A DNA stretch of 63,489 bases, the filler included, from Reticulomyxa filosa (Eukaryota > Protista > Foraminifera): the NCBI GenBank assembly GCA_000512085.1. It is 20 parts of 20 records of this genome, joined end to end, with 100 filler letters (N's around TTAATTAATTAA, not from the genome) between each part and the next. Parts side by side here need not be neighbours in the genome. Positions count along the whole stretch, not along the records: positions 1 to 12,657 come from ASPP01018754.1; 19 more parts are not named here. One strand, given 5' to 3'. Numbering within the stretch: position 1 is the stretch's first letter; each line of letters begins with the position of its first letter. The notes under the pieces were generated by a model, which was not told the origin of the DNA, did no database searches, and worked only from the letters and a program-made list of their open reading frames with translations. Shown in pieces: positions 1 to 63,489 of the stretch. Both the position numbers and the translations under genes were made by a program.

Positions 1-2957
1 AGGTAATGTTTGAGGAATTATTTGGAATCTGTGGAAGTAGTAAGCATATATACAAATTGGCAACAGATGCGGTTGGTTTTCCTGCTAATGGTTTTTTTTT
101 TCCCCTAACTATTGTAATCAAATTTCTTTTAGCCAGTTTGCTTTGTGCTTTTTTTATTAATTTTGTCTCTTTCACATTGTTTCTTTTTGTGAATATCTGT
201 ATCTTTTTTTTAAAAGAAAATATTAAGAGTGTGATCTAATCATTGAGTATATTGTTCGCTCAATACATTTTTTAAATCTTGAACTTGGTCCTGTTAACAT
301 TATACGTCAGCAAAATCTGTTCTTTTTGTTTGTTGTGTAAACTATTACTATCAAAAAACACTTGAACATCATGTAAACCACCAAATTCACAAAATCGAAA
401 GAATTCTAAAAATGCTTGCAAATTCTGAATAAAAATAAATACCAATCAGCATATATAATTTTATATGAAAAAATTTTTTGTGGACAAAAGGGCTTTGGAA
501 GGGGCTAGTTCCATTTTTTTTATTTTTTTTTCTGTAATGTATTTAGTTTTTTAGAAATCCGAAAGAATCTAAGTTGAATTGTTACAGATAATGAAGTAAC
601 TTGATTGTTATGACTTCTTTTACGTAGTGAAGTTTTGTTTTCTGTTTTAAAATAATTATCAAACAAATAAAGTCAAAACAAATTTCAATAATGTTTGCAA
701 ATATATACTTAAAACAAGTAAATGCACTCAATAAGCGTTAAAAAACAAATAGACCAACTTTTACAATACAAAAGCTAAACCAAACAATAATCAAAAGGAC
801 AATAATCAGAATATCTTTCGTGCATTTGATCATATGGACACAATTAGCTCTTCAAAACGTCATATATTTGCAAGAATGTACAAAATTTACAACAGCATAA
901 CGAAAAGGGATTATTGAAGAAAAGTTGTTTATGAGTGTTCAACTGTTTAATTATCGGGCCAAAAAGAGAAAAATTGCCACACTGTCATCGTTTTTTGTAA
1001 AGTAATCTTCACCATTTTCTTTTTTTCCCAAAGATGGCCACGCAAACTGCTTTTCTTTTCCTAAACAAGCCAAGGTTTTTCTACAAACTCTGTGTTAAAA
1101 CAGTCCGCTTAATAGTGCCTGGAATTCTTTGTAAAGACTATAAATACAGGAAAAAAATACAATAAAATCGATATTTTCATTGTTTTAATCAGGAAATGGA
1201 TTTTGTTGACAGTGCAGCCAAAAAAGGTCTAGTTCCATTTTATTTTATTTTTTATTTGTCATTATCGTAGTTGGTTTGCAATTTCGATCAGTTTGTATCT
1301 GATACTTAACCTTTCGGATATTGATGGAATTTCCTGTACCAAAATAGTGTGAATACAGTTATAGTGTTGTTAAAACAAACTTGTTCGTTGATATTTTTTA
1401 TTTTCATTGTATTTTATTCCATTTATATAAACAATTTAGAACAATTTGCAAGTGCCAAACCAAGTGACTATAAATGGAAAATTTAAATCAATGAAGATTA
1501 CAATCTGTTTTATCTACATTGATAATAAGTTAAAATGTTCAATGAGTGCAGTATCATTGTTCAAAAAATTTTTTTAATGCGTATTGCCAAAAAAATAGTT
1601 CATGCAGCATTTGACTATCCGATTGATAACTATATCATTTGAATTCATCAGTTCTCTTTTGATGATATTCTCTGCGAGAGGGCAAAGTGAACTTTTTTTG
1701 CGTATTGTTTTGTGCGATCGGGTATGCGTTTGAGCGAATGCCTTGAATTATAAAAAAACTATGTTGTTTAAGCAAATCGTATTATGTTAATAAAATCCGA
1801 GTAGTTTGTTAAATTCAAACCGTAGTGTTTATATGTCCGTAGAAGTCGCTTTCTTTAGCCATTTTTATGTCAGATCCAAAAAAATTTCCAACAAATAATA
1901 ATATAATTCATAAGATAATTTTCATTGTTTCCAAAATTTACGGCTAATGTCTCTCAGACCTAACGACATTGACAAAGAAAATTTTTGAATAATGGATGAA
2001 CTAGTCTCTTTGGAACTTCGAAGTTGGGGAAACAAGTTTTTTAAAAAAAGCGGCTGGTTTTTTAAATTTGTTCCTGTAATGTTTGAAGCCGTATTTTTTA
2101 TGGCGTCCCGTCAAAAGCGATAGGAGTAAACAGCCAATTCTTTTTTATGCCTCTTTAGCGGTTTTTCGCGCTTTAAGACGACTGGTATTTTTGCTCTTTT
2201 TCCAAATTTTGAGAGAAACTGTTTTTTAAGTGATGATTATTTTTTATTGACAACCTCTAAAATGAACCAAACATGGTTGTGAGATAACTCTACGATTCTG
2301 AGTTTTTAGAAATTGTTTTTTTTTTTGGCTGGGAATTGAAGAAAAGAAATTGTGTTGTTGTGATTAAAAATAGTTGAGTAGCCAATCAGACTGGAACTTG
2401 TCGAAAAATTCAAAGAGGATACCAAAGTTGGAAAATTGAAACTTTGGCCTTTGTGTGCACAATTTTTTGCGTAAAATGTTTAAAATAAAAATTTGTTATT
2501 TAAATTCAAAACTAAATTGTTATCTAAAGTTCAAATGTAAGGTTCAACAACGCATTGAAACACTTAAAAGTTATGGATGATGTAAACATTTTCAATGGCT
2601 TGCATTAAAAATTCAATATTTTGTAAGGAGAAAATATCTTCAAAAGTTTTAACTAAATCTGCTTTGTTCGCACAATTACTCTTTATCTAATGGAAATCTA
2701 AGAGATTTTGATTGTGGATATCTTGCATCTACAGCCCTATTTCTTTGAAAACATTCTCCAAAATACTATTGGACAAGTGTACTTCAGAAGTGAAAATTAG
2801 CCCTGTTCAATATGAAAAATGTAATCTAAGAGACGTCTTGGATCTACTGTAAACGTTACTGATAAGTAGTTTTAGTTTTGGAGTTTAAACTTTGAAACTG
2901 TACCCAAAAAAGGAAATATTGTGAACTGTCTAGCTACAAAGAACGTAAAGGAACCAT

Positions 2958-5546
2958 ATGAAGATTGGCGACTTTCGCAGTCCAAAATTCAAAAACGAGA
3001 GCAAATCAAGCTTAATATGGGGTCGTTTGGTGCCAACCTCACATTTGCACAAAGTGCTGGAACTGTCCTTAGACGAAGTAAAACTTGGTAGAGACAAACA
3101 AGCACATCTTAAAATCCGTGAACCACAAATTTCGAGTTTGCACTGCATTATCCGAAGAACTGCGACCAATCAACAAGCTGACAAAATCCCTTGTTGTGAA
3201 GTGATTGATTGCAGTATCAATGGAACTTATGTCAACAAAACCAAAATAGGAAAAGGACAGAAATGCAACATGTTTGATGGCGATGAGTTGATACTTCTCC
3301 AGCCATCCAAGCATCTCAAACATGGAAAGAAGCGAGGTCTATTTCTTTCTTCCAAAAAACAACAAAAAAAAGTTTATTTAATAAATGAAAACTATATGTT
3401 TTAAAATTTTTTTTTCGTATTACAGTTGAAATTTTTTTGTTTGTCAACCAATCAAAAAATTTTTGCTTGGATTGTTTGATTTGTTGGCTACAGAAAAAGT
3501 AAGCTTTTATTTTTACATGACAAAACCGCAAAAACAAGAACCCCCGCTGCTCAACCAAAAATACGAGTTGCAAGAAACATTGGGCACTGGACCAAATGCA
3601 GTTGTGAAGCTCGCGATCAATGTTTGTACTGGCGAGCGAGTGGCAATGAAGCAGATCGCGAAGAAGCAGATAGGACTGAAATCAAACACGGAAAAACTGG
3701 AAATCACAAGTATCATGAACGAATTGAAAATGTTACAAAAAACGGACCACTAAAAACATTATAAAAATTTACGATATTTTTGAGACAGCGAACATTTGGT
3801 TTGGCATTGGAATTGGCCGGTGGAAATTTGTTTCAGAGAATTGCTCATCAGAATCTTTCAGGTTGGTTTGTTTTTTCTTAAAGCATTGATTATTTAAAAA
3901 TTATTCTGCCACACACACAATGGAACAGAGGAGATTGTGCGAAAAATTATGTGGCAACTATTATCAGCCGTTAACTACCTGCATGAACTCAAAATAATTC
4001 ACGGAAATGTAAAACCTGAAAATATATTGCTTGTGAACGAAAATGCTTGGGATATCAAGGTTACTGATTTTGGTTTGTTACATGCGTTACAACTGGATCA
4101 ACAACCTGAAGTATCCGCGTGCAATGTGTCGTCATTCTTGGCACCGGAAATACTATCCAATCGAAAAATAGGTTTTTTTTCTTTCGTTTTTGTTTCTCTC
4201 TTTTTCGCTTTTTTGTTTGCAGCAAAGGCAAGGACATGGACTTGTCTTTGATGTTTTTTAACATGCATCGAAGATGAATGTGGGTTTGAAGTGGATTATT
4301 GGAGCATGGGAGTGACCATGTATTACTTGCTAACCGGACATTCACCCTATGACACGAAGGAGGGACATTTGCTTGATTTAATTAAATTGGGACGGTTTAG
4401 TTTCCCTTTACAGACGTGGCAGTTTGTTAGTATCTCTGCCAAGGACTTGGTGGAACACTTAATGAAATTAAATACACAGGAGAGATTTGGATGGAAAGAG
4501 ACTCACTCACATCCATGGATGCAGGCTATTTCCGCTTATCTTCCTCCCTTTCCCTCTTTAGAACAAAAAAAGGTAGATCTAACACCCCTTGAGCCGCCTC
4601 AAGAATTGCCTGAAGTAGAAGAAGTAATTCAATTCAAGCAAGACTCTGTGGATATTGACACACAAGAAAAGGAAAGTGTCAAGGAAAAGGATGCGAATAT
4701 CGATTTTGTCGTCACGGCAGCTGACATACAACCGGTTGAACACAACGCGTTGCCGTTGCAAAACGAAGTTTTAGAGGATGAACCAGAAGAACAAAATAAA
4801 GAAAACAGCAGCGGGGTTGTGAACATTAGCTCGCAGCCAATAGAAACTGGAGTTGTCAATGTGACATCAATTGAATTGAAATATGAAGGATTAACTAGGA
4901 AAAGAGTTTGGAATCAAAGTAACGACATAGAAATATTCGATTGTGGTAATATGGAAGACAATGCTATCGGGTCCCCTAAATCTAAAAAATCCAGACTTAG
5001 TAATAGCATCACTGTAGAAGAAGTTACGTTTTGCTTCATTGTTCTTTACGAGGGTGATTTTAATGTGTGTTGTGGGTTTACATTTATTAGCCACAAAAAT
5101 CACTTTGGATAACTCCATGGAAATCAATTGAAGGACATTCCGATATGCAGCTGGCTTTGCTACCCAATGCTAAAGAAGATAATGTGCAGACTGAATTAGA
5201 TAAAGAAGAAGTTGTGCCGAATATAACTCTCAATACAAATGAGGAAGAAATATCTCTAAATTTCAATGAGGAAGCAGTACCTCTTAAATTCAACGAAGAG
5301 GCAGTGCCTCTTAAGTTCACCGAAGAAGAGTTGCCTCTCAAATTTAGTGGAGAGGAAGTACCTTTCAAATTTAGCGGAGAAGAAGCACCATTCAAGTTTG
5401 GTGAGGAAGACGAGGGACTTAAGGTTATTGGCGAAGATACCTCTTTCAAGTTTGGTGGAGAGGTTGGACCACTTAAATTCAATGATAATTCAACACTCCT
5501 AATCAACATCGCAAATGTATTACCAGAAAATCAGCAAATTCAATGA
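2958..5546 (+). CDS. FHA-domain Ser/Thr kinase-like protein (Chk2/Rad53/Cds1-like architecture), multi-exon, probable pseudokinase with apparent frameshifts
   Basis: FHA motifs LGR..QISSLHC..DCSINGTYVN, then kinase motifs LGTGPNAVVKLA, VAMK, HGNVKPEN, VTDFG, FLAPE, VDYWSMGV and ISAKDLVEHLM. Phase-consistent GT-AG introns at 4172-4273 and 5023-5090. Two frameshifts near 3751 and 3800. Confidence 0.8.
5255..5480 (+). repeat. 27-bp coding tandem repeat (PLKFNEEAV / PFKFSGEEA-type nonapeptide) in the kinase C-terminal exon
   Basis: LNFNEEAV PLKFNEEAV PLKFTEEEL PLKFSGEEV PFKFSGEEA PFKFGEED ... SFKFGGEVG PLKFN in ORF 5145..5546. Confidence 0.85.
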
Positions 5547-5907
5547 AATGGAAAGACATTGTCTTAGATATTAAAAAAGTAAAAGCATTTGTTAAAAGGG
5601 TAATTGGAAAATCTCAATTTGTTTTGTTCCAAATCCATTTTTTGACCTGCAAGGTCGTTGGCATATTTTGTTGGTTTTTTTTTGTTTGTTTCATTATTTT
5701 TGTTCAGGATAAAACTCAAAGTTTCAATAAAAGAATAAATGGACTTAACTGTAATCAAAAAATTCATGTTCGAATGCTAACGTTCTCTTAAAAAACAAAA
5801 GTTCTGTCTAAAAGAGGATTTAAATTTTTCAAACAACTAAGAAAAATGAAACAAAAAACCAAAACAACATATCTCTTTGTCAACATCATTATTTTGAATA
5901 TATAATT

Positions 5908-6615
5908 TTAACAGCAATTTGCAAAAAAAACTAGTAGTGACAGATAACAATTCTTATCTATGTATTTTCTATTATATAGTATTGTTCTTAATATAATTAT
6001 ATTGTCCTCTATCCCTCTTCTCTCCATGAACCCGTTTTTTTCTTCATGTGTGTTTCTTTCTAGGAATGGACATACCATATTCAAGACTAGTCGATGACTG
6101 ACAATATAGCAGACTTTATACGTGTTCACCGTACGTCGTCGCAGTTATAAACGTTGTTCTTTTTTGGAATACTTATTGTTTTAGACATTAGCAATTTATT
6201 TGGAAGGGTTCCTTTATTGCATATTGCGTTTATTGTACTTGTTTTGATGCAAATATTTATTATTTTGATGCTACTAGATATATTTTCATTAATTGTATCA
6301 TTTTCTTTCATGTTGTCTACATACATTGTTGTGATTGTGTTTTTTCTATTCAGAATATTATAGATATCACAAATTAATTTATTATATATTTGATATTAAA
6401 ACTCTTTGAAGCGTTTCACATAGTCCGAAGAAGTCTGGATCTTCATATTGAATAAGTTTCCTGATGGCTGAGTTTTTTGTTAATTTTACACTAAGATGTC
6501 CTTTTATATTTAAAAATAAGATTTTACATTTTGTTATGTTTACATTTACAATATTATTATAATTTATATTCTTGTTTTTGTTTATATAGGTTTTATCCGG
6601 TCCGATTATATGCAT
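5908..6615 (-). mobile_element. Decayed non-LTR retrotransposon (LINE) ORF2 remnants: AP endonuclease start and reverse transcriptase N-terminal blocks
   Basis: KILFLNIKG...LIQYEDPDFFGLCET matches the APE N-terminal N-x-x-G and D...L-x-ET motifs. KGTLPNKLLMSKTISIPKK...DDVR and EKNGFMERRGIEDNII match LINE RT motifs (G.lP..w....i..IpK...yRP; Q.GFr..Rs..d). The pieces are in different frames with large deletions. An Asn/Lys-rich ORF1-like remnant may extend to about 7800. Confidence 0.75.
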
Positions 6616-8684
6616 TGGTTGAATAAATTGTTTGATATATTATATATTATTTGGAACTATGTCGGGACATCATCTATCGCATATTGATTATCATTTCTAT
6701 TATTAATAAATGGTCTTGGGTGCATATTATTATTTATATTATTACTATCATTGATTGGAATGATATTTGGATTTGAGTTTGCATTTGATTTAGGATTATG
6801 GGTTGAACTATTGTTTACGTTTTGGCCACTGTTATATGCTGGGATATTGGTTGCGTTGTCGTATTAGTTCAATGATAGAATGTTTCCTGGTATTTGGTTG
6901 GTTTTATCTGATAATTGAAATATGATTTGGTATTCTAATTTGGGCATTGTACTGATTGTATTTATGACTGTCTTGTGTATTGGTATCCACTGGGTCTTCT
7001 ATGTTGTTGATTATATATATTTCTTTGATATCAATTATTATAGTATTTGTTTCTTTGGTAATTATTCTTTTGATATATATTTCTTTGGTATGTATTTCTT
7101 TGATAACTATTGTTCCTTTTGTAATGTTGTTATAGATATATGTTATCTCTTTGATGCATAGGTTGTTGCATCAATGTATTATTATATCTATTATATAGTC
7201 TGTTCCAATTATTTCATTGTTTCCATTTATTTGATTATTCCATTTTAGTACGTAGAAATTCTTTCTTACATAATTTCCATTTATATTTATTCTTTTATTT
7301 TCTTTTTCAATCTTTGTAGATCTAAGCACATGTTATACACTTTATTCTCTTTTCATCAATTTTTAAGTATTATTGAAATAAATTCGTTTGCATTGTTTAT
7401 ATTTGTTACTTCTGTAGCGATTTGCAATTCGCATATACATGGAATATTATTTTTTCTGTTTCATGCATTAATATATCCCAGGATGATAAGCATTCTTTAA
7501 GGTCTTTAAAATTTATATGAATTGAAAATCCATCCAAATAATGCAATCTTATTTTACATTGTCATGTTTTGATTATTAATAATAACTACTTTATTATCAA
7601 TATTATTATTAATATTATTGATAATATCGTTATTACTATCTATTTTTTATTCTTTGTATACGTGTTTATTTTTTCGCACAATTTGATTTTTTTGTACCTC
7701 TTTGGATAGGAATTCGTTTTGCTTTTGCAATTGTTTGTTTTGATCGTCCAATTGATCTATACTGTCTTGCAATTCTTGCAGTAGTTAGTCATAACTTATT
7801 TCCATAACTGCTCCCGTAATTGGTCGATCATTATCTGTATACCATTTGAATTTTCCATCTGTTACTATTTTTTTGGTTCAAATTATCTACGGATTAAATA
7901 ATATTACTATTTTGTGAAAGATTTCCACTATTTTGTCAATTTTCCTTGCCCTTCATTTGTCCACTGCACTATCTTCTTTACTATCATCAATTTCACACAC
8001 AAATTGAAATTTCTACTACTTTTATCATCATTATCGTCACTCGCATCCATTATTTCACCGGCAGTCTTTTCTTCAATCATTCAACAATTACTTTTTACAC
8101 CTTCATTTACTTATACCAATGCAAGCAAAATTTTTCGGTGTTTTGTCAAACGGTGGACTTTTAAATCTAGGTTTTTGTGCCATATGAAACCTTATTCTTG
8201 TATGAAACAAAAATTTAGTTCAAACTTAATTTTTTATATGTTGCTTTAAAAGTTTGATTTATAAAGTTATGTTGTGATAAGGTGTGTATTTTTTTTTTTA
8301 AGTTATTTGTACGTTGCTTTTTTTTTGAAAAGATTGTTTTAATGATTTTTTTTTTTTTGTTTTAAAGTTGAATAACTATGAAAGCTGCATTAATGAAACA
8401 AGTTAATAAGCTTTTAGTGGAAAGAGTTATCGGTATTTGTTTGACAAAATAGTAATGAGTAAAATTTTTTTATGTTCCTTATATTGAAGTATTTTTGTCA
8501 ACTTTTTTATTGAGAAAGAAAGTTGAAGTTGTTTCATCTTACGTCTAATAAAATTTTAATTGCAAAAAATCAAAAGGTATTGAAAAAATGACTACCTTCG
8601 AGGTTTTAACGTAAAAGCTTTATTTCAATCTTTCATAAACCTTGTTAATTGTATTATATTTATTGTGTGATTTATGATTGAGTC

Positions 8685-9390
8685 AGTCAGAAGATGAGAT
8701 TCAAGCCATTGTTGAAATTGTATTTGGAAACTAAAATTTAATTAGGATAGATCTATAATTTTGACAAACTTATTATCAATTATGTTAGTTCTTTTGTTTT
8801 TGTTCATTCAGTGACTTGTTATTATTTATGTTACTATTCCATACAGGCTGCTACTGTCTTCATGCTTGAGACATTTTGTTTGTCACCTAAATTACTCAAT
8901 ATATTCACTGGTCACACAAGCATCGTGAATAGTATTGATTCAATATTTAATTGTCATTAACATATCTGTTCTGGGTCAGGTAGTATGTGAGTTAGATACT
9001 AGAAAATTCATCCAATCATTTAATAAACATGCAACAGCTGTAAATTGTGTAAAATTTTCATCACATCTTATCAAAAACGTCGTATAATTTTGTCAGCATA
9101 TTAAAAGCAAATGAAATTACAATGTTTTTGAGATATTGGACATAATCAATAATTTCAAGTATTCAATGGACACACTAATGCTGTCGTAGCATTGAGTTTT
9201 CATCATTTAATGGTGGTAGATATTTGTGTTCTGGGTCATATGACAAAACAGTTTGTTTATGTGATGTTAAAACATCTAAATCATTACATGTTTTCAATGA
9301 ACATGAAGATACTGTTTGGTGTGTTGATATTTCACCATTTCAAAGCAATACCAGCAACAGTAATAAGTGTTATTGTGATTGTTGGTAATA
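8685..9390 (+). pseudogene. Degenerate WD40-repeat gene
   Basis: Fragments EDEIQAIV, NFDKLIINY, FMLETF...KLLNIFTGHTSIVNSID, ICSGS and FNGHTNAV, broken by stops and frameshifts. Confidence 0.65.
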
Positions 9391-10162
9391 TATACATTAG
9401 TTTTCAAAAAAAACAGTACACCAAAAAAAAAAGCGTCTTTATTGAAAAGAGTTAAAGTAAAAATAATTTTGTAGATACATAGAACAAATCACAGATTTTC
9501 TTTCCTCTGTGTGTACTATCTTATCTCTTGCATTTATTTGAAAGGTTATACATTCAATTTTTTTAGCTTAATTTTACATTATGCCTTTTTTTTTAACAAA
9601 AATTTTTTTATAAATCTCTATCATACTGTAAAGAAAAAATAATCCATTTAACAAACGTTTACACTTATGTTTAAAATAAGCTTTTATGTTTGATGCAATG
9701 ATATGCTGTCAGTTTTTTCCAGTCCTTTTTATATTTACTTTGCAGTTTCCACTTATCAGTTACCGTGTACTGTTTTTTTAAACTACTGTAGTTGAAATAA
9801 TTTCCAATTTCTCTTCCAAATACTTGATCAAGTATAATTTTGGTATGCATATATTGTGATTGAGGAGCAATTGCTGGATATCAAATATTTCGTGCTAAAT
9901 TTACTGTGCGTTTGGTCGTATCTTAAACTACTAAACCTTTTGATTTTCTTCAATGTAGAAAGTAGTAGAAACACAAAAATTAAGCACTTGATTTATCAAT
10001 ATTATTTCAAATAGTGTTTGCAAAAGTAGTCAACAAATAGTTAAAGACTACTTTTTCAAGATATTTGGGGGCGAAAAAAAAAGAGATTCTTTTGATAGCG
10101 TAGTTGAAAAGTCTTCATCATAAGACAGCAAAAAGGGGGGAAAAAAAGTTGAGTAAGAAAAG

Positions 10163-11408
10163 ATGGCAAAACGAGTGAATCGTCAATTGAAGAAACAATT
10201 AGAAGAGCAGAAAAACTTGGAAGAGGAGTTGGACAAACTTCAAAACGGAAAGGACCCAAAAGAATCATGTGCAGAAGTGATTAAATTTGTTCAAAGCACA
10301 TCAATGGACCCAATGCCAGACACTGGTAAGACTGAAGAAGATTGAGATATTTTTTGAATTGAAAAAATACCTCAAACACAAAAAAAAAACAATACCAAAA
10401 AAAAAAAGTAACTATTTTTTTAAAATTCTAATTTCATTTGTCTATTTGATTTGTGTACGTTTTTTTTTTCTTTTCTCCCTCTTTTCCCCCTTTTTTTTTA
10501 AAAGAAAAGATTATCTTATAACCATATGAGACGAAAAAACAAGAAAAAAGTTAACAAAAAAGAAAGACAGAATGTTTGTATTGATTTTTAAAACAAAACA
10601 AAAAAAAGAAAATAACCCGTTTACGGTTTGCTTCCTCGCCGGAACACAAATATTAGTGAATAAACAAGGCAAACATAAAAAAATTGAGGAATTAAGAGTT
10701 GGTGAAGTGATTCAGTGTCTTGTACCTACTCATGAATCGTTTAAAGAAAGTATTGACTGTGAAATCAAAGATATTCCAAATGTTATGACTGATGCTGTTG
10801 TGGCTGCTATCCATTCTTCAGTCTCATATTCTATTTGCAGTATCAAATATCGTAACTTGACAACAGTTTCTCAAAAATATATATTTTTTAAAAATTTATT
10901 TTATATTTTATTTCATGAATAAAAAGATAGAGAGAAAAGAAAGACAGTATAAAAGTTCTTTTTAAAAATTAAAAAAGGCGTATACGTAAAAAAAAAACTT
11001 TTAATTAAAAAAAAAAAAAATGAATAAACATTAAAACGTGTTAAAACAAAAAAAACTTTAACAATAATAACACATCTTTATATATTTGATATTTTTAATA
11101 CTAATTAGAATGAAGAACGCACAATTGAATGCACCAATGGTCATCCGATATATGTAAATAAAGAAGGATGGAAAACGGTAAGCGGCGTTTCCCATGAAAT
11201 GTATGATTTTAAAATCCAGAAACTAAAAGTTGGCGATCAAGTTTGTTTAGAAAGCGGACACCTTGCTCAAATTACCCACATTCATTCCACTTCTCTCAAA
11301 GAACCTGTCACCGTTTACAATTTGACCGCGTCTAAGGGTCACACCTTCTTTGCCAATGGTTTGTTTGTCCACAATAAAGGATTTTGTGAAGGTTGCATCA
11401 TTTTGTAA
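10163..11408 (+). CDS. G-protein gamma-like subunit with an inserted intein-like Hint domain and C-terminal CaaX box (exons 10163-10325, 10609-10865, 11109-11408; 239 aa)
   Basis: Introns 10326-10608 (GT..AG, phase 1, G|AA = Glu) and 10866-11108 (GT..AG, phase 0) join three ORF-track pieces into one open frame. Residues 1-61 are G-gamma-like (coiled coil, SCAEVIKFV, DPM, ENNPF). Residues 62-229 are the Hint domain (CFLAGTQI, IEELRVGE, IECTNGHPIYV, LKVGD, VYNL...HTFFANGLFVHN). The tail is KGFCEGCIIL-stop. Confidence 0.88.
10629..11375 (+). other. Hint (intein/BIL-like) autoprocessing domain of 168 aa, no homing endonuclease, split by a spliceosomal intron
   Basis: Cys1 codon at 10629; block B T-N-G-H at about 11133-11144; block F VYNLT; block G His-Asn at 11370-11375. 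Confidence 0.9.
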
Positions 11409-12657
11409 TTGGTTTCTTTTTTTACCTCTCTCTTGCCCCACCCTTTTTTTATTGACTGTCTTTTGATCTACATTGCAAAAAGTAAGCCACAACACTGTGA
11501 TGTGAATGGGTTTTTGTTTGAATCTTTCTTTGTTTTGGTTTTTTTTTTTGTCTCCTTTGGAAACAAAGGTTGTTTTTTTGTTTTGGTTTTGTTGGGGCTT
11601 GTTGTGATATGATGAATTTCCTATTTGTGTTTTTTGCCACAACAAAAACAAATTGAAAAAGAAAAAAGTGCATTTTCACCAGGGAGGTTAAGCAATGCTC
11701 AATGTATTGCAATCACTTGGTGCCATAACAGTTCGCAATTGTTTTGTTCATTTTTGGGTCTTCACATACTCATTTTAATGAAAGGTGTGCTTTTTTTCTA
11801 CAATTCTCCATTTTGCAACCAGCTATTCTATTGTTCGTTGTGAATTTACTTTTGCTAAAAAGCGAAACGATAGGATTATTTCTAATAAGAAAGGGTATTG
11901 AGGGAAAGCGCATTTTTAGTATCAATTGTAATAACGAGGACGGCAAACAATTTTGTTATAATAGTTTAGTGTTCAATTTTAATTTAGCATAGAAATATTG
12001 GGCTAGCGCACAAAATTGTAATAATTATGAAATTTCCGAATAACATAAAAGTATTTGGAAAATTTTTGTGCGGAAAGTAGCATGACATAAAATTTATGAT
12101 AATGGCTATTCCCTATTTGAAGATATTGACGCTGTAAATGAACAAACGAAAATTATAACAATTAAAATGTCTTTATACTCAATTTCAAATTTTGTTTTTG
12201 ACAAGTTTATGAGAATCCGAAATATACAGTTCAAATGTTACGACCGCATTACAGTCAGCCTCTGCGTGTAGTGATGAATATTAGGAGCACAGCATTTTTA
12301 AAAGTTTTAATTTATTTAATAAACTACACCTGTGAAAAGTTTATCAAAAATACTGTATGTTGTGGAAAAAATTAAACATATAAAATGACACCTTATAAGA
12401 TCAAATTTTCTCTATGAAAGCAATCAGTAAAACTATTTTATTTAAAATCTACAAGTATTGTAATTTTTAATGTGAACTGACCTTTTGATCATTATTTTTA
12501 TGATGGATAAAAACACGCTAAATATGATTTTGAAAATTGAGAATTATGAACATCAGGAATAGTTGGAGTCATAATGTACTCAAGATTGTTTTCATAAAAA
12601 TTTTTTTTGTTTTCAGATTCATTGTTTCTGTTTCATTATCAAAATGTAAGTTTACAA

Positions 12658-12757
12658 NNNNNNNNNNNNNNNNNNNNNNNNNNNNNNNNNNNNNNNNNNN
12701 NTTAATTAATTAANNNNNNNNNNNNNNNNNNNNNNNNNNNNNNNNNNNNNNNNNNNN
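12658..12757. other. Artificial contig-joining spacer N44-TTAATTAATTAA-N44 (first of 19)
   Basis: Identical 100-bp blocks start at 12658, 19282, 21554, 27362, 28926, 30026, 32421, 33582, 35056, 38320, 43634, 44946, 46625, 50135, 51773, 53630, 54810, 60242 and 62199. The 12-mer puts stop codons in all six frames. Confidence 0.98.
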
Positions 12758-13655
12758 ATTGATGTTGATGTTGGGGTTGGTGTTGATAATGATATCTTTG
12801 TTTGCTTCCATCACTCGCCAACCAAGCTCGAGTACGACGACCGTCGATGATTTTCTCAGATTGTTCCAAGGCGTTGATGGCACCTTGACTACTTTTGAAA
12901 ACGATAAACCCATACCCTTTACTTTTCCCAGTGGTTTTTTCTCGAACAATGATACAATCTTCCAGCTCCCCGTACTGCGAGTATACGTTAATCAAAGTTT
13001 CGTCATTCGTCGCATACGACAAACTGCTTACAAATATGCGTCGCTTTTCCAATGGTTCAGCTGACGCATTCGCGTCGATGTGTGCTTTCCCATCGGAGTG
13101 GTCCGTCCAACGATTGGCACTGTGTGGTATCGATGGGCTCACTTCTGCGTTGCCATTTTGGTTTTGCGTGCCATTGTCTTGAGAGACTGATGAGCAAGCT
13201 AAGGAGGAAATGGAAGGCGAAGAGGAAAACGGGTTTTCAAAGGCATAGCAACAACACAATTTTAAGGTCTCTTTGGTCTTGTCTTTTGGGTTCATTATTG
13301 TTATTTCGTGCACTCGCATACTTACTACCGCTTGAGCACTACTGTACTCTTTGAAGGTAATCAATCCATTTCGATTCTTTGACTGATTGAAATTTACCAT
13401 TTCTACCTGAGTCACTTCCCCAAATTGAGAAAAGTAATTTGATAACTCTGCTTCTGTGGGAAATTTTGTGTCTTCGCTGTTTTCATTTAGTGCACGGATC
13501 TTACACCATTTTGTGTCCGCTACAAACGCTTGTCCTAAGCTACTTTGAAATTGAGCGTCTGTTGCACTTATGTTTACCAATATTTCTACTAACTCATGCT
13601 TTTCAAATGCTTCACACCACTGACGAATATCTAATCCTCTATTGATTTCTTGCAT
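12758..13655 (-). CDS. Two-RRM RNA-binding protein (UBA2/hnRNP A-like), 3' truncated by the contig end
   Basis: RNP2 RIFVSSLS and RNP1 KSKGYGFIVF in the second RRM. The first RRM is degenerate (YFSQFGEV...RNGLITF). Upstream exons are possible. Confidence 0.85.
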
Positions 13656-14577
13656 CTATGTGTTTTTTAAGGATTTGTAGCTCCCTTTGTGCTCCTTTGT
13701 CTAATACTTCAAAATAATGAAGTAAGTGTGTACTTTTCATTTTGTAAGTGCTTATTTTTAATTAAAATTGTACATAAACACAGATTTTGCCTCTTTATGT
13801 CAACAGGTTTGACTTTCACACTCCAGTCAAAACAACAAAAAAGGGTCCTCTAAACGTGGCCAAAAAGGTTTTGAGCTTTCTTTGTTTTTTACTGTTCTGC
13901 GTTTTGCTTTTCATTTTGTGTTTTATCCAAGTTTTTAAATAAATTTGGACGTGATAAATGTTGTAAAAGATATTTTTGAAGCCGTCGTGTAAAGTTACAA
14001 AAAGTTTAGTTTGTTTTTTTTACTTTTTTGAGTGGGTTGTACTGATGAGACTAATGCGTCGGGCGGAATGATCGAGAATGATTAGTCTTGACGTAATACT
14101 TCTCTTTCCTCTGATTGCTGTTGTTTTTTTAAAAAAATATTTTGTTTTTTCCGTTGTTATTTTAGTTTGCTTGTTTTGAATAGGTGTTGTCGCTTGGAAA
14201 AATAACTTTTTAAAATTGCGTACTGCCGGGAAAGCGCAAACTTTGTGTGCAATAAATTAAATTTTGGTGAAAATTGTAATATTCATAAAGATTTGTAAAT
14301 TTTTTGGATTTGAAATGGTTAATGAACTGATGTTTTTAAACTTTTATTTCAAACTTTTAACCATAAAAAAAGAAATACTTTATTCAACAATAAATTTTTC
14401 AGAAACTTTGTTAATTTCAAGTGTTGCTTGATGGTTAAAGTAAAATCAATTGCATAAAATGAAGAGTACAAAGCTTTTTTGAATTGATTAAATTTAATCC
14501 AAATCGTTAAGAAAGAAAGTGACAGAAAATTGCTTATCAAAAAGTTAATTACACCTTTTTAAAAAGATTTTTAAGGC

Positions 14578-15293
14578 TTAATGTTCACATTGAACTTGTT
14601 GCCAATGATTGTTCAAAGTAGTTCCACTGATCTGATAGCATATTTGAATTGATGCATTGTTAAACTTAGCTTCACCAGCAACGCTCCAAGAGTTAACAAA
14701 AACTTCCTCTTCGCCGATCAGCAATAATTCATTAGAATTGCAAGGGGTATTCAAATATTGCCACTGGCCAGCTGTAACAAACACAATATGCGATAGAAAA
14801 AGGGATCAAAGTTGATCCAAAAAAATATGCCAAAAAAAAGGGGCGAAAATTACAGAAACATCCTTGTCTTTTTCTCATACCATCGTATTTTCCAGTTGCA
14901 CAGCAAAAATGAGTGCCATTGAGATCTCCACTCAAACAAGCTTGAGCCACAAATGCACCCGAGTTTCTATAAAATACACAACATTTTTTTGAGGAAAAAA
15001 AAGACTTCGATTTCTTAACTTGACACCCACATATCCACAAGATGTCCAGGAGTTGCAGTTATCAGTACAGCCTGCGCACGCGTCAGCTCCTTTCAATCGA
15101 TGAAAATCCACAAGGCGAGACAACAGGTTAACTTTCTCATTAAATTTTGGTTGCTTAATGCCTCCAAAATGTGCTGTTGTTTTAAACACAAAACAAAGGT
15201 TCTGTAAACTTCCAAAATCACTTTTTGTTTTGCCATACCTGCACCAAAAAACACAAAGGCAAAAAAAGCAAGTACTCGCGCAAAACAAGCCAT
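14578..15293 (-). CDS. Small secreted Cys-rich protein of unknown function (multi-exon)
   Basis: Signal-peptide-like MACFARVLAFFAFVFFGA, then exon-like blocks ADACAGCTDNCNSWTSCGY, SGAFVAQACLSGDLNGTHFCCATGKYD and VTAGQWQYLNTPCN...QVQCEH-stop, separated by T-rich introns. Confidence 0.55.
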
Positions 15294-15896
15294 TTTAACA
15301 ATTATTTCACAAAGGGGACGTTTTTACTAGCAAGTTTTTAAAAGTTAAACTAAAAACAAACTTTTTCAGTAGGTGCAACAAAAAAATATGTCGTATGGTA
15401 ATGCTCGTGTATAAACTAATCGTCAAAAAGAAAATTTAATTTTATTGACGTGTAAACCAGGTATAAATCCAATAAAAATCTTTGCCCCGAAATTTGGAAT
15501 GAGTGATGTTCAACACCAGGCTAATCTTAATTTGTCTAAAATCGGCTGTCATCTAACTTTTTGACAAAAAAATTTAGCGATTTATGAGCTCCTGGTCAAA
15601 ACTTATTTCAGTGCCACTTAAAGTGTGCGTTGGTGAAACTGTAAATATTGTGGTGCGAATTTAAATTCATTTTTACTTATAAAAAACAGCGCACGATATT
15701 TTGTCTTTGAGAGAAAATAAAAGAAAATCGATAGAAATTCTTTTGTGGTGAAAGTAATGACATAAGAAAGATTTTGCCTGAATAGTCAAAATCAGATTGA
15801 AAACACGAACAAAAAATTGATGGAAGCTCTGTTGTCACTCATGGTTAGGCATTTTGAACAAATACTTTTTTTCATTTATCAGTACATAGACTTTGC

Positions 15897-16372
15897 TTAT
15901 TGCCCTTGCCCGGCTTGTTTTTTAAGATGAGCAAAAACATGGTCTTTGATCCATTTTTTTCCTTTTGGTTCATACACATTGAAGTCTTGAGAAAACCTAT
16001 GTGATACCCCCCATTCAAAAGCTGTTCCTACGCATAAATGGACAAAACACAAAAAAAATTATGATATAAATATCCACTCACACTAAGCATGACAAATCTT
16101 TCAAGTCATCGATGAATTGGAACAAATGATCGATATCATAGGTTATTGATTTCTCTTTTGGATGTTGTTTTTTCAGCTGTCTTTCGTACAGTTGGCAAAC
16201 CCCTAAATTTTTTTAGAGAGGACGGAAAATTCAACGGATTTGTTATTGGTCGTAAAAACAGAGACTTTTGGTGGAGCATACCGTCCATTGCTTCATCAAC
16301 AGAATCAAAATCATCCCATATCTTTGATCTGGCTTCGTCATTATATTGCGTTAGCAGTATAGTGTGCGGCAT
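15897..16372 (-). CDS. ERH: Enhancer of rudimentary homolog (3 exons)
   Basis: Spliced translation MPHTILLTQY...KIWDDFDSVDEAMDG|VCQLYEKQLKKQHPKEKSITYDIDHLFQFIDDLKDLSCLV|...YEPKGKKWIKDHVFAHLKKQAGQGQ matches the ERH consensus (MSHTILLVQ...ITYDISQLFDFIDDLADLSCLV...YQPYNKDWIKE). Confidence 0.95.
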
Positions 16373-16715
16373 TATTCTCTTTAAGATGCAAAAAGATTCA
16401 ACAAAAGTCCCTTTTTTCAAGACTTAGTTGTTTTAGCTGAGGACAAAATTTTGAAACAAAAAAGACTATATATAATTTGATATTTTGGAATTATTCAAAC
16501 AAGAAGTAAATATTTGATAATTCGAAAAGATATTTTAGTGTGTAACGAAAGCAAAAAAAAAAGCTGTTGGAATGATGTATGCTATTTGAAACCAATAAAA
16601 ATACACATGTGCATCCAATCTTTTGTTTTTTTAACATACTCAAAAACGAGTGATCCCAAAAAAAATGTGATAATAGGTTAATGACATGGTCATGTGGACG
16701 ATTTTGGATTATTTT

Positions 16716-17234
16716 TCATGTATTGCTCGTATTCAAACAATCGCTGTGCATATTGTGTCCAAACACAATTTGGACAATCCATTCCACAGCACTCTTCAGG
16801 CAAAGGCTCCGTCGGACGCTCTGGCACCTAGTGTGATGATAATAATAAATAATGATAAATAATAAGAATAACACAAATCTTGTGTGTGTTTTTAAAGAAG
16901 TTTGAAACGTGAAACTCACTTGTGTGTTGTCAATGGGATTGTCGTTGTTTGTGATTGGCTGTGCTTTTTTGTGAGATAATTCCATTTCTAATTTGGTAAA
17001 GGCATCCATGCTTGTCTTGTTCAGCGCTTCATCTATTGCTCTTTGATCTTCAAATTTTTGGTCTTGTGTAGTTTCTTTTTCCTTATTAACTGTCTTGCTT
17101 TCTGTTGCCTCAGACTGCTCCCTTCTCAATGGTCTCAACTTATCTTTCGTTGTCAACCGTCCAAACATGGATGGATTTTGAATAAAATTTTGACCAAATG
17201 TTTTTTGTAGTCTTTTTGTTGTCCTTGGCACCAT
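16716..17234 (-). CDS. Hypothetical protein (first exon about 16920-17234, likely spliced)
   Basis: ATG-initiated hydrophilic ORF with protein-like composition; no family recognised. Confidence 0.4.
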   Translation of the reverse strand: MVPRTTKRLQKTFGQNFIQNPSMFGRLTTKDKLRPLRREQSEATESKTVNKEKETTQDQKFEDQRAIDEALNKTSMDAFTKLEMELSHKKAQPITNNDNPIDNTQVSFTFQTSLKTHTRFVLFLLFIIIYYYHHTRCQSVRRSLCLKSAVEWIVQIVFGHNMHSDCLNTSNT

Positions 17235-17757
17235 TCGTTATTGCTCGTAGTTCCAATTTTTTTTTTTTGTAAACCTTTTGCCACAAACGCAACGTTTCTG
17301 TTTTCTAACAACAGAGAAGATATTCAGAAAGACAAAATGTGTTGGCTATGTTGAAATAAAATGTTGATTGTGGGATGGTGGCAATGCACGAAATATTAGA
17401 ATCCAAATTACACAACATTAAAAAAAAAGTCGAAACGCTCATAGTAAGAAAATCGGATTTGTCAGAGGATTCTCTTTTTTTTCCCTTCCTTTCCCGTTCC
17501 CATGTCTCCTCTCGCTCTGAGCGTTGACACAAATGGATTTGAATTTTGTGTTGAGACGAATACAACAAAACAGAAGACAAATAAACATAAAGCCCTTTGC
17601 AAGTTGAACAATGGTTGCCAACAGAGACAGAGGTGCATGAAGGATGAGAACGAAAACGAAGAAGAGAAGGAGGAGGTTTCGGATATGCCAGAAGCATATG
17701 TGTGTGTATGTGTGTAGTAATGATAAATGAGCATAAGAAGAGCAAATGAGAAGTAAA

Positions 17758-18173
17758 TTATTTGTGATGTCTGTTTGGCTCGGACGTATTGTTTGATTTG
17801 CCTGCAAGAGCAGGGGGAGTGCCCGACTTGGATTTGGACTTGGACTGACTGCGATCGGAGGAATAGGTTCGACTTCGACTGCGAGACTTGCCTTTGCTTT
17901 TGCTCTTGCTTTTGCTTTTGCTTTCGCTTTTGCTTTTGCTCTTGCCTTTGCTTTTGTTTTGAGCAGAGCTGCTTTTGCTCTGACTCACCGACTTGCTTTT
18001 GGACTTGCGTTTGTATTGAATGCTCGCACTGCGGCTACGACTCCGACTACGACTGCGACCACGACGACGAGTGTTCGTTACCTGATGTTTCCTTCCGTGT
18101 TTATGGGACGAGCGATTGTGTCGTGACCTTTGGTATCAAAGAAGAAGCATATGACAATGACAATGACAATGAA

Positions 18174-18210
<37 letters not shown>

Positions 18211-19260
18211 GCAATGATAAAACAACAAACTTCAAATGGATGAAAAAAAAAAAAAAAAAAAGTAACTGAGAGCGACTTTTGCTTCGATAGCTATTGGCAT
18301 TGGGATTGGCGAGATAAGCAGGGAGTGGAAAGTGTGGTGGTGGTGGCAGACCGGCAATGTGTGGATTCCACGGCGCGAACCACAGGTGCTGTTTTGTCTT
18401 GGGGTCGAAGCACAGCAATGGAGTGGTATAATTTTCTGGCAAAATCAACACGGGCTGGCCAGGAGCGGGGATGGCCATGGACGCATTTCGCGATCTTTGG
18501 TCCACTCCCAAAGGATTGGTCGGCTCAATGTCCATTCGTCCTCGTGGAGATCTAATCGTATACACACAAGCTTCGTTGTTTTGTTTGCTTTGAACGTATA
18601 ACAATTGCGCTCATTGTGAATTGGAGGATTGTGAACTTCCAAGACATATACAACAAATACAAACACATATATATATGAGTAAAAAGTGGTGATAGCTCTA
18701 GTTCTAGTACATGGCCAATGGGTGGACAAGTAACGGCGGCCCACCGCCGGACAATGGGAACACGTTCTTGGCGTCGGAACGGTTGTGACTTTGACTGCCC
18801 GATCTGGGACGCGACGACGTTCGAGAGCCGCTACGGTTGTGACCTCGGCCACGGCCACGACTGCGGCTGCGACTGTGCTTTCGACTACGGCTATGACTGT
18901 GGTTACGGCTTGGACTGCCACTGCGTGTCTTGCTTCGGTCGACGCTTCACAAGGACAATGGTATACATACACATGCAAATATACCACAAAGGGGTGAAAT
19001 GAGGTAAGGTCATATACTTCTATGAAGTAGGTATACATTAGTGAAAGTGTTATATACATATACATATATATATATATTATACACTTACACTACGTCCAAT
19101 GGCTTTTGATCGAGAAAAGAAGAAGGCAAAGTTCTGGCAAATTGGACCAATAAATTACGTCCAAGGAAATTACGTCCGTTACATTCCAATAGCGCTTCTT
19201 CTGCGCTTCGTCTTGTGGCAAACTCGATGAATCCATAATCCAATCTCTTTTCATTTGTTC
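17758..19260 (-). CDS. SR-like protein fragment: RRM followed by RS- and SK-rich low-complexity exons; 5' part lost at the contig end
   Basis: 19090-19250 (minus) reads LDYGFIEFATRRSAEEALLECNGRNFLGRNLLVQFAR, an RRM C-terminal half. RS dipeptide tracts at about 18740-18950 and 17990-18070. SKSKSK tract at 17830-17990. Confidence 0.7.
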
Positions 19261-21653
19261 GCGTACAAGTGTGTGTGTGTGNNNNNNNNNNNNNNNNNNN
19301 NNNNNNNNNNNNNNNNNNNNNNNNNTTAATTAATTAANNNNNNNNNNNNNNNNNNNNNNNNNNNNNNNNNNNNNNNNNNNNTGTGAGAACTTCTCTCATT
19401 TTATTTGTAAAAAAACAACTAAAGGACACTAAAAAAAACCAAATGAACGAGCAAAAAAAAAGGAACTCAAAAACTCCACTCCTTTTAAAAAACTAAAGGG
19501 GTTCTTCCAGCTTGAGACTAAACAGCACTGTTGTTTGTTTCATACAACTCACAAAAAAAACACTTTTTCAAATACTCTTTGACGAAATAATTACCTACGA
19601 AAAAGGAAAAACTCTAAAGAAAAACCAACATTAAATTTGTAACATCATGAACTGATCCTTAAATTTCTTTTTGGCCGTTATTTGCTTTTGGTAGTCACTG
19701 TTTAGAGCATACCACCTTGGTAGCAAATCTCAATTTACCATATCAAAAATTTTAAAAAAGTATTTGCAGATTGAAATACTTGATATGTGCACAAAAGTCC
19801 TTTACAACTCCATATGCCAAGTTAAGTGCAACATAATATTTTTTTTTCTTTTTTTCTATTCATAAAATTATTTGAATAAATAGGATCAAGATATTTCATA
19901 CTGCAACCAAGAAAGGAAGTGATGATATGCAAACTAAAGCTGATTTGTTGTCTGAAGCAATTTAATTTTTTTTCATCAGATTATTTACAAATTTTGTTGT
20001 TTATATAAATCTACATAATTTTTTTAATTTAATCGAATCTGATATCACTCGAGGAGTTGAAACAATTTGATTGTTGTGGAGCTGATGGTCATGTCATCCC
20101 CCAAGGCACTAGCGCGTGAGTTTGACGTCGGATTGTTAGATTTGGAAGAAGAAGAAGGATTGACAACAGTGAGGGCATTGTTGGAAGGGACCGAGACAGT
20201 AGGTTTGTCAATAGTATCGCAATACGTGAGCAAGGGGTAGAATGTAGGGTAAGTCAATATTATACAATATCAAATACTCATGTAACGGTGGATTAAAACT
20301 ATTCACAAAAACAATTCACTTTTGTCTTGTTTCCTTTCTTGTGTTGAAATTATTTTTGTCAATTTAATTTTCTTTTACTGAAGTTGCCTTTTTGGAACTA
20401 AGTTCCTTTCGTATTACACTTAGTCTTCTCACTATTCCTACATAGCAACTAATGTAAAACTCTCTTATAATAAAATCAATGATTTTTCTTTTTGTTGATA
20501 TTATTCTGTTTATTCTCTTAATTGTGATTTCATCTTTACCACAAATTTCGAGCTATGCGAGCTTTCACAAATCCAGAATTTCCAATATTATTTATTCTAT
20601 TTTTATTTTTATTTTTTATGTTAACATAACTAATCATATCACTAGAAACATTGACAATATTTCTACAAACTACTATAGAATAAATTTGCGCTTTTCTTCT
20701 TTTTTAAATGTGTAGTGTTGTTGGTAAGTATGTCTTTAGTGATAGTTGGATGTATCGTGTATAGGTAATTATTGATCTATTTTCAATGAAAGTGTTTTGT
20801 CGAGCATGTATTAGGAAAAAAAGAATAAATATCAAACATCAATTGACAACAAAAGAAAGAAATCAATTGAAAATTTAGTATGTTGATATTTTGTTACAAT
20901 TATCTTGTTGCATAATGTTTTTATTTCTTTCTTTTATTGATTTTTTATAGATTGGGTAATTTTGGTGTGTATATTTCAATTTCATATTTTTTGATAAATT
21001 ACGATAATTCTTTGAAGTTTATTACTAGTTTGACATTTCAATTGAAATGATGTGCAAAATTCTGTTTTGTGATTTTTCTATAAAGTGGTGACACTGTGGT
21101 AACACTTTTTCGTGCGCACGGAAAGTATGAACGGTAGAAAAAGGGAGACAATAATTTCAGAAAGCTATGTCTGAAATCAAAATCAATCTACAAACTGCTT
21201 CGGTAAGGAAGTTGTGTATTTTGTTGATTATTAGTACTATTTTCGTTATTTCCGTTCCTTTCCGTTTTTTAAATTTTTTTTTTGGCAGGAAAAACAGAGG
21301 TTGCTTAACTCAAATCTAAAACAGGAGAAAAATGCAACAACAAAAAAGTCCGATAACTGTTTGCGAACTAAAAATAGAAAGAAGAGCTGATAGATCACGT
21401 GCAATCGTTGTACAACAAAATTAGCACCTTGAATGCGGAAAAGTCATCAGTTTACAAAAAAAAAAAAAAGAAAAGGATTAATTTTTTTTTTTTTTAATAC
21501 GTATACGTTGATTAAAAAAAAAACTATCCTCACTACTCACTGCTGACACGGACNNNNNNNNNNNNNNNNNNNNNNNNNNNNNNNNNNNNNNNNNNNNTTA
21601 ATTAATTAANNNNNNNNNNNNNNNNNNNNNNNNNNNNNNNNNNNNNNNNNNNN

Positions 21654-21689
<36 letters not shown>

Positions 21690-21691
<2 letters not shown>

Positions 21692-23201
21692 GTGATTGGA
21701 CATCAATCCCAGCACGAGTTAAATCAGTAACAAAATTGTCCCCGCGATGTTCAATTTATGATGGATTCGGATCGTTGTTGACATCCTTTGAGCAATCTGC
21801 CGTGGCATATGTGAGCTACAAAGTGCAGGGCAATGCCACGTTGAATATTAGCGGTGCCACCAATCCTACCTTTGAAAATGGGTACGCGACCTTTGGGTTA
21901 TATTTGACCCCGCTGAAGACATGGAAGTATACTGCATTCGAGGTACCAGTGACGTTCCAGATTACCACGAATGTGAATAAAAAATTTTCAGCGCAATTCA
22001 CCGCCACATTTCACAATGTCGTGTGGACTGTGCCGGACGGTATTATCGCATTGGCCGTTTTGTTGGGCGTCATTACCATTCTTACTGCAGTCGCGTGCGC
22101 CGTGTTAACGTGGTATTATTCGAATCAGCCGATCATTCGAGCCGCAACTATTTCTTTTTTGGCTGTCATTTTGGCCGGAGCTGTTGTCATGGGTATTTTC
22201 ATCATTCTCACGCCACTGTCGCCACAGCATCCTAATTGCATCTTATTGACATGGCTTTTGCACTTTGGATTTTTGTTAATGGTGTTTCCAATCGCCGGGA
22301 AGACATATCGCCTATACTCCATATTTTTTGTTGAGTCACTCTTTTTTTTTTTTTTTTTTATCCCTCTCTCTCTCTCTCTCCTCTCAAATAATTGTTTGTC
22401 ACCACTACTATTACTACAAATAACAAAATATCATTTGCTGTGACCTGGGGCTTGACAGGCGGCGAAACAACAAGCGCGAAAAGTAAACTGGACGACGCTA
22501 CGGCTCACAAGTTACTTTTTGATTATTCCCGGTGGCCTGTTGTTCTTATACTTAGTCTTGTGGTCATTGTTGGGAAATTGGAAGTCCGAGTTTGTGGTCG
22601 CCAGTGACGGGGTTGTGCATAGAGAGTGCCAGTATACACCTACGTTTACAATCATTTCGTTGGTTGCTGCAATTATGTTCTTGTTGTGGGTAGGTCAGCT
22701 GGCATTTAGCGTGCGTGTTGTTCCCAAAAACTTCAATGAATCTCGTTGGTTGGGAGCAAGTGTTTATACTATTTCCATTGTATTTTTGTTTGTCATTCCT
22801 TTGGCTTTCATTTCTAGCGTGTCATTTATCGTCCAAAGAATATTCGTTGCCGTCGGCTGTTGGATTGCTACACAATCAGTACTTGCGTTTTTGTTTATTA
22901 TCAAATTTGTGCAAATTTGGACTGGAAAAGCAACAAAATCTTCTTCTTCTTCTTCGAAATCCACTAATTCTGTGATGGTATGCTTCATTCATACTTTCAT
23001 GTTATTTTCTTCAACACTTATTACACTTTTGAACACTTTTTGTTTGTTTTTGCTTTCAAGTCGGAAACCGATCAAAGCACTACTTCGGTTCCAAAGTCAA
23101 CTGAAATGAAATCTTATCCCTCAAAAACGCCTGATGGAATATCGTCTTACCGCCAGATCACCACTGACGCAGAAAGTCCGATTAGTGACAAGCCCGTTTG
23201 A
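21690..23201 (+). CDS. Class C (glutamate/GABA-B-like) GPCR 7TM region, 5' truncated
   Basis: Seven hydrophobic segments with class C signatures PIIRAAT..F, C...WLLHFGF, KTYRLYSIF and VPKNFNESRWLG, followed by a Ser-rich cytoplasmic tail. Confidence 0.88.
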
Positions 23202-26200
23202 GCAATCGAACAATTAAATAAACAATATCTACTTACAATTATTTTCTTCATTGGAGTCAAAAAAAAGGGACAAACGTGTGATATACAACCAAAATTCAAA
23301 ACAATGAACAATTATCCACACAACCAATTTGTAAGACATTGATTGAAAAAGCTTGTACAGATTTCCTAAAAGATTACTCGAATTAAAAACACTACTTTCA
23401 CAAATTTATTTGCGTGAGTCTCCAAAGTAACTCAAGAAAAGCTTTGTGACCAAAAACAAAACTGCTTTTAAAATTGCATTTTTAATAAAATTTTGAATGA
23501 TGGAAAAATTTTCTTCATATTAAACGGGGATACTACTCATAAATTAAAAGGCACAAAAACGATTTTTTTAACCAGTAAATACAAAAAATTTTAAAAATTT
23601 TAAAAAACTTATCTAAACTTCACCAAAGTTTGCAATATAGACAACTAATGTGACACGCGCAGCAAATAATCCCATTTATTTTTTTTCTGCTGTTACAACA
23701 CATTTTCAAAAAAAGTTTATGGCACGATCAAAATGCTTGATGATACTAAATTATACTGCCATATTTTACTCGTGCCTTGTGCATTGCATATAGTTGCAGT
23801 TAAATCAATCGTTTATTAAAAAATCATCAAAAATGCAATGCTTGTAAAAAAAATAATGAAATGCCAACTCTTGCATATTCGACAATATTTTCCCGCAATC
23901 CGAATATATAGTGGCCATATTTCTCCATTCAAAATATATAAAGATAGCGTAAAACTTTTTGAGAAACTCGACTCAATGTTCCAAAAAAATGCAAATACAT
24001 AATTCAAAATAATACGTAAATGTATAAAGAAAAGAATAAAATCGACAGTGAAAATCTGAATAAATAGTGCTATAACTATACGAAGGTCGAAATTACTCAA
24101 AAAGTATGTTTTAGAAAAAGGTAGCCAGTTGTTAAGTTTTTCATAAAAAGTCTTTGTGTTTTGTTAGTCTATTTTTAATTTGTTTGAATTTGTCAAGTTA
24201 CATTTTCTCACAAAAAGAGATAAATAACAGAAATGAACGAACATTATCACCATTACAATAAATGGTGGACTTTAGAGAACAAAAATTCGACCTGAACATT
24301 GGAAACGAAGAAAAACAAAAAGAAGAAAAAGACATAAAAGAACAAGAAGAAGACGAACAATTGTTACGTGACGCTTGGACCGAAATCGAACAAAGCCAAC
24401 TCATTTTAAATCGCGAACAATCTATTGATATACTAAATCTTCATATATCACAAATGCCAGAAAATCCACAACTTCAACAATTGTTACGTATATCTTTTTT
24501 TACTAGATAATAAAAAAAATTTGGATGCATTCAAAAATGAATAAGATGAAATTGATTATAATGATCCTGCTGCTAATGAAACCGGTGAAGAAGATGAAGA
24601 TTGTGATGACGAACATATTATGTCCAGAACTTAATGTAAACAAAAATACTAATTTTCGTGCTGTTTCAAACTAATTAAATGGTCCTTCTTTCAATTTAAC
24701 TAGAAGAGTGAGTCAACAAAAACGTTCATCTTTGCAACAATTGACCGATTGTGCTGTGGAAAATGCAAACGAAAGAAATGCTAGCAATCGTTTTCATTCG
24801 GTAAATGTTTCAAGAGTTGCTGGTGAATCACAACATCAAGATGATCAGCATTTTGATGATCATGAATTACGTGAGCCTTTTCGTTTGCATGTGGACGCTG
24901 AACAAGCTGAAGTATATCGAAATTTATTGAGTGTGATTCAATGTTGCTAGCAATTGTCTTTTATCAATTCATGACTCAGCGTGAACAACGCAAGTTTGTG
25001 AACATGTTTTTAAATTTGGTCAAGATGCAATTGAAACTTTGGAAAGTTCGATCGGTAGTGAAATGCAACGACAAGCAATAGATCATCGTCGTGAACATTT
25101 GCTCCACAATTCTCCCAAAATCAACGTAGACAACGACGTAGTACCAGCCTTACTATTGCTACGAGAATAGTTGATAGTAATCAAATTCGTCCTCAACGAC
25201 GAGCAAGTAGACGTGTTCGCACTTTGAATGATATGTTACAAGAAGATTTTAACATTTTTAGAACTCCTCCATCAGTACCAAGGAGCAACCAAGCTATCCT
25301 GTGTTTTGATTTTTTGTAAATAAATTTTTTTAATTTTAACTTGATCTAATTATTCTACTTTTCAAAAATTTTGAATATACAAAACAATTTCTAATTGAAA
25401 AAGTACGAAAGTACTTGGCCACCAGTCAGCATTGACTAGGCCCACACTGGTCTACAATTGCATGCATTTGCCTCTAACAGGCCCGGTCAGCATTGGCTGG
25501 GGCATCGTCCGATCCCACTTGAGCTACACTCATTTGACCCATTGGCTTCAATTAGCTCCACAGCGTTGACTGTGGCTACACAAAGCCCCATTGTGCTGTC
25601 ATTCAGCATCTAGTCAGCATTGACCAGTGCTCCACTTCATAACGGATGCACATTTGGCTTCCGTTAAGCTTTCTCTGAATATAACATTAAAACCAAGAAA
25701 TATTCAATTAGTCTTATCAGACTAATATCTAGAGTCAAAAAAGACACAATGAACATAAAATGACTACAACATAGTATAAAAAAACAATAAAACGATTTGC
25801 TCGTGCAATTGCACTTAAAAACGCTCGCTGTCTTGTTGCCGAATGTGCTACTGCAATACACAAACACGTAATGCTGCTTTCATTGAAAACATTTTTACTC
25901 TTATAGTACTAGATTATTTTTCAATCCCGATTTCGGCTCTTTTCACCTCTAACAATGTTGTCTTAAGGATAAGCTTAACAACTACTTAGTTGTTGCACAG
26001 TCCTATCTTTATCTCAATTTGCACCTATGCAGGACAATTAACTCTTTGACAGCATCAAATTCAATTTGGACGTCCCACTGACTCGTGCTGCTTTTAACCA
26101 GAAAGCCAGCGATAGTGTTGATGTTAAACACTGTCTCTTATTGGATTTTGACATTAAGCAAGATGATGATAATACATACTTTAATGACTTTACTCGCGAA

Positions 26201-29200
26201 GTTGACCATAAAAAACATAAAAATGACTCCGGTTACAGGATTGTAATATTCAATTACAATATTAGCAATTATTTAATTGGAGCCTGCAGCATGCGTCTAA
26301 TTAAAGAAAATGTAACAGTCAAAGCAATCACAAAACATTTGCCCGCACATATCTAATCTATTGAATTGCGCTTCATCAAATAACCAAAATAATAATAAAT
26401 TACTTTGCTATAAATTGTTGAGCAGATGCAGCTCGGATAAATGAATATGTCACAAACAAATACAACAATTATTATGACTTATTTGAAAAAAGCTCAAGTA
26501 ATATTGCATATTGTTGACACCAATATTCCAAAACAAAAAATGAAAAAGAGATTAACTATTGACAAAAAGGTATTTATGCTAGTAACGAACAGAAAATGAT
26601 TGAGAGATTATAGACAAAGAGACAGAGAAAGGCAGATAATGAAAGAAATCAGTTGAAAAACAAGGAATGGAAATCTTCTTGTTTTTGTGTTTTCTTTTTG
26701 TTTCAAAAGTTGTTCCATTTGAGAATTTTTTTCGGAATTGAAAATAAAAAATAATTGCTAAGGAAAAAAAATATTTTATTTTGACTAAAATCTAAATCAT
26801 AAATCCAAGGAGAAAAATTTTATCTTGCAACACCTAAATATGGAAGCTGAAGATAGCTCAGAATCTTGTGATGCGGAACAAGTCTTGAAAGAGAAAGAAG
26901 AGATGAGTTCTGGCCCTGAAGCAGAATATAATGAAACGTCTAGTGACAAGGCAGTAGTTACCAAGGTACCTTTGCAGAAGGAGAAAGGGGAAGGATAGGG
27001 ATAAAAAAAAGCGAGTGCAAACAATGCGAAAAAAAAGGAAAAGAGTGTTCCAGATGAAACGACGAAAAAGGAGAAGACCAAGCAAAAGCGTTCGTTGAGT
27101 GAAATGAGCCGTGATGAGACGGACAGCAGTTCAAAGAAGGCCAGCGCAACAACACCCGCTCCTAAACGAGTTTCGCTTGCACTTTCTTCGGACAAAGTGT
27201 GTAAAGTGCCAATAACAGCAATAACAATAACAACGACATGTTTAAAAACCCACTCTGTCAGATACGATTGTCGAGTGAATCAATTGATTACATGAACAAC
27301 AAAGAAGTTATTTTTGGAGCCAATTTAGTCTCCTTTGCATTTTGCTCCCCCTTTGCATTTANNNNNNNNNNNNNNNNNNNNNNNNNNNNNNNNNNNNNNN
27401 NNNNNTTAATTAATTAANNNNNNNNNNNNNNNNNNNNNNNNNNNNNNNNNNNNNNNNNNNNTTAAATTGTACTGAATAAAAATATACGATATTAAATATT
27501 ATAAAGACAGATGACTCACATTTTGCTAAAGATTATTTTGTATGAAAGAACACAGGAAATTCCGAAAACTTATCTTGTTCTTTAATTAAATTTTGTTTCA
27601 ATGAAATTTATTCAAATGAAAGACACTTTTGTATTACAACATTAAAATTTATTTTGAACAAAGTAATGGCAATATAGCAAGGTATGATTGCAATCTATTC
27701 ATGGAATTATTTTACAAATATTGATTTGGCACATTTAATTACTCAAAGCGAGAGTGCAAAATTATTAAAAAAGATTCTAATAAGATATATATTTAATGTT
27801 GGAAAAAACTTTTTTGAAAGACAATCAAAAACACATCATAGATTTCATAACATTAAATTTGTATGTTCAAGTTTTATTGTACGAACACACTAGATCATGG
27901 AAATCAGATGAATACAAAAAAATAGCAATTATTGTGAATACAAATTCAGTCCAGAAAAACGTAGAATACTATTGCGTTATGTTTTGGCTTAAAATAATTA
28001 TCTTTATCCAAATCAATAATGTTTCAATTTATTGTCAAAAGAAAATAATTTTAAATTTTAATATTTGCTAAAATAGTCACTGAAAACAGATATCTCTTTT
28101 AAGATTTTTTTTCTTCAGCCTCCAAATATATATATATATATATATTCGACAAACTAGAAATAAAAAAATTTATTTAAGAAAAAGAAAGTTATGACAAATG
28201 ATTGAAAAATTTTCAAAGTATGGAAACAAGTGCAATAAGTTGCAAAAAAAACTGATAATCTAAAATGCTATTTTCATTTCTAAAATAATGACATAATTTA
28301 TTGTAGTTTTTTATTTGTTATCAATTTTGTTATAAAAGGGGAAAAGGCAAATCTTATCCTTTTTGACTGGCAGTAATAAGATTGTATTATAGTATTATTG
28401 AATGAAAATCGCAATTGCATTTGTACCTTTTGATGAGAATTAAAAACAGTAAGTGTTGGCGTTTGTTTCATTACATTTTTATCTATTATATATTCATATA
28501 AATTCTTTACAAAAAACCAACAATTAAGAATATTTTATCTTCTGGAATAAGTGTAGCATATTACTTCTCTGTGTGATAAAAATTTGCTCAGATCTAAGGA
28601 CCAATATGTTAAAAATAACAAAAGGTTTGAAATAATGTCAATTATTTTCTGATTGAATTGCGATGTAAATAAAATAACTTTATTGGTTTAAAGTGTGCAG
28701 TTTTTTCTTTTTAGAATGCTATGTTCGTTTAACTTAAAATAATTAAGTCTTTCAGGAGGTAAGAAGAATTTAGCCCAATAAAAGATCATCTAAGTTTGTC
28801 TCTTTTCCCTTGAAAACAGATTAGGATGATTTTTGTTTATTTTAGTCTAAGGGGAATGCAGGTTGAGTTTTTTTTTTTTGGTTTAGATAGCTCTCTTTCC
28901 TTAATACTTTCTTTTTGTCTATTGTNNNNNNNNNNNNNNNNNNNNNNNNNNNNNNNNNNNNNNNNNNNNTTAATTAATTAANNNNNNNNNNNNNNNNNNN
29001 NNNNNNNNNNNNNNNNNNNNNNNNNTTTTTTTTTGCTGAAGTAAAATTTGTAATCTTTGAGATTGGCAATCATGTTGATTCTTTTAGAAAAGGTGTTGCT
29101 GTTGGAATGTTTATTAACAGTTCGGACATATATCTGTTGATCGAAAATTTGTTGTTAGTCCAGCATCAGTAATGAGATTGGAGAATCTGTATAAGAATAA

Positions 29201-29229
29201 TTGCACTGCTGCCAGAAGGCTAGGATCTG

Positions 29230-30015
29230 TAAGATTCGAAAAGATTTCAGCCCGCATACAACGTAAAATTGTTATGTATTTTGTATCTGCATGTGCGAAA
29301 CAGCTAATGAAGTGAAAGAGATATTATATGAAGATATTGAGATTCATGTCTCGTACGAAACTGTTACAAAGACGCTCAAGAAGAACTGTTTAATTGCTTT
29401 GACAAAGAAGAAAAAATCAAAACTAGAAGAAAGAGATATTGTCAAAAGTCTTGAATTTGAAAACATATACAAACATTGGACAGTGGATGATTGAAAAAAG
29501 GTTATTTTCTAAGATGAAACAAAGATTAATTTGTGTGTAAGTAATTATATCAAATATGTATGGAAAAGGACATGTCAAGATTTGTGATAGAGTTATAATT
29601 AAAAGGTCAATATTTGGTAGTTGTAACATTATGGTTTGTGCTTGCTTTGATGCAAAAGGTGTTGGACATGCATGCAGATTGAATGTTGAGTTAATTCTGA
29701 AATATATACAGAAGTATAACTGATGAAATGCTAAATAGCATACAGTATTGTTTAGAAGATGAAAAGGATTGTTAGTTACAACAATATAATGCAACCTGAC
29801 ACAAAAGTCAAAATATTATGGAACAGTTTGAAGAAAATTACGTAAATTTAATAAAATTTCTAACAAATTCTACTTATTTAAATCCAATTGAAAACTTGTG
29901 TTTGATATTGAAAATTAAACTTTACAAAGATGCAAAATTTCGCATAAAACAGCAATCAGTGAAAATTCGAAACAGTTTGGGAAAAAAACATAAAAAAAGT
30001 TATGCAACGACTTAA
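29230..30015 (+). mobile_element. Tc1/mariner (IS630-Tc1) transposase pseudogene
   Basis: HTH_Tnp_Tc3_2-like VSYETVTKTLKK...KKKKSKL, then HWTVDD*KKVIF*DETKIN (first catalytic Asp), IMVCACFDAKGVG, QQYNAT*H (QDNA..H) and STYLNPIENL (SPDLNPIE). Many stop codons. Confidence 0.88.
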
Positions 30016-30263
30016 TTGCCTCAATNNNNNNNNNNNNNNNNNNNNNNNNNNNNNNNNNNNNNNNNNNNNTTAATTAATTAANNNNNNNNNNNNNNNNNNN
30101 NNNNNNNNNNNNNNNNNNNNNNNNNCATGCATGCATGTATATACGTATATCAATGGAGAGGGAGATTTTTTTTTTTATTTTTTTATTTATAATAAAAAAA
30201 AAAAAAAGTGGTCTTGCATGTTTCATAATCAAATCATCTTTCCTTATCCTTGTCCGCTGACAG

Positions 30264-30975
30264 TTGTTCTATTGGATGAATCACTTTTGGCCAATCGATT
30301 TCGAACCATTTCTTTATGAGGCCATTGTTGGTGAACAAGTACCAAAACAAGAGAACGCAAATGCAAGTACAAGTGCAAGTGTAGATGCGAATGTTAATGC
30401 CAATGTCAATGGAACAGCAGCTAACATGGAACATGCAAAGGAAAGCACAATATCTTGCGCGCAGCTGTGGGAAGAGATAGTGATCGAGCTGCGACAAAGT
30501 GCGGTGCATTACAATGCTTTCGATCCTTCGTACGTGCAATGGGTAGAGGGCGAAATTCAAAAGTTGGAGCAATTGAAAATGGAAAAGAAAAAGTGGTGTG
30601 AGTACATTCAACAAGAGCAACAAAGAATGAAGACGCAACGTGAGATCCAAAAGAAACTATTGCGAGGACATGAAGAAGCCACAATGGATATCACGCAGCA
30701 ACAATCACAGCCATCTTTGAATGATTTTACTGCCAGTCGTAATGATCGTGCAACTACCTCGCCACACTTGCCACAGCCCGTTTCTGATGACGCAACTTTA
30801 GAAGGGACAGGAATCATATTTCCAATAGACGCCAATGGCAACACTATACCTATACCTTTGGAAAAACCGAGAAGCTCCAGCTTACCTGTTGCAAGCAACG
30901 CTGCTCAAGTTGATGCTATGAATCCCAATGGAGGGCGCAAAGCAAAAAAGAGTGCCTCCAACTTTTACAAGTTTA

Positions 30976-31010
<35 letters not shown>

Positions 31011-32032
31011 TTGATTGGTTGGATGAATTGATTGGCTTTGCTGTTGTTGACTTGGGGAACGTCGCTTAGTGGCAAAAAAGACAAAACAACGGCAAAAGAA
31101 TACGCGAGTCAATTAACGTTGATGGATTTTGAATTGTTTTTGAAAATCGATCCACGACAATATTTGTGTAAAATAATGGACAAAGGAAACAAAAATATGA
31201 AAAAATATGAGTCATTGAAATTGTTGATTGATCGTTTTCAAAAGTTACATCAATATGTTGTGATCACAATTATTGGCGCAAACTCACTGCAAACTCGTGT
31301 GCAATTGATCGAGTTTTTCATTTACATTGCAGAATATTTGTTAAAACTAAATAATTTCTACTCTTTCATGAGCATCTGCAGTGGCATTGACAGTATTCAA
31401 GTTCGAAAATTAACTACTTCTTGGGGCTTTGTCAACACCTCTTGCCAAAGAAAATTTGATCAATTTTTACAACCCATTTGTAGTACCAATAAAAATTATC
31501 ATGCTTTGCGAAAGTATATTGCGAACTGTAGTCCTCCTGCGATTCCTTTTTTAGGTATTTTTTTTTTTCTCCCTCCATTCTTCCTTTTTTCTGAGGCTCT
31601 GAACTTTTGTTTTTTAAAAAAAAAAAATGTATTCACTGTTTTAAACTTTTTTTGGTCCCTTTCTTTTGTTGATGTGCGTGATTAGGAATTGTTTTGACAG
31701 ATCTGACGTTCATCAATGACGGCACAGCTGATCGGGATGATAAGGTTGATAATCATATCAATTTTAGTAAATATTTGAAGTTTTATCATGCTTTCAAAGA
31801 TGTTATACGACTGACTCGATATCACCTTCACTCGAATCGAAACGATCCGAAACTTGTGGAAGAAATCAACGCCAAAGTTTATAATGAAGATGCTACGGTG
31901 AATCCAGTGTTGAACGTGCAATCGGAAGAGGAAAAACATGATCCTCTAAAAAATTTTTTTTCAAATCAAACAAATGAGGAAAACAAGGAAAAAGAAGCCA
32001 ATCCCGCAAAAGAAAGTTTTTTCAAAAAATAA
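30264..32032 (+). CDS. RasGEF (CDC25 domain) protein, 5' truncated, multi-exon
   Basis: AKEYASQLTLMDFELFLKI, RVQLIEFFIYIAEYLLKLNNFYSFMSICSG, NYHALR...PPAIPFLG|LFLTDLTFINDG...INFSK. A REM-like FYWMNHFWPIDF lies upstream. Confidence 0.92.
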
Positions 32033-32520
32033 AAGCAAACAAACGAATGAAAAAACTCAAAAGATGAATTAAACCTTTTTTCATAAAATTTGAAAATAAT
32101 TAAGTAAACATTTTAATTATAATCATTCAAAATTTATCTCATCTGCTGTATTTAATAATAATTTTATAAAAATCTTCGACCCATATAAATTTGATCATTA
32201 AAATTCGAACCCAATGTTGAATAATAAATATTATTTCTTTCTTTAACTATTCATTACAAGCAATATAATTTGTTTATTTATTATTTATTTTAATCAAACA
32301 CAAATAAATCATTACCAACTGTAAAGGATCCCATACACGCACATTAGTCTTCATGTGAGTTGCTACTAATATATTATTATCATTTAATCCTCCAATGATA
32401 TGTATATCATTGTCTTCTTCNNNNNNNNNNNNNNNNNNNNNNNNNNNNNNNNNNNNNNNNNNNNTTAATTAATTAANNNNNNNNNNNNNNNNNNNNNNNN
32501 NNNNNNNNNNNNNNNNNNNN

Positions 32521-32828
32521 GACATAAAAATTGGGTGAATGTTGCTGAATATTCACCATTTGTAATAAATAATGGTATTGGTAATTTAACTATGATATGT
32601 TCTGGATCATTGGATAATACAATTCGTTTTTGGGATTTTCAATCAAATAAGATTGCATTGTATACTATTTGTGGAGATGAGAAAGAAGATAATGGAATAT
32701 GTTGTCTTAAATTTATTGCATTGAAAAAGAAAGAGAAGACTATGGATGTTACATATGATTTGAGTTTGTGTTATGGCTCGTACAATGGTCCCATTCATTT
32801 TTGGAAAAGCGAAGGTATTTTTTATTAA
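32521..32828 (+). CDS. C-terminal fragment of a WD40-repeat protein
   Basis: ICSGSLDNTIRFWD and LCYGSYNGPIHFW; same family style as the pseudogene at 8685-9390. Confidence 0.8.
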
Positions 32829-33689
32829 AAGAGAAATAAGATTATATTAAACTTGTTTGATTTGATTGAATGCAAATATTGAAAGATTTGTTCTATCTTA
32901 CTTTGTTGTTTAAAAAAGTTGAAAAAACTGCATTAAATGGTTTTTAAAGAATTGCAAAATATTTTAAATATTGCGTTTTCTTCAATACTAATTTTTTTTT
33001 GATGATTATTAATCAATCACATAAGGGAAATAACAAATAATATTTTCATTATTGTCTTGCATAAAAACTTAAAAAATAAAATATCTATACACGACACTAT
33101 GTCGTTAACTTCTTTTTTTTATTTTTGATTACCTAATTTTATGTCACAATATATTAACCATCTGGAGAAAATCTTGAGCGTATTACATCATCTATTTTTA
33201 TTTCTTTTATCTTTCATCTGTTTTTACATTTCAAAAACTGATTGTATTTACAATCATTTTGAATTTCAATATTCAAATGCATTTTATCATATCATTGCTC
33301 TATATTCATTGCTAAATGAATACAATCAATAAATGCATTAAATCCCTTTAATACTTGAATTTGTATTTAAATACTGTTTTTCTTGAATATGGATAATTTC
33401 AGGACTTTTAGTGAAAATTGTATCTGTTATATTCTGATCTTAATGAAACATATATATATTTCAAAATCAAATAATAAAAATGTTATAATAATCTTTTGGT
33501 TGATGTGCAACTAAACGTATAAAAAAAAGCATCTGCAAATGCATATGAGAGTGTAATTAAAAAGTTGTATATCATTTGGTTNNNNNNNNNNNNNNNNNNN
33601 NNNNNNNNNNNNNNNNNNNNNNNNNTTAATTAATTAANNNNNNNNNNNNNNNNNNNNNNNNNNNNNNNNNNNNNNNNNNNNATATATTT

Positions 33690-34865
33690 ATTACCGAATG
33701 GATGTTGGATAAACTTGTCCAACACTTGCCCCGTAGCGTCAATTTGTGATATGATGAGAAAGTACTCGATGTTGTCGTAGCGCAGCACGCGTTTCAAGAC
33801 TCGTGGTGATCCATCGATATTTCTTCCGTCGTGTCCGTGAACATCGACTGCAAAAACTCCTTTCTCAGTTGGATCAGCTTGTCATTGCGCGTTGTTAGTT
33901 CCGACACTGTAGTCGACGTATCTTTTTCCTTCTTTGCAATTGCATTTACATTTGCATTGTCTCTTTGGTCATCAACCGGAGATTTGTTCTCTTGATTGAA
34001 ATTGCTATTGTGTTATTGTTATCGTCAATGTCACTGTTGTTACCATTAGTGACACTGTCGTTCGAAGCATCTCCAAATGTATCGTTGTTATTACTATTAT
34101 TGCTATTGCTGTTGTTATTGATTCGAATATTTTTGCGAGTCCTTTGCTGTCTGAAATGAGATCAATGCTAGTTACGATCATAGCTGGAGGTGCAGTTATC
34201 AGTCGTGACAATCCCATCCACGATGTTCCAATGGCTTCGTTTACAAAAGATATTGCATTCAATAGTATTATCGTCGTCTTCGGTTGTGTCTTGGCCTCCA
34301 TAGCAATTGCATCAACCGTCACTATTGTCTTCATATTGGTCTTTTTGTTGGACGAACAAATCTGCGCGACTTTAATTGTTACAAAGTTTGCCTTGTTTGG
34401 TGAGCGCATCGTACCAGCAGCACCAACATCAGTAGCAGTAAAAGCATTGGGCTGGTTCGGATCGATAAGCATAGTATTCGAAGAACTGACAAAAGGCTAG
34501 CCCCCTTCTTCGCCAACACCTTGCTGGTTGAACTGGGGCAGTTCGGGAGTCCGGTAGTCTGATAGTACTGCAGTAATACGTATTCATGTCTATGTCCAAT
34601 GTAAAAGGGAGATAATGACACTTTGACTGCATAATATTTCATTACAATCTCATGTTGTTGCTGTTATTGATATTGATTATACCTTTGATGATGTTGTAGC
34701 TCTCTCGCCATGGTTACGTTTCCATCAATTCTGAAACCTTTGTTCATAGTGTTCATCATCGTTACTAGGTAGACTTGCGAGGGGCCCTCCTTGATAATAA
34801 GCTTACGGCTGTCTCTGCTGTTGCCATTGTGCCATCCAAGGATTAATATTGACATTGCCACTTCA
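33690..34865 (-). CDS. Internal exons of an unidentified protein
   Basis: Higher-GC coding-like stretch with Thr/Asn-rich low-complexity ORFs and apparent frameshifts; no family recognised. Confidence 0.4.
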
Positions 34866-35185
34866 CTGTTATGTTATTTGTATTATTTATTACATGCAAA
34901 TTCGGGATTGAACTTTTTTATTATTATTATTTTTATTTATACATAAAAAAAAAAAAATCGTCGGAATTCTTTTACTTTTAAAAACGCATAACAAAATTGC
35001 ATAAATATATTATATATACATAAGTAATAAAGAGTGGTTTTGCACAAACATAATANNNNNNNNNNNNNNNNNNNNNNNNNNNNNNNNNNNNNNNNNNNNT
35101 TAATTAATTAANNNNNNNNNNNNNNNNNNNNNNNNNNNNNNNNNNNNNNNNNNNNAGAAAAAAAAAAAAAGAACGGGAATAATAA

Positions 35186-36067
35186 CCTGTTTGTCGTCGT
35201 TTTTTGTCCCTGGGGCATCTTTGCAATATCTATCATGCCGAATCTCAATTGTCCATTGCCGTCTGGTTGTACATTTGGAATTGGCGAATACAAAGAGCGC
35301 CCGTACCATTGTGGTACTGCAAACACAGCCGAGGGGTCAGTTGGGGTCAATACGGCATCCCTATTGGTTAGTGTGTCACGGAGTGTTATCTTTTGGCAAC
35401 ACAAACATATGGATAAATGATATAATGCATCCCACAAATTGAAAGACACTTAACATTGGCGATAGCGATGGTGAATCGTTAGTTTGGATTACCAATTGTC
35501 CTCCTGTTGGGGTATCCAGAAATGGATTTTCATTTGATCTTTGTTGCATCACTGGAGTTGCTTGGACTTTACTCTTGCGATTTTGCTATATATTTGATTC
35601 AAAGAAAAGAGGTCTCAATGGCTCAAACGTAACACAAATGCCACATCATGGGAAATGGTAAACTATTACTTTTTTTTTTTAACTTTTTTACGTATCTCAA
35701 ATGCTACATGTGATGCAAATTCTTCCAGTTTAATTCGACCGTCCTTGTCACTACACATTTCTTGTCCCACTTCCACTAACTCTTTGCGCTCTTCGTCCGT
35801 CAATTCCAAATTTGGAATGTCACGCATCGCCGCTAAGCACTGCTTGCTTGTCAGTAATCCTATACCTGATCCGTCGTATTCTTTCATTGTTCTTATTACT
35901 ACTTCTTTTGTTGGAGTTGCTTGGTTCGGAGGTTTGTTTTTTGCTGTGACCGTGTTTTCAAACTTTTTTTTGAGTGTGTTTGACTTTTTGTTTAGATCTT
36001 ATCACGGACAAATCGAGCACAAAAATACTTAACGTTGAAAAAGTCAAACACCTCTGCATCCGTCATT
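35186..36067 (-). CDS. EF-hand-containing protein, multi-exon, 3' truncated
   Basis: EF-hand-like pair YDGSGIGLLTSKQC and SDKDGRIKLEEF, followed by further exon-like blocks. Confidence 0.6.
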
Positions 36068-36719
36068 ATTCTTTAGTTTTATAGAGTCCGGTTACAAAAA
36101 TTAGTTTTTTTGGAAAGAGTAAAGAAGGTGATTGTAAGGACAAGAGTACACGTCAAACACGATACAATACGTTTATAAAGTTATAGTAAACTAAAGACAT
36201 TTAAAAAATGTGACAATTAAAACTTTTATTAGATGCGTAGATTACAAAGCAAAACAGATCACTAATAATTTGCAAAAGAAAGCATGTCACACTTTTCTAA
36301 TGTTGCTAATACGTTAGATTGAATTACTAACGATTTAAAGCAAAATAATCATGGTTTTTTGCTGTTCACTATTGATTGTTACTTTGTGAAAGATGAAACC
36401 TTTAATCAACAGCAAAAGAGTTAGACACCAGCAAATAGACTTGGGTAAAAAAATGGAAATCTACGTAGGTTACGTAAAGATCGGTAGTTGATAATTGTGT
36501 GAACACAATTACAATTCCCGATATAAGGCGTAGTTAGTTTAAACATTTTGCATTAGTCCCCTGACTACAACAATTGTCTTCTTTTCGCACGTTTGCCAAG
36601 ACATCCAAACAAAAATAACACATTTCGGCATTTCATCAAAAAGAAGACAAAAAAAAAAACTACAAAACAAAAACATTTTTTTAAATGGCCTTCTTTTTTT
36701 TTTTTTTTTTTTTTACATT

Positions 36720-38140
36720 TTTTTGATTTGATCCATTGTTTACAATTGTTGGGGCGGTGGTGTTAGTAGGACTGGCCGCATTTCTTCCGAATCGATTGAA
36801 TACATTGGTTTTCACGTTAGACAATTGTCCCATTGTTCGATTTAGTTTTTGTTGCAATTGCTATGCAAAAAAAGAAAAAAAAAAGAAATTAAAAGGCAAG
36901 TTGATATTAAACAAAAAAAAAGAACTTAACATTTTTTTGCAGCTCAGTACGATTAATATCATCAGTGAGGGTTTGATTCATTTCAGTAAGGTGAGCAACA
37001 GTAGAGAGAAGACTTTCATTTTTCTGATGCAATATAGTGACCTGTTCCATTAAATCTTCGATTTCACCAAGTCTTCCAGTATTAATCATTTCGGCAATGT
37101 TTTCATGTTCATTGTTAGTTGCATGAAACTCTGCATTGTGATTACCTGAGTCAATCAAATTAATATCAGCTCCATATTTCACCAAAGTTGCAACAATATG
37201 TGAGTACCTGTTTCCGATCCGTCCAAGACATTGTTACGAGTTATTCACAACAAGAGAGTAAAACTACATGATTTTTTTTTTTTTTTTTAGAAAAGAGCAA
37301 ACCCGTTCTCAGCAGCAAACATAAGAGCAGTTTTGCCATCGCGATTTTGAATATTCATATTAGCGCCCAGGGTGATCAGCATGGAAGCAATTCTTCCAGA
37401 GTTACTTTTGCACGCGCAAATTAAGGCGGTGTCACCTTTTTTGTTGACAATGTCCAATTCACTTTGATGACGCAGCAATTGAGTGGCCACATTGAATGTT
37501 TTGTTTTCGGCACTAATCATGAGTGGGGTCATTCCAAACATGTTTTGCGCATTGATAATATTCCCCGCTCATTGTTGCTTGTTGCATGAAACATGAGTTT
37601 GATGACATCCGCCATTCCGTCGTTGACAGCAGCGAGATGAACCAAAGTCATGCCATCGTCCCCTTTGCAATGCAAGGAGGCCCCTTTTTCCAATAAGTAG
37701 TCCCAAATGTCATGATAGCCATTGAAACAAGCAACCATTAATGCCGTGTAGCCTTTTTTGCCTTGGATATTGACGTTGCTCCATTGTTTAACACCATTTC
37801 ACCAAATTCAATCTACCGCTCTCGCAAGAAAGCATCAGTGCAGTCATGTCGTCATCGTCGATCATGTCAATGGGGAAGTTCATCGTGCTCATCATTTCTT
37901 GCAATTTCTCGGTATCCGACTTGCGAACGGCCTCAAACCAATCATCGACAATGTTTTTTTCCGTCAACAAAGGATCTGCACCCAGCAAAATCAACGTCTT
38001 TGATATTTCACGATAGCCGAGCTTCAATGCAATTGACAGTGCTGTCTCTTCGTCATCATCACGAACACGAGGGTTCAAATCTCTTTTGTTCACCAACAAA
38101 TCCAATATTATTGGGTCACACCCATGTTCCATGCCAATAT
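36720..38140 (-). CDS. Ankyrin-repeat protein with C-terminal coiled coil; several single-base frameshifts
   Basis: Repeated ankyrin motifs ETALSIA, MTALMLSC, GYTALMVAC, GMTLVHLAA, GMTPLMISA, GDTALICAC, GKTALMFAA and GADINLID. Confidence 0.88.
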
Positions 38141-38496
38141 CAGGTTTGTTTTTCCTTTCTTTTCAATTTTGCATTGAAGTACACGCACATACACACCAAA
38201 ACAAAACAATAGCTTGTATGTGCATTACATAATACTCCCTTGTTATTGTTTTTCTTCTTTTTTTTTTTAATGGAGAGGAACAAAAAGGGCAACTTTATCT
38301 CGAAGGTTCGAGTCAGCGTNNNNNNNNNNNNNNNNNNNNNNNNNNNNNNNNNNNNNNNNNNNNTTAATTAATTAANNNNNNNNNNNNNNNNNNNNNNNNN
38401 NNNNNNNNNNNNNNNNNNNTTTTTTGAGATATACGTACATATACATAAATATGTATGTATACGTTGTGTTATATTATATACACTTATAATAGCTTC

Positions 38497-39105
38497 TCTC
38501 TTGGCATTGAAACATTGTATCTTTGCAACAATGTCAATTATCCTGACAAAATAAAAAAAAACAAATTGGTCCATTTCATTGGTAACATCTTGCACTTTTG
38601 CAGCACTTCGAATCCGATTGATTGGCTGTTCTTCGAAAAGAACAATTTGAACGATTTGGATTTTCATTACATTGTCGATTATGGCTTGCGACGACGCTTG
38701 ATGGTATCATCTTTGCAAATGATGTCTTTTTCAGGAAACGATAATATTAGCGACAAATTCATGCCGTTGTTGCTTGAGGTTATTCAAACTCAATGCCCAA
38801 AGCTGGAGTGGCTCAAACTATCGCAAACCAAAATCAGCGACAAATTTTGTGAATATTTAAAAAACTTTTTTTCTGAAAATCATTCTAAAACCAAGCTACA
38901 TTTTATTTACATTGACAAAAATAAAAGAATTACTAACAAAGGCATTTCTATTTTATCCGACATGATTCAAAAACAATTTATTCCTAAAGTTTATTCTCCT
39001 TTGTTTCGCATTTTTTGTGATAACTGTGGATTTCGAACCCGGCTCAAAAACTGGGATGACAGAATTATTACCTCGCCAAATGATTGGGAAGATCGCGGAT
39101 TTTAA
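38497..39105 (+). CDS. RNI-like leucine-rich-repeat protein, C-terminal part
   Basis: LQMMSFSGNDNISD, CPKLEWLKLSQTKISD and LHFIYIDKNKRITNKGI follow the LxxLxLxxNxxIxD pattern. Confidence 0.7.
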   Translation, partial: SLGIETLYLCNNVNYPDKIKKNKLVHFIGNILHFCSTSNPIDWLFFEKNNLNDLDFHYIVDYGLRRRLMVSSLQMMSFSGNDNISDKFMPLLLEVIQTQCPKLEWLKLSQTKISDKFCEYLKNFFSENHSKTKLHFIYIDKNKRITNKGISILSDMIQKQFIPKVYSPLFRIFCDNCGFRTRLKNWDDRIITSPNDWEDRGF

Positions 39106-39583
39106 TATTTTTTTTTTTTTTTAACAGGTTGTAGAATATATATATATCCTTTTTTAAATTTTTTCTTTCACTTTCCAATTTGGAGGCTTAAGCTTATTTT
39201 TTCTAACAAATTGACAACAAATATGCATTCCATTTCAATTAAAAGCGTTTGATAGCGTAGAACTATCGTTTTTTAAACAGATTATATTGAAGAGAAAATA
39301 CTTTTATAATAGCATTTATTTGACAGTTTCTTTTTTTGAAACCTAGATTGCAAAAACAGAGCCACAGAGAGTGTTGTTATGGAACACTTTTTGATATGAT
39401 TATAATTTTCTCACAAAGATCTTCGCAAAAAAAAAAATCACTCCAAAAGAATCATTTCTTCGAAATATATCTATGCAATTTGAAGTCAATTTTTGTCAAA
39501 CTTTTCAAAAAATAGAAAAAAAAAAAAAATTTTCATTTTTTCTTACAATCTTATTAAAACATTCTCAAAAGAGATGAAATAAT

Positions 39584-41626
39584 TTAATCATTTGGCGTGA
39601 TTCTCTTTGCAATGTGTTCTATCCATTTCAACCTGGGCTGTGCCCCTTTCCACGAAAAATAATAGGAACTATCTATCAGATATCGGTTTAGGATGCCTCG
39701 CATAGTCAGTTTGTGAAGCAAACATAATACATCTTTGGTATCCATGTAAACGCAATTTGGTAGCTTTAATCTTTTGTGAATTCTCGTCCATCTCACTTCA
39801 ATTTCGCGGCCTGTCCAACAATAACTGCCTTGCGAGAAGCAATGTTCAATTGCATATATTTTTGCTGTTTCTTGATCGTAATCGTTAGGTTTGAGATCTT
39901 CTTCATCGAATGTTTCTTTTTCTCGCATCTTTCTTATTTCTTTTTTCTCTCTCCGTCTTATCTCTTTATCTAGATTCTCGTCTTTGTAATATATTGCATA
40001 AGTGTATACGTAATATGGGTATACGTTCCATTTAGTTATTTATTTGTTTATTTTTTTTTGTAGAGTCAGTTGACATTTGTACAAACATGCTTTCTCTGAA
40101 TCACAAAAAACTAAGGAGTCAATCCATATTTTGGGATCTTTTGTCATCAGACAATCCAAGGCAGTTTTGGCTTGTTCGCCCAAATCTTGCCATGTAGTCA
40201 ATGTTGCATCCCTTTCGACGTTTTCTGTACGTATACATATATATGTATATATACTTTCTTTTTTTTGAGTCAGTTTTGTCCTTCTTTCTCTTGAATTGAA
40301 AAAGGATAAAGTATACAAACAAGAAGATTAATGGATTTGTGAGTTGTGTAATATGTGTTCCGAACGAAACGCAAGATGATATTGTCCATGAGAAAGGGAG
40401 AGCCTCTTAGAGTGGCTGTGTCTTGTTTGTGCATCCATTTGTTGATATCAGTGCGCGTGACCAGAGTAGACTCTGGTTTTTTTGGTAAGGCCACATAAGA
40501 GTGCAAGACCTGGGTATTCTGGTCTGTTCGCCTATATAGATCAACAGCAGGAGGCATTGTTGTATAATATCCAATAAAGTGATTTCTATTTCGTTATCGT
40601 TGTCATCCTCATTATCTTCTTTTCCATCACTATCACTATAATCACTATTCTGACTGGCTCTTTTTTTTTTTCGATTTCGTGCAATGAGGTATTTGGCATA
40701 GACGCAAAGCATTTCAATGCTGATGCTTTTGATGAGTATGTGGGGATGTCGACGAACCAAATACTGCTTCCAGGCCTTCAATACCAAAATGGCAAGTCGT
40801 GTTTCGGTGCCAATGAAGGATTCTCTTACGTAATATGTACTCAAAATTGTGAGAGCGGCACTCATATTGCAATGCAAAAAATCAATGTCATCTGAACTGT
40901 GTACATTTGTATTTTGTACAATATCAATGGCGTCTTTATATTGCTTGTAGTGATGCAACAAGTCGCTGGCAGCTATTTTCAACTCATTGTTATTGAGCAA
41001 GTATACGTGCTGTTTGTTTGCTTTGTAATGAAAACAACAATATAGTCGTACTTCATACGTAAATGCTACCAAAATATCGTATTCATATCCTTCGTATTCA
41101 ATTCCCAAATTACGTTTATGGTTGGAAATGATTCGGAAATTACTACGCTGATCTTTTGCCAATTCCTTTGCTTTCTTGTTGACACGGCCCGATATCCATG
41201 CCAATATCTCCTTTTGCACTTTTTGTGCATACCTGACGTCTTTTTGATTTTTTTTTTCAAATGAAATAAAAATATAATATCTCCATCAAACTTGTGCTGA
41301 ATTGCCAATCTCTTTTGCAAACTTCCTCCCAACACTACTCCATACACTCTTCGAAATGCACATCTTTCTTCATATTGCGATGCCTCAATCAACTCTTGCA
41401 CAAAATCATTTGCCGTTTTACACACATTGTCATCCTCATAATTAAAATTTATTTTCTCCTTTATCACTTGCTTATAATAATCATTCACTTTTTTGCTTTT
41501 TTTGTAATTCCCGTCAAGACGGCTCGTTGTTATTAAATGCGTTAGTGGTACCTTCCATGTACACCTTTCCGCTACTAGTCGATCATGTTCTTGACGCTCT
41601 CTTGTCTTTGAGTCTCGTGGCTTCAT
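39584..41626 (-). CDS. 2'-5'-oligoadenylate synthetase (OAS)-like nucleotidyltransferase with a C-terminal extension
   Basis: VVLGGSLQKRLAIQHKFDGDIIF (hGGS..K......DxD), YEYDILVAF (third Asp), RLAILVLKAWKQ, KSISIEMLCVYA, CTLMWPY and PFLMDNII..NV...WQDLGEQA, in the order of the OAS NTase and OAS1_C motifs. Frameshifts fall in poly-A runs at about 41250 and 40480; introns at about 40226-40370 and 39974-40074. Confidence 0.75.
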
Positions 41627-42046
41627 TGTCGACTTCGATTATTTAATTCATTTTTTTAATATTTGCAAATAATGGCTCCAAAAAAAAAAATGGAACAATT
41701 TCATTTTTCTCGCCCCCTTAACTCTACAGACACAATTCAATTGGGGAGAGAGGACGACGTAAATATTAGAACTCTTGTGTGCATATACTTTTTTTTTGAA
41801 GCAGTTCTCAGCAAGAAATGTGTAAAGTGCAAATTTTGACCTGGTCCAAGTTAAAATATTTGTATGAATATTTAATCGTGATGTAATTTCAGCATAAAAA
41901 AAAAAATAAATATGCAGTCTTTTTGAAGGATTTGATGGAGAACGAATGATTTTAAAATTGCGAAGACGTAGCAAGCACTCTCGCTGGCCCCTTTGGTCAT
42001 AAATGCTCAGATTTTTCATTACATAATCGCGTATTTTGAGTATGCA

Positions 42047-43633
42047 ATGGACCTGACAGGCTGTTCATTGGAAGGTCTAACGTTTTCGGCACAGAGTCTG
42101 GAAAAGCTGAGCGTTTTGCATGAAGACACGAGAAGTGACGACAGCAGCGCTGCCAACACGGCAAGCGGAGAGAAGGAAGGCAAAGGGAGGCAAATGTTGA
42201 AATCGTTGGAGAGAGTGTTGGAAGAGGACTTTGACCAGATGTTGGATTACGAAGACTTTGTGGATTTTCTGGACGAGTTGGAAGTGGTATCGTTGGTGCG
42301 TCCGCAGAGAATAAAGGAATACTTCAATTGTCTATCGAACGGTAAGACAGAGTTGGATACAGAAAGATTGTTGAGACATTTGAAAGAGGCGTACGAGTCG
42401 TTTGTAAAACAGAGTAAAGACAAAGAAGAAGAAGAAGAAGAAGAAGATGATGATAATGATGATGATGATGATGATGATGATAATGATGATGATGATGATG
42501 ATGATGAAGAGAGTGTAAGTGACATAGCAAAACTAGTGCAATATGCAATCGAACATATAAAAGTACCCGACAACAATGGGAAAGAAGTGAGTTCAATTGA
42601 ACATGACAATGGACAACGTGGCAAAAAGCCGATAATAAATGACGCGATGTTCAATCGCAAGACCAACGAGAAGGCATTGCAGACGAGCATTTTGAATGAG
42701 ATCGAAAGTGAGTTTATGGAATTGGATGAATCCAATTCTGGAAGATTGGATTTTCCAGAATTTTTGGAAGGCATAAAAACATTTGATGAAAACTGTAATG
42801 AGCAAGAATGCAAATATGTGTTTGATATGTTTGTGCAAATGCAACAACAAATGGATAATTCCATTCCATCTACTTCTACTATTCCATTGTCAAATAACTC
42901 TTGTTTAAACAAATCACTTTCAAATATTACCGAGTTGCAATTAAAACCCTTCTTTGAACGCATTCGCAATTACGCAATCGACTTGGACTCACCCAAAGCG
43001 GTGTTGCATTACATCTTTGAAAAAATGGTCCCCGTGGCCAGACGCAACCGCGACTCGATCATGCTGTCTCGCGTGCGAAGTCACTTAGAGTTCAACGACA
43101 CCGATGACGACGGCACTGTCAGCTTCGACGAGTTCTTCAATGCCCTGTCGAGTTTCAGTGCCATTGCCAAAAAGGACGCCTTGCAAATCTTCAATCTCAA
43201 CACCGCCAATGGCAAGTCTATTCGCATCGACGTGTTCATGGAGCGACTCGACTCTAACAAAGATGATCACGATCACTCCAAGTCCATCGACGCACTATCC
43301 AAGAATCCTCTTCCTCTTCCTCATCCTCATTCTTATTCTCGTTCTTATCCTCATTTTTATCCTCCTCCTCCTTCTTCTTCTTCTTCTTCTTCTTCTCTTT
43401 CCAATCGCAACAGCGATTTCGACTTGTTTATCAAAGACGCCTTTTCCGCTGTCATGTCCGACACCCAATCACGAACAAATAATAATGGCAATAGTGAGGA
43501 CGAACAAGATGATAGTAATGATAACGATGATTATGATAGTCAAAAAGAAGATGAAGATAATGGTGATGGTAATACAAATGATAATGGTAATAATCATGGT
43601 AATAGTAATGGTAATGGTAATGGTAATGGTAAT
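42047..43633 (+). CDS. Multi-EF-hand calcium-binding protein with acidic and Asn-rich low-complexity tracts, 3' truncated
   Basis: EF loops DESNSGRLDFPEF and DTDDDGTVSFDEF plus degenerate hands, in an uninterrupted ORF of more than 520 codons. Confidence 0.85.
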
Positions 43634-44249
43634 NNNNNNNNNNNNNNNNNNNNNNNNNNNNNNNNNNNNNNNNNNNNTTAATTAATTAANNNNNNNNNNN
43701 NNNNNNNNNNNNNNNNNNNNNNNNNNNNNNNNNGAAAATCAATCATCTCTATAAGGTGCCATTTTAGGTCAACTTTATTTTGCATTCTACTGTATTATTA
43801 ATAAAATACAACTAAAACTAAAAAGCAACGTAAATTAAATTGCACAAAAAAAAATTTTCTGAAACAACATAAAAATCACTAACTGAACAAAAAAAAAGTA
43901 CATACACATTTTAAAAAAAGAACGTAACAAAAACGAAAATAAATAAATTAGTCATGCGAACCAATTTTTTTATTTTTGGTTTTTTTTACTTTCTTTTTTT
44001 TTTTTTTGGAAAAACCTATCCGAATGTAAAAAGTAAGTTAATGAAAAAACGCATTTTTATTGATGATAGAGATTCTAAAATGGATTTTTTGTCATATTCG
44101 GATTCTCCATGAAAAATTACACTACAACAAAAAGCATTTAAGAATAACCGATTTGGAGATATGAATGGTTATTAATTTAAAAAAAATGAAATCAAGTAAA
44201 CAGATTCTTCAATATCTACGTAATAGTTTATCTTGAGATTTTCTCTTTA

Positions 44250-44560
44250 TGCAGCTGTTAAAAGATGTTCAGAATTGAAATGCCTAATTCAATTGTACAA
44301 AAATATTATTTGTGCAATGACTTAAGAAACAACAAATTCAATCTGGTGGGTAATTGACTGTTACTTTCAAAAAAACATTGTAAAATGGAATTGTATTCAC
44401 TTTATCATCTTAAGATATTTTAATTATCTTTATTTTCATTAATTTGTGTATTTTTTTGTTGTTCAATTATTTCTTTTTGTTTCACTTGAACTTCTTGTTT
44501 TATTTTTTGAATTTCGATGTCTTTTGATTCCATATCTTTTTTTAATTTTTCCATCTCAAT
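44250..44560 (-). pseudogene. Possible decayed coiled-coil/WD40 family fragment
   Basis: The minus strand reads MEKLKKDMESKDIEIQKIKQEVQVKQKEIIEQ and is then broken by stops. Confidence 0.3.
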
Positions 44561-45095
44561 AAATGTTGCTTTTTGTTTAATTATTATTATTTGCTTGATA
44601 TTTTTGAATCAAATGAGAACAAAAGAAAAACGCATCAAACCTGAGCAAAGCATAATTGTAGATGTCTTTTTGATATTGATTTAGTTGTTGTTTCAAATGT
44701 GCAATCTCTTAATCTTTTTTACCTTTCAATTGTAACTACACTTTAAGTGTTTTTTTTTCCAAATTTAATTTACTAATTTCTTACTATTTTTATTTTTTTT
44801 TAAAATAAGCATATATTTTTTTTTGTTGAAATCGTCAATAAATAGTACTTGACATTGTCGAATAGTTTGTTGTAATGCATCAAATGATTGATAATGAATC
44901 GCAGATTTTAAATATTTGTGATTGCATCCAAATGACTCAAACCAANNNNNNNNNNNNNNNNNNNNNNNNNNNNNNNNNNNNNNNNNNNNTTAATTAATTA
45001 ANNNNNNNNNNNNNNNNNNNNNNNNNNNNNNNNNNNNNNNNNNNNATATATATATATATATATATTCAGAAAATAAAAGAATAAAATCAATAGTA

Positions 45096-46010
45096 ACTTG
45101 TTTGGCAACTTCGGTATTTGCAAGAAGCATCATTTCTTCAACCATACCACTGCTTTTTAGTTCTGCAGCAGGCTCAAAGACCAATACAAAATTTTTCTCC
45201 ACTTGATGATGCGTTTTTAATTCAAAGCGCAGCTTTGGTTCCTTTAATCGAACAGCGCCCTCTGTCAATCTCTTTTGTTTTTTCTTCTCAGCCAATCGAT
45301 ACATCAATTGGATATCTGTCTTTATCTGCTCCAGCGTGGTATCTGATGATATTTTCACGCATTCGTGTAACTCCTTCAATTGTTTTTCGTCGTCTTCGAT
45401 CATAAAATGAGCAGTTTCATAATTCAATCGTGCTTGCGATCTTGTATCATCAACATTAGAACAAAAAGATGTGAGGAAAAAAAAAAGAGAGAATGGAACG
45501 AGCAAGTTAAGTTACCTGATGACAGTGCGTCCAAACCACGGAGATCCCTCTTCTTCCAAAACTTGACAGTTTTCGTCGACGTTGACAAACACTAGAGTGA
45601 TATCACCACAAACAAAAAAATCAATGGGATATCGATCAAATAAGAGCACAAAAAAAGAAGGGAATGTAACGAGAGAATGTCAATCGATCTGCATCCGGAT
45701 TCAAGCTGCACAAATCGGTAGACAAGTGAGTGGGCAGCATATGCAGCACCCGATCCACTAGATATACACTTGTAGCACGATTTCTCGCCTCAGCATCCAC
45801 AAGAGTTCCAGGACGAACAAAATGGGAAACATCCGCAATGTGCACACCAATTCGATATTTATTGGTATCAATTGTTTCAATTGACAATGCGTCATCAAAG
45901 TCTTTGGAATTGGTGGGGTCAATGGTAAATATTCGACTCTTTCTCAAGTCTTTTCTGTTTTCAAAATCTTTTGATGTCACTTCGAGTTTCGAAACGGACT
46001 CTTCCACTTC
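45096..46010 (-). CDS. RNase II/RNB-family 3'-5' exoribonuclease (DIS3/DIS3L2-like) fragment
   Basis: [56 protein letters not shown] and [10 protein letters not shown]. The catalytic DPxxxxDxDD motif is intact. Confidence 0.93.
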
Positions 46011-47574
46011 TTTGGAAAATTGCTTATTATTATTTTTTTCCCACGTTCAAAAGAAAAAAAGCTAAAACAAATGGATCGAATAGTTAAAACAAAGCATTTT
46101 TGGTTTTCCTTCCTGGCTAATTTCGCTTGTGTTTGACTTAATCGAAGTCGAATTAGAAATCACAATGTTAAATATAATAATGAAATGTGGTCCTTAGATT
46201 TACTGACACACGAATTAAGATTGTTTTTCATAAATTTTTTTGAGTGCAAAAATTCATTTCGAACTTTCGCATATTTTTTTAAATAAAATTGGTAAAAAAG
46301 AACAAATGTTGGCACAAAACATTTCACAATAAAAAAAACAATTTTATTCGCTTTCGAATTTCGTCGCCATTTGCTTTTCTGATTTGCGATCTATTGAACA
46401 TAAACAAGCAAAATGTTAATAAGAAAAAAAAAAAATAATGACAAAAAAGAAGAAAAAATAGGTCAGACAAAAATTTGATATCCCCACATTGACTACAAGC
46501 TCCAGGTGGTTTCTGGCCAAACAATTTTGAATTGTTTTTTAGCATCACCTGACCATGCGCAATGTGAAAATTTATTCTTAAAAAAAAAAATAAATTTTTG
46601 CTCATATTGCTTTTTTAAAAGCAANNNNNNNNNNNNNNNNNNNNNNNNNNNNNNNNNNNNNNNNNNNNTTAATTAATTAANNNNNNNNNNNNNNNNNNNN
46701 NNNNNNNNNNNNNNNNNNNNNNNNCGTGCGCCGCCGCGACGTCCACCACGGGCAGGTGCAGCTGCGCCTCCTCGGTTGTAAGGATGCTCATACTCCATTT
46801 GAGTGATTTGATATTTATGTTATTCTCTTTTTTTTCTTGCTTCTTATTGATCTTTTTTTTTTGGAACAATCAATAAACTACGAAATTAATATGCAATATG
46901 CAAATTTTCGAATTACAAACTTGAAGAAACGCAAGACCTGAAAGATCACAAATGCAGTGACAAACATTTCTGATCATATCTTGCTCATTTGTTATTTAGA
47001 TTTAACAGTATTTGTCACAGAATACGTGCTTTTTTTTACTTACAATTCTACTTCACGGTTGGGCTTTACGTACGTCCAAGAGCTTTGGACAAACTTGACT
47101 TGTTTTACAAAATTTAAACAATTCGACATATTGGATTTACATTTCTTTTTATCTTACAATACTACCATCTTTGTAACTTTACAAGCAAAATTTTGCAACA
47201 GGATAAAAACTGGTGCTTTCTTCTCTTTTTTTTGTCCATCGGTTTAATATGTTCTTTATCTGTGTTTAATTGGCAAAATAATAGGTCACCTAAGATGAGA
47301 ATAAAATAAAATTAAAAAAAAATTACCAACAGACTAGGTTGCACAGCTCTGATTAATATGAAATGGTTGTAAAATAGTTCTGCTGCAAGACTAAACCCCT
47401 CTGAATGTTGTCTTGGTTAATGTCTCCGAGACATGTGTCTGTATTGGTGAGTGTTGTTTTGATTGGTGTGACCTGTATAGTTTTGAGCGCTGGCTACAGT
47501 TAAGTGGAAACCAAAGAAAAGTGCTCATTGATTGAACGACAAAAAAACAACAATAACAAAAAAAAAAGTAAAGA

Positions 47575-50134
47575 ATGATTGCATTGACATTCAATATCTT
47601 TGATGATGCTGATATTGATAATCAACAATTTCAACAACATGTTCCAAAGTTGTTTATTAATTACAAATTATTAAATGAAGAATTAGGAATTATTCAATTT
47701 ATTGCAGAGAGAATTTATGATACAAATCCAAAATTTATAAATCTAAAGCCAAGGCTATTTCAAATTATTGAATCATCAAAGAATAGTGAAAATGTTAGTA
47801 TTGCAGCAGCAAATGCGGTACCATACTCAATTCAGCAAATGTTAATATGCATTACAGAGATTGGAGCAATATTAAAATTCCGTATGCAATCTTAGATCAT
47901 GCATTTCTTGAAGGAACGAATTTTAGTAATGCTAAATTGGATAATGTTAGATTTGTGCAGTCTTGCTTAAACAAGGCCAATTTTACAAATTCATCAATAA
48001 ATGGTATTTACTTTGGAGAATATGCATATTTGGAAGGTCATGAAGGTGGTGTATCGGGAATTCAATTTTCACCAAATGGAACAAAAATTTTGTCATATTC
48101 CTATGATCAAACTATTCGAATATGGGACACTTTATCAGGAAAAGAGATTCATTTATTGAAAGGGCATGCAGATCAAATAAAATTAGCACAATTTTCGCTT
48201 GATGGTTCTAAAATTGTATCATGTTCACGAGACAATACTGTTCGAATATGGGATGTATCTTCTGGAAAACAACTTTTATTATTAGAAGGACATTCCAAAA
48301 CAGTGAATGCAGCACAATTTTTACTGAATGATTCCAAGATTGTATCATGTTCAAATGACAAGACTATTCGAATATGGGATGTATCATCTGGAAAACAATT
48401 GCACGTATTAAAAGAACATTCAAATGATGTATGCGGAGTAAAGTTTTCATCAGATGGTTTCAAATTTGCGTCATATTCACAAGATAAAACAATTCGAATA
48501 TGGAACACGTTGACAGGAGAGCAAATTCAAATATTAGAAGGACATCTAGAAGATATAATTCAAGTGCAATTTTTATCCAAAGAACAAAGAATTATATCAT
48601 GTTCAGTGGACAAAACAATTCGAATTTGGGATATATTATCAGGTCAACAAATTCAAATTTTTGAAGGACATTTAGATGCCATAATTGGTATTCAATTATC
48701 ACCAGATAACACAAAAGTGTTATCATATTCATGTGATAAAACAATTCAAATATGGGATTTGTTATCTGAAAAACAAATTCATGTGCTGGAAGGACATACA
48801 GACAGTGTTGCGGCAGCACGTTTTTCATATGACTGTTCCAAAATTGTATCTGGTTCATGGGATAATACAATTAGAATATGGGATGTGTCATCTGGAAGAT
48901 CACTTCAGGTATTAGAAGGGCATTTAGAAGTTGTACGTGAAGTAGAATTCTTTCCAAATGAACCTAAAATTTTATCGTGTTCAGGTGATAAAACTATTCG
49001 GATATGGGATTTAGCTGTAGAAAGAAAAATTCAATTAACAGAAAGTCATTTAGAAACTATAACGGGATTGCAATTTTCACCAGATGGTTCGAAGATTGCA
49101 TCGTGCTCACAAGATGAAATCATTCAATTATGGGATGTGCAATCAGGAAAACAAATTCAAATATTTGAATATCGTCTAGATCGTATACGTGGAATACTAT
49201 TTTCACCGGATGGCTCCAAAATAGCATCATATTCATTTGGTCCAACAATCAAAATATGGGATGTAACTTCTGGAAAACAAATTAAAGTGTTCGAAGGACA
49301 TTCAGGTGTTATAAGAGCGATTCAATTTTCGCCAGATGGTTTCGAACTTGTGTCATGTTCATATGATGCAACGATTCGAATATGGAATGTGTCATCAGGA
49401 AAACAAATCCAAGTATTGAAAGGACATCTACTTGATGTAACTGGTGCACAATTTTCACCTGATAAATCTAAAATTGTATCTCGTTCAAGTGATAAAACAG
49501 TTCGAGTATGGAATGCATTATCTGGACAACAACTCCATGTACTTAAAGGGCATTCAAATGCTGTAATCCGAGCAGAATTTTCGCCAGATAGCTCTAAAAT
49601 TGTGTCGTGCTCATGGGATACAACAATTCGAATATGGGATGCATCTTCTGGAAAACAGCTTCTATTATTAGAAGGGCATTCAAATCGAGTTAATGAAGTA
49701 CAATTTTCACCTGATGGATCTAAAATTGTATCCTGTTCCATGGATAATACAATTCGGCTATGGGATGTACTATCTGGAAAACAACTTCAATTGTTAGAGG
49801 GGCATGCCGAGGGGGTACAAAGAGCACAATTTTCACCAGATGGCTCTAAAGTTATCTCACACTCAACGGACAAAACTATTCGAATATGGGATGTTGTTTC
49901 AGGAAAACAAATACAATCACTAGAAGAACATAATGGAGATATCAATGAAATACAGCTATCATTAGACGGTTCAAAACTGGTTTCGTGCTCCAGTGACAGG
50001 ACAATTCGATTATGGAGCATTGACAATAGTAAAATTGCCAATGTGACTGAAACTGATTTTGTGAAATGCGTTTGGAGAAGGGGTATTCAACGTGGTTTAT
50101 CGATGAAAGATAGCATTTGGAAGAACATAAACGG
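47575..50134 (+). CDS. Pentapeptide-repeat + 16x WD40 protein (C-terminal part typical of NACHT/STAND-WD40 proteins), frameshift near 47820, 3' truncated
   Basis: SIAAANA, then DWSNIKIPYAILDHAFLEGTNFSNAKLDNVRF (pentapeptide-like), then 16 repeats of about 42 aa of the form LEGH...QFSPDGSKIVSCS.DKTIRIWDVSSGKQ. Confidence 0.92.
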
Positions 50135-50259
50135 NNNNNNNNNNNNNNNNNNNNNNNNNNNNNNNNNNNNNNNNNNNNTTAATTAATTAANNNNNNNNNN
50201 NNNNNNNNNNNNNNNNNNNNNNNNNNNNNNNNNNGAGGAAAAAAAAAGAAATGCAAACG

Positions 50260-51335
50260 TAACGTATGCTTAGTAACAATTTGAAAAGGCTGCTTTTTGC
50301 CCATTTCAAATATCACAATGCGCCCTTGATTGGTGCCAACGGCAAAGCATTGTCCACTCGGATGAAGAGAAATCACCAATGCTTGACATTGTTCATTTAT
50401 CTTTACCGTGGCATGGCCTGTTGTTTCTTTTCCATTATTTTGTGTCGCTGAATTTTCTTTGTTGATGACCCTTTTGTTTACTCTTTCGGTCTGACAAAAT
50501 GTGTGTTTGCAAGTACACATTTTGTACATTTCGCATGTAACAGTACAGACAAGAAGTTTACACAATTTTGCAGACAAATGCGATATAAAGCATATACAAG
50601 AGCACAACAGGAATAGATAAATTTGGGAGTGGTATTGCGTTTCCTAAAGTTCTGATCTGTGATCTGCCATTCATAAATGTCGCCATTCGAAAGAGATACA
50701 AACAGCACGTTGTTGTCTTGTGGTTTGAACACGAGCCGTGACAAGAGATCTGGATGTGACAATATCGACAGAAGTTCGCCTGTTTTGTCATTGTGTTTTA
50801 CATGTTTGTCCCTTTAATTATATATATATAAATATATACATAAATATATAAATATATATATGTATATAATACCTGTCTTGGAGTTCCAGATATGCACGTC
50901 TGCTTCACTGACAGTTGCAACTAGCTTGTCGTCTGATGAAACAGCCAAGTCGATAATGATCCCCTACACCAATGTATACATAGGAATGCCAATCGGATCG
51001 ATGAACATGGAAGAATGCAACTAAATAGAATGTAAAAAAAAAAAAACAACAAAAAATGAACTTCATGCCCTCGGAATGATCTGAGCAATTGGCCATTGGA
51101 TGTCTTCCATGTCTTCAGCAGCCAATCATCTGCTCCCTTTTTGGTTTTCAATCAAATCTGATTTGCATATTTTATTACGCCATTATGTAACAAACAAAAG
51201 AAACTGTCCCACTCTCTCTCTCTCTCTCACACACGTTTTCCCAATCTCTTTGTGTATCTTCCACTCAACGGTATAAATTGTGGAACCATCTTTACTAAAC
51301 TCCAAACAAGACGCTGTGTTGGCATGTCCTTGAGT
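50260..51335 (-). CDS. WD40 protein fragment resembling the BRWD1/PHIP N-terminus, multi-exon
   Basis: QGHANTASCLEFSKDGSTIYT|GADDWLLKTWKTSNGQLLRSFRGH|...IIDLAVSSDDKLVATVS...VHIW resembles BRWD-type GH..VYC..FD..G..I.TGADD.LVKIW....G.LL.TLRGH. Later WD exons include SLHPSGQCFAVGT. Confidence 0.6.
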
Positions 51336-52039
51336 TAATATTAGCTATATATTAGTATATAACGTGATTATATATTTTATGTACTTCATACACAAATATA
51401 AAATATATGTATAAGTATCATTTATTATCATTGTCGTATAATTTGTTTAAAATGTATTTCATTTCGTTGCGTGTCATGCACCAACATAAAACAGACAAAA
51501 CAACTTCATACACTGCGATATGATGAATACAGGCTACTCGCGTTCAAAGCGTGGCCTGCTATTCCGGTCAATGGCATATTCAGTTCGTTCACGTAGCAGT
51601 GTGCATTTCGACGATAAAAGCCGCATTCTTTTTGCCGGAGATGTAAATCTCAATTATTTCAAAAAAAAAAAAAAAGATTGAAATGAGGAAGCAATCGGGA
51701 ACAACCCCAAAGAAAACAGAAGGAACAGGAATGAAGTAGCAAAGCATTAATTAAAAAAAAAAAAAAAAAAAANNNNNNNNNNNNNNNNNNNNNNNNNNNN
51801 NNNNNNNNNNNNNNNNTTAATTAATTAANNNNNNNNNNNNNNNNNNNNNNNNNNNNNNNNNNNNNNNNNNNNCAAACCCTGTCACAGTTTCAATTCTTTG
51901 TTGTGTCTCTTATCTTATACATAACACTATATATATATATCATTTTTTAATGACACCACGGATGCCATCAAAAAAAAAAAAAAAAAAACGAAAGAAAGTA
52001 GTGAAATTTTTAATGGGGTCTATATTTGTGTATGATTAC

Positions 52040-53590
52040 AGTTCAAATTGTGGGGATGTATTACCATTGGCTTTGTTGCCGGGCAGTTGATTGGATATTC
52101 CACTGGTCTGATTGTTATATACGTATACACGTTTATGTATATATTTATGTATTGTAATGTATATTTGCGTCATAATTAAGTCTGTGCCAAGGGTACAATC
52201 ACAACAGTCTTATTTCTTGGTAGTCAGCAACGCGTGAGGGAAAAAAAAAAACACACACACATACACTAGAGTATGCCACATCCATGTCACACTCGCCCAC
52301 CCAATCAATTGTGGAAAAAGCGAGAATATCCAGTGCGACGGTGGTGATTCAAGGAGTGGGCATTGGGATGTTGAGTACCATTGTGCCTTCGTTGGCCATC
52401 TTCATTACAGTTTTAGCCTGTTACCATTTGGTCGGGAGCTATGGAATTGCAATTGCTGCTGTTGGCATGTTATCCACGCTTGGAGCTATCCTTGCCGCCG
52501 ATGGTTTTTTTTTTTTTTTTTTTTGTGTGTATATTATTATGTGTATAATGTAAGAATGTTAAGAGTAATACGATTGCGCATAATCGCACTTACGTGTGTT
52601 TTTCCTCCCCTTTTTGCAAATAGCGTTTGGTCCGGTCGTTGACAATGCAGGTTTGTTTTGTATTTGTTCAACTTTGCTTTATTTATTTTAATTGGTATAT
52701 TTCGGATTTTGTCCAGGAGGTATTGCAGAAATGTCTGGCGTCGCCGAAAACGTACGCAAAACAACTGCAGTATTGAACCACGTGGGTACGTTTGTTAGTG
52801 TTTGATGTGTGTTTGCTTGAAGCAGTGGAGGGAAGAGCATTCTTGAGATTTGCAAATATATGGAAAAAAGAGGGTACATATTTATATCCCCTGCAAAAAT
52901 AAATAAATAAATAAGGCCACATTACTACTGCAACTGGCAAAGGATTTGCACTTGGAAGTGCCGTGTTAACGGCATTAGCGTTGATCTCTGCATTCAAAAC
53001 GGAAACCCAGGTGTCGATGATTGACGTGAGTAACTCGGCAGTGCTGGCGAGTGCTTTATTTGGAGCGTGTCTGCCGTATGTGTTTGCGGCATTGACGATG
53101 ACAGCAGTTGGGCGGGTGGCCTTGTCAATGATCCAGGAAGTACGAAGACAATTTGTTGAGTATGACTTGCTTAATGCCAACACCACCAATTTTGCCGGAT
53201 ACACAACGATGCGTTGCAATAATTGCCTACGCCAGCTTCCTCGAAATGACGATTCCTAGTTGTCTCTTGATATGCTCACCTTTGTTCATTGGCTACTTGT
53301 TAGGTGCAGAATCATTGGGAGGTATGTTAATCAGCTGCGTTGCAAGTGCGTTTATGCTGGCTGTGTTTATGGAGAATGCCGGTGAAGCGTTATGTTTGTC
53401 TTTGTCATTTCTTTGCTTGGTTCTTTGGTTGTTGTGGGTGGTTCATTGCAAATCATATCATATTCATTACACTTACAGATGGAATAACGCTACTAAATTT
53501 ATTGAAGCAGCGGAGCTAGGTGAACATGGAAAAGGATCAGAAACTCATAAAGCAGCAGTTATTGGAGATATCGTTGGTGATCCATTCAAA
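52040..53590 (+). CDS. Membrane H+-translocating pyrophosphatase (V-PPase family), C-terminal half, divergent
   Basis: YGIAIAAVGMLSTLG..LAAD|AFGPVVDNA|GGIAEMS, TGKGFALGSAVLTALAL, MTAVGRVALSMIQEVRRQF and HKAAVIGDIVGDPFK. Confidence 0.92.
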
Positions 53591-53729
53591 GTTATTTATT
53601 CTTCTTCAACAATTTTTTTTTTTTTTTTTNNNNNNNNNNNNNNNNNNNNNNNNNNNNNNNNNNNNNNNNNNNNTTAATTAATTAANNNNNNNNNNNNNNN
53701 NNNNNNNNNNNNNNNNNNNNNNNNNNNNN

Positions 53730-53771
<42 letters not shown>

Positions 53772-53859
53772 TACTTAAACAAAAAGAAGAAAAAAAAAAA
53801 TCAGTGAAATAACACAAAAAAAAAAAAAAACAGCGCCACCCCCGAACACTACGTTAAGC

Positions 53860-54724
53860 AATGCAAGTGGTCTATTGAGAGAGAACAAAGCGAAACATGG
53901 CAATGACAACGACAACGACAACGACGACGACTTGCAGTTTCGAAAACGAAGCATGTCGGTGAATACGGGCATGGCGCTCGCCGAGGAATTGGTAAGTACC
54001 CCTCACGTTGTGGAAGACAACTGCATTCGGATTGCAAGTGACAATGCCATTGATTTTTTTATAGCATGTTCACTGCCGGTGCTACGCCAGGGTTTCGGGT
54101 GCTTGCTGATCTCAATGTCAATATCATCGATCCCATGCAAGGCGAAAAACCCATGGCTCAAATGCAAGTGCGCAAAATTTTTTCGAGTAATGCAAAGCCC
54201 CTTTTGATCGACTCTTTCGTTCGAGATAATTCCAATACTCATACTGATAAGAAGAGCAACAACAACAACAACAATTCAGACCACAAAGAACCAGATTATC
54301 GCATTGTATCTTCCAATTCCTTCATTTTGAAAATGGGCGATGACTTGCGCAAAGACGCCGGCATTCTGTTCATGTTCCAATTCATGAATGACATTTGGAA
54401 ACAAAACTCTTTGAATGTCAAAGGATACCCTGTTCATGTCATGACTTACAAATGCGTTGCCATGGTATGCTTTATTTGTTTCCCTTTTGTAAATTTCTTC
54501 ACAGTCGATTGATCAATTTGATTGGTTGCCCAATCTTTTTAATAATACACTTTGGTGCACATTAGGGCCCAGACTTTGGGTGCATTGAAATGGTCCCCGA
54601 TTGCGTCACACTGAAAGAAGTCAAAGCTTTGAAAAAGAAATTCACGGAAAAACACTTGCTAAATTTGGTCACGTCTGCTGCTGGAAGTTATGTTGCTGCA
54701 TATGTATTGGGCATCCGCGACAGG
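53860..54724 (+). CDS. Phosphoinositide 3-kinase-family catalytic domain fragment
   Basis: KIFSSNAKPLLI, FILKMGDDLRKD, MNDIW, TYKCVAM|GPDFGCIEMVP and TSAAGSYVAAYVLGIRDR. Confidence 0.9.
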
Positions 54725-55029
54725 TGCGTCATTTTTTGCTTGTCTTTATAAACTTTTTCTTTTTTTTTTTTTTTTTTTTTTTAGCTCTATCGCGTTCACA
54801 TGAAATACANNNNNNNNNNNNNNNNNNNNNNNNNNNNNNNNNNNNNNNNNNNNTTAATTAATTAANNNNNNNNNNNNNNNNNNNNNNNNNNNNNNNNNNN
54901 NNNNNNNNNATATACATACATATATATATATATATGTATATGTATATGTGCATATATATAAACATATAGAAGCAAAAGCAGCGTAAAAATAAATAAAAAA
55001 AGGCTTCAATCTTGTTACACAAAGTTGAC

Positions 55030-58000
55030 AGACGCACCGTGTTTTCTGCGCAAATACCGCAAACATCAAAGGAGGGCCACAAAGGACATCTCCAAACACC
55101 ATCTGCCCAATTTCGAACTTGATGACATACTGAACATTGGAACTCACTGTCTTCCCCGTATTCTTTTGGCAGGTCTGGTGGTCTTCCTTCATAATATCGG
55201 ATAATGAATTTTGGATTCAGCACATGCAAAAACCCCTTTTTTTATTAATAAAAAAAAAAAAAAGTAAAAGTTGCAATGGACTCACAACCATTAGCTTTTT
55301 TTTTCCTTGATTAAAAGTCATGCATACATACAATACACAAAACTTTTTGCGATGAGTAATTGGACGAACCCACTGACCTTGGAGACTGTGCAATATATTA
55401 AAAATATCAAGTAAAAATATATACATATATAAAAAATGAACGATAAGTAAAAAAAAATACATTTGTGTTGTGTGGGTGTGTTCAAAAACTTCTCTTCCAC
55501 TTGGCGAAGCTGATCTCGATGCTCGTTTCATTTGATCTCGTTTGCTTTTGTCGGTAGGTGGGGGACCTTCGATTTTATATTGCTGTAGAGAACAAGATTA
55601 TTGGCAAAGGACGGAGGCAGATACCCGTATTATTGCCATTCGTTTAAAACTTGCGAATGAAGAAGCACAAAGAATTGAGATAGAAGCTTAACATCGTCTT
55701 TATCCTTATCGTATTGCCTGTTGTTGTCTGCATCGCCGCTCTCTTTTGCGCTTTCTCGTTTTGTGCGCTGTTTCAACTTTTCTCCGCTTTGCTCTTTCAA
55801 CAACATTTGGCTTGTTCGTTTTCGCTCCAACTCAATTTGTTTACGACGATGTGAGGCCTTAGGTCCCGGAAGGACAAATGTCCCTGACTCGCTTCTTCCT
55901 TTGTTTTGACTGTCCACGTCCTCTTTTCCACGTTTGTTCTCGAGCGCACGTTTTTCAACTGGAAAAGGATCATAAGTCACTTTGTTTCCAGAGGGCTTTT
56001 GTTGATGCTAATGATCAATATGAAAACATAAAAAAGACTGAGTGTATGCATGTCCATATTGTATATACGTAATATATAAATGTAATATATATATGCATAT
56101 ATGTATATGTAATGTGAGTATGTGTGTTTGAATGACCTCTGCTTTTCCTCCATTCAATGTTTTCAAAGGAAAAAATCTTTGTTGGCCAGTCCAAATGAAA
56201 GAAATCAATTTGGCAGTGCGCAAATGGTCAAAGTAGTGATGACCACAAGCTTGGATGGAAGAGAGATTGAAATGGGGTTGCGGTGTTTGCGAAAGTGCGA
56301 CTTTGGTGGCACTAGTGCCGATCACCTCGCCACCAAACACATAATGACACATCTCTTTGCACAACTCCACACACGTTCCATTATATTCGACGTCAAACAC
56401 AAGTTTCTGTTCTATCTTCAACGACTCCTTTTGCGAGTCGAATGGATTCGTGTCGCTGTCTACGCGTCCAGTATGCAGACAAATACCAACACGTAAGCCA
56501 CGGAAGCTTTCTTTTTTTTTTTTTATATGTTCAAACATAAATGAACAAATGATGTATCGACTTTGAAGGGATTTGGATGAAATGACAAAGATAAGAAAGG
56601 GAAAAGACCAGAAGGTTTGCCAACATATAGAATCTTTCCACTTTGTTCCAAATCTAAATAAAATTGAGGCCACGAAGCAGAAAATAAAGCTTCTTGAATG
56701 GCCAAGGCACAATCCAAAGCATAGTGAATTTGATTAAATACGACAAAGTAATCATACACTTTTCCAACAGTCGATTTTTCGATTATGTAGCCATGATATC
56801 GCTTTACGTGTTTTTCAATCACTTCATTGTGAATTGTTAGCAGTTGTGCCATTTGCGAGCTGTTCAGCTCATTCGCTAGCAATATTTTATTTTCGATGCA
56901 AGTACATAAGAATGTTAAATCAGGTCCTGTTGGCGGGTTCCTGCTGGCCATTTCTGTCAATGACATTTGCGATTTCTGTCCACATCATTTTTTTAATAAA
57001 AAAAATAAAATATGTATCACTCCCTTTTGGCAAATTACATTTGTATGGGTGTGCGTTTTTTGTTTGTTTTTTTTTTTTTTACGTAAAAAAAATAAAATAA
57101 AAAAGTTAGAGGAGAAAAAAAAACCAAAAAAAACGGACAATTCGGGAATGCTTTTCGACATTGGCACTTGGACCAGAAAATGTTTGCAGATTCGTTCTCG
57201 ATCGTATATGACCAGGAGAAACAATTGCCGTGGGAGACGAAGAAGTAGGAGACGTGTTGGAATTGTTGCCTTTTTTTTTTTAATCGTCAAATGTGTTGGA
57301 GGTGCAAATGGATTTTCATTGACGATCAATTTCATTCCAAATTCATTTGTTGCATTGATAGTCGATTGATCGTTAGTAGTATTATTCGTGTTCGATGTTG
57401 GAATAGTAGCAGTATTAGTATTAGCGGTATTAGTATTAACAGTATTAGTATTAACAGTATTAGTATTAACAGTATTAGTATTAACAGTATTAGTATCAGC
57501 AATAGAAGTATTGGCATTGGTGTTAGTGTCATTGCTCGCAGTAAACAAAGAAGGTTCCAGTCCTGGCAAATGTGTAAATGTTTCTACACTTGGAATTAAA
57601 TTAGATCGCAATGGATTTGATTCACTATTTAAATCAATACCAAGTGCATTAGGATCATCGCCAAATGAATAGAACTCGCTCTTCTTTGTTGTTGCTGTTG
57701 CTGTGGTTACCGTGTTTGTTTCAGTTGGCGGTTTTATTTCTTTTTCATTGTCTTTGTCATTGTCTGGACCAATCACTGGGTTTGCATTTGCTTCTTTTTT
57801 TGTCTCCTGTGTCCTTTTTTTTTTTTTTTAGAAATCCCTCAAAGGGTGGACCCTTAAACATATGGACAATTTGTATTTTGCTTTTTTTTTTTTAGTTTTA
57901 TTTCACAAAGTTGTCTAACATTGCCAAGATCTGAAACTTCTGATTCCAGATCTCCTGCACTTTCTGTGTTTCCACGGTCTGCTGTCTCTTCTCGGTTATC

Positions 58001-58270
58001 CACACCACTCACATTGTCCAAATCAGAATCCGAATCAAAATTTGTTTGATATTTTACTTCATTGATCATTCGTTTTTTTTATTTGGCTTTGGCTCACGAG
58101 TTTATTTGATTAGACAAACACAAACACTCATCCCAATGTCCTTACCTGGATCTGGTCTTGCAATGGATCCTCTTCTTTGTCGTGACATCTGCATGTCTGG
58201 GTTGTCTCGCACTGGTGGCATCTCCTTTAAGCCCCATCCACTCGAGTTGGCTGGATCACTGCTTGTCATT
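55030..58270 (-). CDS. Multi-exon protein with low-complexity N-terminus, degenerate class III nucleotide cyclase domain and C-terminal ZZ-like zinc finger
   Basis: PPTGPDLTFLCTCIEN...IHNEVI..HVKRYHGYIIE...ALAIQEALFSASWP|FRGLRVGICLHTG...YNGTCVE...GGEVI follows the layout of fungal/trypanosomatid-type adenylyl cyclases. CSVC...VWRCPLWPSFDVCGIC lies at about 55040-55140. Linking all exons into one gene is inferred. Confidence 0.65.
57405..57500. repeat. 15-bp tandem repeat (TAACAGTATTAGTAT)n encoding NTNTV on the minus strand
   Basis: About 6 units seen directly. Confidence 0.85.
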
Positions 58271-59065
58271 ATTGCAGTGAGGTATAGTTATATGAAACAA
58301 CAAAATATCCTTATTTTTCAAACACAACGTTTATCTTGTTGAATAAGATTATATTTATTGAGAGGGACAGCGACAAAAAAATTTCAACTTGCTCTTTGGA
58401 CGAACGAATTTATTAAATATGTGTATATTTTTCATTTTTTTTAAATGTGGAAAAGGAGATGAAATTTGAATCACAATCCAAATTTACAAGTTTTTAGTCA
58501 CACTACATTTTCACACATCGGAGTATTTACATGTGAGAAACACAGAAAGGTCATTTGTGCACCATAATAGTGCGTAAAAGATTGCATTTAGGTCAGGAAA
58601 TACTGTAACAATCACATCTTCAAACCCAACACGCCCGAAAGAAGAATCATGGAGAAAAAAAAGTAAACAAAAGAAACTCATTGTAGCCACAGAAAGGCTT
58701 GTGGACGACCTTCATGGAGAAAAAAATCCATACGCGGTTTACAAAAAAACAATAGAAAGAACACCAACCCAAAAAACAAAAAAAAAAGGAAGCCATGACG
58801 ATCATTGAAGTAACCCTGACCACGATTGAACAGTAAAAAACAAAAAATGCACACAAATGGAAATAAAATAAGGACAAAAAATACAAAAAAAATAATTTAT
58901 AATAACGTCAGAACAAGTGTAAACGCTAACAAAGAGGGCAAACAAAGACAAAAAGTCAACCAAACCCATCTGTGTGTTTGGCATGGTTCCTCCAAAAATC
59001 AGTAAAAAAAAAAAAAAAACAGAGAAAAAACAAATAAAAAGAAATCCCCTCCAAACAAAATGAAT

Positions 59066-60126
59066 TCAGAACAAGACTTTTTTGGGAAAAATCTTGAAAG
59101 AGGTATAAACATATTTCAGCTTGGTAAATGATCGAATCAATTGCGACAAACTTGTGGCAACTCGTTTTTGTGTGACAGTTTTGGAAGCGTTGGTTTTTTG
59201 TTTTCCGGTAATTAAATATTGATCCTTTTGGATCCTGGTGAGCAAGATATGACTTGTTTGTTGCAACTTTTTATCGTAATAAGACAAGACTAAGCCTCCA
59301 GGTACAGTAGTGGACAATCTCAACGTGAAAGTCCCTTTTGGACAATTTTGCAATACTTTTTCACAAAACTCTCGAGTCATAAAAAAGTCCAATTGAACGG
59401 CTTGGGGAAGAGATTGCGAATTTTTTAACACAAGTCCATCCGAGTTACGTTTTAAGCGAGTAGTTGCACTTTTCATGTCATCTTCTTTACTTTCATTTTT
59501 TGGGTCATTGTTGTTGTCGTCGCTTTGTCTGTAATTGGTTTGGTGTCTTTTTCGTTTTTCGACGTGTTGACCAACTTGCTGTTGCTGTTGCTGGTACGTC
59601 GTTTCTGATTATCTGTTAATTTACCAGTTTTTTCTTCGTCCTCGCTACTTTCATCCTCATCATTCTCATTTCTATTGTCGCTGTCATTATAACGAGTATT
59701 CTTATTACCAACGACAGTGACCGGACTGGAGAGCAGCAGACTGTTCTTTCGAGACGGCACTGGATTACTTTGAGCGCCATTGCTCATGGACGACTTTAGA
59801 GAGGGAGGAGCAGGGGGAGGGGGATAATCACCATATTGTAATGCAATGGCTCGATGATCGATCCCATCCCACAAATGTCGTAACTCAGACATCAAGTGAC
59901 AGCAACTAATAAACCAAGTCCAAAACATTGAAAACTTGTGCAAACTAATATACAACTGATCACTGTCGTAGCTTTCGTGTTCGCTCTCATAACGACTTTG
60001 CCCCTCTTTCGTCAGTGCATGTTTCGCAAACACATATTCCAAGTCCTTTTGTCCAGGTAGACGATGGCAACGAACACGGCGTTCAAATTGTTGACATAGT
60101 TCCACATATATCGCATTGTAATACAA
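59066..60126 (-). CDS. STAT-like linker + SH2 domain protein, C-terminal part
   Basis: ISLHKFSMFWTWF...LRHLWDG (STAT linker FW.WF...lW..G), then FFMTREFCEKVLQNCPKGTFTLRLSTTVPGGLVLSY (SH2 GTFLLRFS...GG). Frameshift or short intron near 59475. Confidence 0.75.
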
Positions 60127-63100
60127 TCTTGTTACATCAAAACGATTGCAACACTTTTTTTTTTTTTTTTTTGTTGGATATTTTTGTGTGTGTTGTCTGT
60201 ACTCCCTTCTTCTCTATTTTTTTTTTATTGATTCATCAAAGNNNNNNNNNNNNNNNNNNNNNNNNNNNNNNNNNNNNNNNNNNNNTTAATTAATTAANNN
60301 NNNNNNNNNNNNNNNNNNNNNNNNNNNNNNNNNNNNNNNNNAATAGTCGAACCTGGAGACAGTTCAGCAAAAATTGCATGCGCTCTTTTGACAAACGCAA
60401 GACACATAACTCTTGCAATGATTCTCTATATTCACCAATTATCAACTTTCAATGTTGCCTGCGAGGTTGCGATTCCTTCCATCAGCACGAGCATGACTCA
60501 AAATCCAAATTTGCGCATATGCGCACGCACATGGCCAGTTTTTACACGATTGCCCAATATTGTGATTCGTTTATAAAATTAGTGCAATTTCCATACCGAT
60601 TGAGTTTCACTTGCTCATTGCAGTTCGACACAATCTTTGTGAACAATTGTTGGTATGGCAAAGCACAGAAACTTGTGTCCACATACGTTGATGACAAACA
60701 AGTTCTTTGACGACTTTGGTATGGAAGAACGCAAAGTCAATAAAGCCGGCCGACTGATTGTTGTTTTTTTTCCTTTAAACAAATCATTGTCATCCTAATC
60801 ATCTTTCTCTTTCTTGTCCTGTGATTGTCGAACTAAATTGAACCACTCTTGAATCATAATGTCCAAAGTCTTCTTTCTTTCTTATTGGTGAGCTTTCTTT
60901 CATATTTGGCGGCACCATTGTCTGCGATTGATATGATAGAATCTTGCCAACTGTTCCAACTACATATCGTGCTATTTTCCAACTACAAGCTCATCTTCTC
61001 TTGTCTCCGTTGTGATGAGAAACATACTTTGGCCTGATCGAATGGATGTGAGAATTTGCAATGAGTGACTGTACAATTTCCATATTCCTTTTTACTATTA
61101 GACTTAGATCGCATTTCGACTCTATCTTTGATGCTTTGCCAAGCCAAGAGTTCTCTGCAACTTTTGCTCACCTAAGTTGATGGCAAGCATTCTAATGTTT
61201 GTCCAATTGCCAGACATTTCCAAACTCATATGTAGTTTCAATTGGGGCGCGATGTGTGAAATTTGTCCAAGTCTGCAAGTGGCGGATTTGCGTGTTTCCG
61301 GACATAAAGATCATTTCACCAAATTTAACTAAGACGGCGTGCTTGTTGTTTTTTTTCTTTCAAACATAACGTGATACTTACTTGTTTTTTTCTTTTTTTT
61401 CGCCTTTTTTATTTTTTTTTCTCTTTTGCAATTTTTTTTAATCTTTTTTTATTTTATTTTTCTTTTAAATTTTTCAACACTTTATTTTATTTTCAATATT
61501 TTTTTCATTTTTTTCCATTCATTTTTATTTTCTTTAATTTTCTTAAATAAAAATTTTTCAAAATAATTTTCCCACTTCATTTCTACTTTTTCCCCATTTG
61601 TTTTCCCCTTTATTTTCCCCTTTATTTTCCAAATTTTTCCCATTTATTTTCCACTTTTTTCATTTATTTTCTTCCCCCCAAATTTCACTATCACTATTAT
61701 TCAAACAGAAAATATAAAAAATACGTTTTATTTTAAACAAACAAACAACAACACAAATTTGCGACGGAGCTAAAAGCTCTAATTCCAATATATATATATC
61801 TATTTTTTCTTTTGTACGGAGAGGGGGTAAATAAAATTTTTTGTTGATGGGGGCATGCCTATTGACAACACACAAACATTTAATAAAAAAAAATAAAAAA
61901 TAAAAAACATAAAAGATACAAACATTTTAATTTTTTTTGCAACGTTGGGTGGCTTCAACCCCGAAATTGTTCTTTGTGTGGAGTCGGTAGTGGTACGTAT
62001 ACAGTTTTTTTTTAACAGACTGGTTAAGGCTGTTATGAAAAAAAAAACAACGTCAATTATGTAAAAAAAAACAAACGTATAAATATATACCAAACCATTT
62101 GTACTCCTTGCGGAGACGGGGGGCCTTACCCCTATTCATTTTTTTTTCTCTAAATGAATGATGAACAGCAGCCAAAAAAGACATCTTTTTTTTTGTTTNN
62201 NNNNNNNNNNNNNNNNNNNNNNNNNNNNNNNNNNNNNNNNNNTTAATTAATTAANNNNNNNNNNNNNNNNNNNNNNNNNNNNNNNNNNNNNNNNNNNNAA
62301 TTAAAAAAAACAAACATAGATGTACATATATATATATTTTTTCTTTGCGAGGGGGAATCACTATGACATCAAGTACACACAATCACATTGTATAGCAAAA
62401 GATTAATCATAAATAAATAATATATACAAACCTTTTTTATTTTTTCACATGCGGGGTAGAGTTCAACCCTAGTTTGTTTTGTGTGTGTGTGGTACAGTGC
62501 ATAAAGGTGAACAGTTTTGGCGCAGTGGGGGAATCCCTATTCAAACACACAACAAGCTATTATTTTTTAAAAAGAAAAAATAAAACAAACCTTATTTTCT
62601 CCTTTCGGAGACGGGGTGGTCTTCTACCCCTTATCTTCTTTTTTTTTCATCACAGCGGGCCTATTGTAAACCATACACAAGTCATAATGTCACATTTTTT
62701 TATTTATGTATACTTTTAAAAATTTATAACTTATATATAAAAAAAAGAACAGTTTATACCTGGAAAAAATTGTTGTGGATGCAAGTCGACAGCGTTTGTG
62801 AGAGGTCATGGGCAAATAAAATATTTTGTTGGGATCGATGCTGGCGAGATTGTGAAGAGATGGCAATCAGCCTTTTCATCTGGCAATTTGAATATGTTGG
62901 AGGCTTCGATTGCGTTGTCAATATTGTAAGTAGCATGGGGGCTCCATCATATATATCCACCAACAATATTTTCCAGTGTTGAGTTCCCCCCAATTATGAA
63001 GCCTTTGTTCTTGATTTTCCTCTCCACCATTGCTCAACGCTTTACATATCATTTTCAACAAGCGGAGCATATTCCATTTGCTCAAACAGGTCATAGTCTA

Positions 63101-63489
63101 TGTTATGTTTTAAATACAAAATCAACAATTTTTTTTAATAAAAAAAAAATAATATGTTTCCTTTTTTGGTTACTAACTGTACATTTGTTTCGCTGAAGCC
63201 ATTATTACATCGCGAAAATGATGTCGTTTTTGCTGGTACTCCAACAACCCACAAATTTTTCTTTGGTATTTGTTTTTGCATACCATATCCATGTATTTTT
63301 ATCAACGTATTGACCTTGTCTACTATCAAGCTATTGTAATGTTTTGTTTATTTAAAATAAGTGCTTTTGTGCTAGTTCTTTTTTCTATGAAAAGATTGAT
63401 GATAGTGATAAAATGAAAAAATAGATGACATTGAGAAAATAAAAAAATTACTATTTTGTTAATTACTAGCGCCAGCCCAATGATAAATG

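What the first reader, a model, noticed from the sequence alone, without database searches (positions are those of the whole stretch)
10163..11408. G-protein gamma subunit interrupted by an intein-like Hint domain: a possible self-processing G-gamma
Seen: two phase-compatible GT-AG introns (10326-10608, 10866-11108) join ORFs 10163, 10572 and 11199 into one 239-aa protein: MAKRVNRQLKKQLEEQKNLEEELDKLQNGKDPKESCAEVIKFVQSTSMDPMPDTENNPFTV / CFLAGTQI...IECTNGHP...VYNLTASKGHTFFANGLFVHN / KGFCEGCIIL. Established: G-gamma subunits are about 70 aa, with an N-terminal coiled coil, an S..a..l..y helix, DPL, NPF and a CaaX box. Hint domains start with Cys, carry TxxH in block B and end in His-Asn. Removing the 168-aa Hint domain gives 61+10 = 71 aa, ending ...DPMPDTENNPFTV-KGFCEGCIIL, a normal G-gamma layout with a geranylgeranylation-type CIIL. 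Inference: the Hint domain sits exactly between the G-beta-binding body and the membrane anchor, so protein splicing or cleavage would decide whether G-beta/gamma is membrane-tethered. That would be an autoproteolytic switch in heterotrimeric G signalling. I know of no described intein or Hint domain in a G-gamma.
Basis: partly seen in the sequence, partly recalled or inferred. Interest (0 to 1): 0.95.

Follow-up and report, generated by a model that had tools for sequence, protein, structure and literature searches.

The report
G-gamma subunit with embedded self-processing domain
This foraminiferan gene, its paralogues and environmental relatives encode a small G-protein-gamma-like subunit with an intein-like (BIL-type Hint) self-processing domain between the part expected to bind G-beta and the lipid-anchor signal; I found no description of this conserved layout, which could let the protein cut or re-join its own membrane anchor.

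Summary
The three-exon model (10163-10325, 10609-10865, 11109-11408) gives a 239-aa protein: 61-aa N-part, 168-aa Hint domain, 10-aa tail ending CIIL.

- **Junctions.** Both are confirmed by gap-free alignment to uninterrupted environmental ORFs with the same layout. No RNA reads could be laid.
- **Paralogues.** The genome is Reticulomyxa filosa. It holds at least four paralogues with the same intron positions and dN/dS of 0.05-0.17.
- **Family.** Eighteen database proteins share Cys1, CTxxHP, His-Asn, an invariant +1 Lys and CaaL.
- **Domain type.** The Hint domain is a type-A BIL domain, not a canonical intein. Its best sequence and fold matches are Tetrahymena BUBL BIL2 and the Clostridium thermocellum BIL. 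It has no +1 Cys/Ser/Thr.
- **Origin.** The G-gamma-embedded BILs form one clade next to foraminiferan and ciliate polyubiquitin BILs.
- **G-gamma identity.** Probable but below threshold. PF00631 is the commonest Pfam match. Profile comparison links the N-part to Hint-less paralogues at 96.6%. The genome has a genuine G-beta and many G-alpha genes.
- **Not shown.** Autoprocessing and G-beta binding are untested.
- **Annotation.** The public gene model (RFI_21520) is mis-spliced. I found no published description.

The parts
10163..10325 (+). Exon 1: start codon, codons 1-54 and the first base of codon 55. It encodes the coiled-coil and second helix of the G-gamma-like body, up to DPMPDT.
   Evidence: It is 80-98% identical to exon 1 of three paralogues. 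It aligns to residues 1-54 of uninterrupted homologues. dN/dS is 0.01-0.12 against the three paralogues.
10326..10608 (+). Intron 1: GT..AG, phase 1, with an A-rich stretch before the acceptor.
   Evidence: The same position and phase are found in paralogues B, C and D. The read-through peptide after the donor is not conserved between paralogues.
10609..10628 (+). End of the N-extein (E55-NNPFTV61), carrying the NPF motif.
   Evidence: The homologues read DPMPD(T/S)ENNPF across the junction without interruption.
10629..10865 (+). First half of the Hint (BIL) domain, starting at Cys62 (TGC at 10629-10631; block A, CFLAGTQILV).
   Evidence: Weak Hint_2 and Hom_end_hint matches from profile position 1. 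This Cys is invariant in the 16 aligned full-length members and present in the four paralogues.
10866..11108 (+). Intron 2: GT..AG, phase 0, lying inside the Hint domain.
   Evidence: The same position is found in all four paralogues.
11109..11375 (+). Second half of the Hint (BIL) domain. It carries block B (CTNGHP; Thr149 at 11133-11135, His152 at 11142-11144), block F (VYNL...GHTFFANG) and the terminal His228-Asn229 (11370-11375).
   Evidence: PT-HINT and intein_Cterm are above their cut-offs. The family profile matches Tetrahymena BIL2 at E 4.8e-18. The fold of a homologue matches BIL2 with TM 0.86.
11376..11405 (+). C-extein KGFCEGCIIL: the invariant +1 Lys (11376-11378) followed by a Cys-rich tail ending in the box CIIL, read by rule as a geranylgeranylation-type CaaL.
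   Evidence: All 18 full-architecture proteins, 2 C-terminal fragments and 4 paralogues have K at +1 and end in CaaL, or in CIL for P0044.
11406..11408 (+). Stop codon TAA.

Best explanation
The locus is a functional three-exon gene of Reticulomyxa filosa. It encodes the precursor of a G-gamma-like subunit.

**Anatomy.** A type-A BIL domain (a Hint-fold autoprocessing domain of 168 aa with no homing endonuclease) is inserted in the flexible C-terminal tail. It lies between the NPF motif of the presumed G-beta-binding body and the Cys-rich CaaL prenylation signal.

**Proposed mechanism (inferred from BIL and intein chemistry; not shown here).**
1. Cys62 makes an N-S acyl shift, aided by the block-B Thr and His. 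This turns the bond after Val61 into a thioester.
2. Asn229 cyclises, aided by His228, and cuts the bond before Lys230.
3. An amine of the invariant Lys230 attacks the thioester. This could be the alpha-amine after cleavage, as in type-A BILs. It could instead be the epsilon-amine, as in Tetrahymena BIL2.
4. The product is a G-gamma of about 71 aa with its CaaL anchor, plus a free 19-kDa BIL domain.

Hydrolysis of the thioester would instead release an anchor-less G-gamma body. The domain could therefore set the fraction of G-beta-gamma that is tethered to the membrane.

**Origin.** The arrangement is old and domesticated. It arose once, from the BIL lineage of polyubiquitin (BUBL) genes.
For: **Gene and splicing**
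- The model was verified by reading the sequence.
- Exons align to residues 1-54, 56-141 and 142-end of uninterrupted ORFs on contigs of 0.9-1.3 kb.
- Four paralogues in the genome have identical intron positions. Their dN/dS is 0.05-0.17 with dS of 0.9 or more.

**Hint/BIL identity**
- Pfam and NCBIfam hits are above their cut-offs.
- The family profile against PDB sequences gives Tetrahymena BUBL BIL2 at E 4.8e-18 and the C. thermocellum BIL at 2.9e-13. Canonical inteins reach only about 1e-5.
- The AlphaFold2 model of homologue P0276 has mean pLDDT 81. Foldseek ranks BIL2 first (E 1e-13, target TM 0.86) and then the Cth BIL.
- In the 16-member alignment, Cys1, CTxxHP, His-Asn, the +1 Lys, the CaaX Cys and the final Leu are invariant.
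- The 18 G-gamma-embedded domains form one side of a branch against 202 other Hint domains (SH-aLRT 93). Their nearest neighbours are the polyubiquitin BILs of Tetrahymena thermophila and Nonionella stella.

**Chemistry precedent**
- Type-A BILs have His-Asn, lack a +1 nucleophile and splice by aminolysis, with cleavage products dominating (PMC4031507).
- BIL2 forms a Lys-epsilon isopeptide bond (PMC8616854, section 2.4).

**G-gamma identity**
- Hint-less R. filosa paralogues match PF00631 over nearly its whole length at E 5e-5 to 1e-3.
- Profile comparison links the Hint-bearing N-parts to them at 96.6%, E 4.8e-10.
- PF00631 is the family matched by most N-parts, 11 of 21.
- Transducin gamma is the only PDB family matched along nearly the whole profile (positions 12-57), though only at E 0.12-2.5.
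- The model has helices at 2-28 and 32-45 followed by a disordered stretch.
- The genome has a genuine G-beta (E 1e-77 to G-beta-1) and at least 152 G-alpha exon matches. The only above-cut-off G-gamma hit is insect contamination.
- Both splice junctions keep their catalytic residues, and the summed extein tail keeps G-gamma-like spacing. That fits ligation better than one-sided cleavage.
Against: - No RNA reads could be laid on this locus. Expression of this copy is therefore unproven.
- No Hint-bearing N-part reaches the PF00631 gathering score. The best is 15.4 bits against 27.1.
- Profile comparison with an insect G-gamma alignment is weak (P 8e-4).
- G-beta binding was not tested.
- The +1 Lys is common in the wider BIL clade (96 of 142 motif instances). 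It need not be specific to this function.
- Type-A BILs mostly cleave in vitro (PMC4031507), so ligation may be the minor outcome.
- Block F carries Asn where I recall class-1 inteins having Asp. The Asn is read; the intein comparison is from memory. Its effect is unknown.
- No processing of any family member has been observed.
Confidence: 0.62

Rival explanations
1. Cleavage-only switch. The BIL domain does not ligate. Thioester hydrolysis at Cys62 irreversibly releases the G-gamma body, and with it G-beta-gamma, from a prenylated BIL-tail stub. This makes a one-way detachment device.
For: Cleavage products dominate for type-A BILs (PMC4031507). There is no +1 nucleophile. The tail is disordered in the model, so it should be accessible for prenylation in the precursor.
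Against: N-terminal cleavage alone would not need the C-terminal His-Asn, which is invariant. The summed length of the extein tails stays G-gamma-like across the family, which suggests that the joined product is under selection.
Confidence: 0.17
2. Trans-conjugation, as in BUBL. The thioester at the end of the G-gamma body is passed to a lysine of another protein, so the N-part becomes covalently attached to a target.
For: The closest solved relative, Tetrahymena BIL2, conjugates its upstream ubiquitin-like domain to ubl5 and to a Ras GTPase through Lys-epsilon isopeptide bonds (PMC8616854). The sister branches in the tree are polyubiquitin BILs. R. filosa has its own Ub-BIL-Ubl gene.
Against: The N-part is not ubiquitin-like. 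An invariant Lys lies right at +1 in cis. A conserved CaaL tail would have no purpose in this model.
Confidence: 0.06
3. Inactive spacer or interaction module. The Hint fold is kept as a structural domain between G-gamma and the anchor, and the precursor is the mature protein.
For: The domain is under purifying selection throughout, not only at catalytic sites. The Pfam AXH model (annotated as the Ataxin-1 and HBP1 module) matches the first half of the domain above its cut-off.
Against: All residues needed for both cleavage reactions are invariant over members down to 28% identity. That is hard to explain without catalysis.
Confidence: 0.08
4. The N-part is not a G-gamma. It would be another short coiled-coil prenylated protein, so the link to heterotrimeric G signalling is spurious.
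For: All PF00631 matches are below the gathering score. Coiled-coil families such as DivIC match almost as many members (10 of 21). The top PDB profile hits are coiled coils.
Against: - The PF00631 alignments cover nearly the whole profile in register with the DPL and NPF motifs.
- Profile comparison links the N-parts to Hint-less paralogues of about 70 aa that end in CaaX.
- A conserved G-beta and many G-alpha genes exist, but no other G-gamma candidate was found in the genome.
Confidence: 0.12
5. Artefact: two separate genes, a pseudogene, or a recent selfish intein insertion.
For: The public model RFI_21520 does not join the exons as proposed. No RNA reads could be laid for this locus.
Against: - Uninterrupted homologous ORFs span both junctions.
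- Four paralogues have saturated dS and low dN/dS.
- There is no homing endonuclease.
- The embedded domains form a single clade that contains two deep subfamilies.
Confidence: 0.02

Closest known systems
BIL2 domain of the Tetrahymena thermophila BUBL1 polyubiquitin locus (PDB 6Y75, 6TMM)
   Same: It is the best sequence match (E 4.8e-18) and the best fold match. It shares Cys1, the CTxxH block B, FFANG..HN and the lack of a +1 Cys/Ser/Thr. It is a eukaryotic, nuclear-encoded, domesticated domain. It is a neighbouring branch in the Hint tree.
   Different: Its N-extein is a ubiquitin-like domain ending in Gly-Gly, and its C-extein is another Ubl domain. Here the N-extein is a G-gamma-like body and the C-extein is only 5-11 residues ending in CaaL. 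The +1 residue is Met in BIL2 and an invariant Lys here.
Bacterial type-A BIL domains (for example Clostridium thermocellum BIL, PDB 2LWY)
   Same: They share the Hint fold, the N-terminal Cys, the C-terminal His-Asn and the absence of a +1 nucleophile. They splice by aminolysis or cleave (PMC4031507). This is the second-best PDB match. A +1 Lys is common in the clade.
   Different: The related prokaryotic hits here are large proteins with several Hint domains in tandem. This one sits in a small eukaryotic protein of the G-gamma type, just upstream of a prenylation box.
Class-1 mini-inteins (DnaB, RecA, gp41-1, Prp8)
   Same: The fold, blocks A, B, F and G, and the terminal His-Asn are shared.
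   Different: The +1 Cys/Ser/Thr is absent, so the branched (thio)ester intermediate cannot form. There is no sign of mobility. The sequence similarity is much weaker (about 1e-5).
Hedgehog/Hog autoprocessing domains
   Same: A Hint domain controls the lipid state of a signalling protein through a Cys thioester at the end of the signalling part.
   Different: By established knowledge, Hog domains lack the terminal His-Asn and carry a sterol-recognition region that delivers cholesterol. Here only 5-11 residues follow His-Asn, and the lipid is expected to come from a CaaL box. The fold match ranks lower (ranks 32 and 37).
Canonical G-protein gamma subunits (PF00631; transducin gamma, G-gamma-2)
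   Same: The summed exteins are about 71 aa. The model has two N-terminal helices. DP(M/L) and NPF motifs are present. The tail is Cys-rich and ends in CaaL. The distance from NPF to the end is 11-16 residues.
   Different: A 168-aa autoprocessing domain interrupts the tail. Sequence similarity to PF00631 is below its cut-off. G-beta binding is untested.

Membership tests
Hint superfamily | Significant match to curated Hint or intein profiles | tested here: met
   PT-HINT scores 30.5 bits (cut-off 27.7) and TIGR01443 scores 25.8 bits (cut-off 15.6) on exon 3 alone. Several Hint-type models match the full-length homologues.
Hint superfamily | Hint beta-fold | tested here: met
   The AlphaFold2 model of homologue P0276 (74.5% identical over the exon alignments) has mean pLDDT 81. 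There are 65 PDB matches at E <= 0.001, and all 50 listed are BILs, inteins or Hedgehog domains. The window protein itself was not folded, because a joined sequence has no reference.
Type-A BIL domain | N-terminal Cys (or Ser) and block-B TxxH | tested here: met
   Cys62 and T149-N-G-H152 are present. They are invariant in the 16-member alignment.
Type-A BIL domain | C-terminal His-Asn, as in intein block G | tested here: met
   His228-Asn229 at 11370-11375. Invariant in the family.
Type-A BIL domain | No Cys/Ser/Thr nucleophile at +1 | tested here: met
   The +1 residue is Lys in all 18 full members, 2 fragments and 4 paralogues.
Type-A BIL domain | Closest relatives are BIL domains rather than inteins or Hog domains | tested here: met
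   PDB profile search: BIL2 at 4.8e-18, Cth BIL at 2.9e-13, inteins at about 1e-5. Foldseek ranks 1-5 are all BILs. The tree neighbours are polyubiquitin BILs.
Type-A BIL domain | Autocatalytic cleavage or splicing activity | not testable with these tools
   This needs expression of the precursor and mutants, with analysis by gel and mass spectrometry.
Class-1 intein | Cys, Ser or Thr at +1 of the C-extein | tested here: not met
   The +1 residue is an invariant Lys. The domain is therefore not filed as a canonical intein.
Class-1 intein | Mobile element (homing endonuclease or sporadic distribution at a conserved site of a housekeeping protein) | tested here: not met
   The domain is 168 aa with no endonuclease insert. 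It forms a single clade with its host family and shows saturated dS between paralogues.
Hedgehog/Hog | Sterol-recognition region after the Hint module | tested here: not met
   Only 5-11 residues follow His-Asn. The Pfam Hint (Hedgehog) model matches only weakly.
G-protein gamma (PF00631, GGL) | Profile match at or above the curated score | tested here: inconclusive
   - Hint-bearing N-parts score 12-15 bits. Hint-less R. filosa paralogues score 19-23.6 bits (E 5e-5 to 1e-3) over profile positions 2-67. The cut-off is 27.1 bits.
- PF00631 is the most frequently matched family, 11 of 21 members.
- Profile comparison links the two groups at 96.6%.
G-protein gamma (PF00631, GGL) | About 65-75 aa, two N-terminal helices, DPL and NPF motifs, C-terminal CaaX | tested here: met
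   The exteins sum to 61 + 10 = 71 aa. The model has helices at 2-28 and 32-45. DPMPD..NNPF and CIIL are read from the sequence. The distance from NPx to the end is 11-16 residues, against about 14-17 in the Hint-less paralogues.
G-protein gamma (PF00631, GGL) | Obligate dimer with G-beta | not tested
   R. filosa G-beta was found (C9619; E 1e-77 to G-beta-1). It is split over at least four exons, one of only 27 aa. No single reference exists for it.

The most novel reading that the evidence does not exclude
The invariant +1 lysine is the splice nucleophile. Its epsilon-amine attacks the Cys62 thioester, and Asn229 cyclisation then frees the BIL domain.

The product would be a G-gamma whose prenylated tail hangs from an isopeptide branch. 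That would be lysine-mediated protein splicing acting inside a heterotrimeric G-protein subunit.

It might be gated by zinc or redox state, as in Tetrahymena BIL2. In that case the membrane tethering of G-beta-gamma would be set after translation by an autoprocessing domain.
Probability: 0.2. Interest if true: 0.92.

Novelty: new variant of a known kind. Interest (0 to 1): 0.8.

Why it matters
By established knowledge, G-gamma's prenylated tail is what holds G-beta-gamma on the membrane. A conserved autoprocessing domain placed exactly between the body and the anchor would be a built-in way to make, break or re-route that tether without an added enzyme. I know of no such device in heterotrimeric G signalling, and the literature searches found none.

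For the intein field, this would be a second domesticated eukaryotic BIL context besides the ciliate polyubiquitin (BUBL) loci. It has a very short, chemically simple C-extein and an invariant +1 lysine. That makes it a compact natural model for splicing without a side-chain nucleophile, and possibly a useful ligation tool.

The case also shows that the arrangement is hidden in public annotation. The models are mis-spliced and are named 'hypothetical protein' or 'YD repeat protein'.

Tried and rejected
- **RNA reads.** The look-up of sequencing runs found only partial holders of guessed type. There is therefore no read-level evidence, and those places were sent to no search tool afterwards.
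- **Language-model search.** A protein-atlas search with the N-part of P0003 gave no usable hit.
- **Search with the Hint-less G-gamma-like profile.** It returned only one R. filosa protein. This identified the organism but gave no named G-gamma relatives.
- **The 'canonical' G-gamma in the genome.** The hit on C15174 (62 bits) was rejected as a native gene. It lies on a 512-bp contig and is 90% identical to lepidopteran G-gamma-1.
- **Profile comparison with insect G-gammas.** It is weak. It counts as in-register support only.
- **Finding G-beta through WD40.** This was hopeless, with 14,689 candidates. A short degenerate pattern for a G-beta motif recalled from memory then found the gene: 8 hits against 0 in the control. 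The hit was validated against the PDB.
- **G-beta docking.** The G-beta gene is split into at least four exons, one of only 27 aa. It therefore could not be handed to complex prediction without joining pieces, and that test was left out.
- **Removal of the Hint region at the RNA level.** I considered a cryptic intron. It was rejected because no in-phase GT/AG pair is conserved at the domain borders among the paralogues (read), and the Hint codons are under purifying selection.
- **Recent selfish intein.** Rejected: see the rival explanations.
Full report
**Observation**

I read 9900-11700 and translated the three proposed exons.

- Exon 1 (10163-10325) ends one base into codon 55, in front of GTAAG.
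- Intron 1 ends with AG at 10607-10608.
- Exon 2 (10609-10865) ends on a codon boundary, in front of GTTTCT.
- Intron 2 ends with AG at 11107-11108.
- Exon 3 runs to the TAA at 11406-11408.

Exons were searched one by one by reference. Whole-protein work used natural full-length homologues.

**Is it a real gene?**

The window is contig C18754 of a 101.9-Mb assembly in 50,809 contigs. A database hit named RFI_00639 identifies the organism as Reticulomyxa filosa.

*Paralogues.* Searching the genome with exons 1 and 3 found duplicates of this locus and three further paralogues with the same parts in the same order. These are C28041 plus C11559/C16079, C28993 and C27723.

- All four copies have a phase-1 intron after DPM(P/V)D(T/R/P) and a phase-0 intron at the same point inside the Hint domain.
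- All have GT..AG borders.
- Pairwise dN/dS over about 235 codons is 0.05-0.17, with dS of 0.9 or more.
- Exon 1 of copies A and B differs in one residue while dS is saturated.

*Database relatives.* An exhaustive HMMER search with exon 3 and a family-profile search returned 18 proteins with the complete layout.

- Most are 238-272 aa. One is 361 aa, one is N-truncated, and one is a 342-aa R. filosa gene model.
- The four contigs I fetched are 0.9-1.1 kb from JGI and Logan assemblies, and each carries the ORF uninterrupted. The search table lists contigs of about 0.9-1.3 kb for nearly all the others. They are probably transcripts, although I could not verify the sample types.
- The window's exons align to residues 1-54, 56-141 and 142-end of these ORFs without a gap. 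This confirms both junctions by homology.

*Public annotation.* The public model of this gene, RFI_21520, is mis-spliced and lacks exon 3. Paralogue models are named 'YD repeat protein' or 'intein splicing region domain protein, partial'.

**The inserted domain**

- Exon 3 alone passes the curated cut-offs of PT-HINT and TIGR01443.
- A 16-member alignment has these invariant positions: Cys1 in CF..GT, CTxxHP, FAN, His-Asn, the following Lys, the CaaX Cys and the last Leu.
- Its profile matches the BIL2 domain of the Tetrahymena thermophila BUBL1 locus at E 4.8e-18 and the Clostridium thermocellum BIL at 2.9e-13. Canonical inteins reach only about 1e-5.
- An AlphaFold2 model of homologue P0276 has mean pLDDT 81. 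P0276 is 239 aa and 74.5% identical to the window over the exon alignments. The model shows a confident Hint fold at residues 63-230.
- Foldseek ranks BIL2 first (E 1e-13, target TM 0.86), then the Cth BIL, then mini-inteins. Hedgehog comes far lower.

With Cys1, TxxH, a terminal His-Asn and no +1 Cys/Ser/Thr, this is a type-A BIL domain as defined in PMC4031507. It is not a class-1 intein.

*Origin.* In a tree of 220 Hint domains, the 18 G-gamma-embedded domains form one side of a branch (SH-aLRT 93). This was a quick tree on 152 columns, and at most two domains were kept per non-family protein.

Their nearest neighbours have weak support (76-79). They are BILs of polyubiquitin proteins from Tetrahymena thermophila (XP_001012667.2), from the foraminiferan Nonionella stella, and from one environmental sequence.

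R. filosa has its own ubiquitin-BIL-ubiquitin-like gene on C14659. The simplest history is therefore a single recruitment of a BUBL-type BIL into a G-gamma gene, followed by divergence into two deep subfamilies.

**The host protein**

The N-part alone gives no significant Pfam hit. It belongs, however, to a family with Hint-less members in the same genome.

- Examples are a 69-aa ORF on C26787 ending CVVL, and ORFs on C12975, C10395, C688 and C20089.
- A two-exon gene on C9443 reads ...EENPFHV RSHDGCCIL-stop.
- Three of the Hint-less proteins were scanned, and PF00631 is their best Pfam match, the sole one for two of them. It covers profile positions 2-67 of 69 at E 5e-5 to 1e-3, with 19-23.6 bits against a cut-off of 27.1.
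- Profile comparison links the Hint-bearing N-parts to the Hint-less proteins at 96.6%, E 4.8e-10.
- PF00631 is the family matched by most N-parts, 11 of 21.
- Transducin gamma is the only PDB family matched along nearly the whole profile, though only at E 0.12-2.5.
- The structure model has helices at 2-28 and 32-45 followed by disorder, as expected for a G-gamma on its own.

*Context.* The genome encodes a well-conserved G-beta (C9619; E 1e-77 to G-beta-1) and at least 152 G-alpha exon matches. The only above-cut-off G-gamma hit sits on a 512-bp contig and is 90% identical to lepidopteran G-gamma-1, so it is contamination.

*Spacing.* Adding the two flanks gives 11-16 residues from the NPF-like motif to the C-terminus. 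The Hint-less paralogues have about 14-17. Mammalian G-gamma-2 has 13, a figure I give from memory.

I put the probability that the N-part is a true G-gamma homologue at about 0.85. I call it G-gamma-like because no curated threshold is met and G-beta binding was not tested. G-beta is split into at least four exons, one of 27 aa, so it has no single reference and complex prediction was not run.

**Mechanism**

*Shown.* All residues for both junction reactions are present and invariant. The two junction-flanking segments are disordered in the model. The tail is a CaaL box.

*Established.* Type-A BILs form the N-terminal thioester and cleave the C-terminal junction by Asn cyclisation. The freed amino group can then attack the thioester and join the flanks, with cleavage products dominating (PMC4031507). 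Tetrahymena BIL2 forms a Lys-epsilon isopeptide bond and can hand its upstream domain to other proteins (PMC8616854, section 2.4).

*Inferred.* The precursor processes itself.

- Because both junctions are conserved and the joined tail keeps G-gamma spacing, the selected product is most likely a ligated, prenylatable G-gamma of about 71 aa.
- Thioester hydrolysis would be a competing route. It would release G-beta-gamma from its anchor.
- The invariant +1 Lys is the only amine donor in most tails, so it is the likely acceptor.
- Lys also follows His-Asn in 96 of 142 motif instances in the closest non-family BILs. It is therefore a trait of the clade and probably tied to BIL chemistry rather than to G-gamma.

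**Comparison and novelty**

By Burglin's 2008 account, the eukaryotic Hint contexts are Hog, Vint and inteins (PMC2362128). The ciliate BUBL BILs add one more (PMC8616854). Full-text searches found nothing relevant for Hint, intein or BIL combined with G-gamma, Reticulomyxa, foraminifera or geranylgeranyl. I rate this a new variant of a known kind: a known autoprocessing domain in a new host at a functionally loaded position.

**Verdict**

The anatomy and its conservation are solid, the G-gamma identity is probable, and self-processing and its signalling role are still to be shown. Interest is 0.8.

Noticed in passing
window 2958-5112 (+): The upstream neighbour is a multi-exon gene with an FHA domain (2958-3401) followed by protein-kinase domain pieces (3463-3750, 3937-4248, 4291-5109). 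This is a Chk2/Rad53-like layout.
   Followed up: partly
window 5145-5546 (+): An ORF with a tandem acidic repeat (about 9-10 aa units such as EEAVPLKFN). It may be the C-terminal continuation of the kinase gene.
   Followed up: no
L001 = G000:C15174:1-512: The only above-cut-off G-gamma (PF00631, 62 bits) in the assembly lies on a 512-bp contig. It is 90% identical to lepidopteran G-gamma-1 (Papilio machaon), so it is insect contamination of the R. filosa assembly.
   Followed up: yes
L014 = G000:C14659:3331-6606 (locus 600-1971): R. filosa has a BUBL-like gene: ubiquitin ending LRLRGG, directly followed by a BIL domain (CFVAGT...VHN), then Thr at +1 and a second ubiquitin-like domain. The only description of this polyubiquitin-BIL layout that I found is for Tetrahymena (PMC8616854). 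A Nonionella stella protein (P0014) has it too.
   Followed up: partly
P0003, P0025, P0134 (residues about 64-216); PDB 4J2J, 1OA8, 1V06: The Pfam AXH model (ataxin-1/HBP1 module) matches the first two thirds of these BIL domains above its gathering score (up to 49.6 bits). The family profile hits ataxin-1 and HBP1 AXH structures at about 1e-6, which is better than canonical inteins. This suggests that AXH is related to BIL-type Hint domains.
   Followed up: no
L021 = G000:C9443:1725-4856 (locus 1495-1611 and about 1700-1790): This is the nearest Hint-less relative of the window's N-part (48% identical in exon 1). It is a two-exon gene whose product ends ...EENPFHVRSHDGCCIL, and it serves as a natural 'empty-site' comparator. 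Its intron lies at a different position from those of the Hint-bearing genes.
   Followed up: partly
G000, genome-wide: Signalling families are strongly expanded. There are at least 152 G-alpha exon matches above the cut-off (377 candidates) and 14,689 first-look WD40 candidates. Several G-beta-like loci exist, including apparently decayed copies on C34736, C35314, C40148 and C45344.
   Followed up: partly
window 10560-10608 and the equivalent sites in L010, L011, L018: The acceptor of intron 1 is preceded by an A-rich run (poly-A before the AG) rather than a pyrimidine tract. This holds in all four paralogues.
   Followed up: no
P0289 (RFI_21520), P0283, P0007, P0002: The public gene models of this family are mis-spliced or partial and are named 'hypothetical protein', 'YD repeat protein' or 'intein splicing region domain protein'. 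The architecture is therefore not visible in current annotation.
   Followed up: yes
   Followed up: no

What the first reader, a model, noticed from the sequence alone, without database searches (positions are those of the whole stretch)
11340..11408. Non-canonical Hint C-junction (His-Asn|Lys): aminolysis splicing or release of a prenylated decapeptide
Seen: the residue after the terminal HN is Lys (AAA, 11376-11378), not Cys, Ser or Thr. The C-flank is only KGFCEGCIIL and has a second Cys three residues before the CaaX Cys. Established: standard intein splicing needs a +1 Cys/Ser/Thr nucleophile. A-type bacterial intein-like (BIL) domains lack it yet still cleave at their ends and can ligate by a non-canonical route. 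A Cys near the CaaX Cys is S-acylated in yeast and plant G-gammas. Inference, three testable outcomes: (a) Asn cyclisation frees the peptide, whose alpha-amine attacks the Cys1 thioester and gives intact G-gamma; (b) the Lys epsilon-amine forms an isopeptide-linked G-gamma; (c) cleavage only, which releases soluble G-beta/gamma and a lipidated 10-mer reminiscent in form of fungal CaaX lipopeptide pheromones.
Basis: partly seen in the sequence, partly recalled or inferred. Interest (0 to 1): 0.8.

Follow-up and report, generated by a model that had tools for sequence, protein, structure and literature searches.

The report
Self-processing Hint domain inside foraminiferal G-gamma
A small G-protein gamma-like gene of the foraminifer Reticulomyxa filosa carries an intein-like self-cutting domain just before its lipid-anchor tail, and the lysine after that domain is conserved in every relative found, so the protein probably has to re-join itself by an unusual amine-based chemistry to become membrane-anchored.

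Summary
His-Asn lies at 11370-11375, Lys (AAA) at 11376-11378, and the tail KGFCEGCIIL runs to the stop at 11406-11408.

The gene has three exons and encodes 239 aa. It consists of a 61-aa G-gamma-like body ending NNPFTV, a 168-aa Hint domain (Cys1, TNGH, HN), and a 10-aa Cys-rich CaaL tail. The window is Reticulomyxa filosa; the public model RFI_21520 is mis-spliced and lacks exon 3.

- **Conservation.** All 23 family members with a C-terminus have HN|K followed by a Cys at +2 to +4 and then CaaL. They include three R. filosa paralogues and more than 12 intron-less environmental transcripts, some only 27-35 % identical.
- **Selection.** The Hint part is under purifying selection (dN/dS 0.11-0.32).
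- **Not peculiar to this gene.** Lys is +1 at 71 % of 146 junctions in the closest, mostly bacterial, Hint relatives.
- **Closest structures.** These are Tetrahymena BUBL BIL2, reported to form a Lys isopeptide, and the Clostridium BIL domain.

This is a type-A BIL-like domain in a new host protein. I consider amine-mediated ligation of body and tail the most likely outcome. Sequence cannot distinguish the alpha-amine from the epsilon-amine route, and cleavage only is the main rival. No chemistry was tested. The G-gamma identity is probable but below Pfam's threshold.

The parts
10163..10325 (+). Exon 1: ATG plus 54 codons plus the first base of codon 55. It encodes the coiled-coil, G-gamma-like N-terminal helices (MAKRVNRQLKK...SMDPMPDT).
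   Evidence: tblastn of the intron-less orthologue P0153 residues 1-54 maps to 10163-10324. The donor G|GTAAGA lies at 10326.
10326..10608 (+). Intron 1 (GT...AG), phase 1.
   Evidence: The junction DT|E-NNPF matches transcripts P0003 and P0153. The intron sits at the same position in paralogues L005 and L006.
10609..10865 (+). Exon 2: E-NNPFTV (end of the N-extein) followed by the N-terminal half of the Hint domain (CFLAGTQILV...YRNLTT).
10626..10631 (+). N-terminal junction: Val(-1) GTT | Cys1 TGC (block A).
   Evidence: Cys1 is present in every family member that has an N-terminus.
10866..11108 (+). Intron 2 (GT...AG), phase 0, inside the Hint domain.
   Evidence: Transcripts read ...YRNLxT-NEE... 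without interruption.
11109..11408 (+). Exon 3: C-terminal half of the Hint domain, the 10-residue tail and the stop codon.
11133..11144 (+). Block B, Thr-Asn-Gly-His (TxxH).
   Evidence: CTxxHP is at least 90 % conserved in alignment A2.
11313..11375 (+). Blocks F and G: VYNLTASKGHTFFANGLFVHN, ending in His-Asn (11370-11375).
11376..11378 (+). +1 Lys (AAA).
   Evidence: Lys is present in 23 of 23 family members.
11379..11405 (+). Tail GFCEGCIIL. The extra Cys is at 11385-11387. The CaaX box CIIL is at 11394-11405; X = Leu predicts geranylgeranylation (own knowledge).
   Evidence: The C-x(0-4)-CaaL tail occurs in all members.

Best explanation
The HN|K junction is the C-terminal junction of a 168-residue type-A BIL-like Hint domain. 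That domain has become a fixed, selected part of a family of G-gamma-like proteins in Reticulomyxa filosa and related protists. It is inserted between the NPF motif and the Cys-rich CaaL lipidation tail.

Most likely mechanism (inferred, not shown):
1. Cys1, assisted by the TxxH histidine, converts the Val(-1)-Cys1 peptide bond into a thioester.
2. His-Asn cyclisation cuts between Asn and Lys+1.
3. An amine of Lys+1 resolves the thioester, so the 61-residue G-gamma body is re-joined to the lipid-anchor tail and the Hint domain is discarded.
4. The product is a G-gamma of about 71 residues that can be geranylgeranylated at the CaaL Cys and probably S-acylated at the neighbouring Cys.

Sequence data cannot tell whether the attacking amine is the alpha-amine freed by Asn cyclisation (giving a linear product) or the epsilon-amine (giving an isopeptide product). 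I give roughly equal weight to the two routes.
For: - **Hint identity and catalytic residues.** An AF2 model of orthologue P0153 (78 % identical to the window's exon 3, 68 % to its exon 2) has pLDDT 82. Its best Foldseek matches are Tetrahymena BIL2 (E 2.6e-13, TM 0.84-0.88), then the Clostridium thermocellum BIL domain 2LWY (E 7.5e-11, TM 0.88), then inteins, then Hedgehog.
- **Conservation.** Cys1, CTxxHP, VYNL, FFAN, HN and K are at least 90 % conserved across 20 aligned sequences.
- **Selection.** dN/dS for the Hint part is 0.11-0.32 while dS is saturated.
- **Age in the genome.** Three R. filosa paralogues share both intron positions.
- **Expression in relatives.** More than 12 intron-less contigs of about 1 kb carry the whole open reading frame.
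- **Tail.** All 23 tails are K, then a Cys at +2 to +4, then CaaL.
- **Spacing.** After excision, 6-9 residues would separate NPF from the prenyl Cys. Canonical G-gammas have 5-6 (own knowledge).
- **G-gamma likeness of the body.** Pfam GGL matches residues 10-59 to model positions 5-59 of 69 (E 0.0038; 7 of 15 members hit). A family profile aligns collinearly with transducin gamma through to NPF (E 0.19). AF2 predicts two helices, 2-28 and 32-45.
- **No Hint-less copy.** A word-based search found no short homologue of the body.
- **Precedents.** Type A BIL ligation through the freed amino group is described in PMC4031507. BIL2 isopeptide formation is described in PMC8616854.
Against: - No biochemical data exist for this protein.
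- BIL domains are reported to give mainly cleaved products (PMC7664689).
- A free 10-mer released by Asn cyclisation could diffuse away before it ligates.
- K+1 is common in bacterial relatives whose flanks are unrelated to G-gamma, and Arg substitutes there in 9 % of junctions. Lys may therefore serve catalysis or charge rather than act as the nucleophile.
- The G-gamma assignment is below Pfam's gathering score (17.6 against 27.1 bits).
- No G-beta partner was examined.
- The absence of Hint-less copies rests on a word-limited search and on gene calling of short ORFs.
Confidence: 0.56

Rival explanations
1. Cleavage only, possibly regulated. The prenylated precursor sits at the membrane as a G-gamma with a bulky insert. 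Thioester hydrolysis and/or Asn cyclisation then severs the body from its lipid tail. This releases G-beta/gamma irreversibly from the membrane, or never anchors it, and leaves a lipidated short peptide.
For: BIL domains predominantly give cleaved products (PMC7664689, PMC4031507). Related PT-HINT domains match the sequence; they are thought to release C-terminal modules (own knowledge). Zn-dependent activation is reported for the closest structure, BIL2 (PMC8616854), which shows that this kind of Hint chemistry can be conditional.
Against: It does not explain why a dual-Cys CaaL tail at G-gamma-like spacing is kept in all 23 members if it is destined to be cut off. No Hint-less G-gamma that could serve as the anchored form was found. 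Simple release would need only one of the two cleavage sites, yet both the Cys1/TxxH and HN sets are conserved.
Confidence: 0.22
2. Thioester transfer to another acceptor. As in Hedgehog (sterol) or BUBL BIL2 (Lys of another protein), the G-gamma body is transferred from the Cys1 thioester to a lipid, a small molecule or a lysine of a different protein. The CaaL tail only brings the precursor to the membrane.
For: BIL2, the closest solved homologue, is reported to conjugate its N-terminal ubiquitin-like domain to other proteins through an isopeptide bond (PMC8616854). Hedgehog Hint domains are also structural matches (ranks 28 and 30).
Against: There is no sterol-recognition region: only 10 residues follow HN. 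The conserved HN and K+1 are unnecessary for Hedgehog-type transfer. The N-extein is not ubiquitin-like.
Confidence: 0.07
3. Relay through the tail cysteine. The Cys at +2 to +4 takes over the thioester from Cys1 by transthioesterification and so tethers body and tail. After Asn cyclisation, the Lys alpha-amine completes a long-range S-to-N acyl shift to give a linear product.
For: Every family member has a Cys at +2, +3 or +4. Thiol-thioester exchange is chemically easy (own knowledge). The relay would solve the problem of the tail peptide diffusing away in the free-amine model.
Against: The same Cys is equally well explained as an S-acylation site or as the CaaX Cys itself. In 60 of 104 HN|K junctions of non-G-gamma relatives there is no Cys within +6, so the Hint subfamily does not require one. 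I found no precedent for this route.
Confidence: 0.08
4. Inactive, domesticated Hint domain. The 239-residue protein works unprocessed, as a G-gamma-like scaffold with an internal beta-domain.
For: No processing data exist. AXH, a non-catalytic domain, also matches the sequence in Pfam (E 2.7e-7).
Against: All residues needed for the N-S acyl shift and for Asn cyclisation are conserved down to about 30 % identity under purifying selection. Inactive Hint derivatives normally lose them (own knowledge).
Confidence: 0.07

Closest known systems
Type A bacterial intein-like (BIL) domains, e.g. Clostridium thermocellum BIL4 (PDB 2LWY)
   Same: Cys1, TxxH and C-terminal His-Asn are present and there is no Cys/Ser/Thr at +1. 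The size is that of a mini-domain (about 140-170 aa) without an endonuclease. The fold matches with TM 0.88. Lys at +1 is the majority state in the nearest relatives.
   Different: The host is a eukaryotic nuclear gene with a spliceosomal intron inside the domain. The host protein is a small G-gamma-like signalling subunit. The C-extein is only 5-11 residues long and is a lipidation signal. The domain is conserved with its host under purifying selection across a whole family.
Tetrahymena thermophila BUBL BIL2 domain (PDB 6TMM, 6Y75)
   Same: It is the best match by both sequence and structure (E 1.2e-7; E 2.6e-13 and 28 % identity). It is a eukaryotic protist BIL domain and is reported to end in a Lys epsilon-amine isopeptide (PMC8616854).
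   Different: BIL2 is flanked by ubiquitin-like domains and is reported to conjugate the upstream one to lysines of other domains or proteins. Here the flanks are a G-gamma-like body and a CaaL tail, and the candidate Lys is the +1 residue itself.
Canonical class 1 mini-inteins (e.g. Ssp DnaB, Npu DnaB, gp41-1)
   Same: The Hint fold and blocks A, B, F and G are shared. The insertion lies within a conserved short host protein, so that excision would restore a normal-looking host.
   Different: The +1 nucleophile is absent, so the block G branched intermediate cannot form (PMC4031507). Block F has Asn (VYNL) where many inteins have Asp (own knowledge). There are multiple paralogues with shared introns, and no sign of mobility.
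Hedgehog/Hog autoprocessing domains
   Same: The Hint fold is shared (ranks 28 and 30). It is a eukaryotic signalling protein whose N-terminal part would be activated as a thioester.
   Different: There is no sterol-recognition region after the Hint module. His-Asn and a C-terminal extein are present.
Canonical heterotrimeric G-protein gamma subunits (Pfam PF00631)
   Same: The size after excision is about 71 aa. The body has two N-terminal helices, DP(M/L) and NPF motifs, and a basic residue and extra Cys before a CaaL box.
   Different: The score is below the Pfam threshold. A 168-aa self-processing domain interrupts the protein between NPF and the tail. As far as I searched, this has not been described.

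Membership tests
Type A BIL / Hint superfamily | N-terminal Cys (or Ser) at position 1 of the domain (block A) | tested here: met
   TGC at 10629-10631. Cys1 is conserved in all members that have an N-terminus.
Type A BIL / Hint superfamily | Block B Thr-x-x-His | tested here: met
   TNGH at 11133-11144. CTxxHP is at least 90 % conserved.
Type A BIL / Hint superfamily | C-terminal His-Asn, as in inteins | tested here: met
   CAC AAT at 11370-11375. TIGR01443 intein_Cterm scores 25.8 bits against a cutoff of 15.6.
Type A BIL / Hint superfamily | No Cys/Ser/Thr at +1 | tested here: met
   Lys in the window and in 23 of 23 family members.
Type A BIL / Hint superfamily | Hint fold | tested here: met
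   AF2 model of orthologue P0153, with pLDDT about 90 in the domain. Foldseek top hits are BIL2 and 2LWY, TM 0.84-0.88. The model was made on the orthologue because the window's joined exons were not submitted.
Type A BIL / Hint superfamily | Autocatalytic cleavage or ligation activity | not testable with these tools
   This needs expression and mass spectrometry.
Canonical class 1 intein | Cys, Ser or Thr at +1 for transesterification | tested here: not met
   The +1 residue is Lys.
Canonical class 1 intein | Mobile element: homing endonuclease or sporadic presence/absence among orthologues | tested here: not met
   The domain is only 168 aa with no endonuclease insert. It is present in every family member found, and no Hint-less homologue was found.
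G-protein gamma subunit (PF00631, GGL) | Match to the GGL profile above the gathering score | tested here: inconclusive
   The best member scores 17.6 bits (E 0.0038) against a cutoff of 27.1, and 7 of 15 N-exteins hit. The match is collinear, residues 10-59 to model positions 5-59 of 69. The window's exon 1 alone gives no hit.
G-protein gamma subunit (PF00631, GGL) | C-terminal CaaX prenylation box | tested here: met
   CIIL at 11394-11405. A CaaL box is present in all members.
G-protein gamma subunit (PF00631, GGL) | Obligate dimer with a G-beta propeller | not tested
The neighbouring WD40 genes are WDR5-like, not G-beta.
Hedgehog/Hog | Sterol-recognition region C-terminal to the Hint module, and no C-extein | tested here: not met
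   Only 10 residues follow HN.
BUBL (BIL-ubiquitin-like) | Ubiquitin-like domains flanking the BIL domain | tested here: not met
   The flanks are a coiled-coil, GGL-like body and a CaaL tail.

The most novel reading that the evidence does not exclude
The invariant Lys+1 is the splicing nucleophile. Its epsilon-amine attacks the Cys1 thioester in cis, and Asn cyclisation then releases the Hint domain. The mature foraminiferal G-gamma would therefore carry its lipid-anchor tail through an isopeptide bond, with a free alpha-amine on that Lys. This would be a new class of protein splicing (a nitrogen nucleophile at +1) operating constitutively in a eukaryotic signalling protein, and possibly in the many bacterial HN|K Hint arrays as well.
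Probability: 0.25. Interest if true: 0.9.

Novelty: new variant of a known kind. Interest (0 to 1): 0.66.

Why it matters
Intein-like domains are usually seen either as selfish inserts or as bacterial processing modules. Here one is a fixed, selected component of a core eukaryotic signalling subunit. It sits exactly where it separates the protein body from its membrane anchor.

If the domain ligates, it is a natural case of nucleophile-free or lysine-mediated protein splicing that the cell depends on. It would also be a compact natural template for traceless or isopeptide ligation tools.

If the domain only cleaves, it is a built-in, irreversible switch for membrane release of G-beta/gamma. 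Either outcome is directly testable with a 239-residue protein.

The work also corrects public gene models. RFI_21520 is mis-spliced, and its paralogues are labelled 'YD repeat protein'.

Tried and rejected
I therefore made no read-level check of the AAA codon or of the splice junctions in R. filosa itself. Paralogues and foreign transcripts serve as substitutes.

**Searches that found nothing**
- A word-based search with the N-extein alignment found no short Hint-less homologue. This is weak negative evidence only.
- A metagenome-contig scan with the same alignment found nothing. That collection evidently lacks the metatranscriptome contigs that carry the family, so the result is uninformative.
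- An ESM Atlas feature search of the N-extein gave no usable hit.
- Literature searches for Hint plus G-gamma, Reticulomyxa plus intein, and foraminifera plus Hint found nothing relevant.

**Hypotheses rejected**
- Removal of the Hint part by alternative mRNA splicing: no in-frame GT...AG pair coincides with the domain borders (reading), and foreign transcripts keep the domain in frame.
- The neighbouring WD40 gene as the G-beta partner: it is WDR5-like.
- Sequencing error at +1: rejected by 23 of 23 conservation with two different Lys codons.

- The joined (spliced) protein of the window was never submitted to any search or fold. The exons were searched separately by reference, and the intact orthologue P0153 stood in for folding.
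- Complex prediction was not used, because no G-beta sequence was in hand.

Full report
**1. What is in the sequence**

Reading 11340-11408 and translating 11109-11408 gives ...HTFFANGLFVHN-KGFCEGCIIL-stop.
- His-Asn is at 11370-11375 and Lys (AAA) at 11376-11378.
- The inner Cys is at 11385-11387 and the CaaX box CIIL at 11394-11405.
- TAA is at 11406-11408.

**2. Gene model**

The window is AT-rich eukaryotic DNA. The gene has three exons on the + strand:
- Exon 1 is 10163-10325.
- Exon 2 is 10609-10865.
- Exon 3 is 11109-11408.

The introns are GT...AG, at 10326-10608 and 10866-11108.

The model is confirmed by tblastn of an intron-less orthologous protein (P0153). Its residues 1-54, 55-139 and 140-239 map onto the three exons.

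The product has 239 aa:
- a 61-aa N-extein (MAKRVNRQLKK...SMDPMPDT-E-NNPFTV);
- a 168-aa Hint domain (Cys1 at 10629-10631, TNGH at 11133-11144, VYNL...FFANGLFVHN);
- a 10-aa C-extein.

Exons were submitted separately by reference.

**3. Source and annotation**

- The protein RFI_21520 of Reticulomyxa filosa (P0163) lies on a contig of 12,657 bp, the length of this piece, and shares exons 1 and 2.
- Paralogue loci come from assembly GCA_000512085.1.
- The deposited model reads through both introns and lacks exon 3. The Hint C-half and the CaaX tail are therefore missing from the public protein.
- Paralogues are labelled 'YD repeat protein' or 'intein splicing region domain protein, partial'.

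**4. The domain**

- Exon 3 matches PT-HINT (E 4.8e-7), Intein_splicing (E 1.2e-5) and TIGR01443 intein_Cterm (25.8 bits against a cutoff of 15.6). The last match stops at HN.
- The best solved homologue by sequence is the BIL2 domain of the Tetrahymena BUBL locus, 6Y75/6TMM, E 1.2e-7.
- An AF2 model of orthologue P0153, built with the family alignment, has mean pLDDT 82 and about 90 in the domain.
- Its Foldseek matches rank BIL2 first (E 2.6e-13, TM 0.84-0.88). The Clostridium thermocellum BIL domain 2LWY follows (TM 0.88), then mini-inteins, then Hedgehog.

**5. Conservation of the junction**

An exhaustive HMMER search with exon 3 and two word-based searches recovered the family:
- three further R. 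filosa copies;
- more than 12 distinct intron-less contigs of about 1 kb from JGI samples;
- one Logan run contig whose CDS is 59 % GC;
- a divergent clade at 27-36 % identity (P0134, P0091, P0184, P0185, P0187), plus the separately divergent P0044 (38 %).

Results across the family:
- All 22 relatives with a C-terminus, plus the window, read HN|K. A Cys then follows at +2 to +4, then CaaL. Examples are KGCCVIL, KCVIL, KCPCVIL, KGCPPCVIL, KFCRDGCCVIL and KCPHCVIL.
- The Lys codon is AAA in AT-rich members and AAG in the GC-rich one.
- In alignment A2, Cys1, CTxxHP, VYNL, FFAN, HN and K are all at least 90 % conserved.
- Pairwise dN/dS of the Hint part is 0.11-0.32 with dS saturated.
- The three R. 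filosa loci share both intron positions.

The domain is therefore old, expressed in relatives and under selection. It is not a decaying insert.

**6. Lys+1 is a subfamily trait**

Among the 150 best representatives, I excluded the G-gamma family and examined 146 recognisable ...HN junctions.
- The next residue is Lys in 104 (71 %), Arg in 13, Cys/Ser/Thr in 15 and Ala in 7.
- These proteins are mostly multi-Hint proteins of Bacteroidota and of a Nanoarchaeota MAG.
- They are often tandem arrays with linkers such as HN-KGG-C.
- In 60 of the 104 HN|K cases there is no Cys within +6.

The junction is thus the norm for this BIL-like clade. This changes the meaning of 'non-canonical'. The K/R alternation in relatives suggests that a positive charge may be enough for the domain's own chemistry. 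Within the G-gamma family only Lys occurs, although AAA to AGA is a single transition.

**7. The host protein**

- The N-extein gives sub-threshold but collinear matches to the GGL (G-gamma) profile. The best is 17.6 bits, E 0.0038, residues 10-59 to model positions 5-59 of 69, and 7 of 15 members hit.
- A family profile aligns with transducin gamma-T1 from the first helix through DP(L/M) to NPF (E 0.19).
- AF2 predicts two helices, 2-28 and 32-45.
- After excision, 6-9 residues would lie between NPF and the prenyl Cys. Canonical G-gammas have 5-6, commonly with Lys in that stretch (own knowledge).
- A Cys next to the CaaX Cys is a known S-acylation site in some G-gammas (own knowledge).

I rate the G-gamma identity at about 75-80 %. 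Binding to G-beta was not tested, and the adjacent WD40 genes are WDR5-like.

**8. Mechanism**

What sequence shows: all residues for the N-S acyl shift and for Asn cyclisation are present and conserved, and no +1 hydroxyl or thiol exists.

What the literature establishes:
- Type A BILs are proposed to ligate when the amino group freed by Asn cyclisation attacks the thioester, while cleavage dominates (PMC4031507, PMC7664689).
- BIL2 is reported to form a Lys epsilon-amine isopeptide and to be activated by Zn (PMC8616854, section 2.4).

What I infer:
- Every member keeps a complete dual-Cys lipidation tail at G-gamma spacing.
- No Hint-less copy turned up (weak evidence).
- Both cleavage sites are conserved.

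From these I infer that the selected outcome is re-joining of body and tail. My odds are:
- ligation through a Lys amine, 0.56, split roughly evenly between alpha and epsilon;
- cleavage only or regulated release, 0.22;
- relay through the tail Cys, 0.08;
- transfer to another acceptor, 0.07;
- inactive domain, 0.07.

**9. Novelty**

The Hint chemistry class is known. Its placement inside a G-gamma-like subunit, immediately before the CaaX tail and conserved across a protist family, was not found in the searched literature. I classify it as a new variant of a known kind.

**10. Limits**

- No reads, no whole genome and no earlier findings were available.
- The taxonomic placement of the environmental transcripts is unknown.
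- The fold was computed on an orthologue.
- The G-gamma assignment is sub-threshold.
- No chemistry was observed.

Noticed in passing
window 2958-5112 (+): An FHA domain (PF00498, E 1.2e-12) is followed by protein-kinase exons (PF00069). This is a CHK2/Rad53-like FHA-kinase gene split by short introns.
   Followed up: partly
window 5238-5399: A 27-bp tandem repeat of about 5 copies encodes a 9-residue repeat (...EEAVPLKFN...) in the ORF 5145-5546. The region has no Pfam match.
   Followed up: no
window 8811-9388 (+); L005 542-1456 (-); L006 2619-4728 (+): WD40-repeat genes lie next to all three R. filosa copies of the G-gamma-Hint gene. The L005 neighbour is WDR5-like or a generic WD40 by PDB comparison, not G-beta. 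The cause may be segmental duplication, or simply the abundance of WD40 genes in this genome.
   Followed up: partly
P0014 (Nonionella stella, EukProt EP01083), residues about 264-730: This foraminiferal protein has three Hint domains, each followed directly by a ubiquitin sequence (HN|SWQIFVRTLTGK, HN|AMQIFVKTLTGK). It is a BUBL-like array, which as far as I know has been described only in ciliates.
   Followed up: no
window 10163-10922 versus P0163 (RFI_21520): The public gene model reads through both introns and stops in intron 2, so it lacks exon 3. A second contig (ASPP01003225.1, L013) carries an identical exon 1 and ends just after it, which suggests an allelic or redundant assembly copy.
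   Followed up: partly
L002 (Logan SRR8820976 contig, CDS 80-799): A member of the same G-gamma-Hint-K-CaaL family has a CDS of 59 % GC. The architecture therefore exists in an organism of very different base composition from R. filosa. Its identity is unknown.
   Followed up: no
P0010, P0024, P0028 and similar representatives: Prokaryote-type multi-Hint proteins carry 3-4 tandem Hint domains joined only by K-G(1-4) or K-G-W linkers (HN-KGG-CFLPGT...). The function of such arrays and the role of the linker Lys are unexplained.
   Followed up: no
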